DNA of 32,000 nucleotides. It comes from Vulcanisaeta distributa DSM 14429 (lineage in GTDB: Archaea; Thermoproteota; Thermoprotei; Thermoproteales; Thermocladiaceae). The notes beneath the pieces were generated by a model. The model was not told where the DNA came from, searched no databases, and saw only the letters and a program-made list of their open reading frames with translations. The stretch's first letter is position 1. Every line of letters starts with the position of its first letter. Shown here piece by piece: positions 1-32,000 of the stretch. The DNA is taken from NCBI RefSeq assembly GCF_000148385.1, contig NC_014537.1:2130001-2162000 (forward strand). Reading direction: 5' to 3'. The position numbers and the translations under genes are program-made.

Positions 1-351
1 CAGGCATTTAGTTTAGAGTTTAAACGTCTTCGTAAAGGCGGCGTGTTCATTTATGAGAGCACAATCTATAAACCGTCAATTCCAGATGCAAACGACTATT
101 TAGTAATTCCGGTACCCGCCACAGAAATTGCGGAGAACGTGACCGGCAGGAGATTGACTATGAACGTGGTTTTAGTGGGTGTCATAACGGCCGTTCTTGA
201 GCCGTTATTGAAAGAGGAGCACATAATTAACGCAATAAGGAATATGACTAGGAGGGCCGGTAAGCTCGATGCCTCGATTCAGGAAATGAACATAAAGGCG
301 TTTCAGGCAGGTCTTGATTACGGTAGGAAGTACTTACAGGGGTTAAGGTGA
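1..351 (+). CDS. 2-oxoacid:ferredoxin oxidoreductase gamma-subunit family protein (POR-gamma / IorB-like), C-terminal part; 5' end outside window
   Basis: Frame 1 is open from base 1 to TGA 349-351; the track only shows it from the internal GTG at 43. VIPVPATEIAENVTGRRLTMNVVLVGVITAVL ... MNIKAFQAGLDYG matches my recollection of the C-terminal half of the POR-gamma/IorB family. Confidence 0.6.
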   Translation, partial: QAFSLEFKRLRKGGVFIYESTIYKPSIPDANDYLVIPVPATEIAENVTGRRLTMNVVLVGVITAVLEPLLKEEHIINAIRNMTRRAGKLDASIQEMNIKAFQAGLDYGRKYLQGLR

Positions 352-352
352 T
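347..352 (+). promoter_or_regulatory. Shine-Dalgarno-like GGTGAT box for the HdrA-like cistron
   Basis: GGTGAT lies 3 nt upstream of ATG 356 and overlaps the upstream stop codon. It is complementary to the conserved archaeal 16S 3' end (..AUCACCUCC). Confidence 0.5.
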
Positions 353-3300
353 TTGATGCCGACCAATAGAATACTTATCCTGGGCGGTGGTATTGCTGGT
401 ATTGAAGCTGCACTGGCCTTAGCTAACATGGGTTATAGGGTTACGCTTGTTGAGAAGTCCCCGGCCATCGGCGGTAAGATGGCAATGCTCGACAAGACAT
501 TCCCAACCCTCGACTGCTCAATATGCATAGAAGGACCATTAATAAGTGATGTTGCGAGGCACCCATACATTGAATTGCTCGCCCCCGCTGAATTACTTGA
601 CTTAACAGGGTCGCCAGGCGATTTTAAGGCTAGGATACTTGTTAAACCAAGGTACGTGACTGACGACTGTACTAAGTGTGGTCAATGCGAGGATGTATGT
701 CCTGTGATTGTCCCTAGTGAATTCGAAGCAGGTATTGGTGCCAGGAAGGCGATATACCTACCATTTCCACAGGCCGAGCCAGGAATATACATGCTCGACA
801 TCGATCACTGCTTGAATAAGCCACCGAATTACTTCCCATGTGATAGGTGTGCCAAGGCTTGCGATAGGAACGCCATAATATACACGATGATGCCTAAGGT
901 CATAGAGCGTGATGTTGCTGCCGTAATTGTATCAACAGGCTTCGACTTAGAGAAGGGCGATATACTTGGGGAGTATGGTTACGGTAGGTACATGGACGTA
1001 GTTACGTCGCTTGAGTTCGAGAGATTGGTTAACGCATCGGGACCCTCAAGCGGTGTCGTTATTAAACCGAGCACTGGTGAGGAGCCGGAGAATATACTTC
1101 TTGTGTCCTGTGTTGGTTCAAGAAATAATAGATATAATGATTATTGCTCCGGGTTCTGTTGCACATACCTGCTTAAGCAGGGTATATACGCTAAGGTACT
1201 TCATGGCATTAAAAATGTGACTATAATGTACATGAATGATGTTAGGACATATGGTAAGGGTTTCGAAAGCTTCTTCGACAGAGCACTTAAGGAGGGTATA
1301 AACATTGTTTGGGGTAGGCCTGAAGTCCTTGGCGAGAGGAATGGTAAGATCGTTGTTAGGTTCGAGGATACGAGGAATAAGAAGGTCGTTGTAAATGAGT
1401 ATGACATGGTCGTACTAGCGCCCTCCGTAAAGCCTGTGGGCGATATGAATAAGTTAAGTAAAATACTAAATATATCATTAAATAGGGTTGGTTTCGTAAA
1501 GACCGACCCAGCTAACCCAACATTAACGACGAGGCCTGGAATCTTTGTAGCCGGTTCAGCGAGTGGCCCTAGGGATATTTCGGAGTCCGTGGTTACCGGG
1601 TTAGCCGCTGCGGTGCAGGCGATTAGGTATGCAAGCCCTGGGGTGATTGAGGAGGAGAAGTATGAGGAGACCATAGAGCCATACCCAATTAGGGTCGGGG
1701 TCTTCGTCTGTCATTGTGGTACGAACATAGCTGGTGTCGCTGACGTACCCGCATTAGTGGAGGCTGCTAAACAAATGCCTGACGTAGTTCATGCAGAGGA
1801 TCTCCAATTTGCATGTGCGAAATCATCACTAGATAGGATAACCCAGGTGATTAAGGAGAAGAAATTGAATAGGGTAGTCGTTGCATCATGTTCGCCAGTC
1901 ACGCACTTGAGGTTTTTCCAGGATTCTGCGAGGAGGGCTGGTCTTAATCCGTATCTCGTGGAGATGACGAACATTAGGAACCTGGATACGTGGGTCCATA
2001 ACGACAGGAAGGTGGCCACAGAAAAGGCAAAAGACATGATAAAAATGGCCGTGGCCAAGGTCCACCATATGGTGCCATTACAGACAATAAAGCTGCCGGT
2101 GATTAAGAGGGCGTTGGTCATTGGTTGTGGACCTGCAGGGCTGGCGGCAGCCACGGGGCTGGCTGGCGCAGGCATTGAAACTATACTTGTTGAGAAGTCT
2201 AATGAGTGCGGTGGCATGCTTAGGCGCTTAAATAGGCTTGAGCCTGAGGGTATTGAGGCTAGGAAGTTACTTGATAGGATGGTTGAGGAGGCTAAGGAGG
2301 TTGGTGTTAAGTTCATGCTTGGGACAACAATTAAGGATGTGTCTGGCTTCACGGGTAACTTCCACGTTATCCTAAGCAACGGCGTCGAACTCGACGTAGG
2401 CGCAATAATAGTGGCCACGGGGGCCAAGCCTTACGTACCGACAGAGTTCAATTATGGTAAGGATCCAAGGGTATTAACAACGCTAGACCTTGAAAATGGT
2501 AAGACCGTCGAGGGTAAGAACGTAGCAATAATAAACTGCGTTGGTTCTAGGACCAGTGGTAGAGGATGTTCAAGGTATTGCTGTGCCGTAGGTCTTAGTA
2601 AGGCAATTGAATTAAAGAGCCAGGGCAAGAACGTAGTCCTAATCTATAGGGATATAATGGGCGTGAATCCTGAGGTTGAGGACCTATACAAGAAGGCTAG
2701 GGATGCTGGCGTGCTCTTCATTAGGATTCCTAGGAAGGCTGAGTTAACCGAGGCCATAAGAATGGATACTAATAAGTTAATAGTCCATGACGTTGAGTTA
2801 GGGGATGATGTTGAGGTGCCGTTTGACAACATAATCCTCAACATAGGTCTGGTACCCAGTGAGGATACTGACGAGACATCTAAGATCTTGAGGCTTTCTA
2901 AGGATCAGGAGGGCTTCCTGATGGAGGCCCACCCGAAGCTCGGCCCAGTGGACACCATGACCCCGGGAATATTCATAGCTGGCGCAGCTAGGGGCCCAAA
3001 GAACGTGGCTGAGGCCATTGCCGAGGGCTATGCAGCTGCCTCAAGGGCGTTAATGATGCTTGCCCAGGGCTATGTCACCAAGGAGCCGTTCATACCGAAG
3101 TTTGACTGGTCCAAGTGTACTAAGTGTGGTCTCTGTATTAAGGCTTGTCCGTACGGCGCCATTAGGGGTGTTCCGGGTAAGTGGATTGAGCACATACCAG
3201 CCGCCTGTCAGGGCTGTGGTGCGTGTGTGGCTGAGTGTCCGCAGGATGCCATAACGCTTGATGCCATGAGTGATGATGTTATTTTGGCTCAGGTTGAGGC

Positions 3301-3745
3301 TGCTTTGGCTGAGGAGCCTGAGAAGAAGGTGATAATGTTCACATGCGCCTATTGTTCGTATTGGGCTGCTGATAATGCCGGTATATTTAAGATGCAGTAT
3401 CCGCCCTATGCGAGGATCATTAGGCTTCAGTGCAGTTCTAGGTTGGCTTGGAAGCATGTTAAGCGTGCTTTTGAGCTTGGTGCTGCCGGTGTGTTTGTGA
3501 CTGGTTGTAGGCTTGGTGACTGCCACTACATAACCGCAAACTACAACACAGTAAGAAGATTCGAAAACTGGAAAAAGAGACTAAAAAACATAGGCGTTAG
3601 GGATGAGAGGTTCCAGTTAAGGCTGTTTGGTGCGCCTGATGTTGTCGACCTTGTTGAGGCTATGAAGGAGGCTGAGAGGGTTGTTAAGTCGGTGACCAAG
3701 GAGGAGATTGAAATGACAAAACAAAGAATCAAGCAATTAAGGTGA
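353..3745 (+). CDS. HdrA-like flavoprotein, tandem HdrA-HdrA-ferredoxin-MvhD fusion (1130 aa)
   Basis: Module 1 (aa 1-430): GGGIAGIEAA..EKSPAIGGKMAMLDKTFPTLDCSIC, CTKCGQCEDVCP, VSCVGSRNNRYNDYCSGFCC, GIFVAGSASGP. Module 2 (aa 445-905): VGVFVCHCGTNIAG, VVVASCSPVTH..GLNPYLVEMTNIRN..WVH, VIGCGPAGLAAA, NCVGSRTSGRGCSRYCC, GIFIAGAARGP. Then two 4Fe-4S motifs (CTKCGLCIKACP, CQGCGACVAECP) and an MvhD-type domain (FTCAYCSYWAADNAG..LQCSSRL..GVFVTGCRLGDCHY). Start is TTG 353 or, more likely, ATG 356. Confidence 0.85.
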   Translation: MMPTNRILILGGGIAGIEAALALANMGYRVTLVEKSPAIGGKMAMLDKTFPTLDCSICIEGPLISDVARHPYIELLAPAELLDLTGSPGDFKARILVKPRYVTDDCTKCGQCEDVCPVIVPSEFEAGIGARKAIYLPFPQAEPGIYMLDIDHCLNKPPNYFPCDRCAKACDRNAIIYTMMPKVIERDVAAVIVSTGFDLEKGDILGEYGYGRYMDVVTSLEFERLVNASGPSSGVVIKPSTGEEPENILLVSCVGSRNNRYNDYCSGFCCTYLLKQGIYAKVLHGIKNVTIMYMNDVRTYGKGFESFFDRALKEGINIVWGRPEVLGERNGKIVVRFEDTRNKKVVVNEYDMVVLAPSVKPVGDMNKLSKILNISLNRVGFVKTDPANPTLTTRPGIFVAGSASGPRDISESVVTGLAAAVQAIRYASPGVIEEEKYEETIEPYPIRVGVFVCHCGTNIAGVADVPALVEAAKQMPDVVHAEDLQFACAKSSLDRITQVIKEKKLNRVVVASCSPVTHLRFFQDSARRAGLNPYLVEMTNIRNLDTWVHNDRKVATEKAKDMIKMAVAKVHHMVPLQTIKLPVIKRALVIGCGPAGLAAATGLAGAGIETILVEKSNECGGMLRRLNRLEPEGIEARKLLDRMVEEAKEVGVKFMLGTTIKDVSGFTGNFHVILSNGVELDVGAIIVATGAKPYVPTEFNYGKDPRVLTTLDLENGKTVEGKNVAIINCVGSRTSGRGCSRYCCAVGLSKAIELKSQGKNVVLIYRDIMGVNPEVEDLYKKARDAGVLFIRIPRKAELTEAIRMDTNKLIVHDVELGDDVEVPFDNIILNIGLVPSEDTDETSKILRLSKDQEGFLMEAHPKLGPVDTMTPGIFIAGAARGPKNVAEAIAEGYAAASRALMMLAQGYVTKEPFIPKFDWSKCTKCGLCIKACPYGAIRGVPGKWIEHIPAACQGCGACVAECPQDAITLDAMSDDVILAQVEAALAEEPEKKVIMFTCAYCSYWAADNAGIFKMQYPPYARIIRLQCSSRLAWKHVKRAFELGAAGVFVTGCRLGDCHYITANYNTVRRFENWKKRLKNIGVRDERFQLRLFGAPDVVDLVEAMKEAERVVKSVTKEEIEMTKQRIKQLR

Positions 3746-3746
3746 T
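3741..3746 (+). promoter_or_regulatory. Shine-Dalgarno-like GGTGAT box for the HdrD-like cistron
   Basis: GGTGAT lies 5 nt upstream of ATG 3752 and overlaps the HdrA-like stop TGA 3743-3745. Confidence 0.5.
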
Positions 3747-3751
3747 GGGGG

Positions 3752-4876
3752 ATGCCGGTAACCGTTAATTTCGAACTCAGGGAGGAACTACTTAAGTTAG
3801 TACCCACCCTAAGCCTCTGCTACCAATGCGGTACATGTAGCACGTACTGCCCAATAACTGATGAGTCCTATAATATAAGGCTCATCGTTAAGAAGGCTCA
3901 GCTTGGCGTTGTTGATCCAAAGGACTTTAAGGTCATTTGGGACTGCGTTACCTGTGGCACCTGCCAGGCCCTGTGTCCCAATAATGTCGAGATCGTTAAT
4001 CTCGTGGAGGTTATTAGGACCATGGCCATGAAATCCAAGGTCTTCCCAACAAAGATTAATGAAATACTCTGGAAGATATACGAGAACCAGAACCCATGGG
4101 GTTACACCGTCACCGACAAGAGGAGGTTCCTATCCCAATTCAGTGGTTTAATTAATAATGAGAATCCAGACGTTGTAATATACCCATGCTGCCTATCGGT
4201 CGGTGACCCAAGGCTTCAGAGACATATCAAGGCTTTGATCAGGGTATTGACTAAGGCAGGCCTTAAGGTGGGTATGTACACTGGTCTATCCTGCTGTGGC
4301 GACATAATACTTCACACCGGCAATAAGGCATTTTATGAGGAATACACCACTAAGCTCAGGGATTCAATAATGAATAATGTTAAGGCTCCAATAATAGTTA
4401 CACTATCACCACACTGTGAATACGCACTTAAGAAGTATCTTAAGGGTGTTAAGGTAGTTCACTACGTTGAGTTACTCGATGAGCTTATACGTAGTGGTAA
4501 ATTGAAAATTAATAAGAAGGTCGACATCACTGTGACTTACCACGACCCATGCTACTTGTCCAAGCATCAAAGGGTCATTGAGGAGCCCAGGAGGGTTATC
4601 ACATCAATACCAGGGGTTAGGCTTGTTGAGATGGTTCACTCAAGGGAGAAGTCACTGTGCTGTGGTGCTGGTGGTGGGGGTATAGCCCTTGAGACTAGGG
4701 TATCCACTGAATTATCAAAGCGTAGGTTGAAGGAGGCCGTTGACACAGGCGCCTCGGTAGTGCTCACGGCATGCACCTACTGCTTCAGGATGCTTGAGGA
4801 TGCGAATAAGGTCATGAGAACAAACTTAAAGGTTATGGATCTAGTGGAATTTCTAGATAGTGTTATGGGTGATTAG
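3752..4876 (+). CDS. HdrD-like Fe-S oxidoreductase (two 4Fe-4S ferredoxin motifs plus two CCG cysteine-rich domains)
   Basis: CYQCGTCSTYCP and CVTCGTCQALCP at the N-terminus. Two CCG-type domains follow (YPCC..LSCCGD..SPHCEY and HDPCY..SLCCGAGGG..TACTYC). I saw no hydrophobic membrane segment. Confidence 0.8.
   Translation: MPVTVNFELREELLKLVPTLSLCYQCGTCSTYCPITDESYNIRLIVKKAQLGVVDPKDFKVIWDCVTCGTCQALCPNNVEIVNLVEVIRTMAMKSKVFPTKINEILWKIYENQNPWGYTVTDKRRFLSQFSGLINNENPDVVIYPCCLSVGDPRLQRHIKALIRVLTKAGLKVGMYTGLSCCGDIILHTGNKAFYEEYTTKLRDSIMNNVKAPIIVTLSPHCEYALKKYLKGVKVVHYVELLDELIRSGKLKINKKVDITVTYHDPCYLSKHQRVIEEPRRVITSIPGVRLVEMVHSREKSLCCGAGGGGIALETRVSTELSKRRLKEAVDTGASVVLTACTYCFRMLEDANKVMRTNLKVMDLVEFLDSVMGD
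4868..4873 (+). promoter_or_regulatory. Shine-Dalgarno-like GGTGAT box for etfA
   Basis: GGTGAT lies 4 nt upstream of ATG 4878, inside the last codons of the upstream cistron. Confidence 0.5.
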
Positions 4877-4877
4877 C

Positions 4878-5858
4878 ATGAGTGAGTGGAGGGGCATATC
4901 CGTATTTATCGAGCAGGACAATGGCGAGCTAGAGAGGGCATCACTTGAGATTTTAACGAGGGCTGGTGAGTTGGGTAGGAAGTTTAATGAGGAGGTTCTC
5001 GGCATATTGCTGGGTCATGAAGTTGGTAACCTGGTCCGGGAGTCCTCTAAGTATGGCGCCGATAAGCTCATAGCCGTTGACCACCCAGACCTAAGGCATT
5101 ACAATAGTGATGCCTATACTGAAGTCATGGTATACCTAATCAATAAGTACAGGCCTAGGTACTTATTGCTGCCAGCCACGAGGAATTCCAGGGACCTAGC
5201 CGGTAGGTTAGCCGTGAGGTTTAGGACCTGCCTTAGCGCGCACGTGATAATGGTCGACATAGACGAGAAGGATAGAAAGTTGGTCACGGCCGTACCTGGC
5301 TTCGGCGGTAATATAGTCGCCACAGTTGTCTGCACCGGAGGCAAGCCTGAAATGGCCACGGTTAGTCCAGGAACTTACGAGGCGAGGCCAAGCGATAAGG
5401 AGGCTTCGGTTATCATGGAGTCTATCCCAGAAGACTTGGTAAGAAAACGTAGGATAGAACTCGTGGAGAAGAAGACCTCACCAATGCCTGACCTATCAAG
5501 GGCTGAAAAAGTCGTTGTGGCAGGGCTTGGGACTGGAGGTGATTTAGAGCTGATTAAGGAATTCGCAAACCTAATAGGCGCTGCTGTCGGCGTCACAAGA
5601 CCACTCGCGGACATGGGCATAATGCCCAGGGACTACCAAATAGGCACCACGGGTGTCTCACTGAGGGCTAAGACCGTATTCGTATTTGGCGCCAGCGGTG
5701 CTCCACACTTCGTTTATGGCATTAGGGACTGTGGCACGATAGTTGCGGTTAATACAGATAGGGAGGCGCCGATATTCGAGAATTGTGATTATTGTATTGT
5801 GGCTGATTTATTTGATGTTCTTAAGGCATTGATAAAGGAGTTAAGGGGTGGGAGGTGA
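4878..5858 (+). CDS. etfA: electron transfer flavoprotein, alpha subunit
   Basis: Etf-alpha-like throughout. The C-terminal FAD-domain region is TVFVFGASGAPHFVYGIRDCGTIVAVNTDREAPIFENCDYCIVADLFDVL. I prefer ATG 4878 (preceded by GGTGAT, 1 nt after the upstream stop) to the track start GTG 4860. Confidence 0.85.
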   Translation: MSEWRGISVFIEQDNGELERASLEILTRAGELGRKFNEEVLGILLGHEVGNLVRESSKYGADKLIAVDHPDLRHYNSDAYTEVMVYLINKYRPRYLLLPATRNSRDLAGRLAVRFRTCLSAHVIMVDIDEKDRKLVTAVPGFGGNIVATVVCTGGKPEMATVSPGTYEARPSDKEASVIMESIPEDLVRKRRIELVEKKTSPMPDLSRAEKVVVAGLGTGGDLELIKEFANLIGAAVGVTRPLADMGIMPRDYQIGTTGVSLRAKTVFVFGASGAPHFVYGIRDCGTIVAVNTDREAPIFENCDYCIVADLFDVLKALIKELRGGR

Positions 5859-5859
5859 T
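5851..5859 (+). promoter_or_regulatory. Shine-Dalgarno-like GGAGGTGAT box at the etfA/etfB junction
   Basis: GGAGGTGATG: the SD-like purine run abuts or overlaps the etfB start (GTG 5855 / ATG 5858) and the etfA stop TGA 5856-5858. This suggests translational coupling. Confidence 0.45.
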
Positions 5860-6652
5860 GGCTCCTCTCAAGAACATAATAGTCACGATGAAGGTGACGC
5901 CAAAGCCCGAGGAAATAAGGTTTGACCCAGTCACAAAGACTGTTGATAGGTCAAAGGCTACGAATGAGATAAACCCAGCTGATAAGAATGCCCTTGAGCT
6001 CGCACTACAGCTTAAGGAGAAGTATGGTGGTAAAGTCATAATACTATCCATGGGACCGCCATTCTGGGATCAATTCATAAAGATGGGCATAGCCATGGGC
6101 GCCGATGACGCAGTTTTAATAAGCGATAGGGCCCTGGGAGGCTCTGATGCCTTTGTAACGTCAAAGGTGCTTGCAGCAGCTATCAAGAAGATCGGTGATT
6201 ATTCGCTCATCATTACCGGTGAGGAGAGCGAAGATGGCTCAACAGGCCAGGTACCACCTGGCATTGCTGAATGGCTGGGGATTCCCGCGGTGACTTACGT
6301 CTCCCAGGTTATTGACGTTACTGAGGATTCAATAATCATTAAGAGGACTATTAAGGGAGGTTATGAGATTGTTAAGGTCAGGATGCCTGCGGTAATATCC
6401 GTGGAGCTCGGCGTGAACACGCCAAGGTTCCCAGACTTTGAGAGGTTGCAGTGGGCCCAGAGCCAATTTAAGACTACGGTATGGAGTATCAAGGACCTTG
6501 GGCTTACCGAGGATGAGGTTGGCTTTAAGGGTTCGTTAACCGCCGTTACTGAATTAAAGGAGTTGAGACCTCGTGAGCGCCTACGCCAGTTCATTGAGGG
6601 TAGTCCTGAGGAAATAGCTAAGGAGCTCATTAAGAGACTTGGCCTAAAATGA
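5858..6652 (+). CDS. etfB: electron transfer flavoprotein, beta subunit
   Basis: Etf-beta hallmarks: INPADKNALELALQLKEKYGG..V..LSMGP and GEESEDGSTGQVPPGIAEWLGIPAVTYV. The start overlaps the etfA stop; the track gives GTG 5855. Confidence 0.85.
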   Translation: MAPLKNIIVTMKVTPKPEEIRFDPVTKTVDRSKATNEINPADKNALELALQLKEKYGGKVIILSMGPPFWDQFIKMGIAMGADDAVLISDRALGGSDAFVTSKVLAAAIKKIGDYSLIITGEESEDGSTGQVPPGIAEWLGIPAVTYVSQVIDVTEDSIIIKRTIKGGYEIVKVRMPAVISVELGVNTPRFPDFERLQWAQSQFKTTVWSIKDLGLTEDEVGFKGSLTAVTELKELRPRERLRQFIEGSPEEIAKELIKRLGLK

Positions 6653-6654
6653 AA

Positions 6655-6972
6655 TTACCCCGCCAACTCATCTAATTGATTCAAAACATCCGCGTAACCA
6701 CTTTGCCTTAGCTCATTGACCTCGTTCTTCTCGTACTTATATATTAAATCCGCCCTATTTGGTTCGAAGTCCCAGGGTGCAACCAGTATGTAATCACCAA
6801 CCCTAAGCCACATCTTCTTCCTATACTTACCTGGTATTCTAACGAGTCTAACCTTACCGTCCTGGCAAACGGCCTTTGCCCTATCATCACCGACGAGTTC
6901 AATAACCTTAGCAAGCATTTCGCCTTCCCCAGGCAGTCGCACCTTACTACCCTGTTGGTTTTCCTTGGGCAT
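6655..6972 (-). CDS. eif1a: translation initiation factor aIF-1A
   Basis: S1/OB-fold aIF-1A signature GKVRLVRIPGKYRKKMWLRVGDYILVAPWDFEPNRADLIYKY; 105 aa. Confidence 0.9.
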   Translation of the reverse strand: MPKENQQGSKVRLPGEGEMLAKVIELVGDDRAKAVCQDGKVRLVRIPGKYRKKMWLRVGDYILVAPWDFEPNRADLIYKYEKNEVNELRQSGYADVLNQLDELAG

Positions 6973-6994
6973 CTACGATATTAAATCTCATACC

Positions 6995-7002
6995 TTTATA
7001 AA
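6995..7002 (-). promoter_or_regulatory. TATA box (TTTATAAA) for aIF-1A; leaderless geometry
   Basis: Centred about 27 nt upstream of ATG 6972. Confidence 0.5.
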
Positions 7003-7016
7003 CCCAACCTTCATCC

Positions 7017-7952
7017 TCAGCACATATCATTAAGTACGTACCTATCACTGCCAATCACGATTTCCAGGGCCTTTAGACCCTGGTTTTCAATGCATCTAGC
7101 CTCGTAACTTGGCACAGCAACATTGCCCTTGATAATATCACCCAACTTAACATTAATGACCTCCCTATTGCCTAACTCCATTAACTTAAACGTCCCCTGT
7201 GAATAAGAGAGTACGTAATAAGGCCTATTCGAGTAAATGATCACTGAACCACGAGTAAGGGGGACGAGGATAACACTAATACTTAATTTAGTAACCACCT
7301 TATCACCGCGTCCCCTAACCACACTCTGGCTTTCAGTTACTTTACTAGGCACGGCCTTATGTATCTTATAGGCTATGGTCCTTGCCAAACCCTGATCCGA
7401 CAACTTAATGTCGAAGCCCTCCCCCACGTCCTCAACCCTAAGGAAACCGCTCCTCTCATCTTTGATTGTTTCCTTCCTAACGATATCGATTATTAACCGC
7501 CTCAATTGACCACTCATTGGTATGATACTCCTAATCTGAACAACGGCTCTCTCCCTCTCGTTAATCATATCCCTACACCTCGGGCACAGCTCCTCGCTAT
7601 ACCTAACCTTAACCTGCACCTCCTCATCATAGTCGCTAATGAGTTCATGAACCGAACCCCTAACCTTAACAACCGCCGTATTTAACCCATGCCTTAAGCT
7701 AAGGGTTTCAATAGAGGCATTGGTGACCCTACCCATGTACTCAATGGATTCAAGTATTAACTTCTCAATGACCTTTGGATCCCTCACCCACCTACCTCTA
7801 TAGAGTATCGCACCACAGCTTGGGCACCTAACGATACCCACGACATCCCTCTTCACCCTGGCAAGTGGGTGGGTCTTCCTATAGCAGTCTGGGCATAATC
7901 CCTCAATTAGTATGTCAGTCTCCCTACCACACAACGCACATACCTTGCGCAT
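7017..7952 (-). CDS. NMD3-family protein (archaeal homologue of the 60S export/biogenesis adaptor)
   Basis: N-terminal paired zinc knuckles CALCGR..CPDCY..CPSCGA, and a later CPRC. Length and layout fit archaeal NMD3-like proteins as I recall them. Confidence 0.6.
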   Translation of the reverse strand: MRKVCALCGRETDILIEGLCPDCYRKTHPLARVKRDVVGIVRCPSCGAILYRGRWVRDPKVIEKLILESIEYMGRVTNASIETLSLRHGLNTAVVKVRGSVHELISDYDEEVQVKVRYSEELCPRCRDMINERERAVVQIRSIIPMSGQLRRLIIDIVRKETIKDERSGFLRVEDVGEGFDIKLSDQGLARTIAYKIHKAVPSKVTESQSVVRGRGDKVVTKLSISVILVPLTRGSVIIYSNRPYYVLSYSQGTFKLMELGNREVINVKLGDIIKGNVAVPSYEARCIENQGLKALEIVIGSDRYVLNDMC

Positions 7953-7999
7953 TTCTCATTGGCGTTTTCAAGTGGGTTAAATAAATCCTTTCCATCACC

Positions 8000-8013
8000 A
8001 TAATACTTAATAC
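8000..8013 (+). promoter_or_regulatory. BRE/TATA-like box ATAATACTTAATAC for the HtrA-like gene
   Basis: Centred about 27 nt upstream of GTG 8035. Matches the recurrent (A/T)ACTTWWWAA box seen upstream of other first cistrons in this window. Confidence 0.45.
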
Positions 8014-8034
8014 ACCAAGCGCATTGAATTAATT

Positions 8035-8964
8035 GTGAGTAAGGACGTAGAATCAAGAATTATAGACATCGTCAATGAGATGAAATCCTCAGTCGTAAGT
8101 ATAATAACGACTAGGCTCATGGTTGATGAGTGGTTAAATGCGACGCCAGTTAGGGGTCTCGGCACGGGCTTCTTCATCGATAATAAACACGTGGTTACGG
8201 CAAACCACGTGGTGCAGGATGCGACGGAGCTCGTCGTGGTAACACCTGACGGTGATGAGTATGAAGGTGAATTACTAGGTAGAGATCCTGAATTTGACGC
8301 TGCGTTAATTAGGGTTGAGGGTGCCCGCTCAGTTAAGTCCGTCAAACTTGGCGATTCCGATAAACTTAAGGTGGGGCAGATGGTAATAGCGATAGGATAT
8401 CCGCTGGGCCTTCTCGGTGAGCCAACAGTAACTTTAGGCGTTATTTCGGCAATTGGTAGGAGCATAAGGACACCCATGGGCGTTCTTGAGGGCTTGATAC
8501 AGACAGACGCAGCTATTAATCCAGGTAACTCAGGAGGTCCCTTGCTTAATCTCGATGGTGAGGTTGTTGGCATGAACACCGCAATAATAGCTGGTGCCCA
8601 GGGGATTGGGTTTGCCGTTCCGATAAACCTGGTTAAGTTAACTATTGATGAAATACTAAAGTTCGGTAGGGTTGTTAGGCCTAGGTTAGGTATATACGGC
8701 GTTGACCTCAGCAAACCCATGGCCAGGTACTTTAGGTTGCCCGTGGATAGGGGTGTTCTCGTAGTTGGTGTTTTACCTGGCTCCCCAGCTGATGATGCCG
8801 GTCTTAGGCAGGGTGACGTAATCACGGCAATAGATGACGAGGAATTATCAAGTATAGTGCAACTAAAGGTTCACCTGGCCAGGAGGTTTATTGAGGGTAA
8901 TAGGGTTTTTGATTTAACGGTGGTCAGGGGTAGGACAAGGTATAGGATTAAGGTCAGTATCTAA
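8035..8964 (+). CDS. htrA: HtrA/DegP-family trypsin-like serine protease with C-terminal PDZ domain
   Basis: Catalytic triad context VVTANHVV (His), FDAALIRV (Asp), NPGNSGGPL (Ser). PDZ-like GVLVVGVLPGSPADDAGLRQGDVITAIDD. GTG start. Confidence 0.85.
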   Translation: MSKDVESRIIDIVNEMKSSVVSIITTRLMVDEWLNATPVRGLGTGFFIDNKHVVTANHVVQDATELVVVTPDGDEYEGELLGRDPEFDAALIRVEGARSVKSVKLGDSDKLKVGQMVIAIGYPLGLLGEPTVTLGVISAIGRSIRTPMGVLEGLIQTDAAINPGNSGGPLLNLDGEVVGMNTAIIAGAQGIGFAVPINLVKLTIDEILKFGRVVRPRLGIYGVDLSKPMARYFRLPVDRGVLVVGVLPGSPADDAGLRQGDVITAIDDEELSSIVQLKVHLARRFIEGNRVFDLTVVRGRTRYRIKVSI

Positions 8965-9015
8965 GTTATACTTTCTAAGGAATTATTAAAAATTAAGGCT
9001 AATGAGTTTAGGTCA

Positions 9016-10161
9016 ATGAGTGAATTAGTACTGCCTGATTATTCAGGTATGAGTATTCAAAACCTAGCCAACACATTACTATCGCACTTCGGTACAACAC
9101 CTAGAGGCCCTAAACTAAGGCTTGACCTCGACCTTAACGACCGCGTTGTCTTAATACTAATTGATGGCCTTAGTTACAGGGATTTAGTAAGCGTCATGGG
9201 TGACCCATTACCCGTAAGCAGACTATACAGAATAACCTCCGTATTCCCCACAACTACGTCCACGGTATTAACAACACTATTCACAGGCCTAAGCCCTGGC
9301 CAACACGGGGTCCTGGGCCCCAACATTTACATTAAGGAGATTGGAACCATAGTTAATACGTTATCGATGGGTCCAGTGATTGGTGAGAGGGATGGACTCC
9401 ATAAAATGGGCTACGACCTAAAGAAACTCTTTCCTATAAAAACGACGATATTCGAAGAATTGGGCAATATGGGTATAAGGAGTAGGGTGTATGTACCCAA
9501 GGGCTTATCAGGTGGCTTATCGAGGATAACATACGCTGGTGCTGAGATTGTTGAGTACGTAACGCCATACGATGCAGTAATAAACGCGGCGAGGTTCCTA
9601 GGCGAATATAAGGTTGGTTTTGTGCATATTTACATAACCACCGTCGACTCCGCGGCGCATAAGTACGGGCCGAGCTCCGAGGAATGCGGTGCCGTGATCA
9701 GGGAGACCGTGGATTCCGTGATTAGGATGGCGAAGAAGTACATGACTAACTTCACGGTATTAGTAACGGCGGATCACGGGCATGATGAGGTCAAGAACAA
9801 CGTTAAGGCTAATGATGTACAGGGACTAATGAGGCTACTGCATGTACCACCCTACGGTGATGCAAGGGCCATATACCTCAGGCTTAGTGATAGGGCGAGT
9901 ATTGATGAGTTAACCGCATTACTTGGTAGGTACAACGTGGCTGGGCGCTTCCTTAGTAGGGATGAGGCAATAAGCATGGGCTTGTTCGGTGAAGTGTCAA
10001 GTGATGTAATTGATAGGGTTGGTGACGTAATATTCATACCGAACAGCGGCTCAGCCTTTATCTACCTGTATAAGCCGGATAGCGAGGAGTTGCTAACCCT
10101 CAGGGGTCAGCATGGAGGCTTGACCGAGAGGGAATTATACATACCCCTGATTCAATTATAG
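9016..10161 (+). CDS. alkaline-phosphatase-superfamily metalloenzyme (type I phosphodiesterase / nucleotide pyrophosphatase-like)
   Basis: VLILIDGLSYRDL (metal-binding Asp), SVFPTTTSTVLTTLFTGLSPGQHGV (nucleophile Thr region), VTADHGH. Substrate unknown. Confidence 0.65.
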   Translation: MSELVLPDYSGMSIQNLANTLLSHFGTTPRGPKLRLDLDLNDRVVLILIDGLSYRDLVSVMGDPLPVSRLYRITSVFPTTTSTVLTTLFTGLSPGQHGVLGPNIYIKEIGTIVNTLSMGPVIGERDGLHKMGYDLKKLFPIKTTIFEELGNMGIRSRVYVPKGLSGGLSRITYAGAEIVEYVTPYDAVINAARFLGEYKVGFVHIYITTVDSAAHKYGPSSEECGAVIRETVDSVIRMAKKYMTNFTVLVTADHGHDEVKNNVKANDVQGLMRLLHVPPYGDARAIYLRLSDRASIDELTALLGRYNVAGRFLSRDEAISMGLFGEVSSDVIDRVGDVIFIPNSGSAFIYLYKPDSEELLTLRGQHGGLTERELYIPLIQL

Positions 10162-10163
10162 CG

Positions 10164-11504
10164 TTACTCACCAACTAACCTGCCCAACCTTCTGCGTGAC
10201 TTCTTTATCTGGTTAACCATCCTCTTCATCAGTTGGTAATAATTCAGTAGTTCCTTAACATCCTTCGGCGTTACACCAGCGCCCTTGGCTATCCTACGGA
10301 TTCTCGACGCATTAATTATGTCTGGGTTCAGTAACTCCTCCTTAGTCATTGAATCAAGTATGTGTCTCCACCTCCTGAGCATTTCCTGGGCATTACTCAT
10401 CTTCTCCTCATCAAGCATCACGGCCCTATACTGCATTGGTAACATGCTCGTTGGCAATAATTCCAAGATCTTACTGAGGGGTCCAAGCTTCATTATTGAG
10501 TCAATCTGCTTCTTAATGGTTAGTAGGTTTATCTTACCCTCCTCAATCTCCTCCATGATCTTGCTCTCCTCCTCAATGGCCCTTATCTTCTCAATCAATG
10601 CCTCAAGGTCGCCCATGCCCAGTAATCTCGATACGTACTTATTGGCATCAAAAACCTCGATCTCATCAATATCCTCACCAACACCAATGAACTTAATCCT
10701 CGCACCACTCCTTATAACCGAGGTTAATGCACCACCAGCCTTCGCAGTGCTATCCATCTTCGTTAGGAAAACACTATGTATTGGTACATACTTCATGAAG
10801 GCCTCTGTTTGGGCAGCGGCTTGCCTACCGACTGTGGCATCAATCACGAGCATTACCTCGTCAGGCTTAGCCTCATCATAAATAGCCTTAGCCTCCTTCA
10901 GTAGCTCCTCCTCATTCCTATGCCTACCCGCGGTATCAATTATTATTAAATCAACCCTGTTCCTCTGCATATACTCAAGGCCATGCCTCAATATGGCTAT
11001 GGGATCCTTAGAATTCTCCTCACCATAAAATAGGGCGTTAACCCTCTCAGCTAATTGCTTAAGCTGGTGATACGCGCCGGGCCTGTAGGTGTCGGTCTCG
11101 ATAAGCCCAACCCTCAAATTCCTCTTAATGTAGAACCTAGCCAGCTTGGCCGCTGATGTTGTTTTACCGCTACCCTCAACACCAATTAGCATTAACTTGT
11201 ACGGTCTCTTACTAACGTTAACGTTAGGCGCCTCCTCACCTCCCAACGCCTTAACTAATTCCTGATATAGGAGGTATAGTAGGAACTCCTTACTTGTTAT
11301 ACCTTGGGGAGGCTTTTCCTGTCTGAATCTCTCCTCAATTGTCTTTGTTATTGATAAGACAACATCAGCACTAACATCAGCCCTCAGCAGTATCCTCTGA
11401 ATCTCCCTTAAAACCTCCTTAAGCGTCGCCTCATCTATGTAGCTTAATCCCCTAATCCTATTAACCAGGTTCGTGAAGGCTTCGATTAATGGATTTGGCG
11501 CCAC
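10164..11504 (-). CDS. srp54: signal recognition particle protein SRP54
   Basis: N domain, then G domain (GVEGSGKTTSAAKLA, DTAGR, LTKMDSTAKAGGALS), then a Met-rich M domain. GTG start at 11504. Confidence 0.95.
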   Translation of the reverse strand: MAPNPLIEAFTNLVNRIRGLSYIDEATLKEVLREIQRILLRADVSADVVLSITKTIEERFRQEKPPQGITSKEFLLYLLYQELVKALGGEEAPNVNVSKRPYKLMLIGVEGSGKTTSAAKLARFYIKRNLRVGLIETDTYRPGAYHQLKQLAERVNALFYGEENSKDPIAILRHGLEYMQRNRVDLIIIDTAGRHRNEEELLKEAKAIYDEAKPDEVMLVIDATVGRQAAAQTEAFMKYVPIHSVFLTKMDSTAKAGGALTSVIRSGARIKFIGVGEDIDEIEVFDANKYVSRLLGMGDLEALIEKIRAIEEESKIMEEIEEGKINLLTIKKQIDSIMKLGPLSKILELLPTSMLPMQYRAVMLDEEKMSNAQEMLRRWRHILDSMTKEELLNPDIINASRIRRIAKGAGVTPKDVKELLNYYQLMKRMVNQIKKSRRRLGRLVGE

Positions 11505-11511
11505 CGCAATC

Positions 11512-11518
11512 CACCTCC
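11512..11518 (-). promoter_or_regulatory. Shine-Dalgarno GGAGGTG for srp54
   Basis: Minus-strand GGAGGTG lies 7 nt upstream of GTG 11504, in the 34-nt spacer after the KaiC-like gene. This suggests co-transcription. Confidence 0.5.
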
Positions 11519-11538
11519 CTAATTAATCCCTTAAATAA

Positions 11539-12585
11539 TTATTGCGGATATTGCTGTGTTTCGTAGTACTGAGACGTGTAATACTGCTGCGGGTAGTAAT
11601 AATAACCCTGCGGGTATTGCTGCCCACAATAGTAACTCCTATAATAATTGAGGGTGTTCTCATCATTTAATGGACCTATTACATAGATACCACCTGGCCC
11701 TATCTCGTATATGAGCTTTATCGGCCTAATGGGCATCCACCTCATTTTCCTAATGAACATTATCCTAGCCAAACACCCAAAGTTACTATTAGCCATTGAT
11801 ATCTCCCTAAGGGATAGCATAATCACGCCACTAGCTAGGTACTCCTCGACGCCAAACCTACTAAGCTTATTCTCTTCACCCGTGGGTATTTCCGAGGTCA
11901 TTATCGTGGTTACATCCTTAAGCCGCTTAAGCTGAAACACTAACTCCCTTAGGTACTCCCTAATCCAGATAACGTCTTGGTGGCTCATTATTATTAATGG
12001 TGCGATTGGGTCGATAACGAGCCTCTTAACATCATACTTCTTAACCTGCTCGATAATCATCTTAGCAAGATCCCTCGGGTCAAGGGTTATCTTCTCATCA
12101 CGTGCATAGATCCTGAAGTAGGTCCTAAAATCGGCCATTATTAGCTTACCGCTTCTCTCGTAAGAATCAAGATCCCAACCTAGGGCATCACGGACACCCC
12201 TCTTGACATCCTCGGACGGTTCATCAACGGTCACGTACATACCCACCTCACCAAGCTCAGCACCCGTCCTTAGGAATGTCAAGCTAAATATCGTCTTTCC
12301 AGTACCAGCCTCACCGGCTATTAGGTAAACCTCGCCCCTCTTAAATCCGCCACTAAGTATGTAAGCGTCTAAGTAGTTAATACCGGTCAATGCCTTATCC
12401 TCATAATAGTAATAGTAATATGGGTATTGATCCTGCGGATACTGAATGGTCTGTGTATTATATGAATATTGGTAATAGGTCATTGTATCATTATAATAAT
12501 TACCTGTTTGATAATTTCCATAGTAATTATAGTAATTCGAATAAGTATCCGAATCTGAAGTTGCTTGTCTCTTCATTGAATTCAT
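11539..12585 (-). CDS. KaiC/RecA-superfamily ATPase with Tyr/Gln/Asn-rich low-complexity N- and C-terminal tails
   Basis: Core: TGINYLDAYILSGGFKRGEVYLIAGEAGTGKT (Walker A) and KRLVIDPI (Walker B). aa 14-61 contain 20 Tyr in about 50 residues, including YYYYYY. The last 37 aa contain 14 Tyr and 9 Gln. Confidence 0.8.
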   Translation of the reverse strand: MNSMKRQATSDSDTYSNYYNYYGNYQTGNYYNDTMTYYQYSYNTQTIQYPQDQYPYYYYYYEDKALTGINYLDAYILSGGFKRGEVYLIAGEAGTGKTIFSLTFLRTGAELGEVGMYVTVDEPSEDVKRGVRDALGWDLDSYERSGKLIMADFRTYFRIYARDEKITLDPRDLAKMIIEQVKKYDVKRLVIDPIAPLIIMSHQDVIWIREYLRELVFQLKRLKDVTTIMTSEIPTGEENKLSRFGVEEYLASGVIMLSLREISMANSNFGCLARIMFIRKMRWMPIRPIKLIYEIGPGGIYVIGPLNDENTLNYYRSYYCGQQYPQGYYYYPQQYYTSQYYETQQYPQ

Positions 12586-12632
12586 ATTATCCCGACAATA
12601 GCTATAAAAGTACTTATATATGTTGCGTTTCG

Positions 12633-14222
12633 TTAATGTTCCTTCGGCCTTACCTTAAGTTGAACATTAAACTTCTTCCTGATGTTCTCAAGCTTAGGTA
12701 AACCCTTAGAAATAACGGCGCCTATGTACGCATCAGGTACCTGAATAATCACTGAGCCATCCTCACCCCTAACAATTGATATCTCCTCAGGGGGTACGTA
12801 CTTCCTCAAAACCCTCACAATCCTACTAATCAACCTCTTATCACTAACGGCCTGACTAACCTTACGTGCCTTACCTATAGGCGTTACAAAGATCTCCTCA
12901 CCAAATACGTAGATCTCATACTCAACAGTGTCATTTATGAAGTCCTTAACAACAACGACCGGCCTAGCCAAGTCCTCCTCGCTCATGCCCTCGGGAACCT
13001 TAACGGTGAGCTCGAGACTATACACCTTCTGAACCTCTCCATCCTTCATGAAGAGGACCGTGTCTATTATTGACGGAAGCATACCAAGCTCCGTCCTACC
13101 TATGAACCTCTGGATCGCGTCTATGGGACTCGTTGCATGCACGACACCAACCATGCCAACACCAGCCAGTCTAAGGTCTATGTATAACTGGAAGTCCGCG
13201 GTATCCCTCATCTCATCAAATATTGTGAAGTCAGGCCTAGATAGTAACAGTAAATCATGTATTTCCTCAGACGATGCGTAGGTCTTCGATATCTGCGTTA
13301 TCTCATTGGGTAGTATCATATCCCTTGGTGACTCCACGGTCTTAACGACCTTACCGAGGCTCATGTAGTACTCAGCCAATGCTTGGGCAAAGGTCGTTTT
13401 ACCAGCACCTGGTGGACCTGCTATTAATATTCCCTCAGCCTGTCTACCCAGTCTATCGAGAACCTTAGGATGGAGTGAGTACTCCTCAAGTCTCCTCTTA
13501 ATTAATGGCTTGACGGCGGTTATCTCAATCCCGTCAGACACGGGGGGTAATGCAACGACTATTCTATACTCACCATGCTGAATAATGAGTGAGTTCTCCC
13601 TCCTAATTTCAACCCTGGTATTACTATTGGCCATTAGTGACGCTGATATCAATTCCCTAACCATCCTCTCTAGGTACTCCCTACTAAGTGGTTCATTACT
13701 AAGCGGCACCAATTGCCAATTACCCGGCCTACCCTTCTTGGCATAGGGTATTGAGCCCTCCTTAAGGTGAACTGACATCGTGTCATTATCGAAGAACCTC
13801 TCAATCTCCAGCTTATCCTTATGCTGACCTATGAACAACGTCTCAATGCCCATGGCTCTTGAAATCTCAAAATTCATCTCATCGCTTGTCACCAGCGTTG
13901 CGCCCAACTCCCTCGCCAGCTCCCTGACTATCTCATCAACCGAGTGCTGGTCAGGCCTTGGTATTGACTTTGGGAGCACCGACACGTACTCGACCCTTAT
14001 ATCCTCAAGGCCAAGCTTATTTATTGAGTCCATGATATAATTCAACTCCCTAATACCCAGCCAACCCAATGCACCACCAGCCCTAGCCTCACTCTCGAAC
14101 TTCCTAATTATCTCTGTATGTATCAATAACCTACCCCTAATGTTACCCCTCAATATTGCCTCTTTCAAACTCCCATCCAAGAACACCGATGTATCGGGTA
14201 TGTAAATATTGCTTACTTGCAT
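12633..14222 (-). CDS. PIN domain + PilT/VirB11-like ATPase + KH domain protein (archaeal COG1855-type ATPase)
   Basis: N-terminal PIN (IYIPDTSVF .. LVTSDEM), Walker A GPPGAGKTT, FDEMRD Walker B region, C-terminal KH-like VIIQVPDAYIGAVISKGLPKLENIRKKF. Confidence 0.8.
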   Translation of the reverse strand: MQVSNIYIPDTSVFLDGSLKEAILRGNIRGRLLIHTEIIRKFESEARAGGALGWLGIRELNYIMDSINKLGLEDIRVEYVSVLPKSIPRPDQHSVDEIVRELARELGATLVTSDEMNFEISRAMGIETLFIGQHKDKLEIERFFDNDTMSVHLKEGSIPYAKKGRPGNWQLVPLSNEPLSREYLERMVRELISASLMANSNTRVEIRRENSLIIQHGEYRIVVALPPVSDGIEITAVKPLIKRRLEEYSLHPKVLDRLGRQAEGILIAGPPGAGKTTFAQALAEYYMSLGKVVKTVESPRDMILPNEITQISKTYASSEEIHDLLLLSRPDFTIFDEMRDTADFQLYIDLRLAGVGMVGVVHATSPIDAIQRFIGRTELGMLPSIIDTVLFMKDGEVQKVYSLELTVKVPEGMSEEDLARPVVVVKDFINDTVEYEIYVFGEEIFVTPIGKARKVSQAVSDKRLISRIVRVLRKYVPPEEISIVRGEDGSVIIQVPDAYIGAVISKGLPKLENIRKKFNVQLKVRPKEH

Positions 14223-14288
14223 TCCGCCTATCGCTAAGTAATCGATACTAAGTACCCTTAATAAACACTTTTATTCATAATAAGCGAA

Positions 14289-15281
14289 TTAATCGTTGCT
14301 TACAACGACAACACCATTAATATCCAACACAGCCTTTAACACCGAACCACCCGTAAGCTCAATGGCCTTCTCAACCTCAACCTTATCAGATAGCGCTATC
14401 ATGCATCCACCCCCACCGGCACCCGTTAACTTTGAGCCGAGGGCACCAGCGTTCCTGGCTGCGTAAACCATTTCATTTAACTGCCGAGTTGATACTCCGA
14501 GGGCATCGAGTAATCCATGGTTAATATTCATTAAAACACCCATCAACTCCAGGTCACCCCTTTCTAGGGCCTCCCTACCCTTCCTAGTGATTAGCCCTAT
14601 TGACCTTATTATTGGCTCTATCACATCCCTCATTGTCTCATACTTCCTCCTAACCATAGCGACTAAGTCCTTTGTCGTGCTCACCCTAGGCACATACCCA
14701 ATTATCAATGGGACATTGGTCCCAGGCCTCACGGGCTCCATCACCGCATTATTACCCTCAGGCTTCACAAACATTATGCCGCCAAACGTAGCCATTGTGG
14801 TATCCGTGGGACTTGCAGAACCCTGAACATCCTTCTCGACCTGCCACGCAAGGCGCGCTAGTTCGCGCTTATCAATGTCGTAGCCCAACTCCTTTATGTA
14901 TGCGTATATCGTTGCGACGGCCACGGCGGCTGACGTGCCTAACCCAGCACCAACGGGCATTTCTGACCGTATCTCCAGGTCAATACCGACCTTCTTATCG
15001 ACATATCCCATGGCTAATTCAACAGCCCTCTTAACATAGCTTAACGCGGAGATAACCGCACCATAATCCGTCCTGGCAATTATATCACCGTTCTCACTAA
15101 TCGTTACAGAGATGCCCGCCAATCTTAAATCCCTCGCATTTATATTGATTTTACCATCGCTCCTAGCCCTTGCCGTGACATAGACGTACTTATTAATAGC
15201 CATTGCCAGGGCTGGCTCGCCATAAACGACAGCATGCTCTCCATAAAGTATCACCTTACCGGGCGCCCTTACAGTAACCAC
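14289..15281 (-). CDS. mvk: mevalonate kinase
   Basis: GHMP kinase motifs GKVILYGEHAVVYG, PVGAGLGTSAAVAVA, KLTGAGGGGCMIAL. Confidence 0.9.
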   Translation of the reverse strand: MVTVRAPGKVILYGEHAVVYGEPALAMAINKYVYVTARARSDGKININARDLRLAGISVTISENGDIIARTDYGAVISALSYVKRAVELAMGYVDKKVGIDLEIRSEMPVGAGLGTSAAVAVATIYAYIKELGYDIDKRELARLAWQVEKDVQGSASPTDTTMATFGGIMFVKPEGNNAVMEPVRPGTNVPLIIGYVPRVSTTKDLVAMVRRKYETMRDVIEPIIRSIGLITRKGREALERGDLELMGVLMNINHGLLDALGVSTRQLNEMVYAARNAGALGSKLTGAGGGGCMIALSDKVEVEKAIELTGGSVLKAVLDINGVVVVSND

Positions 15282-15305
15282 GGACCTATGGGTAATTCAG
15301 GAAAA

Positions 15306-15677
15306 TTAAATTCTTCCGTTAAATAACCTTGAACCACCTGGCTTACTAAGTTCAACGATCAAATTCGTTATGGTCCTACGTGCATCGTTAAGCCCGTAAA
15401 TCACTGAGCCATAGCTGGGCACCAGTATAAACGCTCCAGTAATGAATAATCCACCAGCGATTAAGTAGTTGCGAAGTACTACTATGGCCAGTCCTAGGTA
15501 TACTAATACGTAATCATTATTTATCACAGATGAATACCTAAGGATATCACTGTAGTATCCAAGCCTATAGAGTGCGGTCATTATCATGAATTGGCCAATG
15601 AAATTCTCAATAGCCACAACCACACTCACTAAATTAATGATTAATGGGCCAACCCGGATCACGACCATCACATCCAC
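15306..15677 (-). CDS. small hydrophobic membrane protein (about 3 predicted TM segments), function unknown
   Basis: 123-aa ORF, strongly hydrophobic, same strand and tightly spaced between the MFS gene and mvk. No recognisable motif. Confidence 0.45.
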   Translation of the reverse strand: MDVMVVIRVGPLIINLVSVVVAIENFIGQFMIMTALYRLGYYSDILRYSSVINNDYVLVYLGLAIVVLRNYLIAGGLFITGAFILVPSYGSVIYGLNDARRTITNLIVELSKPGGSRLFNGRI

Positions 15678-15706
15678 AGTCAGGGATAGCAGGGAGGCAA
15701 ATATGG

Positions 15707-16015
15707 CTATGAATACGCCGACCTACCAACATCGTAATCCTCAGGGTATGCCTTAACCATCAGGTCGAAACCCCTCCTCACCAGGGTTGTGTATATGATT
15801 AGTAGTAGAATTGAGGCTAGGGCATTGGTTATGTCCATGGATATTGGCGGTAAATGAATTAGTATTCCCATGAGTGCGATTACGGAGAATGCATAGAATA
15901 TGAATACCACTAGGTATAGTATGAAGCCCGCCATGATCACATTAACACCCTTAATGAGCGGGCTCAATTTATCAACGGTGTCATCGCTCATTACCAATAT
16001 TATGGCGAATCGCAC
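15707..16015 (-). CDS. small hydrophobic membrane protein, function unknown
   Basis: 102-aa ORF with two long hydrophobic stretches. Its 5' end overlaps the MFS gene 3' end by 35 nt, and a later start (Met9) still overlaps. Confidence 0.4.
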   Translation of the reverse strand: MRFAIILVMSDDTVDKLSPLIKGVNVIMAGFILYLVVFIFYAFSVIALMGILIHLPPISMDITNALASILLLIIYTTLVRRGFDLMVKAYPEDYDVGRSAYS

Positions 16016-17192
16016 TTAAATAAATTATCATTAAACTCAACGAAAGGACCAACGGTATTAGAAATAGAGACTCCGTGTTAATTCTGTAAAACTCACCAGT
16101 TAGGTAACTTCCAATTGTTTGCCCAATTAACTGAAACACTATTAATAGGCTCATTCCATGGCCCCTCCTATTAATTCCAATTCTACCGCCCAACTCACTC
16201 TGTATTGCCGTAATGACTAATTGGGCACCAACCTGAAGCATGAGTAGGTAACCCACGACTGAGTATGTATTTTCAACTAACCCTATCACACTACCCACTG
16301 CACTAATTATCGTACCTAAGGCGAACAACCTGCTCCTATACCTATCAACGTAGAAGGTTAGGAATATCCCTATCATGATGTAGGCAGCGTATGAAATTGA
16401 TACCAGGTAGCCCCAATAGACTGTGTTAAGCCCTAATTTGTAGATTACGTATATGGGTAATAACGTATTTATGGGCATTATGGCAATTGATATCATTAAT
16501 GCCGATACATAAATCATTAATAAATCACCAGGTAAGTTGACAATGCTAATTAATTGATTGTATGAGCGTAGGAGTTCCCTAAAGGTTACTTTGCCAATTC
16601 TATTTCCCAGGGTCTCCTTAATTGTGAATTGCCTAATTATTGCAACAGCTACGGAGATTATCGAGGAGATTAAATACGCAAGTCTAATGCCGAATAGACC
16701 GTACTTATTAATTAAAAAGCCGCTGACAGGTGGTAAAACCAACCAAGGTATTTGGGGTAGTATTGACGTTACTAAAATTCCACTGGCGTATCTTTCCTGG
16801 GGCAGGGAGTCCATTAGAATCGCAAGTAGTGCAGGTTGGTAGAAGGATGCAGCCATGTTTAGTGCGTAGAATACCGCGAGTAATTGCCAATTGGGCGCTA
16901 TGACCATTAGGAATGACATTACCGTTATTAGCCAAGTCCCTATGACAATTGATGATCTGCGACCTAAGGTATCCGTTAAGTATCCTCCTGGGATTATCGC
17001 AATTAACTGCACAATCATTGAGATTGAGTAGGTTAGGCCTATGTCTATGGCGTTGGCGCCAAGCATCTTTAGGTAAATTGAGAGGTAGGGCATCGTCATG
17101 GCATTACCGATTGCATAAAGGAACCAGGTAAGTAGCAGTATTCCCACGTTACCCGTTACGTAATACTTAATGTTCCTTCTTACATCATGCAA
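15981..17192 (-). CDS. MFS transporter
   Basis: About 12 hydrophobic segments with the MFS loop motif GGYLTDTLGRRSS. TTG start followed by CAT GAT GTA. Confidence 0.8.
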   Translation of the reverse strand: MHDVRRNIKYYVTGNVGILLLTWFLYAIGNAMTMPYLSIYLKMLGANAIDIGLTYSISMIVQLIAIIPGGYLTDTLGRRSSIVIGTWLITVMSFLMVIAPNWQLLAVFYALNMAASFYQPALLAILMDSLPQERYASGILVTSILPQIPWLVLPPVSGFLINKYGLFGIRLAYLISSIISVAVAIIRQFTIKETLGNRIGKVTFRELLRSYNQLISIVNLPGDLLMIYVSALMISIAIMPINTLLPIYVIYKLGLNTVYWGYLVSISYAAYIMIGIFLTFYVDRYRSRLFALGTIISAVGSVIGLVENTYSVVGYLLMLQVGAQLVITAIQSELGGRIGINRRGHGMSLLIVFQLIGQTIGSYLTGEFYRINTESLFLIPLVLSLSLMIIYLSAIRHNIGNER

Positions 17193-17223
17193 TGAGAATC
17201 CCCTTTATCCGAGGGTTGTACAT

Positions 17224-17240
17224 GATTTTAAAAGTATTAT
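17224..17240 (-). promoter_or_regulatory. BRE/TATA box (minus strand ATAATACTTTTAAAATC) for the MFS gene
   Basis: TATA centre is about 38 nt upstream of the start at 17192. 16/17 identical to the box at 19301-19317. Confidence 0.5.
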
Positions 17241-17256
17241 GAGCGTGGGGAGGAAT

Positions 17257-17306
17257 TCAGTCATTTACCCATTCATCACTTGTTCAAGAGACCGTCGTCT
17301 CATCAC
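17257..17306 (-). ncRNA. C/D box sRNA candidate (2'-O-methylation guide)
   Basis: Minus strand reads GTGATGA (C) - GACGACGGTCTC (12 nt) - TTGA (D') - ACAA - GTGATGA (C') - ATGGGTAAATGA (12 nt) - CTGA (D), 50 nt in total. It is intergenic, with a TATA-like box about 25 nt upstream. I saw no terminal stem. Confidence 0.65.
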
Positions 17307-17328
17307 AGGATTTAATAGTCATTCAAGG

Positions 17329-17341
17329 GCTTAAAAGACTT
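17329..17341 (-). promoter_or_regulatory. TATA-like box (minus strand AAGTCTTTTAAGC) for the C/D sRNA candidate
   Basis: TTTTAA core at 17331-17336, about 25 nt upstream of the C box at 17306. Confidence 0.4.
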
Positions 17342-17354
17342 AAGTGCCGTGGCT

Positions 17355-17606
17355 TTATGGCAATACGTAGTAATGATCTTTAATTAACTCTTTAACGACC
17401 CTCTCATTGGCGTATATGGGAACTATTATTGGTAATGCGTATGGTGTTGGTACTATCATTAAATGAGGCGCACTCCTGCCATTATATTGATTGGCAACGG
17501 CATTAGTTTCAGCATCACCTGTTGAATAATTGTTACCAATCGCCATTTTCCTTAACCGTATTGGTAATATCCTTATGCCCCTGATTATTGATTTCATTCC
17601 CATCAT
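17355..17606 (-). CDS. hypothetical small protein (83 aa from Met24 of the 106-aa track ORF)
   Basis: ORF only, no recognisable motif. A TTTAAATA box at 17631-17638 lies 25-32 nt upstream of ATG 17606. The track start at 17675 lies inside a palindrome. Confidence 0.3.
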   Translation of the reverse strand: MMGMKSIIRGIRILPIRLRKMAIGNNYSTGDAETNAVANQYNGRSAPHLMIVPTPYALPIIVPIYANERVVKELIKDHYYVLP

Positions 17607-17656
17607 ACATTTTTCAGTGATTATGGAGGGTTTAAATACCTGTATGGTGTGAAGAG

Positions 17657-17680
17657 TACACTTGCTATATAGCAAGTGTA
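17657..17680. repeat. perfect 24-bp palindrome TACACTTGCTATATAGCAAGTGTA
   Basis: The sequence equals its own reverse complement (checked base by base) and the flanking bases break the symmetry. TATATA core. It lies between an oligo-T run and a TATA-like box. Confidence 0.9.
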
Positions 17681-17683
17681 GTG

Positions 17684-17689
17684 AAAAAA
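17684..17689 (-). terminator. oligo-T (T6) candidate terminator for the IorA-like gene
   Basis: Minus strand ATTTTTTCAC, 58-63 nt downstream of the stop at 17747-17749. Archaeal RNAP terminates at T-runs. Confidence 0.35.
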
Positions 17690-17746
17690 TTACTATATAT
17701 GCTATATAATTTACGTAAATCTAAGTATGTGGTAATTAAACATTTT

Positions 17747-19279
17747 TCACGAAACCTTAACCCTAGTTACTGCGCCTCTTAAACATACTAACTGACAAAT
17801 GCCGCAACCAACGCATGCCTTAGCATCAATAACTGGCTTCTTACCTAATTGAATTGCGGGGCAGTTAATCCGTAGACAATCACCGCAGTTATCGCAATAC
17901 TCATCAATGATGCTAAACACGTATTTACCCAGGGAACTTTTCGAAATATGCATTACGGCAATGCCACGTGAATTAACAATACTTAATATATCCTGTAATG
18001 AGCCTAGGGGATTGCTTGGGTCGTAATTTACGACTTTGTAATTAGCATTAACCTTAGAAAGAATGCCTATGGCGTCACTACATTCATCCTCAGTTAGTGG
18101 AATTATAATGAGGTAATTACCATTGGTATTAACGATTTCACGGATTAGCTCCTCCCTACCCAATAATGAGCATGGATTGACTATAGCTATTAACCTGCCA
18201 TAACCATAATTGGTCTTTAAGGACGCCAGTACAGCCATTAATGAATTGGTCACAAAATCGATTACCTGGTCAAAGCTTCTTGGTTCAAAGAACGTTGGGA
18301 GCATGTCGTAACTTGGCGTTAACCCCTCCGTATTAATTACGTGCATGTATGATGGGTCAATCACCATTATCGGTACCTCCCCCTGCCTCCAATACTTTGA
18401 GAAAAGCCATTCAATGAGCATCAATGGATCTCCTGGCTCCCGAAAAAAGAGTTGCTTAATGGCATCGTTAATTAAATCATTATACCATTTACTAACATCA
18501 TCAGCCATAAGTCTCTCAACACCAACCTCCTTCATTAAGTAATCCCCAGTATCTACGACGTACTTAATACTAATTGAATCCTTGGGCAGTGGATTTATGT
18601 ATAATGGCAGTATCATTGAGTAATTACCAATTTTATCAATGTGCTCCTTAATGAACGACCACGCAGAGCCGGATATGAGTACACCATCACCCTTCCCAAT
18701 AATGGTAATATTATCACGAGACCTAACCCTGACCTCCTCAGGCAATTCCTTACGGAAACTACCCAATAATCGACTAGGCCCCCAACGCATGGGTTCACCC
18801 CAATTCTTATTAAACGTGGCCTCCCTATGCCTAATCCCAACACCATTAACGCCCTCGCCTACACTTAACCAAGGTCCTAACCTCACTATGTATGGTAGCT
18901 CAAAGGATTCGCCATAATCGCGGCTTTCCTTAATAGCCCTAACTAGGCTCCCTTGATCCCAGGGTTCCAAGCATGGCAGGCCTATTAATCCGCAAAATGG
19001 TCTTATGTCGTGAATGTCGTAGACAAATACCACAAGTGAGCCCCTAACTCTAGCGGTGCTTAAGGAACCTAGGGAATTTAGGAAGCCAACATCATCAATT
19101 AACACTGCGACATCCCTAAACATGCTTGTGAGGACCTCGGCCTCATTAATCGCATCCTCGGGGCTCATCTTTACATTAAATACTTTATTCATTAAGTAGG
19201 AGCCTGTTATGACTATGTCGTTAAACGAATTCCTTAATGCGTCCACAATCCTCATAATACTGCCTTTTACATCATGCAC
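17747..19279 (-). CDS. divergent IorA/POR-alpha-like protein with C-terminal 2x[4Fe-4S] ferredoxin domain; TPP motif not recognisable
   Basis: C-terminus CDNCGDCLRINCP and CVGCGICQLVC. Segments resembling IOR/POR alpha as I recall them: ELPYIVRLGPWLS.., ATFNKNWGEPMRWGP, GVLISGSAWSFIKEHI. GTG start followed by CAT GAT GTA. Confidence 0.45.
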   Translation of the reverse strand: MHDVKGSIMRIVDALRNSFNDIVITGSYLMNKVFNVKMSPEDAINEAEVLTSMFRDVAVLIDDVGFLNSLGSLSTARVRGSLVVFVYDIHDIRPFCGLIGLPCLEPWDQGSLVRAIKESRDYGESFELPYIVRLGPWLSVGEGVNGVGIRHREATFNKNWGEPMRWGPSRLLGSFRKELPEEVRVRSRDNITIIGKGDGVLISGSAWSFIKEHIDKIGNYSMILPLYINPLPKDSISIKYVVDTGDYLMKEVGVERLMADDVSKWYNDLINDAIKQLFFREPGDPLMLIEWLFSKYWRQGEVPIMVIDPSYMHVINTEGLTPSYDMLPTFFEPRSFDQVIDFVTNSLMAVLASLKTNYGYGRLIAIVNPCSLLGREELIREIVNTNGNYLIIIPLTEDECSDAIGILSKVNANYKVVNYDPSNPLGSLQDILSIVNSRGIAVMHISKSSLGKYVFSIIDEYCDNCGDCLRINCPAIQLGKKPVIDAKACVGCGICQLVCLRGAVTRVKVS

Positions 19280-19300
19280 TGATTTCGGTAACTATACCGC

Positions 19301-19317
19301 GATTTAAAAAGTATTAT
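19301..19317 (-). promoter_or_regulatory. BRE/TATA box (minus strand ATAATACTTTTTAAATC) for the IorA-like gene
   Basis: TATA centre is about 28 nt upstream of the start at 19279 (leaderless geometry). Confidence 0.5.
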
Positions 19318-19348
19318 TTTTATTACGAAATTGAAAGGTTTTAATAAC

Positions 19349-19360
19349 TTTAATATTAAA
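19349..19360 (+). promoter_or_regulatory. TATA-like box TTTAATATTAAA for the large surface-protein gene
   Basis: Lies 18-29 nt upstream of ATG 19378, in a 98-nt AT-rich divergent intergenic region. Confidence 0.4.
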
Positions 19361-19377
19361 GGTAATTATATAAGTGT

Positions 19378-22300
19378 ATGAATGTGAGTAGCTGGGGCGC
19401 AATCGCTCCATCGATGATTAGGAGATACGTGATTATAACGTTAATTGCCCTAATCCTCGCATCAATTGGTGCTAAGGCGTTGACACCCGCTGTTAATAGT
19501 ACGCACTTTATAATCTATGACTTAGCAAACGCGGGTTTATCATATGATCAAGCCCTAGACAACTACCTGGAACAGGCATACTCACTATACACAAGCACTT
19601 TAGGTATGAAAATGGCGCCACCATGTAATGGAAGTCAATACACGGTATACGTAGTGTCCTCTCTTCCAGGGTCAGAAGCAGGTATAACAGAGTGGGAATA
19701 CACATATAATCCAAGCACCAATCAAATACTCAGTACCTGCATAGAGTACATAAACATAAGCGCCGGCTTATCAAGCCAGTGGCTCGAGCACACGGCCTAT
19801 CACGAACTTGTCCACGTATCGCAATGGGCATACGTACAATACACGACAATACCCCAGAATTACCCATGGTATATCGAAGCTGATGCAGAGGGCACTGCGA
19901 GTTATTACACAAATCAATGCCCAATGGACCAGGACTACTTCCAGTATAGCCAGTATGAGTATGATCCATATGATTACGCAGGAAAACCAATAATAAATAT
20001 GTACTATTACTCAGCCTTCATATACTGGCTAATTGCAAACGGCATTGGACCGGCAACCATCGAGCAGAACGTATTCACTAGTAATAGTGTCATTAATTCA
20101 TGGCTTGACAATTACTACACCCAGTATCTGGTTTCACTGGTCCATGGACAGAGCCTGTGCGGGTCAACTTACTACCCAAGCTTTCAAACAATAGATATGA
20201 GTGGCAGTACATACTCCTTCAGCGTTAGTTTACAAGGCCTCAGTGCCCAGTATTACGAGATTCAATTACCCGCCACAGGCACCATAGAAATCACGGCAAG
20301 CGGTGGCTCGGTTACTAGCAATATTGAACTCAACTCAGCATTCTCAATAACAAACACGACCCTATACATGGCCGTAGTCAACCCAACAACCAGCAGTGAA
20401 AGTGTTGCATTAACGATTAGTTATACCCCAGGTATAATGGTTAGGATAATAAACGGCACATACAACGTAATGAAAGAATCATTAACACTGGAATTGTACA
20501 TCACATACGGGACGGCGCCAATTACGGGCACCGTATACATCAACGGCACCTCAGTAAGTGCAAGCAATGGTTATGCAGGTGTTACATTTACGGGAATTAC
20601 CTGGGGCACCTACACAATAAACGCGACATACGAAAACTCAACGGCCCTCGCCCACATCACGTTAACACAGCCATCAATGTCATTAATAACGTCATCCACA
20701 CTTTATCTAACGAGCAATAGCTTCGGCTACCTAGTATTTTCGGTGAATAATCCAAATAATGTAACGCTAATCACGAACGTAATGATCACATCACCACCAA
20801 GCCCAGTAAATACGTATAAGCCAATGATTTACTTTGAGCCGCCAAATGAGACGTTAACCCTAAGCCCAGGCACATCAACGGTCAAGGTATACTTCTTCAC
20901 CAATGCCACGGTGGCGAGCGGTCAAGGGGACATTTACCTATATAATAGTCCAAGTACCGCAATAACCCTCGGGTACAACGTAATACCCGCCCAGATAGGT
21001 ATCTTAAACGCTACATACTACATAAACGGCAACTACACAGTAATTAATGCATACGTTAATAACATAGGAGTAATACAATCAACATTAAGCGGCCTTACAG
21101 GTGCCGCATATATTAATTACAGTACGTATACAATAACGACACTCGGAATAAACATAACAAGCCCAGTGATAAGGCTTTTACCGAGAATTACGGTATTAGC
21201 ACCGCGCTGGGCCCTAGTTAATGTAACGATTACCCTATCATCACCAAAAACCTGCTCAAGCTTCCCCGTGTTTTATGGCGGCAAGTTCTATGTGAACAAT
21301 ACATACGTAGGTAGTGTACTCGTACCATGCAATAGTGAGGGTATTGCGTGGAACGCCATGAATATCACTTACAGGGATTATCATGTTACGCTATCAATCA
21401 CAAACACAACGATCACTGCCACAATTAATATAATACCTCCATCAATCAACGTAGTTTATTACCTGTGGAATATAACGGGCATTAATGAGTACGTAATAGC
21501 TAACCTTAGCGTGTATGGCCCATATAAATACGTGATTCTCGGTAAGGAGGTAAGTAACTCAACGCTGCAGCTTGAGTACTCCTTACCCATAAATAATACC
21601 ATACTAACCATAAACACTGGGTTTAGTAACATAACAATCCAGAGACCGAAACCATTAATAGGCCTGGAATCACCGGCAATAACAATTTACCCGCAGGTAA
21701 TTAACGTAGTTATTAACGTCACAATGCCACCAACACTCACGTATCAGGGCATTCTGAATACGTACTTAAATGGTTCATTATACTCATCAACAATTGTTAA
21801 TTTGCCGCCAGGTAAGTCAACACTCATTAACGTATTAGTTAAGCCTATGACGCCAAGCATATACATTATTAATGTGAAATTCGGCGCGTGGTCCTCAAGC
21901 AACATTACTGTAGCTAGTGTAGAATTGAATGAATTAAACGTACAGGTAAGGCCTCTAGTGATTATTGGTCATGCTGAGACAATAAATATAACGCTAAATG
22001 ATTATCCACCAATGGGATTACCCATTAATGTGACGCTTCAGGGCTGTATTAATGAGACGATGACTGTCGTGGCAAATGCATCATTAAGCCTAGGATTCAA
22101 TAAGGAGTGTGCATTATTAATTAATGCATCAACATACACATTAGCGAGTGAGGCTATTAGTTACTGGGACTATCTAAACCTATGGATTAATAATACGGTT
22201 GGTTACTACAATGGTTATCCACTAATACTTAACGAGACAATAACAGCATACGCAACATTCCTAAACGGTTCCAGGGTGCCAGCCACGGTACTCATTAACG

Positions 22301-22743
22301 GGTCAACAACACTCACCCTGCAGTCCCTGGGACCCATCACGATCACATTAAGCATTAATTACCTCGGTGCCACAAATGAATCCACGTTAAGCGCCTACGT
22401 CATACCACCGACATACTTCGAAGCAGAGGAGATACTCGGTGAGTTAGGCAATCCACAATTTCTAAATGCCACAATTAGTAATGCAATAACAAGCGGTAAT
22501 TGGGGCTTGGTTAATGAAATAGTTAATGAATACCAAGAATCATCTAGACCATACGACCCACTGGCCCAGTTATCAAGGTACTTATTAATACAGGCAGTAA
22601 TGAGTGGCGATGTTAATAAGATAGGTCTCGTAAACATCATACTAAAGTACGAACTCCTCATTTACGCAATTTTCATACTAATAATCGCACTAATAATAGT
22701 AGCCGTTTATAGGGTGGTTAGGGCTGGCTCACGTAAGGCCTAA
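19378..22743 (+). CDS. large membrane-anchored, heavily N-glycosylatable extracellular protein with N-terminal HExxH (gluzincin-like) metallopeptidase motif
   Basis: N-terminal signal/anchor MIRRYVIITLIALILASIGAKA. HELVH at aa 142-146 (nt 19801-19815), followed by YPWYIEADAEGTASYY. About 39 N-x-S/T sequons by hand count. C-terminal TM LLIYAIFILIIALIIVAVY followed by RVVRAGSRKA. Confidence 0.7.
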   Translation: MNVSSWGAIAPSMIRRYVIITLIALILASIGAKALTPAVNSTHFIIYDLANAGLSYDQALDNYLEQAYSLYTSTLGMKMAPPCNGSQYTVYVVSSLPGSEAGITEWEYTYNPSTNQILSTCIEYINISAGLSSQWLEHTAYHELVHVSQWAYVQYTTIPQNYPWYIEADAEGTASYYTNQCPMDQDYFQYSQYEYDPYDYAGKPIINMYYYSAFIYWLIANGIGPATIEQNVFTSNSVINSWLDNYYTQYLVSLVHGQSLCGSTYYPSFQTIDMSGSTYSFSVSLQGLSAQYYEIQLPATGTIEITASGGSVTSNIELNSAFSITNTTLYMAVVNPTTSSESVALTISYTPGIMVRIINGTYNVMKESLTLELYITYGTAPITGTVYINGTSVSASNGYAGVTFTGITWGTYTINATYENSTALAHITLTQPSMSLITSSTLYLTSNSFGYLVFSVNNPNNVTLITNVMITSPPSPVNTYKPMIYFEPPNETLTLSPGTSTVKVYFFTNATVASGQGDIYLYNSPSTAITLGYNVIPAQIGILNATYYINGNYTVINAYVNNIGVIQSTLSGLTGAAYINYSTYTITTLGINITSPVIRLLPRITVLAPRWALVNVTITLSSPKTCSSFPVFYGGKFYVNNTYVGSVLVPCNSEGIAWNAMNITYRDYHVTLSITNTTITATINIIPPSINVVYYLWNITGINEYVIANLSVYGPYKYVILGKEVSNSTLQLEYSLPINNTILTINTGFSNITIQRPKPLIGLESPAITIYPQVINVVINVTMPPTLTYQGILNTYLNGSLYSSTIVNLPPGKSTLINVLVKPMTPSIYIINVKFGAWSSSNITVASVELNELNVQVRPLVIIGHAETINITLNDYPPMGLPINVTLQGCINETMTVVANASLSLGFNKECALLINASTYTLASEAISYWDYLNLWINNTVGYYNGYPLILNETITAYATFLNGSRVPATVLINGSTTLTLQSLGPITITLSINYLGATNESTLSAYVIPPTYFEAEEILGELGNPQFLNATISNAITSGNWGLVNEIVNEYQESSRPYDPLAQLSRYLLIQAVMSGDVNKIGLVNIILKYELLIYAIFILIIALIIVAVYRVVRAGSRKA

Positions 22744-23547
22744 CTTACCCTCCTCCCTTAAACGCTTATCAAAAACCTTCACGAGCACCGCAGTGATTAT
22801 GAATAGAGATGCTACCGTGATCAATGAGTAAAGTACCTGGTAAGTAATTGGTATGGGGAGTTCTAAGTAGCCCAGGGCAGCTTCGCGCATTATTATGAAT
22901 GGGTAAGCTATTGGTGAGTACTCATTCATTATCATTATGTACTTACTAGTCCCGCTGGGTATTAACCCACCCAGTGCTGGCATTAGGAATTGCATTATGT
23001 CAGTAATGACCCAGTTCGACCTAAGCCTGATCACGAGCATTGCATATATTGTTGATATAAAGAGGAGTTGTAATGAGGCGAGTATTATCGATATTACAAG
23101 GAGTACGGGATCCTTAATGTCCATGATTAAGCCGAACACTATGTAAAAGCTTATCGCGAGTGCCGCTAAGTCAAGTAATGTGTATATGGAGTACGCAATG
23201 CCCCAGCCAATTACGTGGGTTAGTAAGTTATTTACTGTAGCCATTACATTCTCAAGGATGCCCTCATAACCCTCCTCAATTACCCCATTACCAAAACCCC
23301 ATAACCAACTTGAGTATAGTGCAAAGGCATATGCCGCCCAAAGGAATAATTGAATGGTGAATTTACCCAGCGTGAGCACGCCAAATCCCCGAAGGGTTAG
23401 TATGAAAAATGCGAGCCATAGTGGTGCCGTTATTATATTTATCATTATCGATGATGGCTTAGAAAATAATAGGCGTAAACCCCTCCAAACCTCAACACTT
23501 AATTCCTTAAACACCCTTCCTCCTGAACTCTCTTTCGAGCCTTGCAT
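22729..23547 (-). CDS. ABC-2 type transporter permease (second of two)
   Basis: About six hydrophobic segments. Last gene of the ATPase-permease-permease string; overlaps the upstream permease by 41 nt. Confidence 0.7.
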   Translation of the reverse strand: MQGSKESSGGRVFKELSVEVWRGLRLLFSKPSSIMINIITAPLWLAFFILTLRGFGVLTLGKFTIQLFLWAAYAFALYSSWLWGFGNGVIEEGYEGILENVMATVNNLLTHVIGWGIAYSIYTLLDLAALAISFYIVFGLIMDIKDPVLLVISIILASLQLLFISTIYAMLVIRLRSNWVITDIMQFLMPALGGLIPSGTSKYIMIMNEYSPIAYPFIIMREAALGYLELPIPITYQVLYSLITVASLFIITAVLVKVFDKRLREEGKLGLT

Positions 23548-24292
23548 ATGAGGTCATCCCAAGTAGTAGGTATATGATCGTTGCGGCGATTAAGTAGGTA
23601 ATGAGGGTGATGCTTTCATGGCCTATGCTTTCCAGGTACATGGAGTAGAAGGTTATGTACATGGGAAGTGCATAAACCAATTCCTTAATCCACCAGGGAA
23701 GTACGTATATCGGGTACGTGGTACCCGAGAGTATTGTTAATATTGGCGTTAATACGTTGGTTACCGAATCGGCATCATTAAGCTTCATGACCAAGCCCGC
23801 TATTAGCAACCCAATGCCATACAGAGGCAGTAACCCAATGAAAAGTAGTAAGAGGGCTAATGCCAGCCTAACAGCTCCAATTAACCCGTATTCCAGGTAA
23901 AACAGTGGTAAGGAGGCTATTGTGAAGGCGCCGATATTCACCACAATCATTACAAGGGATGTGCCGAGTAAGATCACGTACATGCTTGTTGGCGAGGCAA
24001 GCAGGAACTCAAGCCTACCACCCCTCCTCTCCTCCCATAGAAACCTAGCCCCTGTCTGCATCATTATCATGGATAGCATGAGGACCTCAAACCCAATGAA
24101 CTGCCTAATGAACACGCCACTCGTTACCCTAACAAAGAATGAGGCTATAAAAGCCATACCGCCAGCAATGAAGTACGGAAGAATAATAAGCAATGCCAAA
24201 CCACCCGGCTCCCTACTTATTATCTTCAGCTCATTAGCCATCACCGCAAACAGCACATTCAACTCACTAAACTTACCCATTCTCATCCCCAA
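23507..24292 (-). CDS. ABC-2 type transporter permease (first of two)
   Basis: About six hydrophobic segments. Overlaps the ATPase gene 3' end by 20 nt. Confidence 0.7.
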   Translation of the reverse strand: MGMRMGKFSELNVLFAVMANELKIISREPGGLALLIILPYFIAGGMAFIASFFVRVTSGVFIRQFIGFEVLMLSMIMMQTGARFLWEERRGGRLEFLLASPTSMYVILLGTSLVMIVVNIGAFTIASLPLFYLEYGLIGAVRLALALLLLFIGLLPLYGIGLLIAGLVMKLNDADSVTNVLTPILTILSGTTYPIYVLPWWIKELVYALPMYITFYSMYLESIGHESITLITYLIAATIIYLLLGMTSYARLEREFRRKGV

Positions 24293-25196
24293 TCACCCTG
24301 ATAAAGGCCTCCTCCAAGGAAGGCTCATTAATCCTAATCCTACTTATCCTCAAGCCCCTTGCCTCAACATCGTTTATCACCCTACGAAGTGCATCAGCGG
24401 GGTTCGTGGTCTCCTCACGTATGGTCTCCACGCGACCATTAAGCTGGACCTCAACCTCAATCACATACTTCAACCCAAGCATATCCTTTATATCCCTCGG
24501 TGATCCCTCAATGATCATCCTACCATTATTTATTATACCAACCCTATCACAAACCTCCTCCACCTCCCAAAGATTGTGACTCGTAAAAAGCACAGCCTTA
24601 CCCTCCTTTCTCAGCCTCCTTACCAACTCCCTTACCTCCCTTGCTGAGATTGGGTCTAAGCCTATGGTTGGTTCATCAAGAAATAACACGGGCGGATCGT
24701 GAATTAATGCCCTGGCTATGGCAAGTCTAGCCCTCATACCAAGCGAGTACTCCTCATATGGCCTATTCATCGCGTTTTCAAGCCCAACAAGGTTCATCAA
24801 CTCCCTCGCCCTTGCCTCCGCCACTGACTTACTCAACCCATAAAGCCTTCCAAAGTAAACGAGGTTTTCATACCCACTAAGCCTCGAGTAAAATCCCTTG
24901 TCTGGGTAAAGAACAAGCCCTATGATGCCCCTAACAATACCTGCTTCTTTAACGACATCGTGTCCGTCAATCATGGCATAACCATCATCAGGGATTAATA
25001 AGGTGGCGAGTATCTTAACGGTGGTAGTCTTACCCGCGCCATTCGGGCCTAACAACCCATATACCTCACCCCACCTAACCCTAAAGGAAACACCCCTCAG
25101 TGCCTCGACTACAATCTTTCTTCTCCTTATGAAGCCAATACGTTCATAACTAATGAATCTTTTCCTGAGATTCGAAGCTACTATTGCATCGTTCAC
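24273..25196 (-). CDS. ABC transporter ATP-binding protein (ABC-2/DrrA-CcmA-like exporter ATPase)
   Basis: Walker A GPNGAGKTT, Q-loop/signature region YSLGMRARLAIARAL, Walker B VLFLDEPTIGLD, H-loop TSHNL. Confidence 0.9.
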   Translation of the reverse strand: MNDAIVASNLRKRFISYERIGFIRRRKIVVEALRGVSFRVRWGEVYGLLGPNGAGKTTTVKILATLLIPDDGYAMIDGHDVVKEAGIVRGIIGLVLYPDKGFYSRLSGYENLVYFGRLYGLSKSVAEARARELMNLVGLENAMNRPYEEYSLGMRARLAIARALIHDPPVLFLDEPTIGLDPISAREVRELVRRLRKEGKAVLFTSHNLWEVEEVCDRVGIINNGRMIIEGSPRDIKDMLGLKYVIEVEVQLNGRVETIREETTNPADALRRVINDVEARGLRISRIRINEPSLEEAFIRVIGDENG

Positions 25197-25322
25197 ACAA
25201 CCCTTAATGTAATAGCCCGAGTAATAAGGTTTTGCCGCGTATCACCCTCCAGCGAGGACTTAACAACCTACACTATCCTAAGGCATAAGGTTTATTAAGC
25301 CTGACATTTTTATGAGTGTCGA

Positions 25323-25835
25323 ATGAAAATACCGTTTTGCACCTTCTGCGTTAAGACCAGGGTGTTCTGCCCGAAGTGCCAGTCTTTGCTTGATAGCGGA
25401 GAGTACTCCATGCTTGATGTTGATGTTAGTGATGCATTGCTAAACATAGCCACTGGGAAGATGGAGGAGATACTGAAGAATGTCGAGTATGTTAAGTCCT
25501 ACGAAGTTGGTGACCTAATAATCGTGGTGCTTAAGGGCATAAAGTCTATTCCACGCGCAATAGTTCAGCAGATTGAGCATGATCTCGAGAGATCACTGAG
25601 TAAGAGGGTTAAGGTTGTTGAGAAGGGCGTTAATGTGAATGAGTTAGCAACGCAATTAGCATCACCTGCCCGGATACTCACGGTATCGACGTCCTGGCTC
25701 CCTGACGGCACTACGGAGACCGTGGTCAGGATAACAAAGAGTGAACTTAGGAGGCTACCATTTAAGCCGAGTGAGTTGGCTAAGGTTCTTAGTCAAATTA
25801 GCGGCACAAACATTAGGGTTGAAGTTACTAAGTAA
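25323..25835 (+). CDS. zinc-ribbon plus NusA/KH-like putative RNA-binding protein
   Basis: N-terminal CTFC..CPKC. The downstream segment ELATQLASPARILTVS resembles NusA-type KH motifs as I recall them. Assignment is tentative. Confidence 0.35.
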   Translation: MKIPFCTFCVKTRVFCPKCQSLLDSGEYSMLDVDVSDALLNIATGKMEEILKNVEYVKSYEVGDLIIVVLKGIKSIPRAIVQQIEHDLERSLSKRVKVVEKGVNVNELATQLASPARILTVSTSWLPDGTTETVVRITKSELRRLPFKPSELAKVLSQISGTNIRVEVTK

Positions 25836-25840
25836 TCACA

Positions 25841-25850
25841 ATTTTTAAAT
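25841..25850 (+). promoter_or_regulatory. TATA box ATTTTTAAAT for aspS
   Basis: Centre is 22 nt upstream of TTG 25867 and 28 nt upstream of GTG 25873. The geometry favours the GTG as a leaderless start. Confidence 0.45.
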
Positions 25851-25866
25851 CCCCAAAATCTACAAG

Positions 25867-27174
25867 TTGGTCGTGAGTTTTCCAAGGAAGACCCACTGGA
25901 CTAAAGACGTAACTCCTGAATTAGATGGTAAGGAGGTAATTCTAACGGGCTGGGTCTGGGACATTAGGGACCTCGGTAACATAAAGTTCATACTACTGAG
26001 GGATAGGGAGGGCATTATACAATTAACGGTGAAGAAGGGCGTTGCCCCGGAGGGTGTTTGGTCATTAACGCAGTCATTAGGTAGGGAAGACGCAATAGCC
26101 GTTAAGGGTGTCGTTAAGGCTAGTAAGATAGCCAGGGCAGGCGTTGAGGTCTTCCCAAGTGAAATCCACGTTGTGGCTAAATCGAAGGCATTGCCAATAG
26201 ATATATGGGGCTCGGTAGAGACCGACTTAGATACGAGGTTGAAGTACAGATCCATTGACCTTAAGAGACCCATTAACTCATTGATATTCAGGGTTGAGAG
26301 TGAGGTTACCCGCGCAATCCGTGAGACTCTCTATGGCCGTGGATTTATCGAGGTATTTACGCCTAAAATAATTGTTACAAGTACGGAGGGAGGCGCTGAG
26401 TTATTTACGGTGCAATACTTCGAAAGAGCCGCCTATCTAGCCCAGAGCCCGCAGCTCTATAAGGAGGAGTTAACGGCAAGCCTTGAGAGGGTCTTTGAGA
26501 TAGCCCCTGCCTATAGGGCTGAGAAGCATAACACGAATTATCACTTAAACGAGTTCATATCGGTGGACATCGAGGAGGCCTTCGCTAATTACATGGATGT
26601 AATGGACGTTCTCGAGGACGTGATAATCAGCGTTTACGAAAGGGTCAATAAGGTATTTAGTAATGAATTAGCTAAGTACGGCATAGAGATTAAGATTCCG
26701 AAGAAGCCGTTCAGGAGGATTACGTATGACGAAGCATTGGACATGCTGAGTAGGAGAGGTTTAAAGATTAATTGGGGAGATGACGTACCTAAGAATGGCT
26801 TAGAACTCCTGAGTGAGGAATTCAATGAACCATTCTTCATAATACACTTCCCAACGGACCTAAGGGCATTCTACACGAAGCCCCTCGACTCAGACCCAAA
26901 AATCAGCGAGTCATTTGACCTCGTTATAGGCGGCTTGGAAATAGCGTCAGGGAGTAGTAGAATTCACATTAAGGAGCAGTTAATAGAGGCATTAAGAAAG
27001 AGGGGGTTGAACCCTGAGAACTTCGAGAGTCACCTAATGGTTTATGATTATGGAATGCCACCACATGCTGGCTGGGGCATGGGGCTCTATAGGCTATTAA
27101 TGGTGCTGCTTAAGAGGGATAATATTCGTGAGGTCGTGCTATACCCAAGGGACAGATTCAGGCTTGAGCCATAG
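25867..27174 (+). CDS. aspS: aspartyl-tRNA synthetase, archaeal type
   Basis: N-terminal OB anticodon-binding domain. Class II motifs YLAQSPQLYKE, PAYRAEKHNTNYHLNEF, GGLEIASGSSRIH, GMPPHAGWGMGLYRL. Start is TTG 25867 or GTG 25873. Confidence 0.9.
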   Translation: MVVSFPRKTHWTKDVTPELDGKEVILTGWVWDIRDLGNIKFILLRDREGIIQLTVKKGVAPEGVWSLTQSLGREDAIAVKGVVKASKIARAGVEVFPSEIHVVAKSKALPIDIWGSVETDLDTRLKYRSIDLKRPINSLIFRVESEVTRAIRETLYGRGFIEVFTPKIIVTSTEGGAELFTVQYFERAAYLAQSPQLYKEELTASLERVFEIAPAYRAEKHNTNYHLNEFISVDIEEAFANYMDVMDVLEDVIISVYERVNKVFSNELAKYGIEIKIPKKPFRRITYDEALDMLSRRGLKINWGDDVPKNGLELLSEEFNEPFFIIHFPTDLRAFYTKPLDSDPKISESFDLVIGGLEIASGSSRIHIKEQLIEALRKRGLNPENFESHLMVYDYGMPPHAGWGMGLYRLLMVLLKRDNIREVVLYPRDRFRLEP

Positions 27175-28152
27175 CTATATTATCTTCCTCTTCCCAAATA
27201 TCCTAATTGTTAGACGTGGATTTACATGCATTACATAATTCATATATTTGTGATTTGGCACCATAAATTCACCATTATTTGATCGAGAAGGTGCATAATC
27301 ATAGATCATTATTAAATGAATTGAATGAGGCCCATCCCTTACATCGAATTTGTTTATTTCTATGTTAAGCGATAGTATTGACATTGCCAGTAATATCCAG
27401 GCCGCTGGATTTGTTGGTAATCGCTGTATTGGCAATGATGTGATCAATGAGCTCATGGTCTCCACAGAGGACGTTAACGAGGTCTCAACAGGACCTATCT
27501 GCTTAATAGATTCGGCATATAATGTATAGGGTATTACATTACCAACCAACGCCAATATTAATGGGTAGTAGAGATAATTAGGGGTTAGGGCTAATGTTGG
27601 AGGACCCCGTATTACTAAGTATGAAATTGTGAGGGTACCAAGTGATTGACCAAATACGAAATTAATAATATCAATATCACTAATCCTCGTGAGGGCTATG
27701 GTGTATACGAGGTTTAGGGCCATGAGTAATAACGCCACGTATAGGGAATCGCCATAACCCTGGAACAATAGGTATAGGGCTCCGAGTAAGGTAATTGCCG
27801 ACACTACATACCTCACGTTGATATTCCTATTATTAATATAATCAAGTATTATTAGCGGTATTATATAGCTTGAACTTACGAAGGCTGTTAATCCACCGAC
27901 GCCACCCGATAAGTCTGTGTATAAGTAGACAATTGCATAATTGATTGGTGATAATAGTAAGCCCTTAATTATTGATTTCTCATCATAACCATGAAGTAAT
28001 ATTACCATGAGAAGTAGTGCCGTGGAGAATAGGTAACTTAGGGTTATTAACTCGTTAATACGAAATAGCCGTAGGGCTAGGTAGGTGATTGGGTACGAAA
28101 TTCCCCATAGAGCTGAGGCGAGCATTGCCAATGCTAAGTACCGCTTGGTCAT
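27175..28152 (-). CDS. DMT/EamA-family transporter
   Basis: MLASALWGISYPITYLAL start and about 9-10 hydrophobic segments, typical of EamA proteins. It has a roughly 60-aa non-hydrophobic C-terminal extension. Confidence 0.65.
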   Translation of the reverse strand: MTKRYLALAMLASALWGISYPITYLALRLFRINELITLSYLFSTALLLMVILLHGYDEKSIIKGLLLSPINYAIVYLYTDLSGGVGGLTAFVSSSYIIPLIILDYINNRNINVRYVVSAITLLGALYLLFQGYGDSLYVALLLMALNLVYTIALTRISDIDIINFVFGQSLGTLTISYLVIRGPPTLALTPNYLYYPLILALVGNVIPYTLYAESIKQIGPVETSLTSSVETMSSLITSLPIQRLPTNPAAWILLAMSILSLNIEINKFDVRDGPHSIHLIMIYDYAPSRSNNGEFMVPNHKYMNYVMHVNPRLTIRIFGKRKII

Positions 28153-28348
28153 AGGACATCACCGGGGATTTATGGTTTAAGGAAGAGAGCAAAACTTTCG
28201 CTGTACTTGATAATTAAAAATCTTTCTAAATCAATTTCTTAGAATTCTGTAAGTAACTCGGCAAGTTATTCCTAATGCCTCACCGGATTATTTAACTAAT
28301 GTTTCAGCTAGGATTATATGATGGGTTTTAGTAATGCGTGGTGCTTTA

Positions 28349-29731
28349 TTATCTACGGTCTGCCGCCTTATCAAGCGCATGTACTGATAATCCCTTGGTC
28401 TCAACACCGAATATGAACCATGCCAATGCCGCCAGGAAACCCACTATGTAAAGTATTAAGTTTGAGAGTAGGTATACGTAGGTGTTTGCTGAGGCTAGTA
28501 GGTAGTAAATGAGAAGCACATACATAATCCACGCAATGAGCCTAACAATGCCAACCCAGGTAGCCCTATTCCTGGTTGGGTATAGTTCAGGTTCTAGGAG
28601 GACCCTAACCGCCCAACCAAATTCACTGAATATCATGTTTAGGAATAGTAATGTATAGAATATTGTTAAAGATGACGCTAAGGCGCTTCCAATCATTACA
28701 CCGTATATTATGAATATCGGTATCATGGTCAATAACCCACCCAGGAATGAAATTAGGGTGAAGGTCTTTCTACTTAACCTATCAATAACTAACCCAATTA
28801 AACCAGCAATTGAGGCACCCACATTAGCCCATAGCAATACCTGAGTAGCCAACACCTCATTGTTTGAGAATGGTAATGAGGGTAAGTAAACGATGTAGAA
28901 GGCCATTAACCCATAAGTCGCTAATTGGGATATGCCGAGGAGTGATAGCACCAATGTCCTGAACCACAGCGGTGGAAATCTAACGCTCTGCCTAGGACCT
29001 TCAGTTAGGGTGTATGATAGGCCGTACTCATTGGCTATCCTCTCAGCCTCGTGAACCCTGCCCCTAACGATGAGCCACCTAACCGATTCAGGTGTTACTA
29101 ACCTAATGATTATCGCCGCTATCAGGACAATTATTGCGGAACCAATCATAGTCCAGGTGGCAGATAACTGGGTACCCCTCATTAGCGCCAATAATAGTAT
29201 TGCAGATGCTATAGCTGCACCTATGTTGTCAAAGTTCGTTATTAAGACGAGCATAGAGCCCCTATAATTATACGGCATCAACTCAGTGGCTGCCGCAAGT
29301 GCTGGAGGCTCCTCACCACCAACACCTATCTCGGCGAGTATGTACGATATTATGAATGGTATGAAGGCCTCCGATGCAGGTATTACATTTGATAGGAGTA
29401 TTGATAACCCCATGCCTATTAATCCAATTGTGTATAGGCTCATCGTATAGACATATATGCCCCTCCTACCAACAATGTCCGCCAACCTACCCATGAGCAC
29501 ATTACCAATCATTAAGGATATTGGCCCAAGGACTACAGAGATGGGCACTAAGAACTTAGGTATGTATTTGGAGAAGTAATAAATCGACATAACACCACTC
29601 GTAGTTACAAATCCCCATATCAAGAACGTGAGCGAATAGCTAAAGAACATGACATAGTGAATTCCCGATAACCTTAGGTTCTTCGTAGCTTCACCCATAC
29701 TAATCACTCTGTTATTATTTGCCAATAACAC
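28349..29731 (-). CDS. MFS transporter
   Basis: About 12 hydrophobic segments with the MFS motif GRLADIVGRRG. The track start is GTG 29731; ATG 29698 (MGEATKN..) is a plausible alternative. Confidence 0.8.
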   Translation of the reverse strand: MLLANNNRVISMGEATKNLRLSGIHYVMFFSYSLTFLIWGFVTTSGVMSIYYFSKYIPKFLVPISVVLGPISLMIGNVLMGRLADIVGRRGIYVYTMSLYTIGLIGMGLSILLSNVIPASEAFIPFIISYILAEIGVGGEEPPALAAATELMPYNYRGSMLVLITNFDNIGAAIASAILLLALMRGTQLSATWTMIGSAIIVLIAAIIIRLVTPESVRWLIVRGRVHEAERIANEYGLSYTLTEGPRQSVRFPPLWFRTLVLSLLGISQLATYGLMAFYIVYLPSLPFSNNEVLATQVLLWANVGASIAGLIGLVIDRLSRKTFTLISFLGGLLTMIPIFIIYGVMIGSALASSLTIFYTLLFLNMIFSEFGWAVRVLLEPELYPTRNRATWVGIVRLIAWIMYVLLIYYLLASANTYVYLLSNLILYIVGFLAALAWFIFGVETKGLSVHALDKAADRR

Positions 29732-29856
29732 ATTTATTTTTAAAGATTACTCGAGAGTACAATTACTTAGATTAGCGATGAAGAACCGATGAATACACGG
29801 TCAGGGAGAGCACTTATGATTAATAGAAACAGAAATAAATGATTGAGAGCTTGGCC

Positions 29857-30498
29857 TTATTCCTCCTCGGCTTCCTGTGGCATTTCTATGTTCAGTTTCT
29901 TAAACCAACCCATGTAATAGTTCTTAATCTTATCCCTAACCTCCTCGAAGTGCTTTGGCATATCAACAGGATCTAAACCCTTAGCCAAGTACTGAGAGAA
30001 GCGAGCCTTATATAACGCCTCGTTCTCACCCTTAAGCTTCTCCGCATACTCAGCAATATGCTTACCACTTATTCTATCCTCATCGGGGAGTACCTCCTCA
30101 CCATGGGGCACCTCGAGACCTGCATCAAGGGCACCCTTAAGCACTGCGAAGACGCGGGCACCCTTAGTTGGCCTGTGAAGCCCAATGTCAAGTATCGCCT
30201 TCTTAACGCCCTTAAGTAACGCCTTATAACCAACTATTAAACCTACGAGGTACGCACTCGAAGTATTCTTCAAGCCTCCCTTCCAACCAAAACCTACTAA
30301 TTCCTTAGACGTGGCGCTCACGATAACCTCATCACCCACTACCCTAGCCACAACGACCTGGGCGATTATGTACTTATTTGTCCTCCTAACGACAAGCCTA
30401 GGCAAGCCACTCTTAATCATCTCCCTACGCTTATAGTAATTCGTCTTACCCTCCCTCCTACGCCTAAACTTAACCTTATAACGACCACTCCTCGCCAT
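29857..30498 (-). CDS. rpl18: 50S ribosomal protein uL18 (L18p/L5e)
   Basis: [25 protein letters not shown].. N-terminus and overall archaeal L18/L5e pattern. Confidence 0.9.
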
Positions 30499-30522
30499 GC
30501 TCGCAAACCAAGAAGATAATCG

Positions 30523-30532
30523 CTTAATAAGT
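30523..30532 (-). promoter_or_regulatory. TATA-like box (minus strand ACTTATTAAG) for rpl18
   Basis: Centred about 29 nt upstream of ATG 30498, in the 62-nt spacer after rpl19e. Confidence 0.45.
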
Positions 30533-30560
30533 ATTTCTTAGGATGGAGAAAGGGGAGACG

Positions 30561-31010
30561 TTATCGCTGCTGCTTAATTAGGTTATTACTAATTAGGTAT
30601 GCCCTGAGCGACGACACGCTATCAAACCTACCACCCTTAACCTGCAGGTAAAGCTCCCTCCAGGTCTTTGCATCAATCAACCCCCTCCTCTTTAGCGAGT
30701 TTAAGTACCTCCTTAATGCCCTAACCTTATTAACCCAAGCCTCCTTAGGATCAAGCCTAGCGTACTTACTACCCCTCCTACTACCAACACCCCTCCTCCT
30801 ACCCTTCCTCCTCTTCTCATGCAGCTCGCGCCACCTACCCCTACTAACACCCTTGGCATACTCAGCGTATATCAAGCCCTCCTTAATCAAAGCCCTAACA
30901 TCAGCCTTAGTGGTAACCTCCTCAAGCCTATCAAGAGCCTCAGGGCTAATCCTAACCCGTGATTCACCAACACCAAGTACCTCAGCAGCCAACCTCTTAA
31001 CGTCAACCAT
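30561..31010 (-). CDS. rpl19e: 50S ribosomal protein eL19 (L19e)
   Basis: VDVKRLAAEVLGVGESRVRISPEALDRLEE..TKADVRALIKEGLI and an Arg/Lys-rich middle. I prefer ATG 31010; the track starts at TTG 31013. Confidence 0.9.
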   Translation of the reverse strand: MVDVKRLAAEVLGVGESRVRISPEALDRLEEVTTKADVRALIKEGLIYAEYAKGVSRGRWRELHEKRRKGRRRGVGSRRGSKYARLDPKEAWVNKVRALRRYLNSLKRRGLIDAKTWRELYLQVKGGRFDSVSSLRAYLISNNLIKQQR

Positions 31011-31032
31011 CAATGGCTTGCTGCAAATGCTG

Positions 31033-31040
31033 TTTTTAAG
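31033..31040 (-). promoter_or_regulatory. TATA box (minus strand CTTAAAAA) for rpl19e
   Basis: Centred about 27 nt upstream of ATG 31010. Confidence 0.45.
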
Positions 31041-31173
31041 TGTTTACTCAACGCACCTGCCCCATACTCTAATATACCGCATGACGTACAACACCAAGTT
31101 AGGCGATCTTAACTGGGTATTTTCTTGGGATTATTTATCCAGTATACCGTTGTGAGAATAAATAATGTTAATG

Positions 31174-31183
31174 CTTAAATATT
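31174..31183 (+). promoter_or_regulatory. TATA box CTTAAATATT for the 31205 gene
   Basis: Centred about 27 nt upstream of ATG 31205. This supports that ATG rather than GTG 31193. Confidence 0.4.
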
Positions 31184-31204
31184 GATGATGCGGTGTTTAG
31201 TGGT

Positions 31205-31804
31205 ATGTCAAGTATTTTGGGGTTGACGATAACCTTTTGGGCTGTTTACTCCACAAATATTGACTTATCATCATTTCTAGAAAGGCTTGTTGGGCTTGGG
31301 TACTCCGTCGGTAAGGTATATACGATACCCGGCGGTGATTATTATATTGAGTATTTAAGCGATGGTTCGTTGGCGAGGAAGAGCACTAACGAGGGTTCAA
31401 TAAGGATAATCTATGATAGCGGTAGGAAGGCGCTGGGGGTCATTGCACCCAATAGGGATTTGAGCGTCGTTGGTCTTGCCGAGTTTTATAGGGCCCTAAG
31501 TGAGGCTAAGATACCGGAGCCTCCAATAACGGAATTATTCATTAGCTATACGGATAACCTGCAGATATGCCCCACCAGGTCTTTGAAGTACATGAACATG
31601 GAATTGAGTGAGCGTGGGACCACACTGCTTTGGGGTGAGCCTCAGGGTAAGTCCATGTACGTAATGATAACGCCAGTATCAAGTGAGAGGAGCCTAATAA
31701 TGATTGGGGCTAGGGGCGAGTGGGGATTTACAATAGGCATCCTTAGGAACATAAATGAATTATTCCTGGAGGTGAGGAAATTTAACTGTAAGGGCGGAGG
31801 TTAA
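31205..31804 (+). CDS. hypothetical protein (about 199 aa), no recognisable motif
   Basis: Long ORF with normal codon usage and a promoter-like box at the right distance. The N-terminus is mildly hydrophobic. Confidence 0.5.
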   Translation: MSSILGLTITFWAVYSTNIDLSSFLERLVGLGYSVGKVYTIPGGDYYIEYLSDGSLARKSTNEGSIRIIYDSGRKALGVIAPNRDLSVVGLAEFYRALSEAKIPEPPITELFISYTDNLQICPTRSLKYMNMELSERGTTLLWGEPQGKSMYVMITPVSSERSLIMIGARGEWGFTIGILRNINELFLEVRKFNCKGGG

Positions 31805-31807
31805 TGG

Positions 31808-32000
31808 TTAATAACCCAAGGCATCCCTGTAGCACTCAATGATCGCGTCTTTAGGATCACCCTCATATCTAAGTTGTAAGCCATACTTACTTAGTAATTC
31901 GCTAAGTAGTTTCAATGCCGCGGAGACGGCATTGAGCGCCTCATTGCTCACGGGTTTAAATGGTTCCGTGTTCCCAGGGCCTATAGCAACTACGTAAGCA
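31808..32000 (-). CDS. hypothetical protein, C-terminal 63 codons; 5' end outside window
   Basis: My own translation of the minus strand from 31999 is open to TAA (31808-31810): AYVVAIGPGNTEPFKPVSNEALNAVSAALKLLSELLSKYGLQLRYEGDPKDAIIECYRDALGY. It is not in the ORF track because no start lies in the window. Confidence 0.4.
   Translation of the reverse strand, partial: AYVVAIGPGNTEPFKPVSNEALNAVSAALKLLSELLSKYGLQLRYEGDPKDAIIECYRDALGY

Follow-up and report, generated by a model that had tools for sequence, protein, structure and literature searches.

Conserved, tyrosine-rich tails on a single-domain KaiC-like ATPase of Vulcanisaeta distributa: a candidate for self-assembly near 90 °C

One gene of the window (the whole stretch of 32,000 nucleotides of DNA from the hot-spring archaeon Vulcanisaeta distributa DSM 14429 that was analyzed) encodes, judging from its motifs and predicted fold, a cytoplasmic single-domain KaiC-like P-loop ATPase, the closest solved relative of which is PH0186. 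The protein carries at both ends short tyrosine-rich tails, and it is a rare, testable candidate for "sticky" self-assembly near 90 °C. Sticker-type low-complexity domains are believed to depend on weak interactions, which are usually dissolved by heating. This protein bears on whether sticker assemblies can exist and be selected near 90 °C. It offers a natural experiment, in which a small folded ATPase bears two short tails with about 40% Tyr that are under strong purifying selection, and the evolutionary controls are built in, as sister proteins have Tyr-poor linkers and a 4-Cys module.

The open reading frame (11539..12585, minus strand, stop codon at 11539-11541) starts with ATG and encodes 348 amino acids, and its translation is identical to the one quoted in the initial annotation. 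The ATPase core (aa 67-304; 11674..12387, minus strand) matched the Pfam domain PF06745 with 208.7 bits (curated cutoff, 26.6) and has a high pLDDT. This match, the match to the PH0186 structure (2zts), and the RecA fold retrieved by Foldseek all agree with the single KaiC-like core that had been proposed from the letters alone. Three elements, all on the minus strand, define the putative active site: Walker A (GEAGTGKT, aa 91-98; 12292..12315), the pair D121-E122 (12220..12225), which HMMER aligned to the paired catalytic glutamates of 2zts and 8zn5, and Walker B (RLVIDP, aa 188-193; 12007..12024; RLVIDPI spans aa 188-194). Among 74 homologs, residues G91, E92, G94, G96, K97, and T98 of Walker A, the pair D121-E122, and residues R188, D192, and P193 of Walker B were invariant. 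By these alignments, both Walker motifs are intact, as is the catalytic acidic pair. None of the NCBIfam KaiC-subfamily equivalogs reached its cutoff, including KaiC_arch_3/4 and thermo_KaiC_1/2. The best of them was KaiC_arch_3 (95 bits versus 249), and the equivalogs of ArlH/FlaH (21 bits versus 215) and RadB (20 bits versus 278) also remained below cutoff.

The composition of the tails was compared with that of the window's long ORFs (Tyr, 4.7%; Gln, 1.8%). Of the 48 residues of the N-terminal region (aa 14-61; 12403..12546, minus strand), 20 are Tyr, 6 are Gln, and 6 are Asn, so that our recount agrees with the 20 Tyr reported initially; the 37 residues of aa 312-348 include 14 Tyr and 9 Gln. 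The Tyr excess had a binomial P of ~1e-14 in the N-tail and 6e-10 in the C-tail, and the Gln excess of the C-tail had a P of 2e-8. Enrichment in Asn was confined to the N-tail, and the description of both tails as Q/N/Y-rich holds for Tyr and Gln at both ends but for Asn at one end only. No other ORF segment of comparable Tyr density was found in the window or in some 400 kb of flanking DNA from related genomes.

The C-terminal counts stood, but the first 9 to 12 residues of that segment, claimed to belong to the low-complexity tail, are not predicted to be disordered. They fall in a confidently predicted helix (aa 309-320, ENTLNYYRSYYC; 11626..11661, minus strand; AF2 pLDDT, 91-96). Relatives carry a corresponding segment there (e.g., LENFMKQID.WY and LDEYLQELSKQY), and the AF2 model of the 4-Cys protein P0107 has a C-terminal helix at this place. 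Since this helix is predicted with confidence and conserved in the family, the disordered C-terminal region was taken to be aa 321-348 (11542..11625, minus strand), a stretch of 28 residues that includes 10 Tyr and 9 Gln. Neither aa 14-61 nor aa 321-348 contains Lys or Arg. The former has 2 acidic residues, and the two regions summed have 3 acidic and 2 aliphatic residues, while 42/48 positions in the N-tail and 24/28 in the C-tail are Q, N, S, G, T, or Y. The pLDDT values of 40-57 (N-tail) and 47-58 (C-tail), compared with mostly >90 in the core, predict that both tails, aa 309-320 excepted, are intrinsically disordered. Qualitatively, this polar and aromatic composition, together with the predicted disorder, is prion-like or sticker-and-spacer-like. 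When the tails were concatenated as one query, three candidates were obtained; both matches look like ortholog fragments, the first carrying a KaiC Pfam domain and the second sharing a V. distributa contig with L006. Full-text literature searches gave no report linking KaiC to prion-like or tyrosine-rich tails, in line with the earlier statement that no characterized KaiC member was known to have them.

Orthologs in other Vulcanisaeta genomes share 82-97% identity with the protein. Where synonymous sites are unsaturated, the dN/dS of the tails was 0.02-0.2 (0.05-0.20 in the N-tail). For aa 305-348, there were 13 synonymous and 2 nonsynonymous changes relative to the ortholog L001 and 24 synonymous and 1 nonsynonymous relative to L002, a comparison between Vulcanisaeta species. 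The initial annotation had proposed checking whether orthologs keep the tails; they do, with dN/dS far below 1, and both tails are translated and held by purifying selection. Two antisense ORFs (12390-12701 and 11542-11670, plus strand) were judged to be by-products of reverse-read Tyr codons and were dismissed, because the selection signal lies in the minus-strand frame. Scans of the window for tRNA and Rfam families gave no matches.

The same substitution patterns bear on a neutral origin of the tails, by which slippage and compositional drift would have produced a Tyr-rich filler with a function limited to spacing. Some observations favor it. The YYYYYY stretch abutting the core (aa 56-61; 12403..12420, minus strand) is coded by a real hexanucleotide micro-repeat, (TATTAC)2-TATTAT, which is placed at 12404..12420 and for which Tandem Repeats Finder gave a period of 6 with 2.8 copies, and the sole other tandem array found by this program is a 9-nt unit present twice at 12520-12537; both are small. 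The stretch has 5 or 6 Tyr among orthologs, and its YY-[ED] junction is conserved, paralogs included. Between species, the tails differ by in-frame indels of 1 to 6 codons, several of them single codons at Tyr/Gln runs, and between genera tail length and composition differ widely. However, the dN/dS values, with synonymous sites near saturation, speak against neutrality, the C-tail is nearly invariant among species with cores 85-96% identical, the Tyr codons are a mixture of TAT and TAC without pure repeats, and the whole clade shares the Tyr enrichment as a derived trait. Neutral expansion appears largely refuted by dN/dS, and we regard it as highly improbable. As for the suggestion that hexanucleotide slippage may contribute, the run is genuine but the contribution looks minor (two tiny arrays, small indels). 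Slippage as the main cause was ruled out, given only two micro-arrays and a dN/dS far below 1.

An annotation artifact could also create apparent tails, if translation started at Met35 or later and/or the C-tail resulted from frameshift read-through. The V. souniana ortholog P0002 (NCBI-sourced, 312 aa) does begin at the equivalent of Met35, and the gene is frameshifted in some draft assemblies (L005, L006, and L015). These frameshifts look like assembly errors, because neighboring genes there also match in pieces. On the other side, the frame before Met35 is open, conserved, and under purifying selection (12 synonymous and 6 nonsynonymous changes relative to L001), and the frame of the C-tail is kept in the intact Vulcanisaeta orthologs aligned. 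A TATA-like box correctly spaced for the ATG at 12585, TATATAAG (12613..12620, minus strand), with GAAACGCAAC before it, lies 28-35 nt upstream of this codon, and orthologs from Vulcanisaeta, Pyrobaculum, and Thermoproteus keep both box and spacing upstream of this start. For this comparison the upstream regions were aligned by hand, as a bacterial sigma-70/terminator scan was uninformative and inapplicable to archaea. Since its spacing fits the known geometry of archaeal promoters, TATATAAG is probably an archaeal promoter, and the mRNA would be leaderless or nearly so.

The protein also begins with a short basic motif (MNSMKRQ; 12565..12585, minus strand) common to distant relatives, with the family pattern M-x-x-hydrophobic-[KR]-[KR]. 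At least two K/R occur within the first 14 residues in 23 of the 25 Tyr-rich-clade N termini listed, some of which have RRRKR-type clusters, and in sister lineages a basic stretch lies ahead of the 4-Cys module. Together, the TATA-like box and the conserved basic N terminus support the ATG at 12585 as the start. An artifact is extremely improbable, and the scenario that the initial annotation had named as fatal to its proposal, a downstream start plus a strain-specific frameshift, was excluded, the tails being translated and conserved in orthologs at a dN/dS of 0.02-0.2. At least one ortholog entry begins at an internal Met, so that its N-tail is cut off.

The comparison with distant homologs suggests where the N-tail comes from. 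The orthologous family spans Thermoproteales and Thermofilales with an N-terminal disordered extension throughout, which is 11 to 152 aa long in all the ~120 homologs listed. In sister lineages, it consists of a 4-Cys mini-domain and a linker that is rich in Pro, Gln, Ser, and Thr and has 0-9% Tyr. All 4 Cys are invariant across 43 sequences from sister lineages, and in the AF2 model of P0107 the 4-Cys module is folded (pLDDT, 88-91) and leads into a low-confidence linker of ~70 aa. This invariant and uncharacterized mini-domain is what defines the family's ancestral architecture. The Tyr-rich proteins form a monophyletic clade (bootstrap, 100/100), the sister of which, P0052, retains the Cys module (98/100). 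Throughout the clade, the Cys module is absent and the linker has 14-34% Tyr; aa 1-66 of the window protein have no Cys and 30% Tyr. By this phylogeny, one clade dropped the Cys module and raised the Tyr content of its linker from 0-9% to 14-34%, and the N-tail is the Thermoproteaceae-specific form of an ancient disordered linker that tethers the 4-Cys mini-domain elsewhere. The N-tail sequence cannot be aligned between genera, and its composition is kept. The Pyrobaculum and Thermoproteus orthologs have N-tails of only ~14-23 aa with 4 to 7 Tyr and no Tyr-rich C-tail, the Tyr/Gln C-tail having been added in Vulcanisaeta, Caldivirga, and a few others.

The tails may be multivalent tyrosine sticker regions driving higher-order assembly of the ATPase ring, a tentative reading to which we give somewhat less than an even chance. 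PH0186 and KaiC are described as ring-forming, and a ring modeled on them would, as a hexamer, display 12 tails and ~180 tyrosines. By the sticker-and-spacer logic for low-complexity domains that are prion-like, the tails would act as multivalent aromatic stickers, leading to homotypic assembly, or to heterotypic assembly with Arg or nucleic acids, in the form of a cluster, condensate, gel, or fibril. Such an assembly would replace the tethering or recruiting job of the Cys module elsewhere. The very high Tyr density may keep weak pi-type contacts effective at 85-90 °C, and the core would gate the process through its state of nucleotide binding or phosphorylation. The complete picture, a nucleotide/phosphorylation-gated and tyrosine-driven scaffold (condensate, gel, or fibril) formed by the ATPase ring at 85-90 °C, with Tyr clusters that might also be BY-kinase-like phospho-acceptors, is unlikely. 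If true, the gated scaffold would be the first case of a selected low-complexity assembly system of the sticker type in a hyperthermophilic archaeon.

Several observations are consistent with stickers. The 20 and 10 Tyr lie within polar, uncharged spacers predicted to be disordered, a sticker-and-spacer composition. In the N-tail, Tyr columns were more often invariant (13/20) than spacer columns (9/28; Fisher test, p = 0.04), the pattern expected if the tyrosines are functional. In prion-like domains, phase separation is driven mainly by aromatics, with Tyr stronger than Phe, and these residues also determine the critical temperature; Tyr is known as the strongest of the common stickers (PMC11820118; bioRxiv 10.1101/2021.01.01.425046). 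The patterning of the tyrosines points in the other direction, since they are not evenly spaced but occur as YYYYYY, YYYY, and several YY doublets. Clustered tyrosines in model prion-like domains favor aggregation over liquid condensates. The shortness of the tails (48 and 28 aa) counts against sticker function, as do the short N-tails of Pyrobaculum and Thermoproteus, with their 4 to 7 Tyr, and the lack of a Tyr-rich C-tail there. Sister lineages at similar temperatures use Tyr-poor linkers, so high Tyr is not a general thermal requirement.

A stricter version would make the tails a true prion or amyloid, that is, a self-templating, heritable or switch-like conformational element. Their Q/N/Y-rich and charge-poor composition resembles Sup35-type repeats (PQGGYQQYN in Sup35). 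Archaeal candidate prion domains that tested positive had higher Tyr/Phe contents, formed amyloid, and replaced the Sup35 prion domain (bioRxiv 10.1101/2020.07.20.212902). KaiC, RecA, and Vulcanisaeta are unmentioned in the main texts of the archaeal prion-candidate literature searched. At 36-42% Tyr, the tails have a Q+N content of only about 25-32%, and their 48 and 28 residues fall below a 60-residue core, the default core length of PLAAC. For these tails, a strict prion is very improbable.

The sticker reading has to be weighed against a more specific role. In the C-tail, invariant columns were as frequent for Tyr (7/10) as for spacers (13/18), with no difference between them, and this spacer conservation suits fuzzy stickers no better than it suits a specific binding interface. 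The tails could then be flexible tethers, the tyrosines of which form a defined docking interface that recognizes a single partner (a protein, 7S RNA or another RNA, or ssDNA); this would replace the lost recognition role of the 4-Cys module and not involve higher-order self-assembly. We consider this plausible but rather unlikely. It fits the ancestral order of folded 4-Cys/Zn-ribbon module, disordered linker, and core, the retention of the short basic N-terminal motif, and the residue-level conservation of the C-tail, including the 24 synonymous changes to 1 nonsynonymous. The RecA-superfamily relative SSO2452 was also matched (E, 4e-15); SSO2452 and similar proteins of this superfamily are reported as nucleic acid binders.

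The neighborhood supplies a further argument for docking, as the gene shows conserved synteny with a PilT/KH-type ATPase gene and SRP54 throughout Thermoproteales. The upstream co-directional gene (12633..14222, minus strand) encodes an ATPase of the PilT/T2SSE family that also matches KH weakly at its C terminus (Pfam); this adjacency is conserved at the loci of Vulcanisaeta, uncultured Thermoproteaceae, Thermoproteus, and deeper Thermoprotei. The downstream co-directional gene, 34 nt past the stop codon, encodes SRP54 (10164..11504, minus strand; Pfam SRP54, SRP_SPB, and SRP54_N), and this adjacency is also conserved, with gaps of roughly -10 to +40 nt as estimated from alignment ends. The characterized neighbors are a GHMP kinase, the PilT-type ATPase, SRP54, a phosphodiesterase, an HtrA-like protease, and NMD3; several neighboring ORFs have no Pfam match, and Pfam gave no KaiB/KaiA-type match among the neighbors. 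Surface adhesion, one of the roles first suggested for the tails, finds no support, since the protein has no hydrophobic signal-like segment and its gene lies among housekeeping genes.

The conserved gene order does not establish an operon. The motif GGAGGTG lies 7 nt ahead of the SRP54 GTG in the window and is absent in the closest ortholog, and the KaiC-SRP54 spacer contains a conserved TATA-like box, ATTTAAGG; a KaiC-SRP54 operon was therefore not retained. This box suggests separate transcription and weakens the link by gene association on which docking partly draws. An N-tail that is unalignable between genera while keeping its composition is also more typical of a composition-driven function than of a fixed interface.

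Returning to the tyrosines as possible stickers, their clustering suggests another use, in which a KaiC-type autokinase ring would trans-phosphorylate its own tail tyrosines to control oligomerization or output. Tyr clusters are found at both termini, YYYYYY ends five residues before the first core motif, and the catalytic residues are intact. KaiC-family autophosphorylation is known on Ser/Thr inside the core, which argues against tail tyrosines as acceptors, as does the RecA/KaiC fold, which is not the MinD/ParA type of BY-kinases. The 30 tyrosines far exceed the 4 to 7 that a BY-kinase has in its cluster, the accompanying enrichment in Gln, Asn, and Pro would be left unexplained, and no phosphatase or signaling gene is present among the characterized neighbors. 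Phospho-acceptor tails are improbable. If they existed, archaea would gain a tyrosine-autokinase mechanism, which bears on archaeal tyrosine phosphorylation; to our knowledge, no dedicated tyrosine kinase is known in archaea. Precedents come from the KaiC family, whose members are autokinases and in which autophosphorylation of ArlH regulates oligomerization (cited in PMC10334743), and from BY-kinases, P-loop ring ATPases whose regulation depends on the trans-phosphorylation of tyrosines clustered at the C terminus (PMC2422856, PMC11206214).

Among known systems, PH0186 is the closest to the window protein (phmmer E, 4e-36 over aa 67-302; Foldseek TM, 0.87 with 36% identity). Both have a single RecA-like domain with the same fold and catalytic motifs. 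The 2zts chain of PH0186 has 251 residues, of which 14-244 are matched, and hence lacks long terminal extensions, whereas the window protein adds disordered regions of 66 aa at the N terminus and 28 aa at the C terminus. The core also aligns to both CI and CII of cyanobacterial KaiC (E, 1e-23 to 1e-36) with conserved catalytic motifs, and KaiC CI is among its best Foldseek matches. Cyanobacterial KaiC, however, has two domains, compared with one Pfam stretch in 348 aa here, and the circadian profiles were missed (NCBIfam circ_KaiC, 76 bits versus 546; PRK09302, 113 versus 408). By these profiles, the label "circadian clock protein KaiC" carried by orthologs is an over-annotation unsupported by domain evidence.

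The 4-Cys orthologs (Thermofilaceae, Infirmifilum, and other Thermoprotei), grouped with the Zn-ribbon-KaiC-like proteins of Brockarchaeota-type MAGs, share with the window protein 49-61% core identity, the position of the N-extension, the C-terminal helix, and part of the synteny. They differ by an invariant CxxC...C...PPC module, which has no Pfam match, or the Pfam domain Zn_Ribbon_1, and by linkers with 0-9% Tyr, whereas the window protein has no Cys module. BY-kinases (Wzc, CapB, and CpsD) are alike in being P-loop ring-forming ATPases/autokinases with a terminal tyrosine cluster. They differ by their MinD/ParA-like fold, while the window tails hold 10 to 20 Tyr each amid Gln/Asn/Pro at both termini, and no BY-kinase family was among the Pfam or NCBIfam matches of the window protein.

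The tails themselves are closest in kind to the prion-like domains of FUS, hnRNPA1, and Sup35 N, which are also disordered and charge-poor, with aromatic stickers and a Tyr/Gln/Asn/Gly/Ser/Pro vocabulary. The QYPQ and GYYYY motifs recall the Sup35 repeats, a compositional analogy and not homology. The eukaryotic domains are hosted by RNA-binding proteins, whereas the tails described here belong to an ATPase of a hyperthermophile, are far shorter, and have their Tyr partly in runs instead of evenly spaced. The low-complexity domain of FUS (FUS LC) contains 27 Tyr in 214 residues, and the Tyr density of the window tails is about three times as high.

The ORF of the KaiC-like ATPase (11539-12585, minus strand; 348 aa, ATG start) is real, and the sequence quoted for it in the initial annotation matches exactly. 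Of the 48 residues in its N-terminal tail (N-tail, aa 14-61), 20 are Tyr, 6 Gln and 6 Asn; of the 37 in its C-terminal tail (C-tail, aa 312-348), 14 are Tyr and 9 Gln. As background, the window's long ORFs contain 4.7% Tyr and 1.8% Gln (binomial P of ~1e-14 for N-tail Tyr, 6e-10 for C-tail Tyr and 2e-8 for C-tail Gln). No other ORF segment of comparable Tyr density was found in the window or in ~400 kb of flanks taken from 53 related loci. Three ORFs of the window had no Pfam match: 19378-22743 (plus strand, 1121 aa), 15306-15677 (minus strand, 123 aa) and 15707-16015 (minus strand, 102 aa). In the first of them, one stretch of 40 residues is moderately enriched in Tyr (8 residues), far below the density of the tails.

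The core of the protein matched the Pfam KaiC family (PF06745) in one single stretch (aa 67-304, 208.7 bits). Its best relatives of solved structure were PH0186, a KaiC-like protein with a single domain (2zts, E 4e-36), and KaiC of cyanobacteria, in its CI domain. The NCBIfam equivalogs for circadian KaiC, the archaeal KaiC subfamilies, ArlH/FlaH and RadB all scored far under their cutoffs. These results make the protein a single-domain, KaiC-like ATPase and not a clock KaiC, and the names "circadian clock protein KaiC" and "recombinase RecA" given to orthologues in databases are over-annotations. The ATPase is apparently catalytically competent. By alignment, the paired catalytic glutamates have their counterparts in D121-E122; these two residues, like those of the Walker A (GEAGTGKT, aa 91-98) and Walker B (RLVIDPI, aa 188-194) motifs, are invariant in 74 homologues. 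In an AlphaFold2 model made with 74 homologues as input, the pLDDT of the core was mostly >90, and Foldseek returned 2zts as top match (TM 0.87, 36% identity), followed by KaiC CI.

The same model gave low pLDDT values to the N terminus (40-57, aa 1-60) and to aa 321-348 (47-58). Residues of the set Q, N, S, G, T and Y make up 42/48 of aa 14-61 and 24/28 of aa 321-348, and the two disordered regions together contain no Lys or Arg, 3 acidic and 2 aliphatic residues. The C-tail had been described as low-complexity throughout, and this holds for aa 321-348. Its first third is predicted to be a structured, family-wide element, since aa 309-320 form a confident helix in the model (pLDDT 91-96) and a corresponding segment occupies this position in relatives (e.g., LENFMKQID.WY and LDEYLQELSKQY). 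A C-terminal helix equivalent to aa 309-320 was also present in the model of P0107, a homologue from a sister lineage.

Codon alignments of the window with four intact Vulcanisaeta orthologues revealed that the tails are kept and under selection. Divergence at synonymous sites is heavy or has reached saturation, yet the protein sequence of the tails changes little. Compared with locus L001, the N-tail has 12 synonymous and 6 non-synonymous differences (dN/dS 0.08) and the C-tail 13 and 2 (dN/dS 0.02); compared with L002, the C-tail has 24 and 1. The dN/dS of the core is 0.01-0.05. The locus closest to the window, that of V. distributa JCM 11217, has 97% protein identity. Invariant columns of the N-tail were more frequent at Tyr (13/20) than at spacer positions (9/28; Fisher p = 0.04); in the C-tail, Tyr and spacer columns are alike highly conserved. 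Tail length varies between species by indels of 1-6 codons that are all in frame, several of which add or remove one codon in a run of Tyr or Gln (YYYYY/YYYYYY, YYY/YYYY/YYYYY, QQ/QQQ). The near-constancy of the protein over saturated synonymous sites excludes a frameshift artefact, and an annotation artefact as the source of the tails is hardly credible. The hexanucleotide slippage suggested for the YYYYYY run found little support. The gene has just two tandem arrays, the 6-nt repeat encoding this run (2.8 copies, 12404-12420, minus strand) and a 9-nt x 2 repeat (12520-12537, minus strand), and the low dN/dS of the tails and the in-frame indels exclude a neutral slippage filler. Neutral expansion in general, largely refuted by the same ratios, is very improbable.

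Two antisense ORFs, 12390-12701 (plus strand, 103 aa) and 11542-11670 (plus strand, 42 aa), overlie the tails because reversed Tyr codons are Ile and Val codons without stops. They are probably not genes, since the selection signal sits in the minus-strand frame. Split tblastn matches, implying frameshifts in the KaiC-like gene, were found in the JCM draft loci L001, L005, L006 and L015. As SRP54, the GHMP kinase and other neighbours also gave split matches in these drafts, the frameshifts look like assembly or sequencing errors rather than pseudogenes, and they account for the truncated database entries P0004 and P0008.

A TATA-like box (TATATAAG, with GAAACGCAAC just before; 12613-12620, minus strand) lies 28-35 nt upstream of the ATG at 12585, and an equivalent box precedes the matching start at similar spacing in Vulcanisaeta, Pyrobaculum and Thermoproteus orthologues. 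This spacing fits the known geometry of archaeal promoters, so the mRNA may be leaderless or near-leaderless. The first residues follow the pattern M-x-x-hydrophobic-[KR]-[KR] recurrently among the homologues with Tyr-rich N-tails; this basic motif grows to RRRKR-type clusters in uncultured Thermoproteaceae, and in sister lineages a basic stretch comes ahead of the four-cysteine module described below. The NCBI-sourced V. souniana JCM 11219 orthologue P0002 (312 aa) starts at the equivalent of internal Met35 and lacks about half of the N-tail. Its start was likely mis-called and the entry truncated, given the conserved promoter box and upstream reading frame.

All of the ~120 listed homologues have an N-terminal extension (11-152 aa). 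The proteins of Thermofilaceae, Infirmifilum and other Thermoprotei (49-61% core identity) open with a module of four cysteines, SC-x2-C-x-YY...YC-LKL...DP-x2-PPC, whose 4 Cys, along with one Pro, do not vary among 43 sequences. This uncharacterised Cys module (aa ~5-40 of P0053-P0120 and P0123; ~3680-3780 of locus L026, also in L029 and L030) has no Pfam match and is a folded mini-domain in the AlphaFold2 model of P0107 (pLDDT 88-91), followed by a low-confidence linker of ~70 aa rich in Pro, Gln, Ser and Thr (0-9% Tyr). It defines the ancestral architecture of the family in Thermofilaceae and other Thermoprotei; in more distant Brockarchaeota-type MAGs, Pfam Zn_Ribbon_1 sits directly on the core. 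In a neighbour-joining tree of core sequences (bootstrap of 100), all the proteins whose N-tails are Tyr-rich (14-34%), none of which has the Cys module, formed one clade (100/100), whose sister, P0052, keeps the module (98/100). By this topology, a single lineage lost the Cys module and turned the linker into a Tyr-rich region: the Thermoproteaceae as NCBI defines them, with Vulcanisaeta, Caldivirga, Thermoproteus, Pyrobaculum and uncultured relatives. The N-tails of the clade range from ~14-23 aa with 4-7 Tyr in Pyrobaculum and Thermoproteus to ~100 aa with 16-21 Tyr in uncultured Thermoproteaceae. A Tyr/Gln-rich C-terminal tail is found in most Vulcanisaeta, in Caldivirga and in a few other lineages, and is missing from P0006, a Vulcanisaeta-clade MAG protein. 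At the level of 50%-identity representatives the orthologous group is small: only four exceed 225 bits, below which scores fall to <=188 bits with generic single- or double-domain KaiC-like proteins. A second KaiC-like paralogue (34-46% identity) occurs in the same genomes (L047-L051, from Pyrobaculum and other Thermoproteaceae; L030, 789-1475). It has a minimal N terminus ending in LYYE(T)VP, no Tyr-rich tails and, in several copies, a conserved ...VPVTYLPTL C-terminal motif; it shares with the orthologues a YY-[ED] junction ahead of the core.

The N-tail thus sits where the tether of a small metal-binding-type module was in the ancestor. This ancestral module and the residue-by-residue conservation of the C-tail favour specific docking, or tethering, of a partner or nucleic acid, a possible role that we consider somewhat doubtful.

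The gene lies in a housekeeping region: GHMP-family kinase, PilT/T2SSE-family ATPase (with a weak KH match), KaiC-like gene, SRP54, phosphodiesterase, HtrA-like protease and NMD3. The co-directional block of PilT-type ATPase, KaiC-like gene and SRP54 (10164-14222, minus strand) is kept in much of the Thermoproteales and in deeper Thermoprotei (L001-L031, L053), with about -10 to +40 nt between the last two genes, as estimated from alignment ends. In the window, this spacer (34 nt, 11505-11538, minus strand) contains TATA-like ATTTAAGG / ATTATTTAAGG, conserved in Vulcanisaeta orthologues, so SRP54 probably has its own promoter. The Shine-Dalgarno-like GGAGGTG (11512-11518, minus strand), 7 nt ahead of the SRP54 GTG start, is absent from the closest orthologue. 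For both reasons, the association with SRP54 is a lead and not evidence of an operon. The HtrA-like protease/PDZ ORF (8035-8964, plus strand) is nearly wholly covered by an antisense ORF of 272 aa (8007-8825, minus strand) without Pfam match, whose tblastn matches in orthologous loci are expected from shadowing by a conserved gene. No tRNA gene or Rfam family reached threshold in the whole 32-kb window (1-32000), and no KaiB, KaiA, phosphatase or other signalling partner was found among the characterised neighbours. A BY-kinase-like cluster of Tyr phospho-acceptors on a KaiC-type autokinase (PMC2422856, PMC11206214) would be an unlikely role for the tails.

The ATPase thus carries two selected, disordered, uncharged Tyr/Gln-rich tails. 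Tentatively, and at rather less than even odds, we favour their acting as multivalent aromatic stickers: a ring oligomer, hexameric by homology, would display ~180 tyrosines through its tails and could build higher-order assemblies. In prion-like low-complexity domains, aromatic residues drive assembly and set the critical temperature, Tyr more strongly than Phe (PMC11820118; bioRxiv 10.1101/2021.01.01.425046). The very high sticker density of the present tails could plausibly keep such contacts effective at 85-90 °C. The clustering of Tyr runs points to a gel or fibril more than to a liquid. Tyr/Phe content set apart the amyloid formers among archaeal candidate prion domains (bioRxiv 10.1101/2020.07.20.212902); strict prion or amyloid behaviour of the present tails is improbable. 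Against the sticker reading, the tails are short, Pyrobaculum and Thermoproteus manage with very small ones, and sister lineages have Tyr-poor linkers at similar temperatures.

No description of such tails was found in the literature searched, which did not include the main review on KaiC-like ATPases of archaea. The protein would allow a direct test, with natural controls already at hand, of whether sticker-type assembly works near 90 °C. The family of the core is already known, and its relatives commonly bear disordered or Zn-ribbon extensions at their N termini; what is new here is the extreme Tyr content of tails under selection, their clean evolutionary derivation from the replacement of a Cys module, and the temperature at which the host grows.
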